Virus record (IMG/VR): IMGVR_UViG_3300037455_000245
Span: 32,001-96,000 of that record
Strand: one strand, 5' to 3'
Source of the DNA: a virus
Taxonomy: Duplodnaviria; Caudoviricetes
Length of the DNA stretch: 64,000 nt
Below, one piece after another: positions 1 through 64,000 of this stretch. The position numbers and the translations under genes are program-made. The notes beneath the pieces are model-generated. The model saw nothing but the letters and a program-made list of their open reading frames with translations. It did not search any database and had not been told where the DNA came from. Positions within the stretch are counted from its first letter, which is position 1. Each line of letters starts with the position of its first letter.

Positions 1-24
1 ATCAAAAAATGCTTAATTATTCTG

Positions 25-56
25 TAACTATGTGGTTCGTGAGAATAGCATAGTTA
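25..56 (+). other. GTGA-tetraloop hairpin (copy 1 of a dispersed family)
   Basis: TAACTATG..GTTC-GTGA-GAAT..CATAGTTA. Same loop as the hairpins at 768, 4151 and 4760. Confidence 0.55.
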
Positions 57-61
57 AAAAC

Positions 62-706
62 TTTTAGACATTTAATGCAGCTTTGCCGTACATCGCGATG
101 CGGGAGATCGGTGACAAGCCCGAATAATGCAGAGTCAAATGTCTTTTGATACATAATTCCAATGAAAAGGGTATGATCCTGAAAAGAGTATGATCCTCGA
201 ACTGAATTAAATCGTACACACTATTCTCTGAACAGGTAGGAGCGGTAACGGTGTATTGAGCCTTTGGAGGAATTGTGATCACTAAGTTGTGCGTAAGATA
301 AACTAAAACGCTCAAGACGTTCTGAGAGTAACCGGTAATAGACTCTACAAAGCACATTGGTCGAAAGACGCTAGGCAATAGGTGTACAGTGAGGTGACTA
401 CCGTTCCAAGTCCTCACACAAACCCGGTGGGGGACAAACCCGATGAGGGACAAGCCACACAAAGCGTGCATGGAAAGAGACGTACAGCAGGGTGACCTCC
501 TCCAAGTCCCTGCACAAAAAGCAACCAAAAATGACCGTAATCAGTCGGAAGAGAGAATGCGTAAAGCCTGTTATTACCAACATAATGGGTGTGATCACTG
601 AGTTACAAAAGTTGGTTAAGTTACTCAGTAAAATCATACATTAGTCATTCTAGATGGTTAAGTATGTGTTCACGGGGGTAGAGCCGCAGTCTACTCCCCC
701 TTCTTT
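62..706 (+). ncRNA. Putative ~640-nt structured non-coding RNA
   Basis: No credible ORF. Long-range helix GGAGCGGTA(239)/TACCGTTCC(~399), GTC-GAAA-GAC tetraloop, ACTGAGT/ACTCAGT hairpin, internal repeats GTATGATCCT x2 and TGTGATCACTRAGTT x2. Ends at a terminator. Confidence 0.4.
674..706 (+). terminator. Intrinsic terminator
   Basis: GGGGGTAGA/TCTACTCCC stem followed by TTCTTT. Confidence 0.65.
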
Positions 707-711
707 GAAAC

Positions 712-799
712 CACACAATTCATATATCATATTGGTTTTATTTATTTATACATTCGCTTTTTATCTTCTCCTCACGTCTGTGAAGATATGAGGAGTTTT
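712..799 (+). ncRNA. Candidate antisense sRNA module 1 (U-rich seed + GTGA hairpin + U tract)
   Basis: The reverse complement of the seed reads AAATAAATAAAACCAAT-ATG-ATA-TAT-GAA. Hairpin CTCCTCA..TCT-GTGA-AGA..TGAGGAG at 768-795, then TTTT. Confidence 0.45.
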
Positions 800-824
800 A
801 CATGACATTTCAAATCCATAATAT

Positions 825-1106
825 ATGTTAATTGTAATGTTATGCTTAGCTCAACCGATGGATTATTGTGCAGAGGCCCAAGATGTTTGTCTTTCTCTAG
901 AAGAGATTAGACGAGCCATAATGGATAACGCAAAATATGCATATATATCCGAAAATAGTGTCACAGATCTTTGTCTCTGCTGCGAACTACAACTGAGCTT
1001 GAAAAAGCATGCACCAGCAGTAAATAACGTCAGGAGTGGTGCACCTGACACAAAATGCAAAATGGACTCTAAATCCGTGGAGCAAAGAGACAAAACTCCG
1101 TTTTAA
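825..1106 (+). CDS. Hypothetical protein
   Basis: 93-aa ORF on the locally coding strand, no recognisable motif. Confidence 0.35.
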   Translation: MLIVMLCLAQPMDYCAEAQDVCLSLEEIRRAIMDNAKYAYISENSVTDLCLCCELQLSLKKHAPAVNNVRSGAPDTKCKMDSKSVEQRDKTPF

Positions 1107-1158
1107 TATCAAATCAGGGGGAGGGACATTAGTTGCGTCGGCCCTCCCCCAATAGGAG

Positions 1159-1209
1159 ATCCCCTGATGAGTCTCGGAAGATTGAGACGAAACATGTAAA
1201 TGTCGGGAT
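1159..1209 (+). ncRNA. Type I hammerhead ribozyme
   Basis: Stem I ATCCC/GGGAT, core CTGATGA (1164-1170), stem II GTCTC/GAGAC, GAAA, stem III CAT-GTAA-ATG, GTC cleavage triplet (cut after C1204). Confidence 0.9.
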
Positions 1210-1361
1210 TAGAAGTACAATATTCCCCTGTGATAAAAATAGCAAGTCAAAACTATGGTTAGAGAGCTAGATACAAGGGGCGACAACCCTTCTGGTATGG
1301 ATTGACAACTGCTATGCGTGTACAGCGGCAGGAATCGACTTCGAAAACCTCACAGCAGTAT

Positions 1362-1391
1362 GGCACGTTCCCTCGGACGTGCCTTTTGTTT
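1362..1391 (+). terminator. Intrinsic terminator
   Basis: GGCACGTTC-CCTC-GGACGTGCC followed by TTTTGTTT. Confidence 0.75.
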
Positions 1392-1435
1392 GAAAATCAA
1401 TTTTATAACATATTTAATGATCAAAACATTTAAAA

Positions 1436-1804
1436 ATGGCGAAAAAAATTCAGTTAATCACAGACGACTATACCAAAGCTCAGGAAGCTTTGCGTAATGG
1501 CAAAATCGAGCATGTGTATGTAGAGTACAAAGAAAAGAACAATTTTACCAAAAAGTTCATTGTTGTGCTTAACAAACATCGTGCTAATGCTGTAGCTCTT
1601 ATTAAAGCAGCTAACATTGACATTAAGCGAGTATCTAACTATCGTCATTACGAAATGCTCGCTCTCTCTCACAAGCACTATCTTCCTACATTTGAATGTA
1701 CGTGTCGTGGATGTGGAAAATCATTCAAACACGCAGATGCGAATGCTAAATGGTGCAATAAAGAATGTAAACAATCATGGCGTAAAGCAAAGAAAATGCT
1801 ATAA
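1436..1804 (+). CDS. Small protein with a C-terminal zinc finger (TRASH/MYM-like)
   Basis: CRGCGKSF...KWCNKEC motif and an A-rich initiation region. Confidence 0.75.
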   Translation: MAKKIQLITDDYTKAQEALRNGKIEHVYVEYKEKNNFTKKFIVVLNKHRANAVALIKAANIDIKRVSNYRHYEMLALSHKHYLPTFECTCRGCGKSFKHADANAKWCNKECKQSWRKAKKML

Positions 1805-1917
1805 TGACAACAAGAGAACGTGATAATATCAGGTTACTAATCCTAATATTCATACTATCGGCTATACTGTCGTTAGTCATAAACCATTTCTTTATATTAT
1901 GGCCGGAGCATTTGTAA
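1804..1917 (+). CDS. 37-aa membrane peptide
   Basis: TAATG overlap with the upstream gene, one hydrophobic segment (LLILIFILSAILSLVI). Confidence 0.5.
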   Translation: MTTRERDNIRLLILIFILSAILSLVINHFFILWPEHL

Positions 1918-2026
1918 CATTTATCCTCATAGTGGTTATGTATATATTCTTCTATGAGGCATTCAGAAAAAAGCCAAGCAACGGTGGCAAGTCCGTTGCA
2001 AGTAAATAATTCAAAATCTATCAAAG

Positions 2027-2533
2027 ATGATCAACAAATGGATCGCAAAAACAAAAGACGGTGTTCTTGAATTCAACAGCGTCAAAGTGTGCACAGAGAG
2101 TGAGTTTAACAAACTTACAGCAGGTGTCAATAGACAAAAACTCATATCCTGGTGTGATGACAATCACATATCATTTGAGGCTCAACGTGGTGAACAGTAT
2201 ATGTCAATCATTCGTGAAGTGGTTCAAGAGATCAATGAATCAGAGGCACGTAATATAGATATACTGCACGACAAGTTCCTTGCATTCGTTGATACTCTTC
2301 CAGAAGTAGACATTCCGAACAAGAACGACAATCCTGAGAATATGGATACTGTGGAGAAATGTCTACACTTTGCGAAAGAAGCTATTGCTGGAATCGATAA
2401 AGGTGACATCGACGGTGCAGTATTCATCTCGTCAATCGGCCCAATTGGACTTCCATGTGGACATATCTCGGCATCGATATTGAGAGAGTTGTTAACACTT
2501 TATATTGACAAGTATGAGCACAAAGAAAATTAA
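2027..2533 (+). CDS. Hypothetical protein
   Basis: 168-aa ORF with TATCAAAG-ATG start context. Confidence 0.75.
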   Translation: MINKWIAKTKDGVLEFNSVKVCTESEFNKLTAGVNRQKLISWCDDNHISFEAQRGEQYMSIIREVVQEINESEARNIDILHDKFLAFVDTLPEVDIPNKNDNPENMDTVEKCLHFAKEAIAGIDKGDIDGAVFISSIGPIGLPCGHISASILRELLTLYIDKYEHKEN

Positions 2534-2750
2534 CCAACTGCATCCACCACTTCCTAAAAAGAAGTGTGTGGATGACAAAGGTAACAAAAAGTGTACCGTA
2601 TACGTTAAGGTAAAGAACGGCAAATCTACTGCTACAGTATCTCTTGCAGAATTTAACGCCACAAATGGAGGTATAGCTCTTACAGATGCTATTGGCAGAG
2701 TTGTTGACAATTTAGGCGGAAAGATATTGTGTGATTTCTTAGTTCGTTAG
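2505..2750 (+). CDS. Hypothetical protein (TAG stop)
   Basis: 81-aa ORF ending TAG TAG just before the next ATG. Confidence 0.6.
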   Translation: MTSMSTKKINQLHPPLPKKKCVDDKGNKKCTVYVKVKNGKSTATVSLAEFNATNGGIALTDAIGRVVDNLGGKILCDFLVR

Positions 2751-2754
2751 TAGT

Positions 2755-2901
2755 ATGACTATAATATATTGTATAATCACAGGAATCTGCTGCTATGTCT
2801 TTGGAATATTGACAGCAGCACTTGTATTCAATGACAACGGATACGATAAGGGATTTAGAGACGGTTATAATTTGGCTAAATATGACACTTTCATCTTCTA
2901 A
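2755..2901 (+). CDS. 48-aa membrane protein
   Basis: MTIIYCIITGICCYVFGILTAALVF then GYDKGFRDGY. Below the ORF-track size cutoff. Confidence 0.55.
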   Translation: MTIIYCIITGICCYVFGILTAALVFNDNGYDKGFRDGYNLAKYDTFIF

Positions 2902-2986
2902 CAATGACTTACAACCAGGATTTTGGATTGGTTTGGTAATACTAATCATTATCCTGGTTGTTAGATGGTATATTAAAACACAATAA
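2882..2986 (+). CDS. 34-aa membrane peptide
   Basis: GFWIGLVILIIILVVRWY segment, fills the gap before 2989. Confidence 0.4.
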   Translation: MTLSSSNNDLQPGFWIGLVILIIILVVRWYIKTQ

Positions 2987-2988
2987 TT

Positions 2989-3204
2989 ATGTGGAAACCA
3001 GGTCAATTAAAATGGTTTGGTGGTAGAAGATATAGAATAAAAAAGATAAAATATAGCAAACTGAATAGATCACAAATATGTTCAGAATGCTGTTGTTGTT
3101 CGTATCCAATTTCTCCACCATGTACTTGGTGTGACATTTGCAAAATACCAGCAAATTGTTATCCAAAGTTAGACCCAAGAACTCCAAAACTCAAGCGTAA
3201 TTAG
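2989..3204 (+). CDS. Cys-rich KPGQL-family protein (TAG stop)
   Basis: MWKPGQL...CYPKLD, paralogous to 3207 and 3887. Confidence 0.7.
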   Translation: MWKPGQLKWFGGRRYRIKKIKYSKLNRSQICSECCCCSYPISPPCTWCDICKIPANCYPKLDPRTPKLKRN

Positions 3205-3206
3205 TT

Positions 3207-3398
3207 ATGTTAAAACCAGGACAACTAATATGGTACGATAAAAAGAGATATCGAGTAACTAGAGCAGGTAAATACAAGCTGTGTTGTATGTTGTATTCAC
3301 ATATAAACAAAGGCGCTAAACCTTGTGGTAAACTATGTAACAGAATGCCGCTTCATTGCTACCCAAAACTCGATATGCCAAAACTCAAGCGCAGGTGA
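3207..3398 (+). CDS. Cys-rich KPGQL-family protein
   Basis: MLKPGQL...CYPKLD.PKLKRR. Confidence 0.7.
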   Translation: MLKPGQLIWYDKKRYRVTRAGKYKLCCMLYSHINKGAKPCGKLCNRMPLHCYPKLDMPKLKRR

Positions 3399-3440
3399 GT
3401 TATGTCCTCGCAAGTTTAAAACGTTTTAAATCAATTAAAA

Positions 3441-3890
3441 ATGCCACAAAAAGTAAAACAAGGCGATTTCATCAGAAGGAAGTATGGGATATACGTATCT
3501 CAACAAATACTTCAAGTAGACGATGTAGCAGAAAACGGTGTCTGGGCTCATAGAGTCAAAGTAGACGCTGTAGGATCTCAATGGATTCCTATGCCACAAG
3601 TAATTGTGAGCAACGAAAGAGTCCTCAAACTCTCAATCTCTGCAGAAGATGCAGATTACTTAGCTAAATCACACAATAATAGGCTCGACCACACTGCCAC
3701 AAAACAGTGGTTAGAAGCCGCAAATGGCAAGCTGTATGATGTTGTGTTATTGAGAAATGTAGCAAAACAGAAAGAAATTTTTGTGAGTAATGCCACATTT
3801 ATCAAAACTTCAACATTTGCCGGCAAACCGCCGAAGAAAACGATTGGTGTGAGAATTGTCTTTGAAACATATCTTCGTATGCGAGTATGA
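3441..3890 (+). CDS. Hypothetical protein
   Basis: 149-aa ORF, ATGA overlap with the next gene. Confidence 0.75.
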   Translation: MPQKVKQGDFIRRKYGIYVSQQILQVDDVAENGVWAHRVKVDAVGSQWIPMPQVIVSNERVLKLSISAEDADYLAKSHNNRLDHTATKQWLEAANGKLYDVVLLRNVAKQKEIFVSNATFIKTSTFAGKPPKKTIGVRIVFETYLRMRV

Positions 3891-4084
3891 AACAGTTAAA
3901 ACCAGGGCAGTTATGTATAATAAACGGTACGTTGTATCGTGCAAAGAAACGTACTGACGGATGTTCTGGTTGTTCGTTAGACAATTTCTTTGTATGCCCA
4001 TCAATTAAGTTAAAAAACAAATCGGGATTACTCGATTGCTACAGCATGGGAATTATACTCGTGAGAGTACTACCAAAGCGTTAG
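3887..4084 (+). CDS. Cys-rich KPGQL-family protein (TAG stop)
   Basis: MKQLKPGQL...YRAKK...CSGC. Confidence 0.7.
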   Translation: MKQLKPGQLCIINGTLYRAKKRTDGCSGCSLDNFFVCPSIKLKNKSGLLDCYSMGIILVRVLPKR

Positions 4085-4092
4085 CGAACGCA

Positions 4093-4184
4093 GTGTTTGT
4101 TTGTTCATAAAACGAATGATTTTAGTTAGAAAGAATCTTTTTGAAAGCTCGAGTACGTCTGTTGTGAAACACACGTGCTCATTT
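4093..4184 (+). ncRNA. Candidate antisense sRNA module 2
   Basis: The reverse complement reads AACTAAAATCATTCGTTTT-ATG-AAC-AAA-CAA. Hairpin GAGTACGT.TGTT-GTGA-AACA.ACGTGCTC at 4151-4180. Confidence 0.5.
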
Positions 4185-4189
4185 AAATT

Positions 4190-4690
4190 ATTGCATAGAA
4201 ATCAGCTAAAGCGGAAACCTCAAGCCCGCAAGTTGTTGTAGTACCAAGAACGACCGTAAAGTCGGCAGAGAGAAATTAATTGTGTACACAACTATGACAG
4301 CGAATGATGAGAGGGTGCAATTGCATTTAGTGCTCAACTCGCAGAGTTAGGACGATAAACCAGTGGCGTACCAGAGATATTCGTCAGGTACTGACCTTCT
4401 CGCCAGGAAGGAGTAGCACAAACAAACGTGAACATATGTATACCTGTTCAATTAAGCAGAAACTTAGCACAAAAGTGCGAATCTGAAACGAAGCTTAAGC
4501 TCAGTGGGTCAAACTGAGCATTTGCCTGAAAGAATGGCTAGTTGCCATAGGAACTGGGAAGCCTATGTGCGAGAGCAAAAGAGAACCCAACCCCACAGTC
4601 ACAAATTCTGGATTAGCCATAGGCATGCCGCAATTAGGTGTAGACTCGAAGTCACTGTGGGGAACAACGCTGTGAAGCGTACGTTTGTCA
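4190..4690 (+). ncRNA. Putative ~500-nt structured non-coding RNA
   Basis: ACAAACGT/ACGTTTGT long-range pair enclosing GCTCAG/CTGAGC, CATAGG/CCTATG, CCCCACAGT/ACTGTGGGG and ACGCT-GTGA-AGCGT helices. Confidence 0.5.
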
Positions 4691-4707
4691 TTTAATAAAA
4701 TTAATAA

Positions 4708-4791
4708 TGTAGTAAATTTCTTTTAATTTTCTCATTTAGTTTTGTTATTTTAAACGTTTGTGCGCTCTGTCGTGAGACAGGGTGCACTTTT
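4708..4791 (+). ncRNA. Candidate antisense sRNA module 3
   Basis: The reverse complement reads TTTAAAATAACAAAACTAA-ATG-AGA-AAA-TTA-AAA. Hairpin GTGCGCTCTGTC-GTGA-GACAGGGTGCAC at 4760-4787, then TTTT. Confidence 0.5.
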
Positions 4792-4810
4792 CACAGCAAA
4801 TAAATATTTG

Positions 4811-5146
4811 ATGATGATAACATTAAATAATTTCTACCCGTTATCTAAACGGCGAAGTAAAAGGTTAAAACGTCTCTCTAAAAAGAAGAAATCAAAACTG
4901 AAAGAGAGAACATGGACTGCTGGGAGACTCATAACATTTGTATCGATTGATATTTTTGGAAAAGAACATAGGTTCTTAGTACAAATGAAAAAATGTTACG
5001 AGAATCTTAGAGAACATCGATGTGCACAATGTAGAATAATAAACCATTATAGATTGTGCATGGACATTCGTGGAGAAATGCGTAAAAAATGTATGAGAAA
5101 ATCAGACTTATCGTGCTATCCACAAAAACTCAGAATATTGAAATAA
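4811..5146 (+). CDS. Basic Cys-rich protein, distantly like the KPGQL family
   Basis: ATG at 4811, since the GTG at 4760 lies inside a hairpin. CAQC and SCYP motifs. Confidence 0.6.
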   Translation: MMITLNNFYPLSKRRSKRLKRLSKKKKSKLKERTWTAGRLITFVSIDIFGKEHRFLVQMKKCYENLREHRCAQCRIINHYRLCMDIRGEMRKKCMRKSDLSCYPQKLRILK

Positions 5147-5167
5147 TTTCAGAGTTCACTAAAGAAA

Positions 5168-5469
5168 TACGTCCGAGGAGGTTTGGAGGTTGCGTCGTAA
5201 GGAGCTTGTATACGACCCAATGTAGGACGTTTTTAAAATTGGCTTAGGGCTGTGCCGGAAGATTGCGGTGTTTATAACAACAATAAATGCGTATTGCCAG
5301 AAGTTGTTGGAAATCGTAACCAAAACTCACCGCATGAAAACAGCCCACCCCATTGGGTGATTACAATCGCTATAGAGATAGCGTAGGGAGGTTATACCTT
5401 ACTTCAAAGAACGCAAAATTTCGGAATCGACAATGATCCAGTTTATCAGTCCCCGTATAATCACCCACT
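5168..5469 (+). ncRNA. Putative structured RNA leading into a tRNA-like element
   Basis: ACGTCC/GGACGT, GGGCTGT/ACAGCCC enclosing TGCGGTG/CACCGCA, and TGGGTGATTA/TAATCACCCA helices. No ORF. Confidence 0.45.
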
Positions 5470-5470
5470 T

Positions 5471-5540
5471 GATCTCTTCGTCTATCGGTCAGGATGCAGC
5501 CAATTTGTCTGAGGGAGCAGTTCAACTCTGCTAGAGATCT
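5471..5540 (+). ncRNA. tRNA-like cloverleaf with a degenerate, shortened anticodon arm
   Basis: Acceptor GATCTCT/AGAGATC, Glu/Asp-like D arm GTCT-ATCGGTCA-GGAT, T arm AGCAG-TTCAACT-CTGCT. The anticodon arm is only 15 nt (CAGCCAATTTGTCTG). Confidence 0.7.
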
Positions 5541-5626
5541 CAAATCGAATGTGATTCAGGTTTTTTCCAAGTTCCTATTTAAAAACTGGAGCAAAACTTA
5601 AGTTTTATTTAAATCATTTATCAAAA

Positions 5627-6163
5627 ATGAAGAAATTTATTCTGTTCTTTTGCGCCATGCTTATGCTAGCGCTAGGCTTTTCCAGTTGTAATGACGCCGG
5701 AAAGGTTATTTGGTCAGAGTCGGAAATTGAAGAAGTTTGTAAACAAACTGCCACTTCCGTATACTTTGATCTGGTTAATCCGACGTATAGCAACGTCGAT
5801 GAGGTCGTAGACGACCTTGATGCGTATCAAGACCACATGTCAATTGACAGTGTGTTCTACTCTCTACCAATTAGTACCATCAAACGTGTAGCGGATGTGT
5901 GTATAAACAAATCAGGGCAAACTGATAAGAAACAGATAGTGCGAGAATACCTAAAAAATATATCAGTATATTCAAACATGTCTGAAAATCTACCGCCCAG
6001 TAAGAACGACAAGGCCACTGCAACCGGAGATGGAGGATCCGGCGTTACCAAGGATGATAGCACATCGGTGTTTGAAACAAGCTACAATTACTATACTGAC
6101 ACTGTGGGTGGGAAACCCATTAAGGTTCAGGTAAAGACAATCAAGAGCTATGTCAAACCCTAA
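5627..6163 (+). CDS. Lipoprotein
   Basis: MKKFILFFCAMLMLALGFSS-C signal peptide II / lipobox. Confidence 0.8.
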   Translation: MKKFILFFCAMLMLALGFSSCNDAGKVIWSESEIEEVCKQTATSVYFDLVNPTYSNVDEVVDDLDAYQDHMSIDSVFYSLPISTIKRVADVCINKSGQTDKKQIVREYLKNISVYSNMSENLPPSKNDKATATGDGGSGVTKDDSTSVFETSYNYYTDTVGGKPIKVQVKTIKSYVKP

Positions 6164-6665
6164 CGCAATAGAGTCTCGTGCGCTGATAATTCAGTGGCAG
6201 GGCAAAGCATTCGGCTTGGAAAACCAGAAGCGGCTCATTGCTGCAATGGTAGATGCCAATGTAATCTCCGTGAACAATCCTACAATAGTAGAGCTCAGTG
6301 GAGAGGATTTAGCAAAAGCTGCTTATCTCAAAGCTGTAATGGGTAACGATGTCGAAGTAAAACTTCCAGAAGACATCGATCCTATATTACACAGCATTGA
6401 GATTGTAGGAACTCGGTATAACGGTCTTAACAGTAACCAGTTTACAGTTAAGATATTTGGTGACATAATTGCAGAAGTGCACAAGCGATCTGTTGGGTTA
6501 TCCCACGATCTTGAACTCATCACTGCAATGGATATTCTCGCTAATCACACTATTACACAGAAGTACTCAAATGTATTGAAGAAGTATGGTGTGACTAAGA
6601 CAATGCTTGAGACTATTCGTAACGCATACAATGCATATCATGTCAACCAAGCGGAGTTCATCTAA
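6150..6665 (+). CDS. Hypothetical protein
   Basis: 171-aa ORF overlapping the upstream stop. Confidence 0.8.
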   Translation: MSNPNAIESRALIIQWQGKAFGLENQKRLIAAMVDANVISVNNPTIVELSGEDLAKAAYLKAVMGNDVEVKLPEDIDPILHSIEIVGTRYNGLNSNQFTVKIFGDIIAEVHKRSVGLSHDLELITAMDILANHTITQKYSNVLKKYGVTKTMLETIRNAYNAYHVNQAEFI

Positions 6666-6762
6666 GGTTAAAGTCCCACAGGGATATAAACCTAAGCATG
6701 TAAATGCTATTCCATACAAAAGAGAGAAATATACTGTAAACGATTACCGTCGTGAGCAGTAA
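6640..6762 (+). CDS. 40-aa basic protein
   Basis: MSTKRSSSKVKVPQGYKPKHVNAIPYKREKYTVNDYRREQ, fills the gap between genes. Confidence 0.55.
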   Translation: MSTKRSSSKVKVPQGYKPKHVNAIPYKREKYTVNDYRREQ

Positions 6763-6797
6763 TAACTTAAGTTATCAACAATTTAAATTTATCAAAA

Positions 6798-7295
6798 ATG
6801 GCAAAAGAAACAAAAGAAGGCAAGAAGACCCTCGGTCTCTTGGATGTGAATGAAGACAATTTCGAGCAGAGTCTGGACAATGCTGGAAAATTCGGTCAGG
6901 ACGTGATCGATCTGGCAACAGAGAAGGCAGAGAAAGAAGAGAAGGAGCGCAAGGCCCGGGAGTTTAACTCCATTAAGGACAAGGCTGCATACCAGAAACT
7001 TCGTCTCGTAGCTGACTGCCAGTATTCCAAGAAATCAATGGAGATCCAGAAGGAGGCCATGAAGGCTGTAGACGCTCTGTTCGAGCGCGTAGCGAAGGGC
7101 GAAATGGACGCCGTAGACTTCGACGAGGCAAGAGAGAAGGCTATCGACGAGTCCATCAAGAAGGTCAACGATCTTGGAAAGAAGCGTCGTACCAATCTTG
7201 AGAAGCTCCGCAACGCTTATCCCGGCCACTGGTGTTTTGCCTGGGATAACCCGTTCCAGCGCTTGAATCGCGCAATCGAGGACAACAAACGTTAA
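6798..7295 (+). CDS. Charged, coiled-coil-like hypothetical protein
   Basis: 165 aa, strong AAG/GAG/GAC codon bias, TTATCAAAA-ATG start. Confidence 0.85.
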   Translation: MAKETKEGKKTLGLLDVNEDNFEQSLDNAGKFGQDVIDLATEKAEKEEKERKAREFNSIKDKAAYQKLRLVADCQYSKKSMEIQKEAMKAVDALFERVAKGEMDAVDFDEAREKAIDESIKKVNDLGKKRRTNLEKLRNAYPGHWCFAWDNPFQRLNRAIEDNKR

Positions 7296-7309
7296 ATCCT
7301 GCAACAGGC

Positions 7310-7724
7310 GAGTGCCTTGTGCCAGTACCTGATAGACTCAAGATCTGTATAATAAACTTAGTGCGTATAGTTTCTATAAGGTGAGAGTTGTACTGGCCTG
7401 AATTGACAGGTCCGACGAGTGCCGGAGTATGGAGAGAGAAACTGTTAGCGGAAGTGTTAAAATAGCAATATGATGATCATATGGCACAGCTATTGTGATT
7501 TTTAACTATATGGAAACTAATAAGCCTCTCTCAGTTACGAGTGCCAGTTCGGCAGGTAAGCAGCGAACCAACGCTGTTAAAATATATTGGTCCATTGATC
7601 AAATCACTATCTTGTATGTGCCTTGTGCCGGGGAATTTCTTTGAGTCAAGAGACAAAAAGACCCTGCAAGATATATCAAAAATGTGAACTATATACTATG
7701 TGTGTGCCTTGTGCCGGAGCATGG
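7310..7724 (+). repeat. Five GWGTGCC(TTGTGCC) motifs separated by hairpin-forming spacers
   Basis: Copies at ~7310, 7416, 7537, 7617 and 7703. Helices GCCAGTAC/GTACTGGC, GAGAGAG/CTCTCTC and TATCTTG/CAAGATA. Confidence 0.7.
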
Positions 7725-7889
7725 TCAATGTAGGATAATTTAAGGACGAAAATAAGGCAAACTAAGATGTTTGAATCTTTGAATGGACCAGCTATCCACA
7801 AGAAGCCTAAAAATAGCTCAGGGAGCCTGAAAATAGCCTTAAATCGAATGTTTTAGCTGATCCCTAAAGCGTTCAACATAGAAATCTTA

Positions 7890-8172
7890 GCGGTCTGAGG
7901 TATTCTGTTCGGACACGGGTTCGAATCCCGTCGGGTCCACTACAGGAGGTGTCTGGATTTTACGTTTCGACAAGTTAGTCAGACTCAATTCAGGAAACTG
8001 CCGGCATTATCTGAGCCTCCTTTTCTTATATGGGCTCGATAGGCTTTAGACGGGCAGATGAAGTAAAGGCATTAACGCTTCGATATAAATTTAAACGACA
8101 ATATAAACATTGTCGACTATACGGGCCTCAAGGAGGCAGCGTAAAGTCCGTGTACAGGCTACGACAGTGCCT
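7890..8172 (+). ncRNA. ssrA: Circularly permuted (two-piece) tmRNA gene
   Basis: The acceptor piece comes first (TCTGTTC-GGAC-ACGGG-TTCGAAT-CCCGT-CGGGTCC-A, ends 7939), then a ~90-nt intervening segment, then the coding piece starting GGGCTCG at 8032. The 7-bp acceptor stem has G3-U70, helix 2a is GGGCAGA/TCTGTTC, and the tag frame 8097-8144 reads DNINIVDYTGLKEAA*. The 5' boundary is approximate. Confidence 0.9.
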
Positions 8173-8177
8173 GTGGA

Positions 8178-8248
8178 TGGATCATGGTGTAATGGTAACA
8201 CTACAGACTTTGGTTCTGTCATTTTGGGTTCGAATCCCGATGATCCAA
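8178..8248 (+). tRNA. tRNA-Gln(TTG)
   Basis: TGGATCA/TGATCCA acceptor, GTGT-AATGGT-AACAC D arm, ACAGA-CTTTGGT-TCTGT anticodon arm, TTGGG-TTCGAAT-CCCGA T arm. CCA not encoded. Confidence 0.95.
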
Positions 8249-8269
8249 CTACAACTAAAATTAATTGAC

Positions 8270-9160
8270 ATGTCAAAAAAATACGATTTTAATAACAATT
8301 AGGAGGAAATAGCTGAGCCTAGTATTGTTAGAATAAACAAAGACTAGGTATCTATTATTCACGCATCTAGTACAGACGTCACAGAAATACCAGATGATGA
8401 AGAGTTGATTATATAGATAGGAAATATAGAATCCTACAATCCATCAACTCTTAGTCCTGAACCAGAACCAGAGAACATTCCGAATAATAATGGAGGCAAT
8501 AATAGTTCACAGGGAAATGGGTCAGAAAACGGAGGAGGATCTGAAAGTGGATCCAGTACAGTTCCAATTATAAATGGAGATACTGTAACCATTGGAAATA
8601 AAACATACGGAACTGTACATGTAAATATCCAGAACGACACAGGAAGTGAAATACGATTGTACGGAGAAATGTTAATATGTGCATCTAGAACCCCATCAAA
8701 TTGGAATAACGCCATTCAAATTAGCGCTGACTTTATTAGACCACACAACCCAGACTGGTACAGTTATCCAAATACAGTTAGTATAGGAATAGGTTAGTCT
8801 TGTTCAATAAATTGTTTAGTAGAAACTAAATATCTTGACGGTACATATTATTTAATGGAAGGACAAAGTGCCAGTGACTACGTAACACCTGTGTGGTTAT
8901 ATAGTGTATACTATAATACACGAGACAATACAGTAAACTGGGGACAAGCGTTGTATCATATAGAAAAGAATGAGATTCGCTAGTAGTTATCTAATGGAGC
9001 AACAATATACGTTACAGCAGATAGATTAAAATTAAGCGATGAAAGTCCAAGAGTAACTGATACAACGGTTGCTATAAGTGGCACAACTACAGAAGTTAAC
9101 AATTTACCTAATACCATACATTACGTTGTATTACCTATTGGAGAAAAAACATTATTATGA
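8270..9160 (+). CDS. TAG-recoded protein (296 aa, 6 in-frame TAG), beta-rich with a G/S/N linker
   Basis: Single frame from ATG 8270 to TGA 9160 interrupted only by TAG. ATGA overlap with the next gene. Confidence 0.8.
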
Positions 9161-9804
9161 AGATACAAGACAACATGATCATTCTTAGTGCTGGAGAATA
9201 GCTCATAATTAAAACAGAAGCAGCACAAGAAACGCAACCTGTGACTAAACCAGTATAGGCAGTTGAACCAGTACCTGCAAACGAAATTAAATTCAACTTG
9301 ATAAATAAAACCAACGAAACCGTATATTTCTCAGGTAAGTTGAAACTCTACATTAAACAGAGTAATACTGATATATGGGATAATGATGGGTTTGAGATTA
9401 ACTTATGTGGTCCAGATGATATTTCAGATGGTTGGCCACACTGGCGTAAGAATAATATAAGTCTTGCTCCTGGTAAATCAAAAGAACTCACAGTAACTGA
9501 AATTAAGAAATATGTTGGTACAGGTGTTGCAAACAAAGTTAATACTGTAACAGAACCACTAAGTAAATATATTGGATGGAAGTTTGTATCTGCAGATAAA
9601 GGAAACCCATTTCCTAATTTATCTATTCCAGCTGTTAAACTTGGCGTAGCAGTAATAAGCAATGGAAGTATATCTAATAGTGCATTTATATTACATATAA
9701 CACCGATTAACAGTACAATACAATTAGGTAAGACATATAATCTTATTATAGACACCATTAAACCTAATTATAAACCAAACGCTGATAAATTATACAGCAA
9801 ATAA
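9157..9804 (+). CDS. TAG-recoded protein (215 aa, 2 in-frame TAG), possible paralog of the upstream gene
   Basis: ATG 9157 is in frame with track ORF 9298-9804. FNLINKTNETVYFSGKL resembles VNIQNDTGSEIRLYGEM. Confidence 0.8.
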
Positions 9805-9806
9805 CG

Positions 9807-9832
9807 AAAAGCTCCTCAAAAGGGAGCTTTTT
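9807..9832 (+). terminator. Intrinsic terminator
   Basis: AAAAGCTCCT-CAAA-AGGGAGCTTTTT. Confidence 0.8.
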
Positions 9833-9876
9833 GCGTATATGGTATTTTGTGAGGTCCGATTCCTCACTACGCACAA
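9833..9876 (+). ncRNA. tRNA top-half minihelix
   Basis: GCGTA..GTGAGG-TCCGATT-CCTCAC-TACGC-A-CAA. Confidence 0.5.
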
Positions 9877-9927
9877 TGTGGACAGCAGGGGCAGCGTGAC
9901 ACCACTATAAAAACAAACGCCCCACAC

Positions 9928-10001
9928 GGACTTTTAGCTCAGTTGGTTAGAGCAACAGACTCATAATCTGGAGGTCGCAGGTTCAAGCCCTGCATGGTCC
10001 A
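9928..10001 (+). tRNA. tRNA with CAT anticodon, probably Ile2 (lysidine type) rather than Met
   Basis: GGACTTT..GCTC-AGTTGGTTA-GAGC..CAGA-CTCATAA-TCTG..GCAGG-TTCAAGC-CCTGC-ATGGTCC-A. Lacks initiator features. Confidence 0.9.
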
Positions 10002-10020
10002 CAAACAAATCATAATCAAT

Positions 10021-10500
10021 ATGAACACAGGTTACAAGGAAATGCTGAGGGACAGATGTCCTAAAGTAGTTAGCTTAGCATTAAAGTATTGTAAAGCTAA
10101 AGAAACATGGTTAAACCATGTGTACAAGAATTGGATTTGGATATACAAGAGCAAAAAGGAGCGTCTCGATGCTACTAAAAGATTGCTCGGCAGTAAATCT
10201 AAGCCATTCTGTTTTGCAGATACTATCGATTGGGAGAATCTCAACAAAGAAGAGAAATCTTATTGGGAAACTATTCAAACTTGGGTATCTTGGTTCCAGA
10301 ATAAGTATGCATATATGCAAAACGCTTATTCTATCTCTAAGAGTAAAGGATATAAAGTAGAAGACATTAAATATGAGCTCATGCTTAATTTTATGTTGGA
10401 ACTATGCCCAAGCTCACAGGATGATACAAAGACAAAGAAAATGAAGAACAAAAAAGTTAACGAACTCGCAGATTTTCTTATCGAATCGTTTGAACAATGA
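10021..10500 (+). CDS. Hypothetical protein
   Basis: Start moved to 10021 because 9994 lies inside the tRNA. Confidence 0.8.
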   Translation: MNTGYKEMLRDRCPKVVSLALKYCKAKETWLNHVYKNWIWIYKSKKERLDATKRLLGSKSKPFCFADTIDWENLNKEEKSYWETIQTWVSWFQNKYAYMQNAYSISKSKGYKVEDIKYELMLNFMLELCPSSQDDTKTKKMKNKKVNELADFLIESFEQ

Positions 10501-10949
10501 ATATGTCTGTATTTTCCAAATATCTCGAGCCTCTACGTGAGGCAAATTTGATCTGTTTAACGGACGATCCAAAGCCAAGTGAGATCTACGCAGCGCTGCG
10601 TATCGCATACAATCAAGGCTCAGTGGGTGTAGAATACACTACGCAAATGATCAGTCCAATTGCAAATGACGGAGATGATTATGACGAATGCTATGACATC
10701 TGGGAATGTGCACAATCCGAATCACTAAAAGAGTGGATTGGATGGGTTAATCGAAAGATAACTCTGCAAATTGGCTTACAGAACTACCAAACAATTGGTG
10801 TTAGAGTACGTATAGCCACCAGCATGTTAAATATGTTGGTTCAATTAGGAAAAGTACCAGACAAAGTAGCTCAAAAGATTCATTATTATCTTTGTAACAA
10901 CGTAAGGAACGAAATTACACTCATCGTAAACGAAGAGTTACCGTTCTAG
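10497..10949 (+). CDS. Hypothetical protein ending EELPF (TAG stop)
   Basis: 150-aa ORF, ATGA overlap. Confidence 0.8.
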   Translation: MNMSVFSKYLEPLREANLICLTDDPKPSEIYAALRIAYNQGSVGVEYTTQMISPIANDGDDYDECYDIWECAQSESLKEWIGWVNRKITLQIGLQNYQTIGVRVRIATSMLNMLVQLGKVPDKVAQKIHYYLCNNVRNEITLIVNEELPF

Positions 10950-11144
10950 GGCAGTCCCACCCATCCCAGGTATTTATACGCTGCATATGGGTTCTAAAAG
11001 AGGTATGGTTTGATCCAAACTGCCCGCAACACAGCGGATGTCTGTTATAGGAGTGACACCTTAATAACCATCGTCTTGGTAAAATTCCGTCCAAGCACTA
11101 ACGGTATGTCCCTCCCAGGAACTATCTACTCAATTTTGTTTGAT

Positions 11145-11705
11145 ATGGCTAAGAATCCGAAGATTACAGAAGAAGAAATAGCCCTTATCAAAAGCGCTCA
11201 AGCAGGAGAAATCTCTGCTTATAATAAACTTTATGAGAAGTACAAAAACTTCACCACAAACCTTTTGTTTAGATACATTAAGGATTTTGATGAATCCAAA
11301 GAGATTAATAATATCGTTTGGCTTAAAGTTTATAAGAAACTCTCGAAATTCAAAGACTATACTTCATTTGGAGGATGGTTGAGAATACTTACAAATCGAA
11401 CTGCAATAGATTATCTACGCAAGTTAAATGATTTGAACTATGTCTCTGACACTAATGCTCGCTTTGTATCCGAGGATGACAGAGAAGATGTTTATAATGA
11501 TAGCATCTCTGATGATATTACTTACAAACAGTTAGTTGAAACATTTAAGCAATTCCCAGAAGACGCTCGTAAAGTCTTTGAATTGTATTACGGAGAAGGT
11601 CTTACTGTCAGTGAGATTCATAAGGTTACGAACATTCCGGAAGGTACGATTAAATCGCATCTCTCACGAAAACGTAACTTGTTAAAAAACAAATTCAAAC
11701 TGTAA
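11145..11705 (+). CDS. ECF-type sigma-70 factor
   Basis: LIKSAQAGEISAYNKLYEKY, region 2 FGGWLRILTNRTAIDYLRK, region 4 GLTVSEI...IPEGTIKSHLSR. Confidence 0.92.
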   Translation: MAKNPKITEEEIALIKSAQAGEISAYNKLYEKYKNFTTNLLFRYIKDFDESKEINNIVWLKVYKKLSKFKDYTSFGGWLRILTNRTAIDYLRKLNDLNYVSDTNARFVSEDDREDVYNDSISDDITYKQLVETFKQFPEDARKVFELYYGEGLTVSEIHKVTNIPEGTIKSHLSRKRNLLKNKFKL

Positions 11706-11709
11706 AATT

Positions 11710-12120
11710 ATGATGACTTTAATCGCTTTCTTGGCTATTACAGCAGTAATCACAGCTATAGCTCGCTATAACGAAAGTGATTCTCTGTTCTGGAAGCTCT
11801 TTATCTCCCTTGTTGGAGCTTATGGAGCAGCCACTATCGTCACCCACGTGATTGATAGTAAAGAGAAGGATAAAGTCGTGATGATTGATGACAATCCCAC
11901 ACAGGTGCACAAGAGCGTAAGCTACGCTCCGTTTGTGATGCGTAGCACGTCTCTTAGTGCTACCCGTCGGGTGAAAACCCAAAAGCCTGTGAGTAAGGAT
12001 ACTGTCATTAAGAATAGCGATTCTATCCTGAGTAAGGTCTTCGTGTCTGCACGAGGCCAACCACAGATAAGCTCTGTACGACATATACTACATGAGCTTG
12101 TATACTTCGACACGTCATGA
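11710..12120 (+). CDS. Membrane protein with two N-terminal TM segments
   Basis: Two hydrophobic stretches, directly downstream of the sigma factor. Confidence 0.75.
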   Translation: MMTLIAFLAITAVITAIARYNESDSLFWKLFISLVGAYGAATIVTHVIDSKEKDKVVMIDDNPTQVHKSVSYAPFVMRSTSLSATRRVKTQKPVSKDTVIKNSDSILSKVFVSARGQPQISSVRHILHELVYFDTS

Positions 12121-12195
12121 CTGACATATTTCACTAAGAAATCACATTCGAAGTACATTTAACTAGAGTATTAACAAAAAATTTTCATTATCAAA

Positions 12196-13590
12196 ATGGG
12201 AAAGAATAATAACAAGAAAACTCCTGCTGTTGAGGCTCCTGTAGTGGAGGCCAAGCAGGTAGAAGAAGTGGGTGGAAAGTCCGCTACCGCCACCATCGTC
12301 GATATGGCCGCAGGTAAGGGCTTAACCCAAAGCGAGAAGCTGCAGTTTGCCACAGAGCTGCGCCATCGCGTGTCCGAGTTAAGAGAAGAGGACAATCCTC
12401 CTCTCGAGATGATTAAGGGCTACAACATGATCCGCGATATCACATTCATTGACCTGGCAGCAGGTGAGATTGCATGTGGTACCAGCGCGACTGGTTTCAT
12501 ATTCTCCGGAAACGAAGTTGCATACAAGGCTCTTTGTGGTCTTGCGTTGACAATGGGCGTTAAGATGCCGGACTTCAAGACTCTGCCAGCTCCTACAAAG
12601 GAACAGCTGCACAACGCTGGTCTGGAGGGTATCGGTGAGACAAAATATGTCGCCATCGAGAGCAAGGACGTGTCTAAGGAGACCAAAGAGAGAAAGAAGA
12701 AGGAGCGTAAGCTCAACGACGAAGCAGAGAAGGCTGACAAAGCCTATCTGACCGACCATACCAAGATTGAGACTCCTGAACAGCTCGGTGAGGCGCTTGG
12801 GTTTCAGTTGGTTAACCTTAAGGTTGCTAGTCCAGTTGAGCGTCTTATCACAGCAGCTCAGTTCTACCGTTCCTATCTTGAGGCTCGCGCCGAAAAGTCG
12901 GACAATCCGGAAGCTGAACTTGCTAAGATCCACGAGAATTCTCTCGCTGATCTGCTTCAGGACATTAGCACTATGGTGCCCCCCACCTTCGCCATTGAAG
13001 GCTTCGGCAAGCACTTATGCAAGCTTGCGGAATCTAACGGAAGTATTATTCCTGCGTTCAACCTGTTCCGCAAGGCTTCCATCAATAAGACGACGGGAAA
13101 GTGCAAGTTCTCTGATGAGGAATGTGCAGTCCTGGTTCGCGTCATTATTGTATGGAATGCAAGCGCTCAGATCGCAAGTATCAGTAAGGATATCAAGCTT
13201 CTGAACAAGGACGCTAAGGCTAACGCCAAGGCTATTGAGCAGTGTACTGCTAAGATTCAGCATCAGCAGGACATCATCTCTCTCGCATCAGAGCCCGATT
13301 TCGATATCGCTGACAACTTCATTGCTGCATACAAGGACAACGAACATGCTAAGCACAATCTCGCTGTAGCACTGTATAACAGCATCATATCTACGTACTA
13401 TCCTGACGCTGATATCCCTGAGTTGGAAGTCGATACTGCATTGTTGAACGTTCAGCAGCGCATCGGCATCATCATAAACCTGTTCAACTCTGAGCTTGGT
13501 AAACGTGATGATTATTCTGAAGAAAACCTGATTGCATTCTCCACCGAGGACGAAAAGCCCAAAGAAGGTGAAGGATCAAAAAACTCATAG
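12196..13590 (+). CDS. 464-aa hypothetical protein (TAG stop)
   Basis: Long ORF, strong codon bias, TTATCAAA-ATG start. Confidence 0.9.
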   Translation: MGKNNNKKTPAVEAPVVEAKQVEEVGGKSATATIVDMAAGKGLTQSEKLQFATELRHRVSELREEDNPPLEMIKGYNMIRDITFIDLAAGEIACGTSATGFIFSGNEVAYKALCGLALTMGVKMPDFKTLPAPTKEQLHNAGLEGIGETKYVAIESKDVSKETKERKKKERKLNDEAEKADKAYLTDHTKIETPEQLGEALGFQLVNLKVASPVERLITAAQFYRSYLEARAEKSDNPEAELAKIHENSLADLLQDISTMVPPTFAIEGFGKHLCKLAESNGSIIPAFNLFRKASINKTTGKCKFSDEECAVLVRVIIVWNASAQIASISKDIKLLNKDAKANAKAIEQCTAKIQHQQDIISLASEPDFDIADNFIAAYKDNEHAKHNLAVALYNSIISTYYPDADIPELEVDTALLNVQQRIGIIINLFNSELGKRDDYSEENLIAFSTEDEKPKEGEGSKNS

Positions 13591-13662
13591 TGGTCATTAA
13601 GGGAAAGGGCAAAGCCTTGATGACCAAAGTGAAGAATTACATTTTTGCTTAAACTGTGAGCT

Positions 13663-14154
13663 ATGAAACGGTTAACTACAGTAATATGTTGTATCTGTCT
13701 TATGGTAGCGGGAATCGGTCTTGCTATATATGACTCAGATACGCATCTCAATGAGCTATATGCTGGCGAACCGGCTCCATTAGTATGGAATATCCCCAAT
13801 GGGGGTGTGATACCACTCGATCTCCGATTGGATTCGGAAAAGAGACAACCTGATATCCAGATGCGAGACTCTATCAACATCATCGATTCTATTCGATGGG
13901 TTGATAAGTATCGTTATCGTATAAAGTATAAAACTGTGTCTGATCGCACAACAGCACGGGAAGCAGGTGAGCATCCGGACGGTGTCAATCCAGACACCTT
14001 AGCTGGACGTACTGCAACAATTTGTGCGCTGGAACGTGAGGAGCAACCCAGCGATACTGTTGGCACTCCTAAAGTGCCATCTATACAGCTTTCTGTCGGC
14101 GGAAAAGTTGTATATTCGAATGACGATAATCACTCCACGGGGGAGAGTCAGTGA
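13663..14154 (+). CDS. Secreted or membrane-anchored protein
   Basis: MKRLTTVICCICLMVAGIGLAIY N-terminal hydrophobic segment. Confidence 0.75.
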   Translation: MKRLTTVICCICLMVAGIGLAIYDSDTHLNELYAGEPAPLVWNIPNGGVIPLDLRLDSEKRQPDIQMRDSINIIDSIRWVDKYRYRIKYKTVSDRTTAREAGEHPDGVNPDTLAGRTATICALEREEQPSDTVGTPKVPSIQLSVGGKVVYSNDDNHSTGESQ

Positions 14155-16282
14155 GGATTCACTGGCTCTCCGGCCATTGGGCATCCCGCTTAGTCCACGT
14201 CAACGGTCTCATTAGCCGGGACGAAAGAGTACAACTTGATCCGAGAATATGTCGAGCCCCAAAGGCAAACTCAAAAGGTAGGATGAAATGCTGTATAGTC
14301 ATACGTACTCTATGACAGAAAAGTATACAGTAAGAGGTGTGAGAGGTGTATCAACACCTTGCTGCCTCCCGAGAACCGATTGGTGGGGAGGATTGCCAGC
14401 TAAACTCTCGTAAGTCGCAAGAAGCGCAAAATGAACCGTATCGACAGATCTACTATAATGATACATAGTAGTAGAATAACGTTACACGAGTTGAACATAC
14501 AGTAAAGATGCCAAACCCTGTATGATGTATCAATTCACTATTGCTGTAGTCCAGTGTTCCACGCAATCCAGGGCGTGTATGAAGGGATGAAGAATTATCT
14601 GAGTATATGAACCTAGCGGAAGGTTTGACTGTCCGCGCCGTACCGTAACTACGGTCCTTGAAGAAATCCTTCCTGTGTCGAGACAGGATGACCACCTTTG
14701 AGGCCAAGGTCCCAATGGGTCACCGGGGATGGGGTGCTGAGGAAAATATGATGAAGATGACCGCCAGGCTTTGGTCGTTCAAGCGGTATAAGACACGTGG
14801 AATTGATTCGTGCTAAAAGTAAATGACCACCAGTTCGATGCAGGAACTGATTGATTAGTAGCGCCTAGAGGCGTGATTGCTGCCCGAGTGAAGGCCGGGA
14901 TGAAAGCCTATTCAAACGGCACATAGTTCTAGTAAGCAAGAACTCACTGTGTAGATGGGAGATGTACCAGAGGAAATGCTGGAGTCGAAGGATGACAACC
15001 TGACAGTCAAAACCAAGTTTTTTACAATATCGGTCGATTCGAGGTCTATACATACCAGTGTAGAAGGAGATCGCCAACGTCTGTATAGGATAATATAGTA
15101 GAACACTGATATACTATATCAGCGAGAGTAGTAAACTCGTGTGCGGTATATCTTTAGTTACAAGCAAAACTATATGAAAGTAGCCAGATGAAGTTAACAT
15201 GTTGAACAAAATTAAGTGTCCCTCTATGAAATCTATTACGTTATGTATAATCGGGATAGAGTCCGCTACCTCCTGTTGTATGGGAGAACATAGCCATTTT
15301 AGACGTATGATAGAGAAGCTTGAGTGCCAACCGTTTCTGAGAAGCAAGTAGCAGGATAGATAATAGTTTGGGGTTAGACTGCAAATCTAACTAATCGGCT
15401 TAGTCTATGAAGCAATATACGCAAACGATGCAAGGCAGCCTATCGCAAAATGAAATCACCTCACTGTCTATGAGGGGTAAAGGAAATGAGTAATTAGTCC
15501 GTCGAAAGATGGTTCGCTGATGAAAAGGACTCGATGAAGTGGCGCATTAGGTGGGTGATAAATCTTATAGCGTATGAGGTGGAATTCCTCCAGTATTCGC
15601 GCACTATAAACAGAAGCCAGCAGCAAAGCTGAATGTACAGTAAAAAGCCGTAGGTCCATCATGGGTTCTGGAGCCCTAGGCCATGTCCGATAAAGAAACA
15701 CGTTCCTCTTGACGTGAGATGCCACATGCTGATAAACAACGAAGCCAGATCCAACTGGAAAGCAAATGGACGAGAACGTTAATGTTGCTGTTAGTCTCGT
15801 AAAATATTCAGAAGCATAGCAGACAATCTTCGACACTTATTTGGAACGTACAGCGAGAAGATACACTGCACCTTATTGGTTTACGTTATTTGCATCTATG
15901 AGCACTAGGCCGTGACCATCGTAAGATGTAGCTACTCTGCCAACGAGCGCAAATAATATTTTACAAAAACTAAATATTGTGTTTTATATTTGGTGCTTGA
16001 TTGCACAACTGGCAATTAGCGCTTTTGATCCTTATATAGAGATGGGCTTGTATATCCTACCGTTGGATTCCCGTCGTACGAGTTGAGCTTCACTTTGAGG
16101 AATATAGAAGTATGACAACTATGTAAGTAAACGCGCTTCCCATGAGCATAGCACAACCAGAATAAGAAACAAATTAGAAACACAACATACTTTTTATAGG
16201 CAACGTCCCGCCTTAGAAGTGGACAAGTTCATTACCTGATATCGTTGGTTAATCAATAACGATGTCAAAAAGGATATAAGGT
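14155..16282 (+). ncRNA. ~2.1 kb ORF-free region, putative very large structured RNA or RNA cluster
   Basis: No + strand ORF of 60 aa or more. Dense hairpins, e.g. CTGTATA-GTCATA/TATGAC-TATACAG (14291-14330), CCTCCC/GGGAGG, CATACAG/CTGTATG, TCCTGT/ACAGGA, CAGTTC/GAACTG, AGTTCT/AGAACT. Confidence 0.55.
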
Positions 16283-16900
16283 ATGGCATATAACGAAATG
16301 GATATTGCCCTGGAGTCAGTACGACCCCAGGTTATCAACATTAGCCGCACGCTCCCAACTGGAGCAAAGTTTTACAAAGTAGAAGCAACTGACATTGATC
16401 AGGGCTTCGAAGAGCGCAAGAATCAGCTGATGGCTGATCCTAACACTCCTGAGTTTATTTTCAATCGTTCACCGCGCGTCATCGTGTTGAAGGACTTCAG
16501 CGTGAAGAGCCAGGACTTTGAGGTCGACATTGACGGCAACAAAGTGGTGGTCTTCAATAAGGGTACGAATGAGCAAGCCCAAGCAACGATCGTTGCTGGT
16601 GGTGTGAACTTTGGTCAGACCACCGATGAGGCCATGAAGGATGCACTTCGTGGGCAAGATCGTATCTTTGCCGACGGCATTAAGACCGCCACAAAGGTGA
16701 ACGCTCTGAACGCAGCTGAGCTCTCCCGTGTGGAGGCCATGATCAAGTACTGGACTGGAAAGGCTGATGCCATCCGTTCAGCAATTGCTTCCAACAGCAA
16801 GAAGGTCAAGGACTACCAGGACGTTCTCGCTAAGTTCCGCAAGGATATCGATTTGTCTGCCGGAGACGGCGACGGCTTCGCAGTACAGGTTGAAGGATAA
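16283..16900 (+). CDS. Hypothetical protein
   Basis: 205 aa, strong codon bias. Confidence 0.88.
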   Translation: MAYNEMDIALESVRPQVINISRTLPTGAKFYKVEATDIDQGFEERKNQLMADPNTPEFIFNRSPRVIVLKDFSVKSQDFEVDIDGNKVVVFNKGTNEQAQATIVAGGVNFGQTTDEAMKDALRGQDRIFADGIKTATKVNALNAAELSRVEAMIKYWTGKADAIRSAIASNSKKVKDYQDVLAKFRKDIDLSAGDGDGFAVQVEG

Positions 16901-16902
16901 GT

Positions 16903-17505
16903 ATGGCGAACTCGGTTGATGATGCAAAGCTGCAGGCTCCCGAGTTAATATCGCTCTTACTGAAGGAACCAAAAATCCTTCAGAAGATTGTATTGGCTAT
17001 GAAGCCTAAAGCGCGGGGTTACACCAAATGGAAGGTTGTACCTGAAGAAGAACGAATTTATCTGGGAAAATATTCCTGGCATGGATTTGGAGAATTCTGG
17101 AACAATCTTATCAAATGCTGTGATCACATCTCTTTCGACGATTTCTACATTAAAGTGTGGGATGCGTTGGTTGAGATGACTGCTGGTACTGAAGCACACG
17201 AAGCCGTGCTTGAAGGACTTTCTCGTGAAGTTCTCATGCAAGGCATCCACGCAAAGGACCAGAATATACTTCATCGATTCTTCGATGTATGTCGACATTT
17301 AACATCCGATGGATATTGGAGGGACAAGGGACTGAAGCGGGATAATCCGCCTCACCACCATTTTAAAGGCTGTCCGTATTCTGGTGATGTAGAAATAGAG
17401 GTAGAACCTCATGGCCGACCGCGACCTGGAGTATTTCGGGTGGTAGACTCGGTTGGAGATGCATTTGAGATTATTAATGTGAAATGGTTAGGTGGACGTC
17501 ATTAA
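16903..17505 (+). CDS. Hypothetical protein
   Basis: 200-aa ORF 2 nt after the upstream stop. Confidence 0.85.
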   Translation: MANSVDDAKLQAPELISLLLKEPKILQKIVLAMKPKARGYTKWKVVPEEERIYLGKYSWHGFGEFWNNLIKCCDHISFDDFYIKVWDALVEMTAGTEAHEAVLEGLSREVLMQGIHAKDQNILHRFFDVCRHLTSDGYWRDKGLKRDNPPHHHFKGCPYSGDVEIEVEPHGRPRPGVFRVVDSVGDAFEIINVKWLGGRH

Positions 17506-17727
17506 ACGGGTACGTCGGGCCTCTGCGGGGGTCTGTAGTTATTGGTCTGAGGGCTGGTGCTACAATTGGTATCTGTGTTAATGATAACACTTAAACAAGT
17601 CGCACAAACGTTTTAAGTGCGCTCAAAATAGACACAACAGCTATACTTTGATTAGGAACTCTGCGGGGGGCCATATAGTCAAAGTATAGCTGTCAGGTTT
17701 CTAATGAAGTGATTTATTAGAAACTGC
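17506..17727 (+). promoter_or_regulatory. Hairpin cluster with two CTCTGCGGGGG apices and a GTGA-loop hairpin
   Basis: Motif at 17521 and 17659. 18-bp stem ACAGCTATACTTTGATTA/TAGTCAAAGTATAGCTGT. GTTTCTAATGAA-GTGA-TTTATTAGAAAC. Confidence 0.55.
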
Positions 17728-17788
17728 AAGGTAAATGATGCTCGAATTCAATTTTAATTAACATGTCTAACTAAATCAAGAATTGCTT

Positions 17789-18334
17789 ATGACGAAATCA
17801 ATTAAATTGAATGCATCGAATATTCTTAACATTAAGAAGAAGATTGATAACGATATTACAAAGTATAGCCACATTATCCGTGAGGAGAATTTGATATCTA
17901 AGAAGGCTATTGAGGCTGGTAAGGGTTCAGGCTTTGATCTTAAAGCTCTGTATAATACTATCCAGCAGCTTCGTACTAAGCGTATTATGCTTAAGGGTAT
18001 GATTCAGTATCTTAATATGGGTACTACTACGTTTAATTACGAGGATTTTAAGAAGACAAACTATTATGCTATTTTCTCTGCTTGTGAGGCTAAGGAGGAT
18101 ATCACTTTGTTAAAGATGATTAAGACTCTGGACCCCAAGACTAAGGCTCAGAAGGGTAAGAAGACTCTTGCTATGAAGGAGACTTTCTCTAAAGAGAAGA
18201 TTGCACAGCTGATACACGATCAGCAGCTTGAGGCCAACAAGTTTGACGCTATTCTGGCTAAGTTCAATACTGATACTAGCATCGAGATTGATGAGAGCAA
18301 CAGTGATGACTTTAAGGAGTATATTACAGCGTAA
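17789..18334 (+). CDS. Hypothetical protein
   Basis: Biased-codon ORF from ATG 17789. Confidence 0.85.
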   Translation: MTKSIKLNASNILNIKKKIDNDITKYSHIIREENLISKKAIEAGKGSGFDLKALYNTIQQLRTKRIMLKGMIQYLNMGTTTFNYEDFKKTNYYAIFSACEAKEDITLLKMIKTLDPKTKAQKGKKTLAMKETFSKEKIAQLIHDQQLEANKFDAILAKFNTDTSIEIDESNSDDFKEYITA

Positions 18335-18346
18335 TAAAAATTGGCA

Positions 18347-18399
18347 GGTTATAACAAAATAAGGGCGTCTAGACAGTTCGATGCTGTCAATAACCACAA
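18347..18399 (+). ncRNA. tRNA top-half minihelix
   Basis: GGTTAT..GACAG-TTCGATG-CTGTC-A-ATAACC-A-CAA. Confidence 0.55.
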
Positions 18400-18449
18400 A
18401 TGGTGAGTTCCACACCTATAACATGTAAAACAATTAAATCATTATCAAA

Positions 18450-19370
18450 ATGTCACGAAAGAATTTTAAGGTAGACACTGCCGCAAACGGTCAGACTGCC
18501 AAACAAGATACAAAACACGCATTCAGCGAAATAAAGCGCGAACTTGGCGTAGTTGAGAAGACTAACGTTCCTACTGGAAAAGTCAAGAATACGGAAGATC
18601 GCCGTAAGGCACGTGAAGAATCATACAAACAGTTCCGCGTGAACGCTCTCAAACGACGAGCGCAACGCATGGGCTTAACGGAAGAGCAGACGAAAGTAAA
18701 AATAGATCAGCTGCTCAAACAGATGGATGAGCCCGCTACGTATAATATGATCGTAACGTATCATGTCAGCGACAAGGATATGCTTATCCAAGCTCTAAAG
18801 AAGGAGGATATAGTATGGAAGATTATGGTAAATCCTACTCGACGCTGTCAGGATGCATATTGCATCATAGAGGCAGACAAGGATGTACTCGATTATCTCC
18901 GTGGATTGAATATCCCGACGCTGAAGATCTATCCGTATGTCAAGAAGAAGCCAGCTATAATAGAGGCTCTGTCAAGGAAGAAGAGTGATTACGTTGCTAA
19001 GAACAATGATAAGTCTAAGACTCCGAAGGGTATCCGCAATGCACGAAAGGCTATGATAGTAGCCGCTATGATCGAGCATCTTAAGGAACTCAAAGCTAAT
19101 GGCGTCATCAAGCAGACAACCGCAAACATGCTCAAGCGCACTTATGTAGCAATGCATAATGACCACAAACTTGCTGCCAAGTTGCAGAAAGAGGTGCGTA
19201 CAAAGCATGAGCGTAAGTTGAAAAAGCAGGAAATGCTGCTCAAGAAGAAGCTCGAGAAACGCCGTCAGGAGGCCAAGAAGCGTAAGGCCGGTACAATTGT
19301 ACCTATGAATGCTAAAAAGGCCTCAGAGAGCCCCAAAACAGCCTCTAAGACGCTCAAACAGGCCGCATAA
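18450..19370 (+). CDS. Very basic (K/R-rich) protein ending LKQAA
   Basis: 306-aa ORF. Confidence 0.88.
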   Translation: MSRKNFKVDTAANGQTAKQDTKHAFSEIKRELGVVEKTNVPTGKVKNTEDRRKAREESYKQFRVNALKRRAQRMGLTEEQTKVKIDQLLKQMDEPATYNMIVTYHVSDKDMLIQALKKEDIVWKIMVNPTRRCQDAYCIIEADKDVLDYLRGLNIPTLKIYPYVKKKPAIIEALSRKKSDYVAKNNDKSKTPKGIRNARKAMIVAAMIEHLKELKANGVIKQTTANMLKRTYVAMHNDHKLAAKLQKEVRTKHERKLKKQEMLLKKKLEKRRQEAKKRKAGTIVPMNAKKASESPKTASKTLKQAA

Positions 19371-19399
19371 CCTATGTTCAAATTAATATACAAATTGAT

Positions 19400-20188
19400 A
19401 TGGGACATAGCAGCATTCGTCCTAAGGTGCGTCGAAGAAAAGTAGCTGCCCTTGCAGCCTATAGCCGTAAGTTTACCGTTAGGAATAATACAATACACAA
19501 GCTAGGATTGAACTCTAAGAATGTTGTAGTAATGTTCAAGGAGATACCGACTGCTAGGTTTGATACTCCTATATTCGGTAAGATGTTTGAGATAGATAAA
19601 GACGGTCATTATCATCTGATTGAGCGTGAGTTTGATCCGACACCGATGCTGTTGAATCATAAGCAGCCGAAGCGACTTATGAAGTATAACAGAATTGATA
19701 AAGACGGTAATCAACGTAATGACTTTGTCAAGTTCTTCCCCAATTATCCATACAATCTTCCTAAGATGAACAAACAGGAGTATATGGAGAAGCTTGTACA
19801 GCATAAGTTGGCCAAGTGGGAGAAGAAAAATCCTAAGCCACAACAGGATCTGTTTGACAAAGTAGAAGACTGGGAACAGCGACGATTCCTAGCAGAACAA
19901 CGATTCAGAGACTTCGTCGTCTCTGTCTACGACCCTCTGACCCTCATAGGACGATTCGTCCTAGGCGCGGGTAACTCAGCTACCTATCAGGAAAAGAAGA
20001 TAGCTGAGATAAAAGATATCAACGGAGAAGGACACATGGTCAACCATTTGTCAAAAAATTCAAAGTTGATGAAAAAGGCTCAGAAGATTACAAATCACAC
20101 AAAGAATAAATATCCAAGTTTGGTAGCATGTAATCTGAAAGACCACAAGAAGCAGCATGGCAGGATAATCTTGCCACAGGCTGCGTAA
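19400..20188 (+). CDS. Basic protein ending LPQAA
   Basis: 262-aa ORF. Confidence 0.88.
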   Translation: MGHSSIRPKVRRRKVAALAAYSRKFTVRNNTIHKLGLNSKNVVVMFKEIPTARFDTPIFGKMFEIDKDGHYHLIEREFDPTPMLLNHKQPKRLMKYNRIDKDGNQRNDFVKFFPNYPYNLPKMNKQEYMEKLVQHKLAKWEKKNPKPQQDLFDKVEDWEQRRFLAEQRFRDFVVSVYDPLTLIGRFVLGAGNSATYQEKKIAEIKDINGEGHMVNHLSKNSKLMKKAQKITNHTKNKYPSLVACNLKDHKKQHGRIILPQAA

Positions 20189-20281
20189 CCTATATGGGAC
20201 CCCCACTACAGAGAATGTACTTCGTCAGCGAAACGGAGTGTACAGCGATTGCACGGTGGGGAACAATTAGACATGTGAAGT

Positions 20282-22156
20282 ATGATTATTAAGAACAAAC
20301 TAGTCGTTGTTTACGACATAGAAGTATTTAGTAACTGCTTCCATTGCTGCTGTAAAGATACAGAAAGCGGAGACATCATAAAGTTTGAAATAAGTGAAAG
20401 AATCAATCAGCTCGAAGAGCTGGTTGATTTCTTTTACTATAATTCGCAGGACAGAATGTTCTGTGGGTATAATAACAAACATTATGATGATGTTATCATA
20501 AATTATATGATAGACTATCATTACAAAATGGCGCAACTGCCAGTTAGTAAGGTATGTCGTTCGCTATTCAATTTATCGCAGCTAATCGTCGATGATGAAA
20601 TCGACGGAGTATCAACATTCAAACGATGGAAGTACGCTAATTACTTCTATTCAATGGATTTATTGACTATGATGTTTAGTCAGAAGTTACGTGTCGGCTT
20701 AAAAACGATGCAGGTAACGATGCACTATAAAAATGTGCGGGAGTATGACGGCGACTTCAACAAACCAATAGCCGTCGAAGATATTGACGATATGATATCG
20801 TATAATATCAATGATGTAGAGTCTACTACTCAGTTGTTAAACCAGCTGAAAGGGCAAATAGACTTACGTCTCTTCATAGAAGAGGAACACGGAATTGATT
20901 GCTTGTCAATGGATTCTGTTAAGATGGCAGAGACCTTCCTGTTGGAGAAATACTCCGAGAGGTCAGGTATTCCCAAAAATGTAATAAAGGAAATGAGATC
21001 TCCCATGGATTATATTCCGTTAAGAGATGTTATTCTGCCATTTATATCCTACAAAAACCCAAAGTTACAGAGTCTCTTAGAAGAAATGAAGGAACAGGTA
21101 GTTTATTCTAAGGAACGAAAAGGCTACGAGAAGGAGTTCGTCCTCTCGAACGTGGTGTATTCTGTGGGAGTGGGAGGTATACATACCAAACACGACCCAA
21201 AGATATTCCTCCCAGCCGATGACGAGTTTATAGGGCACGCAGATGTGGCGTCGATGTACCCGTCTTTATTGATAGAATATCAGTTTGGACCTCGTCACTT
21301 GGGGAAACTATTTTGCGAGTTATTTGCCCAACTGAAAGCCGAAAGGCTAGAAGCAAAACATACAGGTCAGAAGATTAAGAACTTGTTCCTAAAGATTGTG
21401 CTAAACTCTCCTACTGGTAAAATGCAGCAGGAGGTATCGTGGATGTACGATCCGTTTAACGTTTTTAAGATAAGAATAAATGGTCAGTTAATCCTTCTTT
21501 TGCTCGTAGACAGGCTTTTAGAGCTTGGCTGTGAAATTATACAGTGCAACACCGACGGTGTCGTCTACAGGGCTAAAAAAGGCCTTAAATCGGCTATTTC
21601 AGATGCTATTACCGAAGTTGAAAAACTTACGCGTCTAGAATTCGAATCTGATGAGTATGAAGCCTTCTATCAGTACGCTATCAATGACTACTTTGGTGTC
21701 TTGAAAGGCGGTGAGATAGAAGAAAAAGGTATGTTTATTACGAAGCGAGATGACAGGAGACTGGGCAAAGGTCTCGCACCTGTGGTTATACCAAAGGCAG
21801 TAATTGCATATTTCACAGAAGGAATTCCTATTGAACAATATATAAAATCTGATGGAGACATCAGAGACTTCTTAATGTCCCAACAAGTCGATAAGAAGTT
21901 TACTGTGCTGCACGGGGAAAATCGAGTACAGCGCATTAATAGGTTTTACGCAAGTACAAATGGTGAATATCTGTTTAAACAAAAAGATGGAGAAAACCCA
22001 GAGAACATGTTAACAAAGTCAGGAGTAACAATCTTGAACGAGTTATATGATACGACTGTAGAAGGTCGAAAGATCAACTATAGGTACTATATCAGCGAAG
22101 CCAAGAAGATTGTTTCTGACTTCACTGAACAACAATTAGAACTATTCAATCTATGA
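20282..22156 (+). CDS. polB: Family B DNA polymerase (crAss type)
   Basis: Exonuclease motifs YDIE, GYNNKHYD and YNINDV. Polymerase motifs DVASMYPS, KIVLNSPTGK and NTDG. Confidence 0.95.
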   Translation: MIIKNKLVVVYDIEVFSNCFHCCCKDTESGDIIKFEISERINQLEELVDFFYYNSQDRMFCGYNNKHYDDVIINYMIDYHYKMAQLPVSKVCRSLFNLSQLIVDDEIDGVSTFKRWKYANYFYSMDLLTMMFSQKLRVGLKTMQVTMHYKNVREYDGDFNKPIAVEDIDDMISYNINDVESTTQLLNQLKGQIDLRLFIEEEHGIDCLSMDSVKMAETFLLEKYSERSGIPKNVIKEMRSPMDYIPLRDVILPFISYKNPKLQSLLEEMKEQVVYSKERKGYEKEFVLSNVVYSVGVGGIHTKHDPKIFLPADDEFIGHADVASMYPSLLIEYQFGPRHLGKLFCELFAQLKAERLEAKHTGQKIKNLFLKIVLNSPTGKMQQEVSWMYDPFNVFKIRINGQLILLLLVDRLLELGCEIIQCNTDGVVYRAKKGLKSAISDAITEVEKLTRLEFESDEYEAFYQYAINDYFGVLKGGEIEEKGMFITKRDDRRLGKGLAPVVIPKAVIAYFTEGIPIEQYIKSDGDIRDFLMSQQVDKKFTVLHGENRVQRINRFYASTNGEYLFKQKDGENPENMLTKSGVTILNELYDTTVEGRKINYRYYISEAKKIVSDFTEQQLELFNL

Positions 22157-22716
22157 TAATTGAATTAGACACAAAACTTCTGGATGAATTTCCAGATCTA
22201 ACTATGAATCAGTATGTATTCCTAAGTATGGTATTGGGTAAGAATCAACCAAAATATCAAGACGTCCGCAAAGTTGTCAGCCTTATAAGCGACGAAGAGA
22301 TATCATACTTAGTTTCTCATGAACTAGTAACCGCGATCGAGAGCGGTGAGTCAATTACATATCAACCGACAGATAAGCTAATATCCTCGGTAAAGAAAGA
22401 GAAAGATTATTTCGATCTCTTTTACGATATGTACCCAGTGTATGTAATGAGATCAGATGGGAGTAAATCTTATCTGAGAGCCAATGTAAACAAGTGCCGT
22501 CATTTCTTTAACGCCAGGTGTGGGGGAAGTTCTGCAATGGCGGAGCACCTTATCAAATGCCTTGATTATGAAATATCTAAGCGCATGCGAGAAGGTAGTC
22601 TCAGTTATATGATGACTATGTGGAATTGGTTAACTCGTTCACAGTGGGAAGCGATTGAGGAAGAGATGCAGGATACAGATAAAAATGTAGCTTCTTATGG
22701 AACAGAACTTATCTAA
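22153..22716 (+). CDS. Putative replication initiation / helicase-associated protein
   Basis: Lies between the polymerase and helicase, with FDLFYDMYP and MWNWL..SQWE motifs like phage replisome-organiser C-termini. Confidence 0.6.
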   Translation: MIIELDTKLLDEFPDLTMNQYVFLSMVLGKNQPKYQDVRKVVSLISDEEISYLVSHELVTAIESGESITYQPTDKLISSVKKEKDYFDLFYDMYPVYVMRSDGSKSYLRANVNKCRHFFNARCGGSSAMAEHLIKCLDYEISKRMREGSLSYMMTMWNWLTRSQWEAIEEEMQDTDKNVASYGTELI

Positions 22717-23623
22717 CGTTGTACGTCCGATGAGTGTTGTGGCCCAAGAGACCATCAACTACATCAAAGGCAGAAGAGAGCATAAAATTGTTTCTCTTAG
22801 CACGAGATGGAAGAAGTTCAATAAGCAGTGTATGGGAGGTATTGAACCCAATACTGTATACACCATACCTGGCATCTCGGGTTCCGGTAAGTCTAGTTTT
22901 GCTAACTTACTATCTACTGATATCATAGATCTTAATCCCTCAGAGGATATAATTGTGCTTAGCTTCTCGTTAGAGATGGTTGCATTTAGGCAAGTTGGAA
23001 GGACGCTTTCTAATAAGCTCAGGAAAACGACTTCGACTCTGTATAGCTCGGAAACGAGCCTTGATGACCAAACGTTTGGTAGAGTCATTGGAGTATGCAA
23101 TCAGCTAAAGGAGTATCCTATCTATTTTGTAGATAGTCCTACTACTCCCATGCAAGTTCAAGAGATTATATCTACATTCTATAACACGTATGTAAAAGGT
23201 ACTGGTAAACACTTCGTGATATTCTATGATCACGCATTGTTAACTAAACCCATCGGTTCTGTCTTGGAAACCATTGCCGAATTACAACGTGTCTTCATTC
23301 AGGTCAAGAAATTGCCCATGACGTCTGTCATACAGATAGCTCAAATGAATCGAAATATAGAGGCGCCTGAGAGGATTAATAACCCACTATCGCATTATCC
23401 TATGCGTAGTGATATTTCATCGTCCGATGCGATTTTCCAGGCGTCCGATTACGTCCTGGTCATTCACAGACCTGAGATGTTGGGCATACAAGAATACGGT
23501 CCAAATCATTTACCTACACAAAACAAGGTGTATATTCACGTTCTTAAGAATAGGGATGCTGGTAAGCCTTGTATCCTTGAATTCGAGAATGACCTTATGT
23601 ACAACAATCTCCTTGAATGTTAA
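22697..23623 (+). CDS. dnaB: DnaB-like (SF4) replicative helicase
   Basis: Walker A GISGSGKS, FSLEM, IAQMNR, SDISSSDAIFQASD, LKNRD. Confidence 0.92.
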   Translation: MEQNLSNVVRPMSVVAQETINYIKGRREHKIVSLSTRWKKFNKQCMGGIEPNTVYTIPGISGSGKSSFANLLSTDIIDLNPSEDIIVLSFSLEMVAFRQVGRTLSNKLRKTTSTLYSSETSLDDQTFGRVIGVCNQLKEYPIYFVDSPTTPMQVQEIISTFYNTYVKGTGKHFVIFYDHALLTKPIGSVLETIAELQRVFIQVKKLPMTSVIQIAQMNRNIEAPERINNPLSHYPMRSDISSSDAIFQASDYVLVIHRPEMLGIQEYGPNHLPTQNKVYIHVLKNRDAGKPCILEFENDLMYNNLLEC

Positions 23624-23665
23624 TCTGTCGGACAAGTATTAACATTTTAAAAGAAAGGCTGAATT

Positions 23666-24190
23666 ATGACAAAGTATACTTTTTCTATCAACAATAGTAA
23701 TATTAATAAGACTAATACCGGTTGTCCTTTTTGCAACAAGTGCAATACCTCTGCATATTATTCTGAGATGCTTACTGATCTCATTAATGCTGATATAGAG
23801 GAGAAGAATCCTTGGCTGTTTGGTTATAAGAACAACACTACCAATAAGCCCGGTACTATCGATATTAAGCTTACATCTCCCGGCACTACGTCGTTTGACG
23901 AGCTTGAGAATGCGTTCATTTATGGTGGTACGAAGTACTACTATAACAATGCTTATAACTTCCTGAAGGGTCTCGGTACTTGTATCAATTGCCCGTTCAA
24001 GAAGAATATTAAGTACAAGCTGAACGATGGTACCTACTTTAAGATTACTGATGATTACATTCACATCAACGATGAGATGTACTTCTTTAATCTGATGGAT
24101 GATGCTTTCTTCTATAATCTCAGCTGTCCGTTGAAGAAGACGATCGCTACGATTTATATCGCTGGTCTGAAGATTACTATTAAGAAATAA
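23666..24190 (+). CDS. Hypothetical protein
   Basis: 174-aa ORF with CPFC and CINC motifs. Confidence 0.8.
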   Translation: MTKYTFSINNSNINKTNTGCPFCNKCNTSAYYSEMLTDLINADIEEKNPWLFGYKNNTTNKPGTIDIKLTSPGTTSFDELENAFIYGGTKYYYNNAYNFLKGLGTCINCPFKKNIKYKLNDGTYFKITDDYIHINDEMYFFNLMDDAFFYNLSCPLKKTIATIYIAGLKITIKK

Positions 24191-24202
24191 TTTAGTATAA
24201 AT

Positions 24203-24949
24203 ATGAGCTTAGTACTACCTACACAACCGGTTCCTGCTACCTCGGTAAACCCACAGTACTTGATATTGTACGGTTTGCCTAAATCAGGCAAAACCTCATG
24301 TGTAGCTCAGATACCTAACAACCTTATAATAGATCTTGAAGGTGGTTCCACCTTTATTGATGCGATGGCTGTACAAGCGCGCACAATAGAAGATCTAGGA
24401 AAGATTGCTCAGGCAATTCGAGCAAAGAATGAGGAAGTTGGACACAACTTTTATAAACATATAACAATAGATAATGCAACACGTCTTGAAGATATTTGTA
24501 TGTCTTATGCTTGCACTCTTTATCGACAAACGGAACTTGGAAAGAACTGGAAAGGTACCGATATCACCACTCTGGCAAAAGGTGCGGGTTATGGATACTT
24601 GCGCACCGCTGTAAAGAAGGTAATAGATATGTTCAAGGAATTGTGTGATGAATTCATACTTATAGGACATGTCAAAGATAGTATCACCAATAAGGATGGG
24701 CAAGAGGTTAATGCAAAAGAAATCGACCTCGTCGGAAAGCTTGGGAAGATCGTTTGCGGAATGGCTGACGCAGTCGGATACGTATACCGAAAGGACAATG
24801 AAACACATATTAGTTTCAAGTCTGGAGGAGACGGGACTATTATGGAGGCTCGTGCCAGACACATCGCAGGTAAAGATATTGTCATCGCTACTGGGAATGA
24901 AGACGGAAGTATAACAACATATTGGGATAAAGTTTATAAACTTGAATAA
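24203..24949 (+). CDS. AAA_24 / Sak4-like ATPase (single-strand annealing)
   Basis: LILYGLPKSGKT, IIDLEGG, ITIDN, ILIGH, ADAVGY. Confidence 0.88.
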   Translation: MSLVLPTQPVPATSVNPQYLILYGLPKSGKTSCVAQIPNNLIIDLEGGSTFIDAMAVQARTIEDLGKIAQAIRAKNEEVGHNFYKHITIDNATRLEDICMSYACTLYRQTELGKNWKGTDITTLAKGAGYGYLRTAVKKVIDMFKELCDEFILIGHVKDSITNKDGQEVNAKEIDLVGKLGKIVCGMADAVGYVYRKDNETHISFKSGGDGTIMEARARHIAGKDIVIATGNEDGSITTYWDKVYKLE

Positions 24950-24951
24950 TC

Positions 24952-25137
24952 ATGAAGTATCGTGGTTCAATGATACATCTAAAAATAAACGGTGAGTATA
25001 AAAGTGCAAACCTTTATTTAGGTATAAACTCTGTAAAAAGAGTAGGAAACGCGTTACGAGAGCTGAATAAACAATGCGATCCATCTGAATTTGTAGGATG
25101 GATAACATTGGGATTTAGTGATGATAATAAAATCTAA
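24952..25137 (+). CDS. Small hypothetical protein
   Basis: 61-aa ORF tightly packed in the operon. Confidence 0.6.
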   Translation: MKYRGSMIHLKINGEYKSANLYLGINSVKRVGNALRELNKQCDPSEFVGWITLGFSDDNKI

Positions 25138-25143
25138 GGAACT

Positions 25144-25737
25144 ATGTATAGTACAAAAACAGCAACAACAAGCAATACGGAGTTTACAAGCTCCTATATG
25201 CCAGTAGGCATCAATGAAAACATCACTCTGAAAGAAGTAAACGTCAACAAATCGCCTCAAGGTCTTGACTTTCTGGAGATAATTTTCCAGAACAGTGAGG
25301 GTCAAACAGCAACTATGACTGAATGGAAGAACGAGAAGAATATGTGGATTAAGACCGATGAAGATTTACAGCGTCGAGATAATCAGCAGTTCGGACGTAT
25401 TCTGCAGGTTATAGATGCAATTAAAGGTGGTCATAATGATTTCGAAGGTAATTCGTTTATCGAGATGATTACTTGGGCTAAGACGTGTCTTAATGACGGT
25501 GATAACGATCCTGTGCGTCTTAAAGTAATTTATGACAAAAAGGGTTATACTACCGTATCTAAGAATGGTGTATTTATCGAGTCTATGGGTGTTGCAGAGT
25601 CGCAGATTAAGCTTTGGAAGAACGATCTTCTGGAGCGTCCCGTACAGGCTGACGTTGAGAAGCCTATCGACCCGCTCGCTGGTAACAGTGCTCCGGTGAC
25701 TGCAGACTCTACAGGTGCTGACGACCTACCTTTCTAA
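25144..25737 (+). CDS. ssb: Single-stranded DNA-binding protein
   Basis: Follows the Sak4-like ATPase, with an acidic tail ending ADDLPF. Confidence 0.75.
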   Translation: MYSTKTATTSNTEFTSSYMPVGINENITLKEVNVNKSPQGLDFLEIIFQNSEGQTATMTEWKNEKNMWIKTDEDLQRRDNQQFGRILQVIDAIKGGHNDFEGNSFIEMITWAKTCLNDGDNDPVRLKVIYDKKGYTTVSKNGVFIESMGVAESQIKLWKNDLLERPVQADVEKPIDPLAGNSAPVTADSTGADDLPF

Positions 25738-26142
25738 TAATATAAACGATAGTTAGAAAGAGTTTAACTATTTAGACGCCATAACTATAGTGTCTTTATA
25801 GAAATAGTCAGTGGTGCTGACAACCAATAAGAAGTATTCCAGAGGTATGACGGAAAAAGACGTGGCTCGCAGAGCTGAGAAACGAAACGTAATGGCACTC
25901 GTGTTGGGTGAAATTCCCATCTATCTCGTATAAAGAATCTAGTATGAGAAGCTAGCTTATAAAAGATCAGTGGTGGAGGACTGGAGGTCTAATAGTGCGA
26001 CGTGAGTATCGGCAGATAGAAATATCGGGGACGCAACACACTATGGCAGCCAGCCCCTAACAATTAAACAATTTGAGGGTGGGAGGAGGAGCCTGGTCAG
26101 TGGAATGCTTTTAAAAGAGCCAGGGAGTAGAATTGTTTAAAC

Positions 26143-26323
26143 GGGTTTTTGGTGTAATGGTTGCATAGGCGGCTGATCTTAATTAGATAATCGTTCCACG
26201 TAAGTCTAATAAACTGTGGGTACATGGAAACTGTACAAATGAACTAGGTTTAGCCTAGAGAGGGTAACGTGAAAGCTAATAAGATGTAAATGCAGTCGGA
26301 CAGGTTCGAATCCTGAAAACCCA
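26143..26323 (+). ncRNA. tRNA-like RNA with a ~115-nt structured insertion replacing the anticodon loop
   Basis: GGGTTTT/AAAACCC-A acceptor, GTGT-AATGGTT-GCAT D arm, CGGCTG/CAGTCG helix extended by ATCTT/AAGAT and ATTAG/CTAAT, CAGG-TTCGAAT-CCTG T arm. Confidence 0.75.
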
Positions 26324-26339
26324 CACAAAGCTTAAGCTT

Positions 26340-27314
26340 ATGTATAGTACGAAAACAGCTATCACAATGAGTCTTAGAGACTTATTGGAGAAAGTGAGCG
26401 ACTATGACATTTATAGCTATTATCTAGGCTCATTTAAGCCTGGAAAACTAATGAACAGTCCCTTGCGCCCAGACGATAAGATCCCCAGCTTTGCTATATT
26501 TCCTAGCAAGACTGGAGATCTACTGTTTAAGGATCATGGGACAGGAGCATCTGGTAATGCTCTAAAGTTCATAAAACTATACAGACGCATTGATACACGT
26601 GAAGAACTTGAGCGTGAGCTCTTGAAAATCGTCAGGTGTATAAATCCTACACAGACAGCACAAAAGCCCGTTAGAAGGGCTGAAAATGCGTCTGAGACGC
26701 GTATTGGGATAGTGAGGCAACCATTTACTGAAATAGATAAGCAGTATTGGAAGCAATTTCATATATCTATTGACACATTGCGTCGATTTAATGTATTTAG
26801 TATAAAATACTTTTTGTGCAACAATATTGTTAGAGGAGTGTATAAGGAAGATAATCCAATGTATGCTTATAAGGTGTTTGATAAATTTAAAATATATCGA
26901 CCACTAGCAAGTAAGTATACAAAATGGAGAACTAACTTAACAGTACAACACGTACAAGGTCTGGAACAACTAAATCCAGATGGTGGAAATCTCCTCATTA
27001 TTACTAAATCTTTAAAAGACGTAATGTGTTTATATGAAATGGGTTTTAATGCAATATCGTCGAGTAGCGAAACTACTTTCATACCCGATGATACGCTTCA
27101 ATCTCTAAGGAAGAAGTGGAAGCACATCATTATTCTATATGATAGGGATACTGCAGGAATGCAGAATGCTCGTCAGTATAGTAAGCAATATAGCTTAGAT
27201 GCTATATTTGTTCATAAGAAGTTTAAGGCAAAGGACGTATCCGATGCTGTTAAAGGTAACGGATTCGTTGTTGTCAAAGAATGGTTAACTAAAACAGTAG
27301 AAAGATATGTGTGA
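26340..27314 (+). CDS. DNA primase (TOPRIM)
   Basis: SPLRPDDKIPSF..FKDHGTG N-domain, LIITKSLKDV and ILYDRDTAG motifs. Confidence 0.9.
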   Translation: MYSTKTAITMSLRDLLEKVSDYDIYSYYLGSFKPGKLMNSPLRPDDKIPSFAIFPSKTGDLLFKDHGTGASGNALKFIKLYRRIDTREELERELLKIVRCINPTQTAQKPVRRAENASETRIGIVRQPFTEIDKQYWKQFHISIDTLRRFNVFSIKYFLCNNIVRGVYKEDNPMYAYKVFDKFKIYRPLASKYTKWRTNLTVQHVQGLEQLNPDGGNLLIITKSLKDVMCLYEMGFNAISSSSETTFIPDDTLQSLRKKWKHIIILYDRDTAGMQNARQYSKQYSLDAIFVHKKFKAKDVSDAVKGNGFVVVKEWLTKTVERYV

Positions 27315-27462
27315 AGTTATAAGTTGTGTGCTCTCTTTTACACTCGGCATAATCGCTGGGGGTGTTGGTCTTTATTATAAGTTGTTAATGGATATTAAAG
27401 CCTTTGAAAGGGAGTATGAGCCCCTTCTGCTCTTGCTAAAGGAGAAGCAGAATGAAATCTAA
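27307..27462 (+). CDS. 51-aa membrane protein
   Basis: MCEVISCVLSFTLGIIAGGVGLYY, bridges the primase and nuclease genes. Confidence 0.5.
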   Translation: MCEVISCVLSFTLGIIAGGVGLYYKLLMDIKAFEREYEPLLLLLKEKQNEI

Positions 27463-27826
27463 AGGAAGGGTTAAGAATGCGACAGCCGTCGATGCGTATG
27501 GACTACACTTTCGTAGCAAACTCGAACTCTATACGTATGAAGCTTTTATGAAAGCAGGAATACCTGTTAAGTATGAGCCAAAGCATTTTACTCTTCTACC
27601 AAAGTTCGAATTTTTAGGCGAAAAAATAAGACCTATTACATACTTACCAGACTTCGTTGGACGAGGTTTTATAGTAGAATGTAAAGGTCTTATGGGGGAT
27701 TCGTTCCCCATTCGCTGGAAACTCTTTAAGTATTATTTACACAAACATCACGCCAAAACCAAATTATATTTAGTGAGAAATCACAAGCAGGTTGACGAGA
27801 TGGTTGAAGAACTTAAGAAAAAATGA
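27452..27826 (+). CDS. PD-(D/E)XK endonuclease (T7 endonuclease I / resolvase-like)
   Basis: FRSKLE...TYLPDF...IVECKG. Confidence 0.85.
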   Translation: MKSKGRVKNATAVDAYGLHFRSKLELYTYEAFMKAGIPVKYEPKHFTLLPKFEFLGEKIRPITYLPDFVGRGFIVECKGLMGDSFPIRWKLFKYYLHKHHAKTKLYLVRNHKQVDEMVEELKKK

Positions 27827-28071
27827 GTTTAGAAGAAGCAAATTACATGATGAATATCGGTATATTCTATACTGCAAATGGTTGGGAATGGTATATAGAT
27901 ACATGTCAGCCTTTTGGAGATATTATAGGATATAAAAAATACGATACTCCAAATGAGGCTTTAGTAGAATTGAAGGAATTTTTGAGATATTTTACAAAGA
28001 ATGTTCTCAAAAACGGAGATACTATTAGGGCATATGTTGAGAAACATAAACCAAAGAATGAGAAATCTTGA
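27823..28071 (+). CDS. Hypothetical protein
   Basis: 82-aa ORF, ATGA overlap. Confidence 0.7.
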   Translation: MSLEEANYMMNIGIFYTANGWEWYIDTCQPFGDIIGYKKYDTPNEALVELKEFLRYFTKNVLKNGDTIRAYVEKHKPKNEKS

Positions 28072-28212
28072 TTTTAGAAGATATAAAGGTGATCATTATA
28101 CAGATTTTGTAATAACAATATTCGATTTGTGTATAGGCGTTGGTTTTCGAAAAGAAAAATTAGAATACCGGACATCTCTTTTGTTTAACTTCTATTTTAA
28201 GAGAAAAGAATA

Positions 28213-29196
28213 ATGGACATTTCTATACCATATTACGAGGACCGAACTCGTATCTCGAACAGTAACATAGGCTGGTTTCTACAGAAGGGACCAGCCTATT
28301 TACATAAGATGTTAACTGATCCTCCTCCAGAGGAGAAGAACTACGTCTTAGAGCGTGGAACAATGATCCACATGTACCTACTCCAGCCCGAAGAGTTCCA
28401 AAAGACATACGTAGTCTGGGACAAAAGTAGACCTTCTTCAGCACAGCAGGAGAAGTTCTGTCAGGAGCTGGCCAATACACTCGAAATAGAGCCAAATAGA
28501 GCCATTCTAAGCGCATATCAGGCTGCCTATAGTACAAAAGGTAAGTCTGAGGAAACAATGCTCTCAGAAGGCCTTAAAATAGCCTCTACGCTTAAGGATT
28601 ATGTAGACTTCCTAAAGTTACATGATGGGAGAACTATGATTAGTCCTTACGATGCACAAATGCTTGAGAAAATCAAAAAGAATGTGCAAAACCACAAGTT
28701 GGCTTGGGATCTTATATGGTCAAAAGAATTATCATCGTGGCATGAATTTCACATCAATTGGACATACTATGTCAAGATGGCTGCTGGAGTTGAGTGTAAA
28801 TCATTATTAGATGGTCTTACACTTGATTTCAGAAACAAGAAGGCTATCATATATGACTTGAAGACCACACAAAAGTTGTGGCACTTTGAGGATAGTATAG
28901 ACCAGTATGACTATTGTAGGCAATTATGCTATTACTATCAGGCTGTTGTATGGTATCTAAAGTATGAACTCAAAGAAGATACTAATAGTTGGACTTTTGA
29001 TTTCTATATTATAGGTATCGATACTACTGGTAGTTATGAGATTCGTGTGTTCAAAGTTGATTACTACATGATTGACTCTCGTAAAGCGGTTATAATGAAT
29101 GCTATGAAGGAGATTATGTGGCATCAAGAGCATAACAAGTGGGAACATAGTAGAGCCTATTATGAAGGTGATGGCTCAGAAACTTTAAATTTATAA
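28213..29196 (+). CDS. PD-(D/E)XK exonuclease (RecE / Cas4-like)
   Basis: ISNS..GTMIH..LLQPEEF, CKSLLD, IYDLKTT, YCRQLCYY. Confidence 0.85.
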   Translation: MDISIPYYEDRTRISNSNIGWFLQKGPAYLHKMLTDPPPEEKNYVLERGTMIHMYLLQPEEFQKTYVVWDKSRPSSAQQEKFCQELANTLEIEPNRAILSAYQAAYSTKGKSEETMLSEGLKIASTLKDYVDFLKLHDGRTMISPYDAQMLEKIKKNVQNHKLAWDLIWSKELSSWHEFHINWTYYVKMAAGVECKSLLDGLTLDFRNKKAIIYDLKTTQKLWHFEDSIDQYDYCRQLCYYYQAVVWYLKYELKEDTNSWTFDFYIIGIDTTGSYEIRVFKVDYYMIDSRKAVIMNAMKEIMWHQEHNKWEHSRAYYEGDGSETLNL

Positions 29197-29201
29197 ACAT
29201 T

Positions 29202-29417
29202 ATGAAAAATATTAGTAATTTAGCAGAAACGTATTTAAAAAGTTTAAATAACATTCCTGAAAATATGGTAGAAATAGTAAAAAATGCATATATAGCTGGA
29301 TATAATCAGCAGGAAATAGAGGATTCGTTTGACAATGATATACAAGATGACGAAGAAGACGTTTTTGCTGACTGTATTGACGATATCACTCCTATAGATT
29401 TAACTGATGGAGAGTAA
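29202..29417 (+). CDS. Small protein with an acidic tail
   Basis: AYIAGY motif and D/E-rich C-terminus. Confidence 0.7.
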   Translation: MKNISNLAETYLKSLNNIPENMVEIVKNAYIAGYNQQEIEDSFDNDIQDDEEDVFADCIDDITPIDLTDGE

Positions 29418-29763
29418 TATTTATTCTATTGTTTATTATATAGATAATTCATACAAAATAAAGAATTATATAAGGTCGTTAGATATATTGAGATTTGGAA
29501 ATAATTATGAGTCTAAAATATATTTAACAAAAATAGATTATAGAATAAAGAACCTTTTGTTGTCCGAACCAAATTTTATAAGGTTGGGTTTGGATGATAA
29601 AGGTATTTATGCTATATTTATGATTCCAAAAAAGTATGAATATCTTGTAGTAATAGTAGATAAAGTTGGATACAGAGGGATGACAAAAGAGATGTTGTCC
29701 CTTTACAACAAAAAGACCTTAGGTAAAAAAATATTACCTAAGGTCTTTTTTTATTCCAAATAA
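29407..29763 (+). CDS. Hypothetical protein
   Basis: 118-aa AT-rich ORF, last gene of the + arm. Confidence 0.6.
   Translation: MESNIYSIVYYIDNSYKIKNYIRSLDILRFGNNYESKIYLTKIDYRIKNLLLSEPNFIRLGLDDKGIYAIFMIPKKYEYLVVIVDKVGYRGMTKEMLSLYNKKTLGKKILPKVFFYSK
29710..29752. terminator. Bidirectional terminator at the convergence of the two arms
   Basis: AAAAAGACCTTAGGTAA/TTACCTAAGGTCTTTTT perfect inverted repeat. Confidence 0.85.
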
Positions 29764-29784
29764 TAAGAAGTATACTCATAGGGT

Positions 29785-32700
29785 TTAATCTTCGTTTTCT
29801 TGATCATACCCCCATATTAAATCGTACAATAGACTATATCTTTCGAACTTATCCAACTTCATCACCTGCGTTTCATTATATCTACGCTTTGCTGCAGGAT
29901 CAATAAACTATTCGAAGATATTGTGGAAAGGTATTGTTTTCATGAAATTTCTAAAACCTTCCGTATATCCTTGATATGTACCGTTTTGTATAATTCCATC
30001 GTCTTCTTCAAATTCTGACTCTTCGTCACTAAAAAAGTTTAAAGCCAGTCTATAAATACCGGAAACTATAGATTGGGAGGCATAGTTTCTTCCATATCCC
30101 AACGTTGACATAAATAAACTAGTACCCATTCCAGATGTAAATGTTAATAATGCGTCACTCACGGACGTGGCAGCTGTTGCTGATTTTACGTTGTTTAATA
30201 TATCTATGAGATTATATTTACTATTTGTTTCAAATTGGACAGCTCTAGCCCAATATGCAAGTGTTTGAAGCAATAGCCATTTAAGTCTATCGTCGTCTTT
30301 ATCTGTACTGTCTGCACATGCCACAAGAAGGTTTGCTATAGGAGCAATTGCGAAGTTTATTAGCATGACCTCATAAAAAGTTTGTCTTATCTAATACGCG
30401 TTTGCTATCTAGTTATCATGTTCTTCCTAAGACTGACCTTCTTTTAAAGAGGCAAATTTAACTCCAAGTGGATTTAATACATCCCCTAAACCTGTACCAA
30501 AGAATTCGTTGTTTACGTTCTTTAACGATTTACGATCTTTTCTATGTTTGATATTATAAACCAAACTTGTAGCTAAAGAAATTGTACCACATCCGGCTAA
30601 AAATACAGGAGAAAATCCGCCAAACGCAAGTCCAACAAACGCTCCTGCGCCAGCTGCAGCTAATGCGTTTGAAGCCCAAAGATTTCTACAATAGTTAAAC
30701 AACGTTCTAAATTGACCTCCTTTATATTCTTCTGCATCAAAATCATATACACGTTTACCCCACGTCTGTTGTAGCATTAATGGTATATATTGTCTGTGAA
30801 TAAGCACAAATGCTCCTAAAAAATTTCGTGTCATCAACGCCTTTTGCAATCTTGTTGCCATACCGTCGGCTTGTTCTGCATTTTTCATGGCTTTGTTTGA
30901 CGCTGTATTTTTTATCTTTTCCCACGCCGCTTGATATTCTGGTTTTACGATAAGTTTTGTGTCGTTCGAGTTAACTTTAAAATTCCACGCTTCGGAATCT
31001 CCTTCAAATATATTATATGCGTTGACTTTTGAATTTTTAAACTCTTTCATCAACTCTTTATATTTTTCCTCGCCAAGTATAAGACGTTGTTCTTCTATCA
31101 TATGTTTTGTCATAAACTAACCGTTTACATATCTATACGATAGAAGCGTAGCAACCATGATTGTAGCTTTGGAATAAATGTCTGCTGCGGACATTATACC
31201 GAAAGTGCTGTTTTTGTATATTGCCTGTAATATTCTATTTCTGTTTGAATGCTCAGATTTTTTTCCAGATTGGTCTGATAAATCCATAAGCTCCATCAAC
31301 AGTATTAATTTGTTTTTAGTAAGTCTATCTCCTATAAACCTAGCTCCTGCAAAGTTTGACCCAAATTCATTTAAAGTTATTAGGCCAGCATTAAACATGT
31401 CACTTTTGCTATATTTATATCCAACTATACCATTTATAACATGTGTAAACATTGTAGTAAAGAATCCAACCATTGCTACTTTCGGGTTCATTCCTAAGTT
31501 TCTTGCTGTGGTCATTCTTTTTAACAGCGATAAGATTTTTGTGAGATCTATTCCAAACAATCCAAAAGAGTCTCTTTGCATGTCATAGAGATCACGCTCT
31601 ATTAATTTCCTTGCATAATTGAACGTGTTTGACTATTGATTGTTTCCTCCAGTAAGCTTTATTTTATCAGTAACTTTTCTAAATTTACCAAATCTATCGG
31701 AATTTTTAAACTTCTAATCCCGTATCAAATCGAGTATTAATTCACAATCGTCACGTATAATAGACCGTTCTTTATATTGACAAGACATCATGTAATAATC
31801 TCTAGTTATTCCAACTATATCTTTTGATATTAATTCCGGATGCTCTAGCGGTTTTGTAAACGGTGTTGGTATTACATGAAATTCTCTTCCGTCTGGGTAT
31901 ACTCCAGATATAGACTGCGTTCTACCGACAGATGATTCCTAATATGCAGTATTAATATCTGTATCATTGGGATCCTCGGAAAGACCTATTATTCTACCAA
32001 ATCCAAATATCTTACTTAAGAAGTTTTTAAATCCTTTGTATGTAGATTTTCTATACAACCGTTCCATAGCAGTGCACTCCTGCTACGGCAATAAATAATC
32101 ATCTGCAAATTCTCTGTTCTGCATTTGATTTGCTTCATGAATAGTATTGAAAATTCCATTATACAACGCTTTTAGAGTTTCAGAACCACCGTGGCGTACT
32201 CCGTTCTCGTCCTTTTTGCCAAAAATCTTAGAGTAATTTTCTTCGTTGTCATACAACTCTCGTTTTGGAACATAAGACATATTGTAACTTTCGTCAAAGT
32301 TATGGTTTAACAAATCGGATTCTTGTTTATCAATCCACGCATCGTTTGGCGAAATCTCCATAAAACTTTCGTCTACAGTCTCCATTCTCTACAACCAAGA
32401 ATACGGAACAAATGTACCCTCTATATCAAAAAGATCGTCATCAAAAGTTATATATCCATAAGTGTTCCCTAGAATTATGTTCATAAGCTCGTTTTCTGTA
32501 GTCTCGTCATCAATATCTTCTATTTCAGATAACTATCTCTGAGCTTCTTTTCTAGCCTCTTCCTTTGCTCGTTTTAATTGTTCTGTATCTACATATTTGA
32601 TATATTTATCCCAAATCTCTTTAAACTTGGCTATTCTTGCAGCGTCTGTTCCTTGCGATTTATAACGTTCACTATACATCTTTCTGTCGAGCTCTATAAG

Positions 32701-35700
32701 CGCATTTAACAAAACTTGAGGTATACTATTGGCATCATATTCTCCGTTTAACATACGATATTTACTTAAAATATCCTTTTTCTTCTACTTTAGCTCCTCG
32801 TATGCTTCGCCATAGTTTATTTTAAAATCGCCAAATTCTTTCTCTATTTCAAGAAACACTAAAGCTTCGCCAAATTCATTCTTTTTTAACGTTTTTATAG
32901 AATTTCGCTGATCCCATTTACTGAGCTCTTCCGAATCTTTTCCGTATTTTGCTATAACTTCGTTTCTCGCCTTAAGCCATTTATCTTTTTTATATTGCTT
33001 CTCCTTGTATGTATTATCTCTTTTCTTTTTAAACGGATTGGGAACATTATACAACTCTTCATATAAATTAGCTAACGCCTCAGCATCTTCTCGATCCTAC
33101 CCTTCTCGTTCAAATCCGTACTCATTTATAGGACTACGTAAAAATCTTCTACGTTCCCAAAGCTTATTTAATTTGTCCCAGTCTTCATCAGACAACTGTT
33201 CATAGTGAGGAACACCATCTGCGTCGTATAAATTTTTATAATTGGACGTAATTGATTCTATCTGAGTTCTTATAGCGCCAAGTTGATCTTTTATTCTTTG
33301 TGGGAGTTTAGAGTAATGTTCATAGTATTCCGGTTTATATTTACGCTCACAGTGCGCATTCAACCATTCGTCTTTTTTCTCTTCAAAATACTACTTTGCA
33401 GTATATGTTTTTACTACGGTATTGCCTTTCTTGTCTGTGATTTTTATATTAGCTGTTCTTTTTCCAGCTTCACCGTCTGGAGCAACTCTAGAATCTACAG
33501 ATAATGTAGCTAACCCAAAATATTTAATAAGATCTTTATTTATGCCGTGAATAGCCTCTATATAATCTCGTTTAAATCTACCGAAATTTAGATCGCGCAT
33601 CAAATATCCTGTAAAATTACCATTTTCGTCAGTTTCATATAGATGCCAACCCTTCTCTCCACGTTTAAGGTTTTTCTATAATTTTAGCAAATCGGTCTAT
33701 TTATCTTGTGTAGCAAATTGAGCTTTACTTAAAGCGCTATTTATCATGTAACTAATAGCGCGTACAGCATCGTTTGCACTAGCGTCTGATGCACCGGCGA
33801 TTAATTCTAATGACGATATGTCGTCTAATACAGAATTTCCATTTATGGCGTCTATATATTTATCTATACCTTTATAACCTACTTCTTTAGCTTTCTTTTT
33901 TAGAGTATGAATGCCGTTTTCTTTAAGCATATATTCTAGAATATGCATTGCCTCTTCACTAAACGACTTTGCATTCTTCAAGCTTTGCTCCATGGCAAAT
34001 ATGTCGTCTATTGTTAGCTTTTGTTGATCTGGATTGAGATGCTTGTTGTATTCTTCTACAATTCTAGATTTATTGGACGAATCAACTAATATTGATAATA
34101 TCGTGTCAAACGCTTTATTGTACATGCCTACGTTTGCGTGCATTTCGCGCATATAATCTGAGTTTGTAAACACGCCATTTTCTCTTCTGATAGTTCTAAG
34201 CTTGTCTACAGTTTCAATCATAGCAGGTACAGCCGTCTTTAATAGATTTTGTATGGCATTGTACTTTCCAACTTCGTCTATTACGAACATCTCAAGCTGG
34301 TTCTCTGTTGTGGAAATAAGTCTACCTTTTTCTACAGAATCTAGCAAAGATGCTTTTAATGCCTACACTCGAGTGTTAAGCATTTCCTGAATTTCCTCTA
34401 TTTTGTGTACTTGCACTCCGTCAGAAGCAAGGTAGTTTTTCTCAACTTCTTGCATTTTCTCAAGCATTTTCATGCTTTCTATAAAATCTTCGTGATTCAA
34501 CAAAGACTTGTTAGCGTTTGCATAAACCTGCTTAAGTTTAGAGTTATCAGTGTTTCCTCTTTCTATAGTAGGAGCGCCTATAAGATAGTTAGTAAGTATA
34601 TTTTCGTAATCCTATATATCTGTCAATAACGAATTTTGTGCGAATATAGCACGTTTTCCGAAAGCTTTTGCTATCTTGTTCACAAGATTTTTTAATGTAG
34701 CCAATATACCAGATTTTCTGTTTAGTCGATCTATCTTTTCGGCAATGCCACACATCTGAGCTCTAACTATAGGATCGGATGCAAAACATGCAGCAAACTC
34801 TTTTTCGTTTGCGAGAGCATACATACCATCTATTACATTCTTAGAATGCACATCAAGATGTTTTATGTGTTTTGTTATTTTGTTGTATGCGTCTCGGTTA
34901 GCTCTCACAAATTCAAAATCAGCTTGTGTCTTTGGATTATTTATAATATCTACAGTTACTGCGTGTATTAGCTCGTGCATTATGGTAACTCCAGTGTATC
35001 CACGGGACACTTGATTAAGTTCATCCGGATTTATGAATATAACACTAGCACTTCCATCAGTAATTGTTTTCGCAAACTCTCCTATCTTCATAGAGTATCC
35101 TATACGGACAGGAACGTCGTGAAGAGATAGGGCTTTTGCAAGTTTATTATCTACAGAATGAAACACTCCACTAGATAACATTGCTCGCATTAAATCTCTA
35201 CTACTAACGGTTTCTCCGTTCATCAGTTTCTAAGACAATTCTTGACCAAAAGAAGAAACTATATTTGCAGGTTTAAAATACTCACTATTTTCGTCGAACG
35301 TTACATCATTTTTGAGGTGATATATATTATTCGTTTTTGGATTCCAAGTACCAAGGTTCTCTACGTGTTTTATTTGATTTGGTTCTTTTACAATATACAC
35401 ATCTCCAAACAGAACGTCAAATTTATTTTTGCTTATCGAACCATCGTATAAATTAGACTTCAACTCATCTAATAGCTATTTTTCCTTTTCTTGATATTCT
35501 ATAAAAATAGAACTATATTTGCCTGCCATCAGAGGATTTGTATCATTTGGCGACATCTAAAAGTCGGATTCTAGTGGATCTTTTATATTTAAGTACAGAG
35601 GAAGCGCTTCAGGAGAATATATAAGATTTTGTGTACCATACATCGCGTTAATAAGTTGATTTGCAGCAACCTGTCTGTATTTTGAATTTGGATTTATATT

Positions 35701-37056
35701 CTCTTTTATAAAATGTAACGTGTTTACTGAAGTATGTTCTCTATTTCCACCAACAAATTCAAGCCCTGTTGTTAAATAAGATATAATTTTAGCTCTTCTA
35801 CTTAATTCTTCTATTTCAGAATTAAGATTTGTAATTAGCCGCTAATATTCTTTTTTTACAGATTGCGAATTTGTGTAATCTACGCCGAGAAACGATAATA
35901 TATTATTAAAAACTTTCTTTATAAAAGAATCATCTTTTACATTGTATAATTGTTGTGTTATTTTATTGACTTCACTGTGTAATTGACCTATTTTTTTATA
36001 TATGTCTTTTGTAGTAGGTAAATTATCGGAATCAAATAAATCGTACACAGAACTTATAATATCTATAATACTGTCAATTTCATGAGCTTTAATTCCAGTA
36101 TATACAGCATTGTCATAACTAGAAGTAAAATAAAATTGTTGATTATTCGCTCCCCTATTTCCCTTACCGCTCATGTTTTTGTCAAATCCATTAGTTTTTA
36201 TAGAATCGTACGTTCTGGTTCCGTGCCACACAACTAAAGGTTCACCATTCTCATCTACAACTTTAGAAACGGACTTTGATTTTCTAGACTTTATTTCTAC
36301 TTGGCGTACGTTTTTATCTATATCAAGCGGTTCAATAGATTTTATAGTTGCGCCACGATATATTTTTACTTCAGATTCGCCTTGTAATGAAATATGTCCG
36401 GTATTATTATTTATAACAATTTTAACAAGTCCGATTTTATTCAAATCTTGTCCTTTTTGATTGGCATATTGATTTGCATAATCAATAGCATACCCAAGAG
36501 TGTAAGATCCATAGAATGCATTTTCATCTATATTAAAATACTAGCTTTGATTTTTTCTAAAATCGATTCCATTCAATAAAGATTGTATATCGTTTGATGC
36601 TGCATATATTGTAATGTCTTCTCCAGAATCAAATTTTTTTCTTATATTGTCTACTTGTTCTCTAGATAAATATCTATTTTCTGGTATATTATAAATCTCA
36701 TACCTATATTTTTTGTCATAGGTTTTTGTCCAATCTCCAAACCAGTTAAAAAACTCATCAGAATAAACATTAGATTTAGCTATTATAGCTTTAGCTCTGT
36801 CTCCATTAAAATGACTCAAAAGAGTCTAAAATAATAACGATGGTTTGCCCTACGGAGTTTCGTCAAGGAAATTACCACCGTTTCTATCATAAGTTATATA
36901 AGCAGCCTCCATTGCAAGATAATCCTGCCCAGTTCGCTAATTTCTTAGCGAACTTGAGCGGAATTCATCTTCTGTCATAGGTCTGCCACCAAAAGCTTCA
37001 ACCATTTCGTTGAAGCCGTCAAATACAAATTTATTTTTATAATTTGGGCAAAACAT
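29785..37056 (-). CDS. ~2,423-aa virion cargo / ejection protein, TAG-recoded, with zincin HELIH and ART-PolyVal-like motifs
   Basis: 13 track fragments share one frame, and those checked end in TAG. ATG 37056 (MFCPNY) to TAA 29785. Motifs WFGDW, KVVDENGEPLVVWHGT, FYFT, PNQIK, HELIH. Confidence 0.85.
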
Positions 37057-37067
37057 AGTTATTTTTT

Positions 37068-40000
37068 TTAATCGAACGCATCAAAATCATCAAATGAGTC
37101 ATTCACATTATTGTCACATTTGGTGTTTTCCGCGTTTGTTCTACTTGCTTCATCTATCTACTTCAATATTGCAAGTTGTTCAGGAATTTTTTCTTCGTTG
37201 TCAAAATCTCCTAGATCCATAGCAGAGCCTTCAAAAGAGTCGTCGATAATGTCATCGTTAGTATCGTCTATCATGTCTACAGCTTTTTCCAGATCAGATC
37301 GATTATCTTTTAAAGCGCTTTCTATTAACTATTCGGCTTGTGTGCTACTTTGCATAGAATAATCTTCTTTTCTGTTATCCAAAGCCCACTTTAATTTGTC
37401 ATATAATTTAGGATTTTTAAATTGTGCGTAATTGCTTAATGCAACGTTTGCACTAATTGAAGAATCGCTAAATAATTTTACAAATTGTACAGCTTCGGCT
37501 GAAGTAGTACTACCATAATAAGATGCATCCATGTATATTTCGTCTTCTTTTCCTTCACGAACTTTGTTCATTAACGAGAGTAGATATTTGTTTATCTTAT
37601 ACTACTTTACAGCAAATTCTATAGAGTTACTATCTTTTAGCAACCTTTTTGCAGTAGGACTGTCAGTACCAATAATACGCAAATATTCATCTTTATCTTG
37701 CTGTGTTATCTGAACATTGTGCTTGTCTGTTACCTTTACATGGACTCTACGAACAAACGAATCGTCAAACAATAACGTCTTTATTTTATCTAAATCAGAT
37801 TTTGTTACTGGTTTATCAACATTTAATGTGATTATTTTCTTTAAATTATCCTCGCTTATACCAGTTTTATTATCTTCTTCGTAAGATTTGAACTCTGTAG
37901 TGCCTGTTGTATTTATTTCTAAAACAACATTTGCTGCATTTATGCACTCTTTTTCTGGGTCTTTAAACTTTCCACCAGACGTCTCGGATGCAGGATGTAG
38001 GTGCACCCTATTTACAATTTCTTTGAATTGTTGTGTATCAAGATTCAAATAAGTACTTCTATTAAATAAATCATATGTCTGTGGAATTTCTTTATCTTGC
38101 CATATAATATCCACATCAAACTTTCTATCTTTTTTAGAATTAACCTTATCTACAAGATCTTGTACTTCTTTTCTAATAGCCTGATGAGAGAAGTTTGTAC
38201 TTATCCTATTATCTTCGAACACCGATGGTGTTTCGTAATCTGCATAAAATTCAAACTGGTGACTGTTTTGCTGATGAAGGCCTGCTTTTGGTATCGGTAT
38301 ATAGATAGACATCTTTTTAGCCGGCTTCCCATCTTCAACAGATTTTGCCTAAGTTATTCCAACCTTTCGATAAAGCAAAGTCTCTCTTCTTATTTTAATC
38401 TTAAAGAAATCGTTGTGCTTTACAGTGTTATCGTTAGAATCAATTGCTATATACTGCGGAAATCCATATTCTCTACCGTGCACCATAGACGGTCCATAGA
38501 CAGGATTATTACTTGTAAATGGATATTTAGAAGAGTAACTTCCGGGATAATATCTTGGGACAATATTATCATCATACCAATAATTCCTAGATATAATATC
38601 CATCATTTTGGACACATTAGAATTATCATAAATAATATTCATACCCTGTTTAATATCTTCCTCGTTCGAAGAGTTAAGTAACGATAGAGTTTTGCTAAGC
38701 GCTAGATCGTATTGTTTTCTGTATTCTGGAGGAACTAATTCAAAGAACGAATTCATTGTATTTTGGTCGTACGCAGAATAATATGCATAAAACACTAGAT
38801 CTGTTGCGATATCCTTTACATCCTCGGATTTAGAATTCAATAGTTGAGCAAACGAAGATATTAGTTTTCTCTTATACTGAGAATCTTTATCTATCAAAGA
38901 TGTAATCAATGTTATTTTACCAACGGGTGACTTCTAGTTCGGCGACTATGGAACAAGTATATCAAGCAGCTCGTTGTATACTTTCCCAGTTTTTTGATCT
39001 ATGAGATCAAAATAGTCCCATTTCTTCTTGTTGTTTTTTAAATTCGTCTGTAATTCAGCAATACGTTTGTACAAAGGAGGTGTTTTGTCATTACCGTACA
39101 GTATACGTTTCCAATTTTCTACAACAGCTTGTTTATTTCCTCCTAAAGTCAGGTCTATGGATCCTTCTGGAAGTTCAGACAAAGTCATTGTTCCTGCATT
39201 AAACATGGCGTTAAATCTCATGATATTATCGATTGCGGATCCAATTGCATCTATCTTATCTGCATTATATTCGCGTTCGTACAACTCCGGATCTCCGCCA
39301 TTTATATGTGAAAATATCCACCTAAACGAATCTTCAAATATTTTAGTTGCCGTGAACAATTGCGACTTTAACATATTTCTTATAAGTTTAGTAGACTTTG
39401 TAAACTTGTCCTCAAGGTAAGAATCTTCGAAATATCGTCTAATAGCCTCTCTCTAAGCAGCTTTTTTATCGACTTTTCCATTGTCGTCCAAGAACTACCC
39501 ATCGAAATCCGGATCATTTATTGTCCAAACAGCACCATCTTCCCTAATATGATCCATTTTATTTCTAAAATCAATCATTTGTTTTATAGTATTGCCAAAT
39601 TTCTTTGTATCTATCTAAGAAGCACTTACCAACGAAGATATCGCTTGGGCGTGTTCTGATATTTCCTGGAAGCATCTAATACAAGCTAGTTGGTGCTCAT
39701 AATAATCGATTAATTCAACATCGTCGCTAGACCTACCTTTTTGTATCTAATTCTTTCCTATTTGTTCATCAAATACTTTTGCTCTGTCATAATCAAAACT
39801 AGGTTCTTTCTCAGCACCTTCACCTTTTTTATTTTTATTATGATTTTTAGACTTATAATCTGCGTACTAAATAAGCTTATTTAACCGATCTTGTTCTTCC
39901 TTAGACAAAATAGATCCGTCTTTCTTAACTAAACGACTACGTATACCGTTAAGTTTATTTCGTGTCGATGCATATTCGTGTTGTATACATTGATTCCTAC

Positions 40001-43000
40001 GGCGTTTGTATATCTACGATTCAGGCGTAGATCCATCTATATTTCCTCCATATATACCGCCAGCATTATTTATTTCGTCGGCAATATTTTTAAGACTTTG
40101 CTGGGCTAAGAACGTAAATGTAGACATTCCCATACCAGCCCTCAATAAGAAGTTTGCGTAGTTGTATGTAGCATGGTTTACGTTTAGATCGAATATGTAT
40201 GGATCTTTTGCGACATCTACGTGAGCGTTAACCATTGCTGATAACCAGTCAGCTATTCGTCTACCATCTTTTCCGTACATCTGGTCAAGATCACCAAACC
40301 CGTACTTAGATATATTTCCGTCATATCGCATAGTAAGGTGGCACATCTAAGTAAGAGATAAGTTTGTAACGTTCAGAGCAAACGGAGCAATACCTTCTTT
40401 ACCAATAGAAAATTCTCGTTTCTTATCTATCTAGAAAGATGGAGTTAGAGCAAATATACCAGGAAGATACTTTTTTGGTTGATTCCTAATCACACCATTC
40501 ACAAAGTCATTTTTCAGCTCGCTTGTTAACACATCAATAGACGCTCTAGCATTAGCATAATTCTTTATATCTGTTATAAGAGTTATATAATGGTCAAGCA
40601 GTGAATTTGTTAGAGCTCCTTTTGTACTACCGGATTCAGATTCAAGCTCTTTCTTTCCATTCTTATAAGAATATGTAGCTAAGAACAATTTATCAACGTC
40701 GAAGTCAGAACCTGTCTGTGCAGTAAATTCTCTTGGAACAATAATAAGGTCACCAACAAGAGGTGGCATGACATCTGCCACAGTAAATGCAAACATTGAA
40801 GACAAACCTTGAGTAGGAATACGATACCCCATACCAAACGGTTTAGGATTAGACATTTCTCCATCTTTTGCTGTTGGTTTTGGATATTTTGTATCAAAAG
40901 ATACTCCTTTAGATTCCAAGAACTATTCTAATTCTTTTTTTATGTTTTCTGGTACATCTTGAAGAATTGTACGAGTTATTATACTATTTATAGTACCTCC
41001 ATATTTTCTTGAAATACCAATATTGTCAAGATATTTAAATGTTTCATCAGACCAGTTTTTATATTGCGTCCTATCTTCTGGTAATAGTTCATCTAGAGTC
41101 TCCTTTATAGACAATTCTTCATCCGTAAATGATGCTCCACCAGTCTTTCTTCCTTTTATAATGTCATGATCGATAAGCCATTGTTTCTACTCTGTAAACG
41201 GTCTTTTCTTAATATCGCCAGGCAATACAGACCTAAAGAAGTTTATAGATAATATAATCTCCATACTTCCGTTTTCCATATCCCAGTCGAGTTCTTCTCC
41301 GTTGTTGTAATTTATCTTATATGCACCAACCTGACTACGTACTTTATTGTTGCCATGCCCTACAAATCCAAATATAGATTGCTGAATTGCAGTTCCGCCA
41401 GGCATCTCAATGTCTACTACTTCAGAGTTTACAAGAGATGTTACACTGTTCTCAAATACCTCTCTAGACATTATACTAGCAGCAACCCCTCCGTCGTCGA
41501 ATATATCTTCGGCAGCGACACCCAAACCGTTATTTTGGATTATCAGCTTTATATACTTCCTCAATTCTTCGTCGTTCGGTATTGGGTTGTCTGGGTCACT
41601 TCCCGGTTTAAAATATTTTTTACGCAATTTTTCGTCACCTACAGAAGTAAGTTGTTTTATTATGCGCATAATATCCTTCTTGATAAATTCTCCGGACTTT
41701 CCATTATACTCCGCATCGTCGATTATATTAGAAAACGCAAGTTTAAACATCTGTGTACCAATATTTCTGAAATCTTCTTCGTGATGTTCAGTGTTAAGCT
41801 GCATTCTAAGATTGTTTAAACTTTGTATTTGTACTGGAACAAAGTCGTCACCATAATATCTACGAACCTAACCGTAATTTTTGTTATCTTCGCCTTTTTT
41901 ATCTTTTCTGCTATAGTCTATACTAGCCGCACTCTTCTTATTGAATAACTCATCTATTGTACAGACTTGCTCAGATACAGCAGCACCGTCTTTGCTCATC
42001 TTTACAGCATTTTGATGACCGCCAACTTTTACGGCAGATTTGAACGATATCATATCCAACTCATCTCCCTTTTGGTTCATTCGTTCGTACAATTTTCTAC
42101 TTGTATCAGTAGTAGCTTGGAACTTGAATAGAGGGAATACGGCCATTTTGTTCAAGCCTGGTACAGCAGTACCAAGAAATTTACTCGGATCGTTTTGAAA
42201 ATACGACATTTTTAATGGAAACAATTCGAGCTTTCTTACGGCGTTGTACAGTTTTTCGTCGGCCAACCAATCCCCAGTGTTAGATCCTTCTTTAAACTTA
42301 TCACCAACGCCCTGTATTATCTGGTATGCTCTTTCATCGTCATAAGACCATTGACCAAGCCCAATTCTGATTTTTCTATATAGCGACGGCCTTACAAAAA
42401 CCTATGCATCGCATACAGTAATATCGTTATATGGTTTTAATTGAGATTTTAGCTCTTTCTTTATCTTTGGTTTTATGTCTTCATACAGATTATATATAGC
42501 TTTAAACACTTCGTCGTTGTCGTATATAGAAGCTATTGTTTTCTCAAAACTCAAATTATTGTTCTTGCAATATTCTTCAAATTTTGATTTATCTATAGAA
42601 CGTATGTGATCTACCAGTAACTGACGTTCGAATATAGAAGAAACATGATCTATTACCATAGATTGTGCATTAATGTCTTCTACATTCATGTTTGTATAGT
42701 CTGTTATAGCCAAGTCTGGATATTTCTATAATTCTTCTTCTGTATACGAAAGTCTCATTTCATCACCAGGTGACAAAGTGGAACCGAGTCGTTTTATTTT
42801 ATCTGAAAAATTATCATTTACAACATCGACGTATATAGAACTTTCTGTGGTCTGTCCATTCGACAAAGTAATTCGTTCTGTTATCTGCTGCATACTGGAA
42901 ACATCTTCTGCGTTTTGCTTTACATATGATGTTCCATTCCATTTATACGCAGTCCCGGTATCTTGTGCAATATACAGCACTCCGGCTTTACCTTCTTTTT

Positions 43001-46000
43001 GCAAACTTGCTTTGTTCTTTACCCTATTTGCTTTTTCTGCATTTTTTATAGAATAAAAAGCGGGATCTCCGGAGAATACTTTTTCAAACTCTATTACAGA
43101 AATTGCCTGGTTTGCTACATAGTTTGCAATAAGAGAGAATAAAGCGTCCTGAGCTACAGTTTCGTCGAGGCCTTGTGTTGTATCAAAATAAACACCTTTG
43201 TTTTCTAACGCTTTTGATATCCTGTTCGCATATGATAATATAAGCTGCGTTGGTATACCATTCGGTATATATTTCCCGTTGCGCTTAGATACCATTTTAT
43301 AAGGACTGTTTTCGTCGGACAACTTTTCTAGCTCTTGTTTAGTAGCGCCTATCAACATTTCATTTATAGATGTCTTTATTTCTTGAGAAACAAAAGCTCC
43401 TTGTTTGAAATGTAAGTTTTTTATACGTTTTAATTCCTCTCGTATTAACTCAAATCCATCTAACTAATCTTGTTCTCCTAATGCAAGAGACCCTATTGTT
43501 TTATAAAGTGGGTCTGACTACGATAAATTTTTTGCATTGCCAGATTCAATTTGTTTCTGCAATTCGTATAAATACTACAGTCGCTGATTAAGATTATATT
43601 TTCTTCCCGACTTGTCAGTAAACGTTATAACATCGTAGAAATATCTAAATCTTCCGCCATTTCCGGAGAAATCGATTCTTGTTTGACCAGATTCGGTTTT
43701 ATATTGCTTTCCGTGGTAATTATCAATAAGACGAGCTGGGTTTTCGATTAGGTTTTTAATGTTTTTTCTAGAGTAATATTGTTCTACAGCATTAAGTTCA
43801 CCCATCATGTATTTTCCAAACTAATTTAATGTAGTGTCGCTGTATCGCATTATCTATACAGATCTATTACTTTTCTTATATTCTTCAGTTGCGTCCTAAT
43901 CTATCTTTTGTTTAGTTTCACTATTTGCATCAAGTCCTCTGTACCACGCCTTTGCGTCTACCTACCACTCTAGTTGTGCCGATTGTAATTTATCTGTAGG
44001 TTTCGGTTTTTCTTTTTCGTAATTAAGATAAATGTGCTTTTCTAACGTATCTTTATACGGCATCACAATTATTGCGTCATGACAAAGCTTGAGATTTTTG
44101 TGTGATATAGAATACCATGTTTTCTTATCTGCCATTGTGGGAAGAACAATCTGATCTTTTTCTGTCATTATCAGTTTTGCGATATAATCTTCCATAGGAG
44201 TTATGCCAAAATAATCAGCTCCTTTTGGACGGTTCATATCTTTTATTCCCACAAACGCGTTCAATTTAAAATGAGTATCGGCTTTTTGTTGTTTTGCCCA
44301 CTTTGAAGAAATGTCTAACAATTGACTTACTGCGCAATATTTAGACGCCTCCATCATACTTTTTGCAAACTTTCCGTCTGTTATAGACAACTGCCTAATT
44401 CTATCGGATATAAAACTGTTCTAGCTGATTGGATATATTCTGTCTCCATTTGGCGATTTGATTGAGAATTCTTTTGCAGAAGGATGTACTATATTTATTG
44501 CTTTTGCAAGTTTATATATATGAGTGCCTTCCCTAAAATTCGACAATAATTCATCGAACTGCCGTTCTCGTTCATCGCCCGAATATTTAACAGAATTTGC
44601 TCCAGAGTTTGCGGCAGAAATAATCGCATCAGCCATTTTTGGTAATGTGTTCTGTGCAGATTCAACTGTTTCTCCCACATCATCTGTAGTTTTCGCGTCT
44701 TCGTATAAAAACCAACTTTTCAGTTTGTTAAAGATATATCTATTTGATATATTATCATCTTTTCTAGAAGACAATTGTATCATTACCATTAAAGAATCTC
44801 TATCGAGTGGCACAGATAACATATTATAGAAATCAATAACGTCGTTAACGATATTGTTTATATTCTATTTTAATTCTTTTGTACCGTATTGTTTCGATAA
44901 TTTTTGCCTTATTGTTTCTAAACGATTCCCCAATGTTTTTGCGAATTTCTTAGACAATACCGTTTCTCCACGTTTGTTCATTTCAAGCAATCCATGAGCA
45001 GTGAGTGCTTTTGACCACTCTCTTGGTATATTTCTAGAAATTTCCTCTTCGTTGTCGTTTTTTATGCTCCACTCTCTTTTGACATCTGCTACAGCTCCAT
45101 TTCTTATTATTTCACCTTCGTCAAATGAATCGTCATCAGAAAAATCTTCATCGTCTATCTATTCTAATGGATCTTGTATCCTAAGATACGATACCTGAGG
45201 TCTATTTGCGTTTATTGTAGTATATATCTAACTACGCAATGTTATAGCATCCCAACTGTTACCGTCAATTGTAGTTAATATTCTCCATAAAGATTCATAG
45301 AAATCGTTACTTTTGCGTCTTTGATCTATCATTCCAAGCAACGATGTTTTTTTATACCCATCTTTATCTTTATCACAAAGAGATTCGCATTGCCACAATC
45401 TATCCACAATAAGATTCCATGCTTCTTTGAACGAATACGTTTTAATCATCCCGAAATCATCGAGTTCCTCTTCGTAATCAAAACTAATGCCGTCATCGTT
45501 ATACTTTCTTTTCAGTATAGGAATTTGTTGCATCAAGAGCTTTGTTCTTATTGTAGCATTGTCTCGTTTAGAAACAGAAAGGTCAAATCTGTCCCACGTA
45601 TTATCAGCGGGAGCGTTCTCCTTTAATTCTGCTTCATTTACAGCATTTACCTTATCTTCTTTGTCTAGTTTTCCTTTCTCTGCCTTTTCTACCTACTTCA
45701 TTGTACGTATTTTAGCAGTAAGTCCTAGCTCTTCAAAAGACTCTTGCACAGCCCTTTTTACCAGCTCTGGGTTCTGCATAACATCTCGCAATATATGTTT
45801 CTGCTGAGTAGAAAGATCCGGAGATTTGTCTATCCACGACTCTACACTCTTCAGCATCTCATCATAGTTACTGCCATTTACACGCTTGATATCTTTTTCT
45901 GTGTGAACATTTGCGTCTTTTATAATTCTGTTTGCTATTGCCACAGAAGCATCGAAGTATTGTTGGTGATTAGAAATATGTTCAAATTTCTTTTGTCTTT

Positions 46001-49000
46001 GTTCTTCAGTAGTTCCTGGAATATAATATTTTACAAAAGGAGCACCTTCTCGCCACTCTTTCTTGAAATATGCAAGATCTGCCTAGGAAGCGGTGCCTTG
46101 TTTGTAATTACCTGCGATAATGTCATCAAATACTTGTCTATACTCTTTTTTCTTGTTAAACAGCCTTACAAAATCTAACATGTTTGTAAAAGCGCGTCGT
46201 ATAGAACCTATAATAGACATGTCCTCCTATAAAAGAACCCATTTTCTGAAATCTTCAGCCATGCGCTCTTCTATTTCTTTATTATCTGGTTTTTTCCTCG
46301 CAAACCATTTGTGAGTGTTTAAATATGCTTTATATAAATACTCACGTTCTTCCTTGTTGTGCAAAAGTAAGTTTACATAATGCCAAGCTTCATGATAATG
46401 TACACTGCGACCGCCAGTTTTACGCAAACCTATCGTACCAACCAAAGAGTCTGTTATACTATCAACAATTACGTCTACAGCACCCAATATTTCAGGATCA
46501 CGCAGCGCTTCCTCTGCGGCCCCCCATACAACAACGTTTGCCTGATCTATACCTAATTTGTCAGAAAGCCATTCTCTAGCTTTCTTTTCGTCAAACGTTC
46601 CTTTTGTCTTTTTTCTTGAAAAAACACCTGTTGCCGCAGAAATAGTATAATGCCTTTGATTAAATGGAAGTTCTTCTGGGGTGGCGTCTTCTGTTTCGTA
46701 CGAATCTACAGTATCTACCAACGCTTTCACCTTGCCAGTTTCCTTTTCTTTATATACAAATATAACATCGACTTCGTCTGGAGTACGTTTGTCGTATCTT
46801 TTGATAGTCCCATTCTCCACAGACTGTCTATCCAATTTATCTTTGTGCGTTTTGTTATATTCTTCCACAAAACGATCTACCTGGTCTTCACGTAACTTCT
46901 TGTCCCATTCGATTAACCCTTCGTCATCATCTTCAGATATTCCAAGCCCAGAATCATCATGTTCTTCGGAGAATTCACAAATAGTCTACTTATCCCTACT
47001 CTGTAGGAGAATCATATCAAGTATATCATTTTTATCGGTATCAATTCTATTAGCAAAACTTTTATTATTTGCGCCGGAAGACCGTAAAAACTCTACCCAT
47101 TTTTTTATTTTCTCCTTTACTTCTGCTATTGTTTTTGGAATATTTAATCTATCTAATCCTCTAACAGATATTTTTGACATTTGTGCCTTTTCCTTAGGCT
47201 CGTCATAAAACACGTTGCTTTCTTCCTATACGTCAGGTTCTGAAGCCTGTTGTTTTGCTCTTTCTGGTTCTGTTTTAGCGTTTTTCTTTCTTCTTTTTGC
47301 TTCTTGAACTGGGATAGATAATCCACCTGCTGTTTTTTGTACAGGATCTTTAGACTTTGATTTTACACCATGAGCAAAAACAAACGGAGCCGTAAATATC
47401 TAATCGCTAGCATCTGTTTTTATCTTTCCGTTTTTTATCATCCATGCAAGAACACTACCCCTCTGTTCAACAAGATCGCCGAATTCTGTCGCACCTCCAT
47501 CTGGAACAGAGTAAAAATCTCCAATTCTGAAGGAAAGCTGCGGGCATCCCATTATAGACACACGATGTTCCATAATCTAAGCCGGTGTCATTTTGTCAAA
47601 TGTTCCGGCTTCAAATTCTTGTTGAATTAAATACTGCACTAGATCTCCAAGAACGCTTTTTGAAGCATCGACAGAGGCAGACTCTCCAAATGTATAGTCG
47701 TCAGTATTCCAGTGCATTTGCGTAGCTATAGCTTGTACAATACTTTCTCTAAGCTGACGTTTTTGTTGTCTAACCTCTTCTGTATCGTCTTGAGATTCTA
47801 GTATTTGGTTTTTAGAGAACTCTTGTTGTACATAAATAGTTTTGTTTTTCTTTACAGTTGTTCCGTCTGCTCTAGGTACGTCTATTTGCGTTTCTTGGGG
47901 AAGACCTATATACAACATTGGTTCACCGGTACCTTGCTGCCACATAACAACAGTTTTACCAGTAGCTGTTTGCTTCTTGATTCTAACCGGTTTTGCTCCA
48001 TAGTACAACTGCTTTGCGGCGAGATTTACCATAAGATCGCTGTTTGGATCAGGTTGCTTAGCAAGTAATGTTTTCATGCTACAGTTTATAAACAACGAGA
48101 CCAACTCATTTTCGTCATACTGAACCCTTCCTTGCTTATTGCCGCTTTGTATGCCTGGTAAATTTAATTCTCCAAGTATCATATATAGCAGTACTTCGGC
48201 AGCACTTGGTTTTTCTTTTATACCGGATATTGGTTTTTTTGTAATAGGATCTATGCAAAGTTTTACGCGTCTAGAACTATTTATTGGTACTTTCTCAATC
48301 TTCCCGTTATCTGTCTATCTATACTGGACATCAAATTTTTCTTCAGCAAGCATTACCGGAATCTTATTTTTGCCAGTTAGACTATGTACCATCATATACA
48401 ATTTTCCTGACAGACCACCTTTTTCAAACAAAACTTCATCATCTCCTTCTCTGCGACTAAATCCGTATTTTACTATAAACTTTTTACCGGTTCTTTTAGC
48501 ACGTAAACCTTTTCCTATACCTATTAAAAGAGACTCGTCTTCAAGCATATCTTGTATCTCTTCCATAGACATAGAAGGATCTACTAGAGTTCTGTATATG
48601 GGCAAATCACCGGCTGTTTTCTACGAGTCTACTCTTCCATTACTTTGCTCCAAATATTCTGGACGAACTTTGTCTATATGAGGTGTATTTGGAAATATAT
48701 AATCCCCATTGGCATCTTTTTCAAGATATGCGTCTATTATTTCATCTCTTGTCTTCTTGAGCTTATCTATTTCCTCATCTATCTTAGATTCTTTAAATAC
48801 AATTCTATCGGGCTTTGAAAAATATTTTCTTGCATTATACTTGTAAGAATCTTGTATTTCATCTCGTTGCTTCTTGCGCGCTTCAAAATCCTCAATAGAC
48901 TCAGATGGAGATCTTTGAACACTGTCCCAAATAGAATACGCCTTTTGCTTTGCATTTTTCTTATCCCTATGAAGTTGTTCATAATCCTAAGCATATAACT

Positions 49001-52000
49001 CCCTTGCATAGCTATTCACAGCTTGTTTATACGCAGCTTCTATTTGTTTCTCATACAAGACTTTATCCGTTTCTGGCTTTTTTATTCCACCAACGTATTC
49101 TATTACCTTCTTTATGTCCATATTATGTAACAGAAGGCTTGTTTTTAATATTTCGCGCTGGTGTATATGATACACCCTAGGATTCCCATCTCTGCCTTTA
49201 TATTTACTAGATACTGATACTACATCGCCTATTGGCTTATATACACATGCATATGATGCATCTTCGTCTTCTAGTATAAGTGCTACTGTAAACGCGTCCT
49301 TGTTGTTCTTTGTATTCTTTGCCTGTAAAGATTGTGTTACTACATAATAAGATTTTACTTTATGTAACCACCCTTTTTGCGACAATTTTTTAGATAATTC
49401 TGCACCAGGTTTCAGCGGTTTTCCATTAAACTCTGTTATAGTTTTCCCGTCTACACTTAATATTATAGGAGTTTTTTGTTCGTTATATTTATAAAATAAC
49501 GTTTGCCATATTAATTCTGGCGACGGCTCTCCGACAATATCTCCTAGATTTTCTTCATTGTCTATCTGTGTAGAGTTATTTATATGCACAGGAGCGTTTT
49601 CTGCTTCATCTATAAGATCAAATTCTTCTTTTATAGAATCAGATTCGTCTTCATTTAGTGGATCGCCGTCGTATTCAACATCACCAAATTCGTTCTCAGA
49701 TAAAAACGACGTGTCGTAATCGTCCTAAATATCATCTTCTATTGCATCTTCTGCAATTTCTTCATCTGTTCTCTGGATATCGTCTTCAAACGAAGGCTCA
49801 AAATTTTCAGAATCGTTCAAATCACTGTTGACGCCTGTATCTTCATACTAAATATCACTATCATACGGATTAGCGCCGTCGTCTTCTAAAGACCCCTCTA
49901 TGGCGTTATCTATATTACTGGTATCTATATCATCTTCGTCTACGTTGGCAACTTCACCAGGCTCATCGTCAAGTTCGTCGTTTTCTGCCTTGTTGGTGTC
50001 GCCAGTATTTGTAGAACCTTGTTTTTTACCGTCGGCTTCTGTGTTATCGTTTCCACTGTCGTCAGTACTCGTTTTGCCGGATCCTTGTTTTCCTGTTTCA
50101 ACAGAACCGCCTCCGCTTAAAGAATCAAATTCATCAAAAACGTCATCTAAATCCTCATCCTATTCTTCTTTTCCTTTGGCAGCGTTTTTACGTTTTTGTT
50201 GTTCCTCTTTTACATCTTGTTTCTTTCCACCGTCGTGATAGAATTGTTTCCTTACCGCCTTTTCAGCGTCACTTATGTTGTCGAAAGTTTCCTCGCTTCT
50301 TACAATAGGTTCGTCTTCATCTGAGCTATCCTAAACCTACTATTCTGGACCGCTTAAAAACTCCTACGGTTCTTCTATGTCTTGAAAACGTCTGTGTACT
50401 ATTTTCTTTCTTCGTACAGACTCTTCTATTTTTTTCTCGATGGCGGTCCAGGCAGCTTTTTTTGACAAATGCTGCATGTCCTCTAGGTCAGTGATCTCAT
50501 CGAAACCTAAATGCGTATCGGATTCTCTTCTAGAATCTTTCTTAGCTACTACAGCACCATACTCGTTTACAATATCGTCCAAATATGTACCTGTAGCAGA
50601 TTCTCCAAATATAGCCTATCTTAATATATTCGGGTTTTCTGACAGCGACATGTAAATATTTGCAACTCTGGCCTATGCGTCCATTATTGCTCTATTTATA
50701 AAGTAATTCTCTAATGTTTTAGTATGTATGTCGTCGTCATCCAATTCAAATACTCCGCCTAAGAATTTCTCAAAATCAGAATTCTTTCCTACAATGTCCT
50801 GTTCTACGCTACGGAGCTGCTCTAACTTCTTTTTATAGTTGTCGACCCACCCTTGTACTTTTGACGGATCTACGTCAAGTCCCGTTATTTGTCTTATTTT
50901 AGTAAGAGCTTGTGCTTGATCGGTAGCCCACGACATGTTGTCTTCGATAGCTTTACGCTTCTTAAGATTATGAAGCATTCTTAACTACTCCAGAGCAAAC
51001 AATGCTTTTGTTTTCGGTGTTTTAGTGCGCTGGTATGCTTCATGAATAAGTCTGTCGCGTTCTGTCTCGTCGTTTTCAAATATATCTTCAAGATATGCAG
51101 TTATCCCTTCATCGAATGCAAGCGCTTTGTCTTTAACCAAATCTCTTATTGCCCAATGCCCAGAAAACTTTTTAGATTTGTTTTTTCCACGTCCGTTTTC
51201 GTTTAACATTCTCTCTTTAAACAAATCTTCAGATTCTTTTTCATAAATAGGCTTTAACAGTTCATCACGCTTTTTCTTTGCCTCATCGGTTTTTGCCTCA
51301 AATAGACGCTGCGCCTGCACTCTGTACTTTGGACCTTTTTTCTTGGTTCTCTGCTTTTTTATATCTTCATCAAGATTGTTTTGTAAAACATCTTTACCAA
51401 TAAGTTCTATAAGCTCGTCAACAGTTTTTATGGTTTTGACGTAAGACTAAAATTCACGATTTGTGTATTTTGGGAAATCTTTTATATACTTATCATAATT
51501 GTTGGAAAATTTATCTATAGCCGCTGCTAATTTTGAATTATCTTTTACTAATTGTGATAATTCTTCTTGAGAAATACTTCCATCTAATATTTTGGTAAGG
51601 ATATACTCCTAATATTGTTGTGTAGCGTTTATATCTTTCATTTGCTACAAAACCAACTCTCTAGTTTTATGATAGTCCATAAGCGCTGTAGCGCCATCAC
51701 GAAGAAATTGTCTATATTTTTCGCTATCTTTGTTTATTCCCTTTTCTTCAAGATCTTTACTTACCTGTTCGTTGGAATAAAGCCCCCACACAGCTGTCAT
51801 CAACTTTATATCGTCGTCAATGTATTCTTTCTTTACAAGACTGCGATTAGCCTGTTCTATTCTATCTTGGTATTGTTCATTGGTTTCGCCGTCTCTTTGT
51901 TTGCCTTTATCTTCACTAAGCATCTATTTTAGATCATTTAGTGAAGTAAATAAAGAACTCCAATCGGCTCCATGCTAAAACCTATCGTAGAACATGTCGA

Positions 52001-54266
52001 TGTGTACATTGTCCTATAAAGCTTTTTCTTGTTCTGATAATATTCTTATAGCAACTTTATCGTCATAAAATTGTCTAGCAAGACCTCTTATGTTTTCATT
52101 AGATGCACCGGCTAAATTAGTAAGAGCATGTTGACCGCGAGATTGTATTAGTGACGACCAGAATCCAATATTCATAGATTTTACAAGATCTTCGCTCCCG
52201 TTATCTGGATCCCATACACCAGCACCAAAATAATCAGCAACCGCTGTTGCCGCTATCCCAGGATTTGATACAAATTCGCTAAGATCAAACATGGATTGTT
52301 TTTTGCGGTAATCGTCATATTCGCCTCGCATGTATCTAGATGACAATAGATTTTGAACACCTTCTTCTGCAGATTCTGATAAAGCGGTACCCAACAGTGT
52401 CCTAAACTTTCTTCCTTCGTACTTGGCCAAATGCTCTCCCATGAGCGCTATTTTTGGCATATCTCGCTTCAAGAATGTTTCTGCGGCCTTTTTTATTTTT
52501 CTAGAAAAATATCCGTCTATTGCGTTTAGGCTCTAGTCAATGGCGCTTTTATAATCTGCGTATTTATATACATTTGGATCAAACCTCATATTTAAACGCT
52601 GACCCAATGTTTTTTCTCCAAGATACAGATTGTCTAATGTTTTATCACGAAACACTTTTAACCCGCGGGTCACATCTCCACTATAACTCATATAAGGGAG
52701 CATTTGCGCGTAATCTAATATACCAAGCGCATTGTTTGCGTTTATTAGTTTGTTTATACCAAGTTGAGCATTTTTCTTAGCTTGCTCGAATGCAGCATCG
52801 TCTGTCTTTATATTTAACGCAACACCCAACTACCACAACTAATCAGTCGTTAACGCATCTACGTCAATCCCCATCAAGGCGCCACCTTCTTTTATTTGGC
52901 GCATTATATTTTCAATATCACCACCGTTTGCTTTTGCTTCATTCGCTACTCTATTGCCAATAGCGCCTATTTTTTCAAGTGCCGTTTCTTCTTGCCTGGA
53001 TTTTATTGTCGCACCAACACCAGTGGCAACATCCGCTGCAGAAAGTACGGTTCCAATAATAGGATGGTTTTTTAAGAAAGCAGAAGTTAATTTCTTTATA
53101 AGCACATCTACACCTTGAGCGCCAATTTGATACTTCATCATGTCTAACGACGATGCTATATCTTGTGTTGCCAAAAATGGGTGCAATAGCCCATCGATAA
53201 AGCCGCCTTCCTGTTCGTACCACTACCGCTGTTGTTTCCATTCTTTAGAAACTTCATTATAGTCGTACGCTCCATCTATACCAAACAGTCTTCCGTATTT
53301 TAAATTATCTTGAGATTCTTTCAGCTCGTCTATAGTCTCATTATATTCATGTTCGGCATTTGATATCTTACTGTTGATATCTTTTATCGCGTCTGCCCGG
53401 TTTATTAAATCACCCCCTACATAAGATTTATTTAATATCTCGTCATCATCTTTTGATAAGTATTTTATATAATTCTGCATTCTCGACGATGTGCTATATT
53501 CGTCAGACATTATTTTTTTAACAATATCTTTTGCCTCACCATAAGCACCGCTTAATATCTCGTCCAAGACTCCAACCGGTCTTGTTACAATATCCGCAGC
53601 TCCTTCTATAACTCCTCCTACAATACTGCCAAGAACACCATATTTACTCAATCCGAGTCTTACGTTATGATTACTCCATCCATTTTTTATAGCTTGTGCA
53701 GTCTGTGCGTTAAATCTTTCAAGCATCGACAACTTAGTGCCGTCGTACATATTTTGAGCTATTGCATCATGCGTACGACCCTCTCCTGTAAAATACTAGT
53801 CAAATTGAGCTATAGATTCTTTTACATCATCTAACTACTGAATCAGTACATCAAGGTCTTCTCTGCTTCTGGTTGACATATTAGGATCGTTAAAGATTTT
53901 GTCTTCTAAATCTTCTTTTCGCTTCAAAAGATCATAATAATCTTTTATTTTAAGCAAATCTTCATGATATGTCTTTGCGTCGGAAACGTCACCAATCTTA
54001 GCATTTACATCTTGTGTATCCATATCGTAATTTATGGAATTCCACAAATCAGATACAGTCTGTTTTGTAGAATCCCACAAATTTCCAAAGAAACTATCAT
54101 TATTGGCAGAAGAGTCTATATCCGCTTCAGGATCGCCTATGTTTGTAACAATAGTAGATCTATCATAATCATTGAATAGATGTTGTCTATTCCTATTCGC
54201 CTATATTTGCTACTATCTATATTCTCTTAATTGACGATCTAAATCTTTATACTTGTCGTGTGTCAT
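37068..54266 (-). CDS. ~5,732-aa virion RNA polymerase protein, TAG-recoded
   Basis: 30 track fragments share one frame, and those checked end in TAG. ATG 54266 to TAA 37068. Catalytic region YRIPTQ...QTGSDFDVDKL (~40690-40830), VDVAKD, zincin-like HEAWH (~46380). Gaps spot-checked only. Confidence 0.87.
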
Positions 54267-54268
54267 AA

Positions 54269-55981
54269 TTATTGTATTATATCTTCGAGATCATCATCTT
54301 CATAGCCGCCCTGTCTATCAGATGCTACCTTTTTGGTATAATTAAGAGCGTCTCCCATGTCATTTATCTAAGAGTCTATAAATCCTCTTGAATTTATGGT
54401 TCTGGAAACTGGTATATCGACATATTCTTCTTTTCCTTCTACTAGCTTTCCACTAGTATTTTTCTTACGCAAACTACGCTCTCCTTTTGTAGCCCCAATT
54501 AATCTTAAAGTAGAATCAAGATCTCCACTAAATCCATCCAGATCACTTTTTTTAACTCTTATATAACCATTTATATCCCACACAGATGCGTCTTGAGAAT
54601 AATCCATGGTATTTACACTTATATCATCGTCATTTATAACATACCCTGTTATTCCCTTTTTGACCATGTAATCGTATAGTTTTTTACTTGCACTACCAGA
54701 AGATACTTTTCCGCCTCCATATACATATTGTCTATGAGACGTAAAATTCAATCCAGAGCCAGGCGTGAATGATACTGGTCTTCTCTTTACAATTTCCCAT
54801 TCTGTTGCAGGAACAGGAGATGTAAGTCCAGAGAATAACGCACGAGCGGTATTCATGTCTGCGGTACCTGGGGCCAGTTTAGTCTAAAACGCAGAATAGT
54901 TTCTAGCATATGCATCTCTATCTGATAGGCTTAAACCTTTTTGTCCACCTAGTTCAGAGGGTTTTAGTTTTTCTTTGCCGTTAAGCATTATATTTATTCT
55001 CTATCTTCCCGTCCACCCCATAGCTTGTATCTTTTGTTTCTAAGCTGCAGCAGCTGCCTTCTGTTCGGCTATTTTTAACTTTCGTTCGTTTATAGCAACG
55101 TTCTGTCTTTGTAACCGTAGTGCCTACTCTTTATAATAACTATCGACGCTTTTGCTTAAAGGAGTCATCATCTAGCTATCTGCTGTAACTGCATTTTGTA
55201 CGAAACGCTCGTTAATTTCATCTTCTGTGGGAGTTTTCCCTTCCTGGATTAGTTGTTGTTTAGCAATATTCTTATAATACTCATACATAGGAGTTCCCAT
55301 AAGCCCAGGCAATGCAGATCTCATTGCAGATTCCATGTCTGCTCTAGTAACTCCTGTATATTCGGCTTTTGGATCGTAATCGCTTCCTACACGAGATATA
55401 GCCTCCTCTCTAGAAAGAAGGTGCGGTTTTATATTTACGAAAGACGGATGTACCATCTCTTGTAATGATATAGACTCTATAGGGGACGATCTATCCCATA
55501 TTCTTAACCTGTTTTTGTCATCAGATGTAGAGAAGTCTTGGAAATTTATACCACCGTTATATGCAATATCAAACAACTCTTGAGCTTCACTATACTTGCC
55601 GCGCTTTCTAAGATCCTACATTGCATCTAAATAAGCATAACCAACTTTAGCGTTTTGCTTAGCTGTATTATACCACATAGGATCCATAGAATGACTAAGC
55701 TACTACACTAACATTCTACCCTCTGGACTCTTAAACAAGTCTATACCTCTGGCATACGCATCGTTAATAGTACTACGAATATTATTCATAATACTACCAT
55801 ACTTCTGCATATCTTTAGCAAAAGGACTCATAAAGTCTCCGTATGTCTTATAGAAGTTCTCCATCTATGCCTAGCCTTTATCATACATATCTTTGGCTGC
55901 ATCGATGGCCATCTTCATTACTGCTGTATCGTACAAATCCTTAGTAGGCATTTGTACCCAATCATCATATGCGTATGTCAT
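54269..55981 (-). CDS. ~570-aa putative virion cargo protein, TAG-recoded
   Basis: Fragments 54368 and 55172 are in one frame. ATG 55981 (MTYAYDDW) to TAA 54269. Confidence 0.78.
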
Positions 55982-57750
55982 TATATTCTTACATAATTAC
56001 CGTTTTCGTCCTGGTAGAACAGAGGCCTGTTTCCATAGAGCGACGGTATGTTAAACATTGTTCCCATATTAGCTAGCTTAGCTGCATTATCCTTATACCA
56101 ATTGAGCTAGTCTTTCCTCTGCTTCTGATCAGCTTCATATAAACTCATTGTCCTATTAAACTGATTACGCTTAAACTCGTTTGCTTGGTACTGTTGTGCC
56201 TGAGCAAGCATATTAGCTATTCCGGTCTGTATACCTTTGTTACGTGCAGCATGTGCCTTGCTATAGTAGTCAAGATCCCATCTATTAGCATCCATTCTTG
56301 CTGTTCTAGAAGCCTGTCCTGCATTAATTGCAGTTTGAGCATAATTAGATCTATAAGCGTTGTTCTGCTATTGAATACTAGATAAGAGATTGGCTATATT
56401 CTTTTGGGTTGTGTTGAGATTTGCCATCCTTATAGCATTGCGCTAGCTTCCACTAAGACCGCCTGCAATATCTATGGCTCTATTCTGTCTATATTCAGCA
56501 TCACGAAGCTGTGTTATAATTGGATAAGGATTCATCCTAAGTCCAGCAAGTGTACTAAGGGCCTCATTCTCATAAGGATTGCTTGCATACGTATTGGGAC
56601 GATATGGCTTATTTTTGTACGCCTCGTATATCTGATCTATACTAGCAAGACTTCCTATTGCAGTAGGAATAAGATTACCTAACCATCCTTCGGCATGTCT
56701 CGGAAGTTTTCCGCATTTATAATTTGGTTTAGTGAGCATTTGCATCATTCTTTCAGCTCCGGTTATGTCTCCTGTACGCCAGGCGTAATCGGAGAGACCA
56801 TATTTGTTAGTAATAACAGTATCGCTATCATTAAGTGACGCTAATTTTCCATCTTTATTGTTCTTAATACCGGGAACCCTGTACATTGTTCCTAACCACT
56901 TGTTAGCGATTACTTCTCCGTTTGACACTCTAGCCGTAGCTTCTCCATTTACTTTTCCTACAGCGCTAACAAGACCATCTCTAAGCTTTGGAAGTTTTCC
57001 ATTAGCTGCATATAAAGCTTGATCTTCCATATTGCCATATCGTTTGGCTCCATCTAACTTCAGATATTGAGCGTATGCGTTATCTCTAGCTGCCCACTGT
57101 TGAATGCTTGCATATCTTGCAGCATTCTCAGCTTCACGTTTAGCTTTACCACGACCAAATATAGATGCAAATCCTCTAAACGGATTAGTGAGAAAGTCTT
57201 TACCTGTCGTCTAATCATACTCTTGCATTATCTGGCCTTCGTCTACACCATTCTGTTGAGTATACGTAATACCGTTTATATTCTGTTCAGATGTACCAGC
57301 ATCAGCAAGATGCTCGTCTGCGGACTTTATTCTGTTTATACCTTCAAGAATACCACCGCCTGCCCAGGCTCCCAACGCGAAATACGGACTAATGCCTGCT
57401 GCAGCGGAATCAGATTGTGTAGGACCACCGTTACTTACAAATTTTGCTCTCTACTTCGGATCTACATTTTGTGTTGGTATATTTGGTGTAGCTGTCATCA
57501 TCTTCTACACTCCCGCATTTGCTCCAGAAAAATCAGCCTGCTTCATTGTTGGCATAGTAAGAGGTTTATACGCTCCAGGATTATATTGCGTTGCCTTCTA
57601 CCAACCTCCATACATGTTTGCAACACTGCCGGCAACATTGGCTCCTATACCGCCACCAGCAAATCCTGGGAGTTTTTCTACAGTTTCCGCCGTAGGCTAC
57701 CCGTTATTTATAGCTTTTAATTCTCTATGACTAAATTGTTTTAACTCCAT
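55981..57750 (-). CDS. ~589-aa Gly/Ala/Gln-rich putative cargo protein, TAG-recoded
   Basis: Fragments 56107 and 56443 are in one frame. ATG 57750 to TAA 55981 (TAATG overlap). Repeated KLP motifs. Confidence 0.75.
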
Positions 57751-60700
57751 GACATTCTAAATTTCGTTGTTATATATTGCAATGAGAAGTCAGTGGAGTT
57801 ATAATCCGAAGCTATCTCGCATTGCATTGTTTTTCCTCGCATTCTATTTCCGTACTCTATGTCAGAATCATGCGAACCATTCCTAGGTATACTTAACCTG
57901 TAATCATATTCATCTACACTTATAGCCTTGTTTCCACGTACAACTGCTTTTTGCTTAAGTGGTGTCTCAAACGTAAACGTTAGGTGGTGCATTGGTGAAT
58001 TAAGATGTTCTCCTGTAACATACATTCCATTGCCGTGTAGCATCTTCCAGTTTGCTATAGTTGGTAAACTACCTTTATACATTCTACCGCCAAACGTAAG
58101 ATTATCAAACGTCTTGGTGTATATATTACTCTTATTTACAACTATGCGCACCTTTGGATATATCGGTTCATTAAACAGCTGGGCATAACCAGAAACGTTA
58201 GGTTCGTTCCATACGTAGATACTATCCGTATCTGAAATATATAAGTTGTTCTGCACTATTGTCCTATACAGTGGCGTGAACGTATATACAGAAGAGAATG
58301 CTTGTATTATCTCACTGTATACTAAGGTTTCATTAGAAACAACTTGCGCCAATAACTCTCCGTACTTGGTATCAAATGCTAGTGAAGGATGAGTAGATTC
58401 TTTTCTTTCGTTTATATAGTTAGTACAACCTTTTGTCTTTGTTAGCGGAACGAGTTCCATTCCTCCACTATAAGCAAGAATCTCTTTGTTGTATCCGTCC
58501 CACCAGTATTGTACATAGTTAGATTGAATCTCTGCTTCATATTGCTGAGGCTTCATTCCGTACACTGTAGAGATGTAATCGTATCTAGATAATACGCCAC
58601 CCGCACCGACTATTATATCATTTCCGCTAGTATCGTTTAATACTGTACGTTCGTTTACGCTGAGTATGCCTGTAGCATGTTCTTGCCAGAATAACAGTTT
58701 ATCTTTAAATAGACGCATATTGGTTACCATTCCGTATCTTGTATCAACATCTAGATAATCGTTTTGGTTAAATACCAACCAACTGTCTGTTATCTCGCCG
58801 TTTGTCTTTGGGTTAGAATAGTGTATTCTGCAATCATATTTATTGTCCGACACAGTGCTATAACTTATAGTAGAGTACTGTAGACTATTTGGTTCGTAAC
58901 CGTATGCCGTATTATACATATATGCAGGTTTTGCTTGCGTGTATGTATCTACAACATCTATTTCATCCTGCATATAATAAGATGCGGCAGATCTACCATA
59001 TAAGTCGCCATATGTCGCCGACAGATCTATATCCGATTCGAGCGGTATATAGTATACACACGATTGTCTTACAGGATCAAAATACTGTCCTTCTTGTGTT
59101 ATAAGCGATGCATCATACCAGGCGTGCTGCGCGTTGAATATAAATACACCGGGGTAGCAGTCTCCATCGAACACATCAATGTTTCCAAGTCCTTCTTTAT
59201 AGTATCCGTGTTGTATGTAATTACTATTTGTTATAGTATTTGTTCCGGCATACGGATTTGGTGATCTTCTCATTATGTTTACAACAGGAACTGTCATATT
59301 GAAATCTTCCGAAGATATCTCAGAAAATGGAATATTTTCACTAAGATCGATGAGAACGTACTTTCCCGTGCTACCTACTGGGCTAAATACTGGATAATAT
59401 CTAAACAATCTTTCTAGATTATCGCTTAATTTCATCTCTTGCCAATCATCATCGTCATCTGCCCACTGTTTCTTTACTATCTCTGCTCGTTGGTGATATA
59501 ATGTTGGTATACTCCAATTTATATACTGCTTGGAACCTATATTTACACTACTGTTCTCAAAATTTGGAGATTTATCCGAAATTGCTGTTTTTGAATCTGG
59601 CGACTTTGTAAACGATACGTTGTTTATTGCTACGGTTCCTGTATACTTATCTATCTACCTACCTACTGGGTATATTTTATAAAAAGATAGATTTCTTATA
59701 TCGTGCGTTGATATAATACTGGACGTTTCACTAAACGTACTTGCAGCAGACGCATCTTGTCCAAATTCAAATCCTGTATAATCGTTATATTGGTTTGCTA
59801 TTCTTACAGTCCAATAATTCGATGTATTATCATAATTGTAATTTTCTACCTGATATAAGCTTTCGGTGTGTAAATATAGTCCGGACTCTGGTATCTGAAT
59901 GTGCCATTGATTGTCTTTCTTGTTTACATCTATTCTCCTATTGTATGCAACCTATACGTCGAGTTGTCTATCTGCAAATATATTCTATATATCGTCAGCC
60001 TAATATGTATATTCAGGACATGCAAAAACTAGTGTAGAGTTGTCTGTGTCTGCTTGGCACAACACATAATCACTATGTGTGAACGTACTATCTATTGGAA
60101 ATGTAAACCTATTAGTAGTAATAAGATATGGTGCGCATAATTTGTTGCTCATTTGCATTGCGTCCTCAATCCTATTTCTACTCCACAATCTATATGGAAA
60201 TCCTGCGATACCTTGAACAACGCGAATTTTATCGGAATTTTGTCTAGGAGCTCTTACTATCTCTACACCTATAAATCCATCAGGTAATCTGTTAACTATA
60301 AACCGTATACCAATTTGTATAACTTTGCATATATTTCTTCCATTCTTCTGATATACTGTATACGGAGGTTCTATTGGAGCCATTATATCACATAGCCATT
60401 TTACAGATGATTTCTATCCTTCGTTATTATAGAATATAGCTCCGTATCTATACACCTCGCCTTGTCTGAGAGACGAAATCTGTTCATATATTTGATCACC
60501 AACGATTCCAGAATCAACATCGTAGCTTAAGAATTTTTCATTATTATCATTTATATATACAGCTCGTTCTAATAATTCCCACGATAAATACTCACCGTCG
60601 CCACCTATTTCTGTCTGGTCATTAAACCAACATTGTCTATCGTATTGTTTTATTTTATTATCGTCGAATTGTAAATTATATTCCCTGTATGTTCCGTTTA

Positions 60701-61706
60701 TAGTATCTTTATCCCCACTCGAATATATTCTAAAACCTCCAGCTAAATCCAAAGACTTATCGAGGTCATCCTATTTGTATGTTACATTAGCAGCGAACAA
60801 ATAATCATTCTTTGACTCTATTATAGATGGAACGATAGCCCCTTGCATCATGGCGAGTATGTTATCAAACGAAGACGCTGCTACATTTGTTCCTTTGTCG
60901 GTGTACGAAGCCTAGTATTCTCCATCGTATACAAGATTCACCGAAGGATCCTAACCTACCTATACATATGCTATCCTGAATATTTGGAGTTTATCAAAAT
61001 CTCCTCCAGCATACTGTGGTATGTTTATAACAACCGCCCTGTTCGATATTTTATCGTCTTTCTGATATCCTTTGTCGCCATCATACAATACAATAATATT
61101 ACTAAGAGGAGATAATGTTGTTGCGGCGCCACCCTCTTTGTACATTCTGTATGCATACTATACTTTGACAGGAGGCAGTGTACCACTGTTCTATGACATA
61201 CTGGCTTCTGGTCTACCTAAAGGAGAATCTATAACAGATACTATATCTGTAATATTCTATATTATGCCAGAATCAACATCGTTCAGATTTAAATACATCA
61301 GGTTATGCAAGCCATCTGCTATATAAAGCTTAACGTCGTTGCTATTCTCATACCTCGTAACAAGACTTAGATTTTCAACATTAAACCCCTCTCCACCACT
61401 CGGATCAAATATGAGTTGGAATCTATCGTCGTTGTTTATATCCTTCTTCCATATCTTACTGTCATCAGTAATAACAATGATTGTGTCTCGTATGCTAGTC
61501 ATTGCTTTTATATTACCGCGACTGTATGGGAATTGCTTGGTTCCCTCTATTAACCTAAGTTCACCTGTATTCTCTTCTGTGTTTGTTGCTAATCTTACGT
61601 TCTCCGCATATCTATACTGACTACTATCCATTAAGGCATCAGATACGTCAGTATTCATGCCTTTAACAAAAGTGTTTATTTGTTGTAAATTGTCATTAAT
61701 GTCCAT
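57741..61706 (-). CDS. ~1,321-aa tail stabilisation (muzzle, P22 gp10-like) protein, TAG-recoded
   Basis: Five fragments in one frame. N-terminal NTFVKGMNTD..YRYAENVR, C-terminal RMRGK, and crAss-type gene order. Confidence 0.85.
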
Positions 61707-62640
61707 AATAGTAGTCGTTGTATGTTAGTTGTTCTTTGCCTATATTCTTAAAGAACGTGTCATCTCCATCCCAATCGGGTACTAGTTTATTCCAATCATT
61801 CTTAATATTCTGCATATCGTCTGCAGTAGGCATCATAGCTTCAGCATAAGCCTAATTACGATAGAAGTTCCACTGTTGTTGTGTATAAAAGTATGACTAT
61901 GCGGCATATTTCTGCGAATACTTAGAATTTCCACCAAGAGATCCATTCATAAACTTTGGGAATGTCAACTTCATTACAACATACCAATAGACAGCCTCCT
62001 AGTAAGAAGTAAGATCTGGTATTAATGGATATCCACGTTCGTCTGTAGCTATTGCTTTATACGCTAGTTTTATATACCCTTTCTTTTTGTTCGTCACTAT
62101 CCACCCCGGTTTAATGAAGTACTCTGGTTTCTGATGCACACCTTCTATGTACATCCTGTTAAGATATTTCATAGTATTTAGTGTGTAGAATTGTGATTGT
62201 GACGTATTTAGTTTGTATGCGGCAGGCTGATGTTCATGTATAAACATTGGCTCCACGTCCTCTATCGCTTTGTTTTCAGGATCGTGATCCAGAGGTTGTG
62301 GACCAATTGGCATATGCCGCATTGGCCGTTTAGGCTCTTTAAATATTCCTGTGGTTGTGCTCATTGGCACCCAAGGACCAGTAGGTCTGTCGGAGTAAGC
62401 TACCCCATCTAATACAACCAGATCTGCCGGCATTGGAACTTGATTGTCCTATATTTTGAGTACTGGTACATCGTCTGTACCGGATTCTTTGCTGATATAC
62501 TACATAGGAGCACCAATCTTGTCTACGGCTTCAAAAATCCATTCTCTGATATCAGATATGCGCTACCTGACCTCATTAGAATCTAAATCAGCCATGACCT
62601 TTGCAATGACTGATTCACACTTTGTATAATTGTATATCAT
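61696..62640 (-). CDS. ~314-aa tail tubular / ring protein, TAG-recoded
   Basis: ATG 62640 (MIYNYTKCESVIAKVMADL..EWIFEA) is in frame with fragment 61999-62433. TAA 61696. Sits between the IHF-like and stabilisation genes. Confidence 0.75.
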
Positions 62641-63058
62641 TTATATCTATATAATCCTGTTTGTTAAATATTAGTTGTGCTAACTTTCGTTTGTTTTGAC
62701 GAACAAACCCCAACTGATATTTATATCTGTCTGGGAATGTGCGAGGTATTTTGGACCAGTATAATCTATATTTATACCCGTCCGAATGTTCATTTAAATG
62801 ATATATATGTTTACCATACACGTTGCTAGACTTATAGTCTACAGAAAGAGAGTGTGAATCCAGGTTCTTTGGCCTATATTTACCAACCTATATAAAACCT
62901 AGCCCATAAGGCATTTTAAAGCCTTCTGAGCGGTTTAATACGTATTCTAGTATAACATTACACATCTCATCTAATATGCGCTTGTAGAGCTCATAAGGCA
63001 CCTCTACGGGCATATTCCTATACATATCTCTAAATGTTACGGACTTCTTATTCTTCAT
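62615..63058 (-). CDS. ~147-aa IHF/HU-like protein, TAG-recoded
   Basis: ATG 63058 (MKNKKSVTF). Helices followed by GFKMPYGLGFI*VGK. Gene order typical of crAss-like tail modules. Confidence 0.7.
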
Positions 63059-63779
63059 CGTCCTGTGGTCCGTGTGGTTTTACGCTAGCCAGAGTAGCAT
63101 TGTTACTATCATCGCTAGGCCTATTAAGCATGAACGCAAGTTCATTCTTCATTATTCTTTCTTTTATGTGCGGAACCATCCATGCTGGAATCATTATATC
63201 ATCCTCATCTGGTCCATCTTCGTCTTCTCCGTCGTCAGTATCGTCTTTTACTTCTTGAAGCCACAACACGTATATATACTCGAGCTGCTCTTTATCGGTA
63301 AGCCCCTATACATAAACATGACCGTCATCCCTGTAGTATGCGGTCATCTCTCCAAATGTATACTTTCTCCAGTATTGATAATGTCTCCTAATAGGATCCA
63401 TGTATTGTATATTCTCGCCCTACTGATCACGTACAGCAAGTATACTTTTGCCGTCATTGTCAAGTACATCCTTCAGTGGATCTACGGTTCTCTTTGTAAA
63501 CGTAGGGATCTCAGAATTAGATGGGACAACCTCTAATTTCAATGGACCAGTTTCAATCTTCTTTATAAACTCGTCGTCATTCAGGTCGTCCCATAACAAA
63601 TAATTCTGTTTGGCTAACAATTTCTTTCTGTCGCGCTCTTCTTTCCAGATTTGATTCTTGTAGGCTTTTATCCAAGCGTGGATATGTGCCCTGGAGAAGT
63701 CTTCGCTTTCGCTGATGTTGTTGTTCCTAACAATAAGAAGAATATCGTCTGTAATTGTTCTTAGTGAAATTTTCGCCAT
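63048..63779 (-). CDS. ~243-aa putative neck/tail ring protein, TAG-recoded
   Basis: Fragments 63048 and 63420 are in one frame, starting MAKISLRTITDDILL. Confidence 0.7.
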
Positions 63780-63780
63780 T

Positions 63781-64000
63781 TTATCGCATTTCAATTACTC
63801 TAACGCTGTCTACTTGTATAAGATCGTTTGTATTCTTAGTAGTATATCGTGTCTTATTAACCTTCTTAAAGTCGAATGTAAACAGTCGTTTAATAAAACT
63901 CTTCTTGTTTTTATATTCTCTATGGTTGTATACAAATAGGTATTGTGTATTATGTACATTAAGACCTATGTTTACTGTATCTTTACCAATAGTATATCTA
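63781..64000 (-). CDS. 3' end of a gene truncated by the window edge
   Basis: Open frame ...YKNKKSFIKRLFTFDFKK...DSVRVIEMR-TAA. Confidence 0.65.
   Translation of the reverse strand, partial: RYTIGKDTVNIGLNVHNTQYLFVYNHREYKNKKSFIKRLFTFDFKKVNKTRYTTKNTNDLIQVDSVRVIEMR

Follow-up and report, generated by a model that had tools for sequence, protein, structure and literature searches.

The window examined here is a 64,000-nucleotide stretch of phage DNA, comprising bases 32,001 to 96,000 of a 105,228-bp IMG/VR record that is rated 100% complete. Run on the window and on the whole genome, ARAGORN gives the same three RNA genes and no others: a permuted tmRNA (tmRNA*), a tRNA-Gln(UUG), and a tRNA-Met. 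The gene order at the tmRNA locus is acceptor piece, spacer, coding piece, and tRNA-Gln, so that the 3' tRNA-like half precedes the 5' half. The Rfam 15 model RF04321 (tmRNA_permuted) matches positions 7880 to 8144 over its model positions 1 to 213 (49.4 bits, E = 1e-6), a score only 2.4 bits higher than the gathering score of 47. An earlier note, made from the letters of this DNA, had placed a permuted tmRNA here. The proposal holds: ARAGORN predicts the identical tag, and all sequence elements named in that note were found at its coordinates or within 1 to 2 nt of them. The features are as follows.

7850-8235, + strand: permuted tmRNA gene (tmRNA*), nominal limits from ARAGORN, tag DNINIVDYTGLKEAA
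7857-7875, + strand: upstream motif CTGATC-N9-TTCA (weak evidence)
7884-7939, + strand: acceptor piece, 3' part of the tRNA-like domain, 5' limit putative (sequence, ARAGORN, and RF04321)
7884-7886, 7889-7892, 7893-7896, and 7904-7911, + strand: acceptor-piece helix strands 2d', 2c', 2b', and 2a', respectively
7897-7903, + strand: acceptor-piece strand of the internal loop; GAC at 7912-7914
7915-7931, + strand: T arm, read from the sequence (ACGGG 7915-7919, loop TTCGAAT 7920-7926, CCCGT 7927-7931)
7932-7938, + strand: acceptor 3' strand CGGGTCC, with discriminator A73 at A 7939
7940-8031, + strand: 92-nt intervening segment (spacer), removal predicted
7944-7949 and 8016-8021, + strand: spacer clamp AGGAGG : CCTCCT
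8032-8096, + strand: coding piece, 5' part
8032-8038, + strand: acceptor 5' strand GGGCTCG, followed by a D-loop analogue (8039-8050)
8051-8058, + strand: helix 2a (pairs with 7904-7911), followed by an internal-loop strand (8059-8066)
8067-8070, 8076-8079, and 8082-8084, + strand: helix strands 2b, 2c, and 2d, with a bulge at 8071-8075
8085-8096, + strand: A/U-rich single strand
8097-8144, + strand: tag reading frame, resume codon GAC at 8097, peptide DNINIVDYTGLKEAA, stop codon TAA at 8142-8144
8097-8102 : 8109-8114, + strand: tag hairpin 1, in which codons 1-2 pair with codons 5-6
8115-8148, + strand: helix 5-like hairpin enclosing the latter half of the tag together with its stop codon (pairs 8115-8118:8145-8148, 8120-8123:8140-8143, and 8125-8129:8133-8137)
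8149-8177, + strand: terminal hairpin (H6) region, stem 8154-8159 : 8169-8174
8149-8152 : 8160-8163, + strand: candidate pseudoknot stem, CGUG with UACG in the 5' half of the H6 loop
8175-8177, + strand: three-base spacer between the coding piece and tRNA-Gln
8178-8249, + strand: tRNA-Gln(UUG), directly after the coding piece (ARAGORN; Rfam tRNA, 61.8 bits)
9928-10002: tRNA-Met (ARAGORN)

Processed as predicted, the mature RNA would consist of a piece of ~60 nt plus CCA and a piece of ~146 nt, or ~210 nt altogether. CCA is not encoded after A7939, where the next bases are CTA. In relatives the spacer is variable in sequence and 20 to 200 nt long, as expected of a spacer. The AGGAGG/CCTCCT clamp that the earlier note had seen around the intervening segment is in place, and similar clamps were recognized by eye at the spacer ends of two relatives (L004 and L012).

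Helicase and primase genes from crAss-like phages of Suoliviridae/Oafivirinae are the top DNA matches to a 20-kb stretch (73 to 75% identity). Late genes on the minus strand are open only when TAG is read as sense, with 65 TAGs in a frame of 5,732 codons and 26 in a frame of 2,423 codons. Because of these matches and the TAG-filled late frames, we assign the genome that carries the tmRNA to a TAG-recoding crAss-like phage that stands close to Suoliviridae/Oafivirinae and belongs to a genus absent from the phage collection.

A scan of IMG/VR for the tag end yielded 13 loci, most of them with an ARAGORN-called permuted tmRNA. Searches of phage records by blastn and RF04321 added cr272_1, cr273_1, cr7_1, cr124_1, cr130_1, cr131_1, cr52_1, and a Bohxovirus. 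RF04321 scores in relatives range from 46 to 71 bits; the Bohxovirus copy (70.6 bits) is unannotated and was missed by ARAGORN. A looser tag-end pattern gave 36 further IMG/VR loci, in none of which ARAGORN called a tmRNA; few of them were inspected individually, and one that was, L029, turned out to be an intron-split member of the family. An open reading frame in the intron of another member, L009, has no match in Pfam and one in PHROGs. In more than 20 phage genomes, drawn from at least six genera, the two halves are conserved together with the tag frame and the helices, and the family is kept across many abundant gut and rumen phages.

Seven of these genomes carry the feature "transfer-messenger RNA, SsrA" in RefSeq: cr273_1 (NC_055904), cr272_1 (NC_055903), cr7_1 (NC_055895), cr124_1 (NC_055899), cr130_1 (NC_055901), cr131_1 (NC_055902), and cr52_1 (NC_055888). 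Where compared, the feature coordinates equal the nominal limits given by ARAGORN. The window gene is a homolog of these Suoliviridae tmRNAs, with which it shares the permuted order, the helices, the tag core ..N[IV][VA]DYT.., and a post-tag hairpin with the loop CUACC/UAAGUG (CUAC..AGUG). The nearest records are the tmRNA features of cr272_1 and cr273_1 (73.9% identity over 151 nt by blastn). The neighborhood is also similar, in that tRNAs and then an ECF-type sigma gene follow; the order tmRNA, tRNA(s), ECF-type sigma gene is common to the window, cr273_1, and cr7_1. The window differs from the RefSeq genes in three respects: its resume codon is GAC (Asp) instead of GGC, it has a genuine tRNA-Gln where they have a degenerate tRNA-like element, and its pseudoknot stem carries a C-G swap. 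Our full-text literature search found no paper describing tmRNA in crAss-like phages. The gene adds one more copy to a lineage labeled in databases and undescribed in the searchable literature, and in its build it is a variant of the known two-piece tmRNA. The rarity implied by the earlier note has to be given up, given the seven annotated Suoliviridae records and the phage two-piece tmRNAs that are both published and common in IMG/VR (see below).

We assessed the structure by comparison, using two alignments. In an unfitted MAFFT alignment of 12 whole genes, in which the acceptor stem, the T arm, helices 2a, 2b, and 2c, and tag hairpin 1 were counted, 93.1% of the cells are paired, compared with 79.7 ± 1.1% after shuffling (0 of 500 shuffles as high) and 34 to 47% in slid controls; compensatory changes occur at 19 of 34 pairs, compared with 10.0 ± 1.8 in shuffles. 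The second alignment was curated by hand from 16 sequences, any introns having been taken out. It was fitted to the structure and is therefore biased towards it; there, 19 of 29 pairs show compensatory changes, and 443 of 451 cells (98%) are canonical, compared with 82.5% in shuffles. The covariation in relatives that the earlier note had asked for is present, and both the acceptor stem and the tag frame are conserved.

These comparisons outline a tRNA-like domain that has a 7-bp acceptor stem and a T arm whose loop is of the T-psi-C type and that lacks an anticodon arm. GGGCTCG (8032-8038) can pair with CGGGTCC (7932-7938), as the earlier note had read it. Across 12 sequences, 98.8% of the acceptor cells and 100% of the T-arm cells are paired, and acceptor pairs 5 to 7 and T-stem pairs 1 and 2 covary. 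The alanine identity elements are present: G3:U70 (G8034:U7936) is invariant in all 16 family sequences, and the discriminator is A 7939 (A73), from which charging with alanine is predicted. The pieces can also form the long helix 2 typical of tmRNA, from 2a to 2c and perhaps 2d. Compensatory changes affect all 8 pairs of 2a (8051-8058 with 7904-7911, the helix that the earlier note had pointed out), 2 of 5 pairs of 2b, which is 4 to 5 pairs long, and 3 of the 4 pairs of 2c. RNAalifold, applied de novo to unfitted segment alignments, recovers the acceptor stem, the T arm, 2c/2d, tag hairpin 1, and H6. In the minimum-energy cofold of the two window pieces the canonical helix 2 is absent, and it is present in the cofolds of most relatives; for the window, we therefore relied on the comparative evidence.

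The same conservation bears on the possibility that the locus is a dead relic, either a host ssrA fragment or an attachment site, or else a small protein gene. Fragments of ssrA do serve as attachment sites in temperate phages (PMC9004378), and an ATG-started frame of 90 codons (8030-8302, 90 aa) spans the region. That frame, however, crosses the bona fide tRNA-Gln. As to a relic, the permuted gene of ~210 nt differs greatly from the host ssrA of 397 nt, and the halves, the tag frame, and the helices, with their compensatory changes, persist in more than 20 phage genomes of at least six genera; the covariation, as read from the alignments, already contradicts it. We regard both versions as very improbable, and it is almost certain that the locus is a real, conserved permuted tmRNA gene.

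The rest of the RNA is reduced. Only 12 to 17 A/U-rich single-stranded bases lie between helix 2c/2d and the resume codon, which leaves the RNA without pseudoknot 1; a search found none, nor did RNAalifold show a further conserved helix in this interval. Downstream, the helix 5-like hairpin forms in the cofolds of nearly all members, in another register in L012 and L014. Its pairs are mostly invariant, and covariation support for 8115-8148 is weak because the tag peptide also constrains these bases. In the H6 stem, 5 of the 6 pairs have changes on both sides, and the loop is conserved. The pseudoknot stem that would engage this loop is paired in 98.5% of the cells across 17 sequences; its outer pair is GC in 13, AU in 2 (cr130_1 and cr131_1), and CG in 2 (the window and L009), with no unpaired cell. 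An H-type pseudoknot after the tag (8149-8152 : 8160-8163) is thus a likely candidate, with two compensatory events at one pair. The distance from the stop codon to the tRNA is ~33 nt, which gives no room for three pseudoknots. On this point the earlier note was right in part: it had seen no space for pseudoknots 2 to 4, and there is indeed no room for three, but one small candidate follows the tag. In the predicted structure, pseudoknot 1 is absent and no more than one small pseudoknot is present. The description of a minimized phage tmRNA with a conserved tag frame is borne out, at ~210 nt versus ~397 nt for the host-type gene.

The tag frame has the makeup of a tmRNA tag, judging from its sequence: no start codon, a G-initial resume codon, and a non-polar end followed by a stop codon. 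Family tags read [GD]N.N[IV][VA]DYT and then GL[KQ]EAA, [NH]VA, or CVA, and the variant in cr52_1 ends in RLVA. A non-polar C-terminal dipeptide (AA or VA) is kept in every member. In codons 7 to 16, 131 synonymous and 64 nonsynonymous pairwise differences were counted. Because synonymous changes exceed nonsynonymous ones and the AA/VA end is always kept, the tag is under peptide-level constraint, which argues that the frame is translated and that the RNA probably works in trans-translation with the host alanyl-tRNA synthetase (AlaRS) and SmpB. Overall, a function in trans-translation with tagging seems likely to us.

A different role would be that of a decoy against the host tmRNA, or of ribosome rescue with a tag that host proteases do not read, so that the RNA would still bind SmpB or enter ribosomes, but marking for degradation is not the main task. 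The tags end in EAA, NVA, HVA, CVA, or LVA instead of the ALAA of the host, pseudoknot 1 is missing, and a tagless tRNA-like domain of mycobacteriophage DS6A was reported to inhibit the host tmRNA in Escherichia coli (PMC11915505). However, VA and AA ends occur in many natural tmRNA tags, and every member has kept the tag frame, the resume context, and the non-polar dipeptide; the excess of synonymous changes in the C-terminal half of the tag would be unnecessary in a pure decoy. We consider this role improbable. If the tag did escape the proteases, phage or host products would be spared during infection. Because the tag end (EAA in the window, VA in some relatives) differs from the LAA of the host, recognition of the ClpXP type is uncertain within the tagging function that we favor.

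The genetic code of the phage suggests a further explanation for the presence of the gene, namely, that it is kept owing to TAG reassignment and, by adding rescue capacity with a tag of the phage's choice, clears ribosomes that late in infection read through the terminal TAG of host and early messages and stall at their 3' ends. In-frame TAGs are abundant in the late genes of the window, they occur in all nine relatives with a match to the late-gene homolog (eight of these have the tmRNA), and the tags of the family stop at TAA or TGA, never at TAG. In E. coli lacking RF1, according to one report, tmRNA rescues ribosomes at unassigned UAG (PMC6207430). Against this stand two points. ARAGORN finds no suppressor tRNA (CUA anticodon) in the whole genome. 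There is also no contrast group: cr56_1, which is without a detectable tmRNA, has in-frame TAG as well (by a weak match). All tested carriers and the tmRNA-less cr56_1 being TAG recoded, the gene cannot be linked to recoding by this comparison, and we think such a dependence rather unlikely.

The junction with tRNA-Gln recurs in the family. The earlier note had remarked that the coding piece ends just before this gene; of 21 members examined, 20 have a tRNA or tRNA-like element adjoining the coding piece (by eye in cr130_1 and the Bohxovirus). Sixteen members were scanned 3' of the coding piece; the scan detected a tRNA, complete or degenerate, in 13, and in the remaining three (L007, L009, and L014) such an element was recognized by eye. 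The RefSeq Suoliviridae members examined share this arrangement, except for cr131_1, where no tRNA-like element was identified at the end of the coding piece and the supposed acceptor stem does not pair. The degenerate elements, 46 to 103 nt long, consist of a 7-bp acceptor stem and a T arm with a TTCGAAT-type loop, and only that of L004 passes the Rfam tRNA model. A tRNA shape that is selected without the ability to decode fits a processing signal, and from these sequences it is fairly probable that the coding piece receives its 3' end through RNase P cleavage at the tRNA. Since at least one further tRNA-like element exists elsewhere in the genome (5471-5540), the adjoining tRNA could instead reflect gene clustering and not a dedicated signal. 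Markers of this kind are known from other systems, such as mascRNA at the end of MALAT1 and the tRNA punctuation of mitochondrial transcripts, where RNase P cuts at a tRNA-like 3' end. The window resembles them in having a tRNA-shaped element right after a functional RNA, a likeness that lies in the would-be mechanism; unlike mascRNA-type markers, the window element is a normal tRNA-Gln gene, which is presumably also used as a tRNA.

Where the gene came from was approached through comparison with known tmRNAs. The tag pattern GENNYALAA marks more than 120 genomes, nearly all of them Bacteroidota, including Segatella copri, Prevotella, and Parabacteroides. The host-type tmRNA of this phylum is a one-piece RNA of ~397 nt with the resume codon GGC and the tag GENNYALAA, and among Bacteroidota assemblies in the tmRNA database there are 24,380 standard and 48 permuted genes, which agrees with the one-piece form stated in the earlier note. 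Similarities to the phage family include the 5' end GGG(G/C)YUGAYUGGAUUUGAC, the T arm, the shared GGC resume codon, and a near-identical context before GGC (AAUUAACU or UAUAAAC). The Bacteroidota RNA is unlike the phage gene in being unpermuted and about twice as long, in having pseudoknot 1 and further pseudoknots, and in its tag end, ALAA.

BLAST of the two pieces against a panel of 196 tmRNAs gave weak matches that were biased by the makeup of the panel and did not decide ancestry, so we turned to the resume context. This measure covers 11 positions, the eight bases before the resume codon and the codon itself, the codon being partly fixed by the pattern used to find the host genes. On average, Bacteroidota genes depart from the phage family at 1.8 of the 11 positions, 43 of the 102 genes having at most one difference. 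For other permuted phage tmRNAs, most of which resume at GCA, the mean is 4.0 positions, and each of them differs at 2 or more. Because of this resume context, together with the ratio of 24,380 standard to 48 permuted genes in Bacteroidota, the sequences point to a separate permutation of a Bacteroidota-type one-piece tmRNA as the likely origin. The Bacteroidota-like context could, however, be an adaptation to the host ribosome and SmpB instead of a sign of ancestry.

Two-piece tmRNAs as such are well established. They are known from Alphaproteobacteria and cyanobacteria and from one lineage of Betaproteobacteria (PMC9004378, citing Keiler et al. 2000 and Sharkady & Williams 2004), and the corresponding Rfam families RF01849 to RF01851 were merged in RF04321 (PMC11915505). 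Like the window gene, these have the order 3' half, spacer, 5' half, a tRNA-like domain formed by two RNAs, alanine identity, and a tag after helix 2. They resume at GCA or GCC, whereas the phage family uses GGC or GAC in a Bacteroidota-like context; the family also differs by its lack of pseudoknot 1, its tRNA-like 3'-end marker, and hosts whose own tmRNA is one-piece. Neither RF01849, RF01850, nor RF01851 is listed in the window at E values up to 10, where clan competition leaves RF00023 (27.6 bits). In relatives, the alpha, beta, and cyano models stay below threshold, the best being beta_tmRNA with 29 to 49 bits versus a cutoff of 84. The independent permutation claimed in the earlier note is suggested by the Bacteroidota-like resume context and by the scores in these lineage models.

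Among phages, two-piece tmRNAs have been reported for the OM43 phage Melnitz, pelagiphages, and cyanophages, and they make up 53 of 133 phage tmRNA types (PMC9004378); the tmRNA database paper counts 79 phage sequences in three gene forms (PMC11915505). By our own search with a T-arm plus GTCCA pattern and ARAGORN, the 119 IMG/VR phage loci among the matches listed comprise 53 permuted and 40 standard tmRNAs, mostly unrelated to the family described here. The marine phages resemble the window phage in possessing their own permuted ssrA and no smpB. Their genes, though, look like the permuted tmRNA of the host lineages and have ALAA-type tags, whereas the window phage infects a phylum with one-piece tmRNA and has a different tag. 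In contrast to the marine phages, no glutamine riboswitch or other Rfam match was found in the flank of the window tmRNA.

We propose the following pathway. Host RNase P would take the acceptor/T minihelix for a tRNA and cut a single precursor 5' of G8032; a second cut by RNase P 5' of tRNA-Gln, at 8178, would free the coding piece of ~146 nt. The acceptor piece would be trimmed after A7939 and receive CCA from a host enzyme, and the two pieces would pair into the tRNA-like domain and the long helix 2. Charging with alanine would fall to host AlaRS and delivery to stalled ribosomes to host SmpB, the latter being needed because the phage genome has no SmpB gene. Resumption at GAC 8097 would then add A-DNINIVDYTGLKEAA and end at UAA, leaving tagged products with a C-terminal ADNINIVDYTGLKEAA. 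Taken as a whole, it is likely on present sequence evidence that the locus is a functional, circularly permuted ssrA of a TAG-recoding crAss-like phage, processed and charged by the host and most likely derived from a one-piece tmRNA of the Bacteroidota type.

A more far-reaching view, which we offer tentatively and think doubtful in its entirety, would make the family a fifth, phage-only lineage of two-piece tmRNA that arose by its own permutation of a Bacteroidota gene, was shortened to ~210 nt with a mini-pseudoknot and tRNA-like punctuation, and was kept for stalls that arise from TAG recoding, with its ..VDYT.. tag. The tmRNA is a textbook RNA in which pseudoknot 1 and the ring of four pseudoknots are regarded as near universal. 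With its two pieces, ~210 nt, and no pseudoknot 1, this family offers a naturally minimal tmRNA in which the true requirements of trans-translation can be studied. What looks like a further independent gene permutation, inside a virus, bears on the origin of permuted RNA genes; the tRNA-like element that follows the coding piece hints at a simple means of defining an RNA 3' end; and a tag unlike that of the host suggests that these phages re-route what becomes of stalled products, which may be connected to TAG recoding. Because the gene is found by standard tools and labeled in seven RefSeq genomes, the value lies in the description of the lineage rather than of a single copy.

Regarding expression, a scan of the plus strand upstream of the tmRNA for sigma-70-type promoters returned nothing. 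The CTGATC-N9-TTCA motif (7857-7875) upstream of the acceptor piece may possibly be a promoter or leader element, weakly indicated as it is, with one match in the window versus 1.25 by chance. By eye, a CTGATC...TTCA/TTAC-like motif is also seen 5' of the acceptor piece in most relatives.

The T loop of the permuted (two-piece) tmRNA gene is interrupted by a group I intron in some relatives of the phage, namely, in the IMG/VR loci L006 and L009 and also in L029, L016, and L005. The features concerned are as follows:

L006:3568-3798 and L009:5264-5519, intron-split permuted tmRNA (Rfam Intron_gpI)
L009:5446-6174, minus strand (opposite to the intron), ORF of 242 codons inside the intron

The T-loop introns are 740 to 840 nt long, with Rfam Intron_gpI scores of 87 and 84 bits, and are inserted past loop base 1 in L006, L009, and L029 and past loop base 7 in L005. 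Among the forms listed in the tmRNA database paper (PMC11915505), none is both permuted and intron-bearing. The ORF in the L009 intron was matched to endonuclease and HNH families in PHROG (E = 1.5e-23), and no match was found in Pfam. It probably encodes a homing endonuclease, antisense to the intron.

The spacer between the tmRNA halves, which is predicted to be removed, also varies in sequence and length among relatives. In L006, a reading frame that begins with ATG and spans about 59 codons lies within the 200-nt spacer (about 4443-4622). In cr130_1 (NC_055901, locus L180), a tRNA-like fold is present in the spacer (about L180:1580-1655), consisting of an acceptor-type stem and a T arm with the loop ATTCGACT, followed by CCA; it is not called by ARAGORN. 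This fold could serve as a cleavage guide for both sides of the spacer.

A member of the tmRNA family was also found in Bohxovirus:

PV686213.1 80579-80768, family tmRNA (RF04321, 70.6 bits)

Its tag is GNFNVVDYTCVA, and its acceptor stem begins with GGGG. This gene is neither annotated in the record nor called by ARAGORN.

In the window itself, the roughly 590 nt upstream of the tmRNA (7296-7880) contain no ORF of at least 80 codons and no Rfam match. The motif GTGCCTTGTGCC is repeated there at 7618-7629 and 7705-7716, and AAAATAGC motifs also recur within this stretch. Farther upstream lies a tRNA-shaped element, the sole one confirmed in a strict scan of the window for such tRNA mimics and called by neither ARAGORN nor Rfam:

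Window 5471-5540, tRNA-shaped element of 70 nt with a 7-bp acceptor stem (GATCTCT/AGAGATC) and a T arm (loop TTCAACT)

The late genes call for TAG to be read as sense:

Window 29785-61706, minus strand, late genes with reading frames open only if TAG is sense

There are 65 in-frame TAG codons in a frame of 5,732 codons and 26, 11, 8, and 12 in other frames. In the whole 105-kb genome, the only tRNAs called by ARAGORN were tRNA-Gln(UUG) and tRNA-Met, and no tRNA with a CUA anticodon was found.

Finally, a twister-P1 ribozyme-like match (42.4 bits, E = 3.7e-6, below the gathering score of 67.2) was observed in the related contig L014 (1227-1280), about 2.3 kb upstream of the tmRNA of the same contig.

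Follow-up and report, generated by a model that had tools for sequence, protein, structure and literature searches.

Genomic setting of the locus

The window analyzed here, meaning the whole stretch of 64,000 nucleotides, derives from a crAss-like phage of the cattle gut. On its + strand, a non-coding locus extends from the stop codon of a gene for a 163-aa product to the ATG of a gene for a 205-aa product (14155–16282) and accounts for ~2% of a tightly packed 100-kb genome. The upstream syntenic gene (13663–14154, + strand) encodes a fast-diverging protein that begins with a hydrophobic stretch (signal or membrane segment), and the two syntenic genes downstream (16283–17505, + strand) encode products of 205 aa and 200 aa. 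Three genes upstream of the locus, Pfam and PHROGs searches identified a phage sigma-70/ECF-type factor (11010–11705, + strand) that is syntenic with the locus in 4/4 subfamilies. A DNA polymerase gene is located 4 kb downstream, and the setting is that of a replication/early module. A preliminary description of this DNA had proposed a sigma factor and membrane-protein context, with which both the sigma factor and the hydrophobic segment of the 163-aa protein agree.

Beyond the sigma factor and the polymerase, no family was assigned to the neighboring proteins using Pfam and PHROGs, and profile searches of the flanking proteins against the PDB returned low-complexity helical matches only. AlphaFold models of the 464-aa protein (pLDDT 74.5) and of the 205-aa protein (pLDDT 81.7) gave no Foldseek match at E ≤0.001. 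A search of the phage for a TROVE (Ro60-like) protein was negative, and an RNA-binding partner sought among the neighbors with Pfam, PHROGs, PDB profiles, and Foldseek was not found.

Protein-coding potential

The longest standard-code ORF within 14155–16282 measures 122 aa and lies on the − strand, every frame contains 21–52 stops across the locus, and none of the single stop-codon reassignments tried opens a frame, in line with the initial observation that the stretch holds no + strand ORF of 60 aa or more. Reading TAG as a residue opens late − strand genes elsewhere in the window and produces a 286-aa − strand open stretch inside the locus. This TAG-joined candidate had already been judged to fail, and the relatives bear this out: where − strand open stretches recur, period-3 power is 0–1.4 and the indels are mostly not multiples of 3. 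Indels in the locus are mostly 1–2 nt long and its substitutions lack three-base periodicity, whereas the downstream gene, used as a positive control, showed period-3 power of 4–63 and indels in threes. A coding signal was therefore found in the neighboring gene and not in the locus.

In the relatives, the longest open frame under the standard code measures 79–198 aa (mostly about 80–150), close to shuffled window sequence, which gave a mean of 102 aa with a 95th percentile of 145. We attribute the recurring − strand open stretches, including the 286-aa TAG-joined one, to a composition effect of the purine-rich + strand. GenBank records annotate short CDS in the homologous gaps, with neither position nor frame conserved, and the short CDS in several GenBank/RefSeq records of the locus are probably spurious.

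Conservation of the locus in related phages

The locus is found between the same two genes in about 84 IMG/VR relatives, and the flanking ORFs are complete, separate genes, each with its own start, in all relatives. The equivalent gap measures 2075–2324 nt in 24 relatives, and the distance between the 5′ and 3′ motifs is 2015–2280 nt in 75 sequences, with order and length kept within about 6%. Mean pairwise nucleotide identity is 0.573 in the locus versus 0.47 in the flanking genes. Comparison of the window with one relative, L095, showed 82% identity in the tested part of the gap versus about 38% in the next gene.

A blastn search of the locus against 50,697 phage records retrieved Oafivirinae-type phages only. 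The same limit applied to tblastn with the 464-aa and 205-aa proteins; queries with the sigma factor and the polymerase led to the other subfamilies. Homologous gaps of about 2.0–2.5 kb occupy the same position in the Suoliviridae subfamilies Oafivirinae, Boorivirinae (2456–2514 nt), Loutivirinae (2147–2152 nt), and Uncouvirinae (1851–2055 nt). Synteny in relatives, suggested at the outset as a check, thus holds at the same spot across four subfamilies. A profile of the locus matches the gaps of the other subfamilies colinearly, in the 5′ domain (E from 1e-23 to 5e-5) and in the center (E from 2e-10 to 8e-3), and only the 5′ domain and the central core are recognized there. The covariance model of the 5′ domain, R1, matches two Boorivirinae gaps with compensatory changes, and the hairpin with the CUCAUUA loop sits elsewhere in the gap in this subfamily. 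Cattle, pigs, and primates commonly carry phages of this kind in their guts.

Covariation and folding statistics

The consensus fold contains 143 pairs in about 30 helices. Compensatory (double) changes were present at 97/143 pairs, and none appeared in column shuffles or when the flanking genes were passed through the same pipeline; the covariation sought in relatives is accordingly present. Over the whole structure, 93.3% of cells pair, and the covariation score reaches 0.499, compared with 0.21 on average for shuffles and 0.08–0.10 for slid partners; these whole-structure statistics come from our own script on the full-length alignment A4 (3400 columns), and the official pair counter applies to the 5′ domain only. 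Covariation is distributed along 14164–15650 and 15880–16282.

Single-sequence folding gave a different picture. In 300-nt windows, MFE z-scores of the locus range from −1.3 to +1.9, whereas the flanking genes reach −3 to −8, and local folding energies of the locus do not improve on those obtained after shuffling. The density of hairpins that had drawn attention to this region was consequently not confirmed as above chance by thermodynamics and was the wrong evidence for an RNA, because the single-sequence folding energy is ordinary here. Several of the helices listed from the sequence were supported by covariation (14637–14655, 14671–14688, 14831–14849, about 14927–14942, and 15118–15144).

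The + strand folds at −82.3 kcal/mol versus −56.0 kcal/mol for the − strand, the ATGA motif is strongly strand-asymmetric, and GATGAA is enriched on the + strand. Covarying helices of different span were compared with a control of physically meaningless parallel pairings (score ≥5). Helices spanning 120–400 nt numbered 14 versus 13 in the control and those spanning >400 nt numbered 25 versus 25; only local helices (span ≤120 nt) exceed the control. Because the mid- and long-range helices match the control, nothing ties the locus into one fold. The proposal of a large RNA or RNA cluster stands as far as its local helices go; the long-range pairing that would make it one giant molecule with one fold does not rise above the control.

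Structural map of the locus

A strong hairpin noted earlier over the upstream stop codon was recovered as a stem of 12 pairs including one G-U (14143–14154 with 14159–14170, + strand), with the TGA (14152–14154) inside the stem. No T-run follows this hairpin, it is absent from the terminator scan list, and it may be a processing site. The 5′ domain (14192–14292, + strand) consists of a hairpin with an outer and an inner stem and the near-invariant loop CUCAUUA, and of a second helix that encloses the conserved run CAAAAGGUAGGAUGAA as well as a covarying hairpin whose loop is CUCAA. On the 5′ domain of the window, covariance model R1 reaches 78 bits. In the alignment fitted to this model, 92.9% of cells are paired and the official counter found double changes at 21/24 pairs; the covariation score of 0.473 compares with 0.156 in shuffles (0/500 reach it) and 0.04–0.12 for slid partners.

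Downstream of the 5′ domain, a hairpin surrounds the conserved run GAGAACCG (14365–14391, + strand). This helix was on the original list, and direct reading of alignment A4 shows compensatory changes in its stem between lineages. A candidate H-type pseudoknot (14438–14475, + strand) combines a covarying stem (14449–14455/14469–14475, score 14) with a stem that is invariant and hence outside the reach of the covariation test (14438–14443/14459–14464). Two covarying hairpins follow at 14637–14688 on the + strand (14637–14642/14650–14655 and 14671–14675/14684–14688), the second of which carries a T-loop-like loop, UUCGAUU, in most relatives. Alignment conservation also marks CUGA and GAUGAAG separated by 5–9 nt (14737–14756, + strand), which we take to be a candidate resembling a K-loop or K-turn motif. 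The next element is a branched domain (14767–14908, + strand) with a closing helix (14767–14772/14903–14908) and inner helices at 14774–14780/14821–14827, 14831–14835/14845–14849, and 14883–14886/14896–14899.

The central conserved core (15118–15333, + strand) comprises a hairpin (15118–15144), a conserved single-stranded block (15197–15224), a helix (15223–15227/15310–15314) around 15271–15285, and the conserved run GAGUGCCAACCG at 15322–15333. Further along the + strand, at 15507–15605, a hairpin (15507–15512/15520–15525) precedes a helix (15550–15558/15597–15605) that surrounds the conserved runs GUGGGUGA and GAGGUGGAAUUCCUCC. A segment of ~300 nt (15650–15950, + strand) is the least conserved, and no consensus structure was found for it in the alignment. 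The 3′ domain (15993–16116, + strand) begins with a covarying hairpin (15993–15996/16003–16006) with the conserved loop UUGAUU and contains further helices at 16053–16057/16065–16069 and 16073–16078/16111–16116. Finally, a 3′ terminal hairpin (16240–16246/16258–16264) is followed by UCAAAAAGGA, the whole element (16240–16274, + strand) ending 8 nt short of the start codon of the 205-aa gene. This hairpin and UCAAAAAGGA form the best conserved piece, with about 94% identity across genera. Direct repeats of 18 nt and 12 nt were also seen, each in two copies, too few to interpret.

Transcription signals

Contigs from RNA libraries of bovine gut, from three studies, cover the locus; such contigs give no ends, strand, or level, and DNA carry-over is possible. 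The depth of the assembled X2 contigs is about 22–30 over 11041–17689 and about 9–10 beyond, and that of the assembled X16 contigs is 173, 141, and 110 over 14953–17659 and 23 beyond. One X16 contig spans 15979–17659 and crosses into both downstream genes. In X3, X16, and X23, the uncovered parts of the flanks are uninformative, as the relatives there may be too divergent. Contig depth is thus a weak hint that the locus is transcribed. A terminator-like hairpin with a T-rich tail (17516–17538, + strand) lies after the 200-aa gene, and contig depth steps down just beyond it. Scans for sigma-70 and Bacteroidetes-type promoter patterns and for terminators gave nothing distinctive inside the locus, and no terminator was found between the locus and the downstream genes.

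Comparison with known RNA families

At gathering thresholds, an Rfam 15 cmscan across the entire window identified only two tRNAs and a permuted tmRNA, and a scan of 13500–17000 at E ≤10 returned only three chance-level matches (a CRISPR repeat, a microRNA, and isrF). The cmscan proposed earlier as a check therefore assigns the locus to no cataloged RNA family. In keeping with the initial impression that a group I core and a group II domain V are lacking, the Rfam intron models (Intron_gpI, Intron_gpII, and the group II D1–D4 models) gave no match at E ≤10. Literature searches on non-coding RNA in crAss-like phages and Suoliviridae did not turn up a description of the locus.

OLE, a large structured chromosomal RNA of about 600 nt in extremophilic Firmicutes, has its gene beside those of membrane-associated proteins and works with these proteins, and the product of the gene upstream of our locus likewise has a hydrophobic N terminus. 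However, Pfam searches detected no homologs of OLE partner proteins among the neighbors of the locus, and Rfam gave no OLE match. GOLLD and ROOL, roughly 600–800 nt long, occur in phages, prophages, and gut or rumen bacteria, ROOL also coming from the rumen, and share with the locus the character of large, conserved, covarying, phage-associated non-coding RNAs. The locus is about 2.5–4 times longer. GOLLD and ROOL have defined global folds, whereas only local helices are supported in the locus. Both form RNA-only multimers by cryo-EM (bioRxiv 10.1101/2024.12.08.627333).

A further similar case is the Cellulophaga phage phi14:2, which belongs to another phage family. Drobysheva et al. describe long intergenic regions whose transcription exceeds that of most genes from the earliest time point onward, with transcripts that persist (bioRxiv 10.1101/2020.03.07.982082). 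The regions of these lncRNAs (g004–g005 and g005–g006) resemble the locus in being long, intergenic, and placed within the rightward early genes of a crAss-like phage. Conserved structure is not known to have been reported for them, in contrast to the covarying helices of the locus. No nucleotide similarity between the locus and phi14:2 is detectable, since blastn reached only Oafivirinae-type phages.

Interpretation and alternatives

Some 30 helices, most of them local, and small branched domains make up the locus; their order is fixed, the total length is nearly so, and the locus is under strong selection for RNA secondary structure. Compensatory pairs in excess of controls, the generic mark of a structured non-coding RNA, are present for the local helices only, and the locus is very likely a conserved structured RNA locus. 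The suggestion of an undescribed large RNA or RNA cluster is strengthened by the covariation and synteny, and coding, an origin, and a decayed intron were each tested and not borne out. We consider it somewhat more likely than not that the locus yields a stable structured RNA from a + strand early/middle transcript; a scaffold, made of RNA or RNP, is our best guess for its role. The locus would share a rightward transcript with the + strand genes that starts at ≤11.0 kb and extends to about 17.6 kb, and the part from the locus would be kept, whole or processed, as a stable structured RNA. During infection its activity would be that of an RNA, most likely a scaffold or sponge whose many conserved single-stranded motifs bind phage or host proteins, and it would resemble the abundant phi14:2 lncRNAs and the ornate phage RNAs GOLLD and ROOL. 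Whether the locus works as one RNA of about 2.1 kb is close to an even question, with the balance slightly against it, and action in trans as an RNP is less likely than not.

Two alternatives accept the RNA structure and differ on its role. The 2.1 kb could be a giant cis-acting leader, that is, a structured 5′ UTR of the mRNA of the 205- and 200-aa genes that controls translation, stability, or read-through and has no role of its own. The position of the best conserved piece (94%), 8 nt before the ATG, the X16 contig that crosses the junction into both genes, and the lack of a terminator-like site between them and the locus are consistent with such a leader, and for the 5′ run AUCC, GGAU at 16272–16275 is a possible pairing partner besides the local one. 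However, covariation and conservation are equally strong 2 kb upstream of the ATG and beside it, the 5′–3′ long-range pairing amounts to 4 pairs only and does not exceed the control, and relatives L041 and L082 show true Watson–Crick compensation in the local pairing only. We know of no bacterial or phage leader near 2 kb with about 30 conserved helices, which also counts against this reading, and we regard it as unlikely. It is similarly improbable that the locus is a cluster of independent small structured RNAs or RNA-level regulatory hairpins lying side by side. Such a cluster would fit the excess of local helices alone over the control, the poorly conserved 300-nt stretch that splits the locus, the recognizable similarity of other subfamilies in two parts only, and the displaced CUCAUUA-loop hairpin of Boorivirinae. 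It accords poorly with an order and length held within about 6% in 75 sequences and at about 2.0–2.5 kb across four subfamilies; in addition, internal promoter or terminator signals do not stand out, and covarying structure runs across an AT-rich spot near 15990 that is a possible promoter. The two 1-kb halves are also not duplicates of each other, an internal duplication having been rejected by half-versus-half comparison.

The remaining alternatives dispense with a functional RNA. A DNA-level element, such as a replication origin, packaging site, or protein-binding array, would suit the replication/early module 4 kb upstream of the DNA polymerase and those blocks that are conserved in sequence without covariation. 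Nevertheless, the GC skew switches near 30 kb, where gene blocks meet, and not at the locus, and neither iterons nor tandem repeats were found in it, so that no sequence sign was seen of the origin named in advance as a refuting outcome. The compensatory changes, with many G-U pairs on one strand, further indicate selection on a single-stranded transcript, and a DNA element is very improbable. It is hardly credible that the locus is a decayed group I/II intron or a protein gene, whether hidden or decayed. The short CDS of GenBank and the 286-aa stretch opened by TAG speak for a hidden gene, but there is no period-3 signal, indels of 1–2 nt are frequent exactly at the claimed ORFs, the longest frames of the relatives are near shuffled-sequence values, and the annotated ORFs are not fixed in position or frame. 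Against a decayed intron, the intron models found nothing at E ≤10 and the flanking ORFs are complete, separate genes, and conservation above that of neighboring genes is not expected from decay.

The locus is conserved more tightly than the adjacent genes, and an important function is therefore almost certain. For this phage family, a covariance model of the 5′ domain would serve as a specific marker. If the locus works as one RNA, it would stretch the range of sizes known for ornate RNAs of bacteria and phages about threefold and would be a natural target for cryo-EM and for the study of how crAss-like phages take over Bacteroidales cells. The furthest-reaching version, in which every Suoliviridae phage makes early a single RNA of 2.1–2.5 kb with a defined 3D fold or multimer, or as an RNA–protein machine, seems rather unlikely to us. 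Should it hold, such an early-made folded RNA would be the largest structured non-ribosomal RNA known in a bacterial virus, and the folded RNA or RNA–protein machine would represent a function new to phage biology.

Conservation of the locus in Oafivirinae

The window spans bases 32001-96000 of a virus record (105,228 bases, complete by CheckV) that has its nearest public relatives among crAss-like phages of the subfamily Oafivirinae, namely cr272_1, cr273_1, cr131_1, cr130_1, cr7_1, cr124_1 and a Bohxovirus, and near-identical copies of the stretch were found in public runs labelled bovine gut. The locus, a protein-free stretch at 14155-16282 (+ strand), lies between a 163-aa gene and a 205-aa gene, and a gap of 2075-2324 nt separates the same two genes in 24 of the 24 relatives first collected. 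A search of IMG/VR with a 17-nt motif of the locus 3' end returned 102 stretches, ~84 of them homologues, and the distance between the 5' loop motif and this 3' motif is 2015-2280 nt (75 sequences). Colinear blocks of 75-95% identity persist in the gap even between genera with just ~30% identity in the flanking 205-aa protein. For 24 representatives, all <93% identical to one another, pairwise nucleotide identity averages 0.573 in the gap versus 0.47 in either flank. A segment of about 300 nt (15650-15950) shows poor conservation and no consensus structure. A comparison of the two halves of the locus shows that they are not duplicates.

Between 1 and 29 kb the + strand genes follow the standard code. 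The late genes of the - strand (29785-62640) include frames of 2431, 5740, 575, 602, 1327 and 314 codons that open only if TAG codes for an amino acid; none of the tRNAs seen in the window is a suppressor. A circularly permuted tmRNA (Rfam tmRNA_permuted, 49.4 bits) is immediately followed by a tRNA-Gln(TTG) and, at some distance, by a tRNA-Met(CAT) (window 7850-8249 and 9928-10002).

Absence of protein coding

The preliminary description had called the region ORF-free, and the longest ORF between the 14154 stop and the 16283 ATG is indeed only 122 aa, on the - strand. Each frame of the locus holds 21-52 stops, and no single stop reassignment opens any of them. In pairwise comparisons with relatives, mismatches are spread equally over the three phases, and indels are mainly 1 or 2 nt long. 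At relative positions ~330-1000 the - strand has recurring open stretches, some of them annotated in relatives' GenBank records; a purine-rich + strand leaves the - strand with few stop codons. In this region period 3 power is 0-1.4 and the majority of indels do not come in threes, compared with a power of 4-63 and indels in threes for the downstream gene by the same statistic. The coding signal that would have spoken against an RNA was thus not found, and a hidden gene or decayed intron at the locus is unlikely. The CDS annotated within homologous gaps of four relatives' sequences in GenBank/RefSeq (L003 3443-3949, L006 4250-4732, L132 4396-4581 and L136 10383-10544) are probably spurious, since their frame and position are not conserved and the region lacks coding signal.

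Covariation and RNA structure

The locus is under selection for RNA structure. RNAalifold, run in sliding windows, detected covarying pairs in almost all windows across 14164-15650 and 15880-16282, and none either in column shuffles of the locus alignment or in the flanking genes of the same phages put through the same pipeline. The full-length consensus comprises 143 pairs in 30 helices, with 93.3% of cells pairing and both-side changes in 97 of the 143 pairs. Its covariation score of 0.499 exceeds the partner-shuffle mean of 0.21 (maximum 0.231), and a 1-3-column slide of the partners lowers it to 0.08-0.10. A covariance model built on the 5' domain (R1, 14192-14292) finds every representative at 41-117 bits. 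In the alignment fitted to R1, which is biased towards the model although the same compensations can be read in unfitted alignments, pairing reaches 92.9%, double changes occur in 21 of 24 pairs, and the score is 0.473 versus 0.156 in shuffles (reached by 0 of 500) and 0.04-0.12 with slid partners. The covariation and synteny in relatives that a giant ncRNA or RNA cluster, as first proposed, would imply are therefore both present.

The structure favors the + strand, on which the consensus fold has -82.3 kcal/mol versus -56.0 kcal/mol for the - strand. On the + strand of the locus, the ATGA motif is seven times as frequent as on the - strand, and GATGAA occurs at 3.3 per kb, versus 0.41 per kb in the rest of the + strand sequence, and is absent from the - strand. 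Recognizable modules, all on the + strand, include a candidate H-type pseudoknot (14438-14475), a T-loop-like hairpin (the second of two in 14637-14688), a CUGA...GAUGAAG motif (14737-14756) and a branched domain (14767-14908). A (U)AUGA(A/G) motif, often GAUGAA, recurs at 14737-14756 and about eight further sites; the 14737-14756 copy is preceded by CUGA and so resembles a K-loop or K-turn.

Helix span was examined by counting antiparallel helices against physically meaningless parallel ones, both taken from a single alignment. Local helices, those spanning up to 120 nt, were clearly in excess, with 17 versus 5 at a score of at least 5 and 5 versus 0 at a score of at least 7. Those spanning 120-400 nt (14 versus 13) and >400 nt (25 versus 25) were not, a null that is absence of evidence only, as the alignment is not structure-aware and loses power. 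Only local helices exceed the control; the data therefore support a fixed string of local structural modules and not one global fold.

The strong hairpin reported over the upstream stop is present (14143-14170, 12 pairs). A hairpin density above chance was not borne out thermodynamically, as MFE z-scores of the gap are -1.3 to +1.9 in 300-nt windows whereas flanking coding regions reach -3 to -8. Local folding z-scores of -8.0 and -8.1, on the + strand only and stronger than any within the locus, were obtained at 17000-17299 and 17450-17749, which cover the end of the 200-aa gene (the second gene downstream) and the next spacer with a terminator-like hairpin (17516-17538).

Related gaps in other subfamilies

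The gene order of sigma factor, ~130 aa, ~470 aa, ~130 aa, gap, ~190 aa and ~180 aa recurs in three more subfamilies, with the DNA polymerase likewise some genes beyond the block; cr4_1 and cr10_1 have no annotated gene between the sigma factor and the ~470-aa gene. The gap measures 2456, 2514 and 2481 nt in Boorivirinae (cr10_1, cr50_1 and cr1_1), 2147 and 2152 nt in Loutivirinae (cr4_1 and cr56_1) and 1851-2055 nt in Uncouvirinae (cr125_1). Each of these gaps lacks ORFs and has a purine-rich gene strand.

By blastn, the cr10_1 gap showed no similarity to the Oafivirinae locus. The Oafivirinae alignment profile matches the other gaps colinearly, with E values for the 5' domain of 1e-23 and 9e-12 in Loutivirinae and 1e-9 to 5e-5 in Boorivirinae, and for the central core of 2e-10, 1e-9, 1.5e-7 and 8e-3; the Uncouvirinae gap is connected via Loutivirinae and Boorivirinae. 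The cores common to the subfamilies correspond to ~14215-14420 and 15180-15600. R1 matches two Boorivirinae gaps (33 and 31.5 bits), with one helix changed from CC/GG to AU/AU. The locus is thus family-wide, in the family as named in phage records (Suoliviridae); the NCBI taxonomy consulted places Oafivirinae in a family Darmviridae.

In cr1_1 (L134 5181-5289), a hairpin with a near-exact GAUCUCAUUAGUC loop motif lies ~400 nt short of the gap's 3' end, unlike in Oafivirinae, where this motif is at the 5' end, which suggests module shuffling or a second copy.

Transcription and possible function

Contigs from two bovine-gut RNA-library runs of different studies show a depth step just past the 17516-17538 hairpin. 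Depth is ~22-30 over 11041 to 17689 and ~9-10 beyond in X2, and 173, 141 and 110 over 14953 to 17659 and 23 beyond in X16; being from assembled contigs, these depths carry no ends, strand or true levels, and may include DNA carry-over. Such a step is not expected from uniform phage DNA and is taken as a weak hint that the locus is transcribed with its neighbors in a unit ending near 17.6 kb.

Neighboring proteins, searched with Pfam, PHROGs, PDB profiles, Foldseek and for TROVE, gave no clue to the function of the locus. The syntenic 464-aa gene (12196-13590) has ~50% G+C versus ~38% for the phage, and its product combines a disordered N-terminus rich in Lys, Pro, Ala and Glu with an all-helical body that has no fold match. 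Rfam holds no such RNA family; Rfam 15 gave no match to the locus at gathering scores, and only chance-level matches appeared when 13500-17000 was scanned up to E = 10. The literature searched contains no description of the locus, and Yutin et al. 2021 (PMC7886860) do not mention it.

An element acting at the DNA level is unlikely because the locus has no GC-skew switch and no repeats, either iterons or tandem. Two serious rivals operate through RNA: the locus may be a giant leader that acts in cis on the two downstream genes, or a cluster of separate small RNAs. Most likely, in our view, is a stable RNA with a role of its own. The closest precedent within crAss-like phages is phi14:2, in which two long intergenic regions are reported to be transcribed more than most genes already at the earliest time point and to persist (10.1101/2020.03.07.982082). 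The locus would be made within a + strand early/middle transcript and persist as stable RNA, whole or processed, with the 14143-14170 hairpin and a 3' hairpin (16240-16264) as candidate boundaries, and this RNA may act as a protein scaffold or sponge through its many conserved single-stranded motifs.
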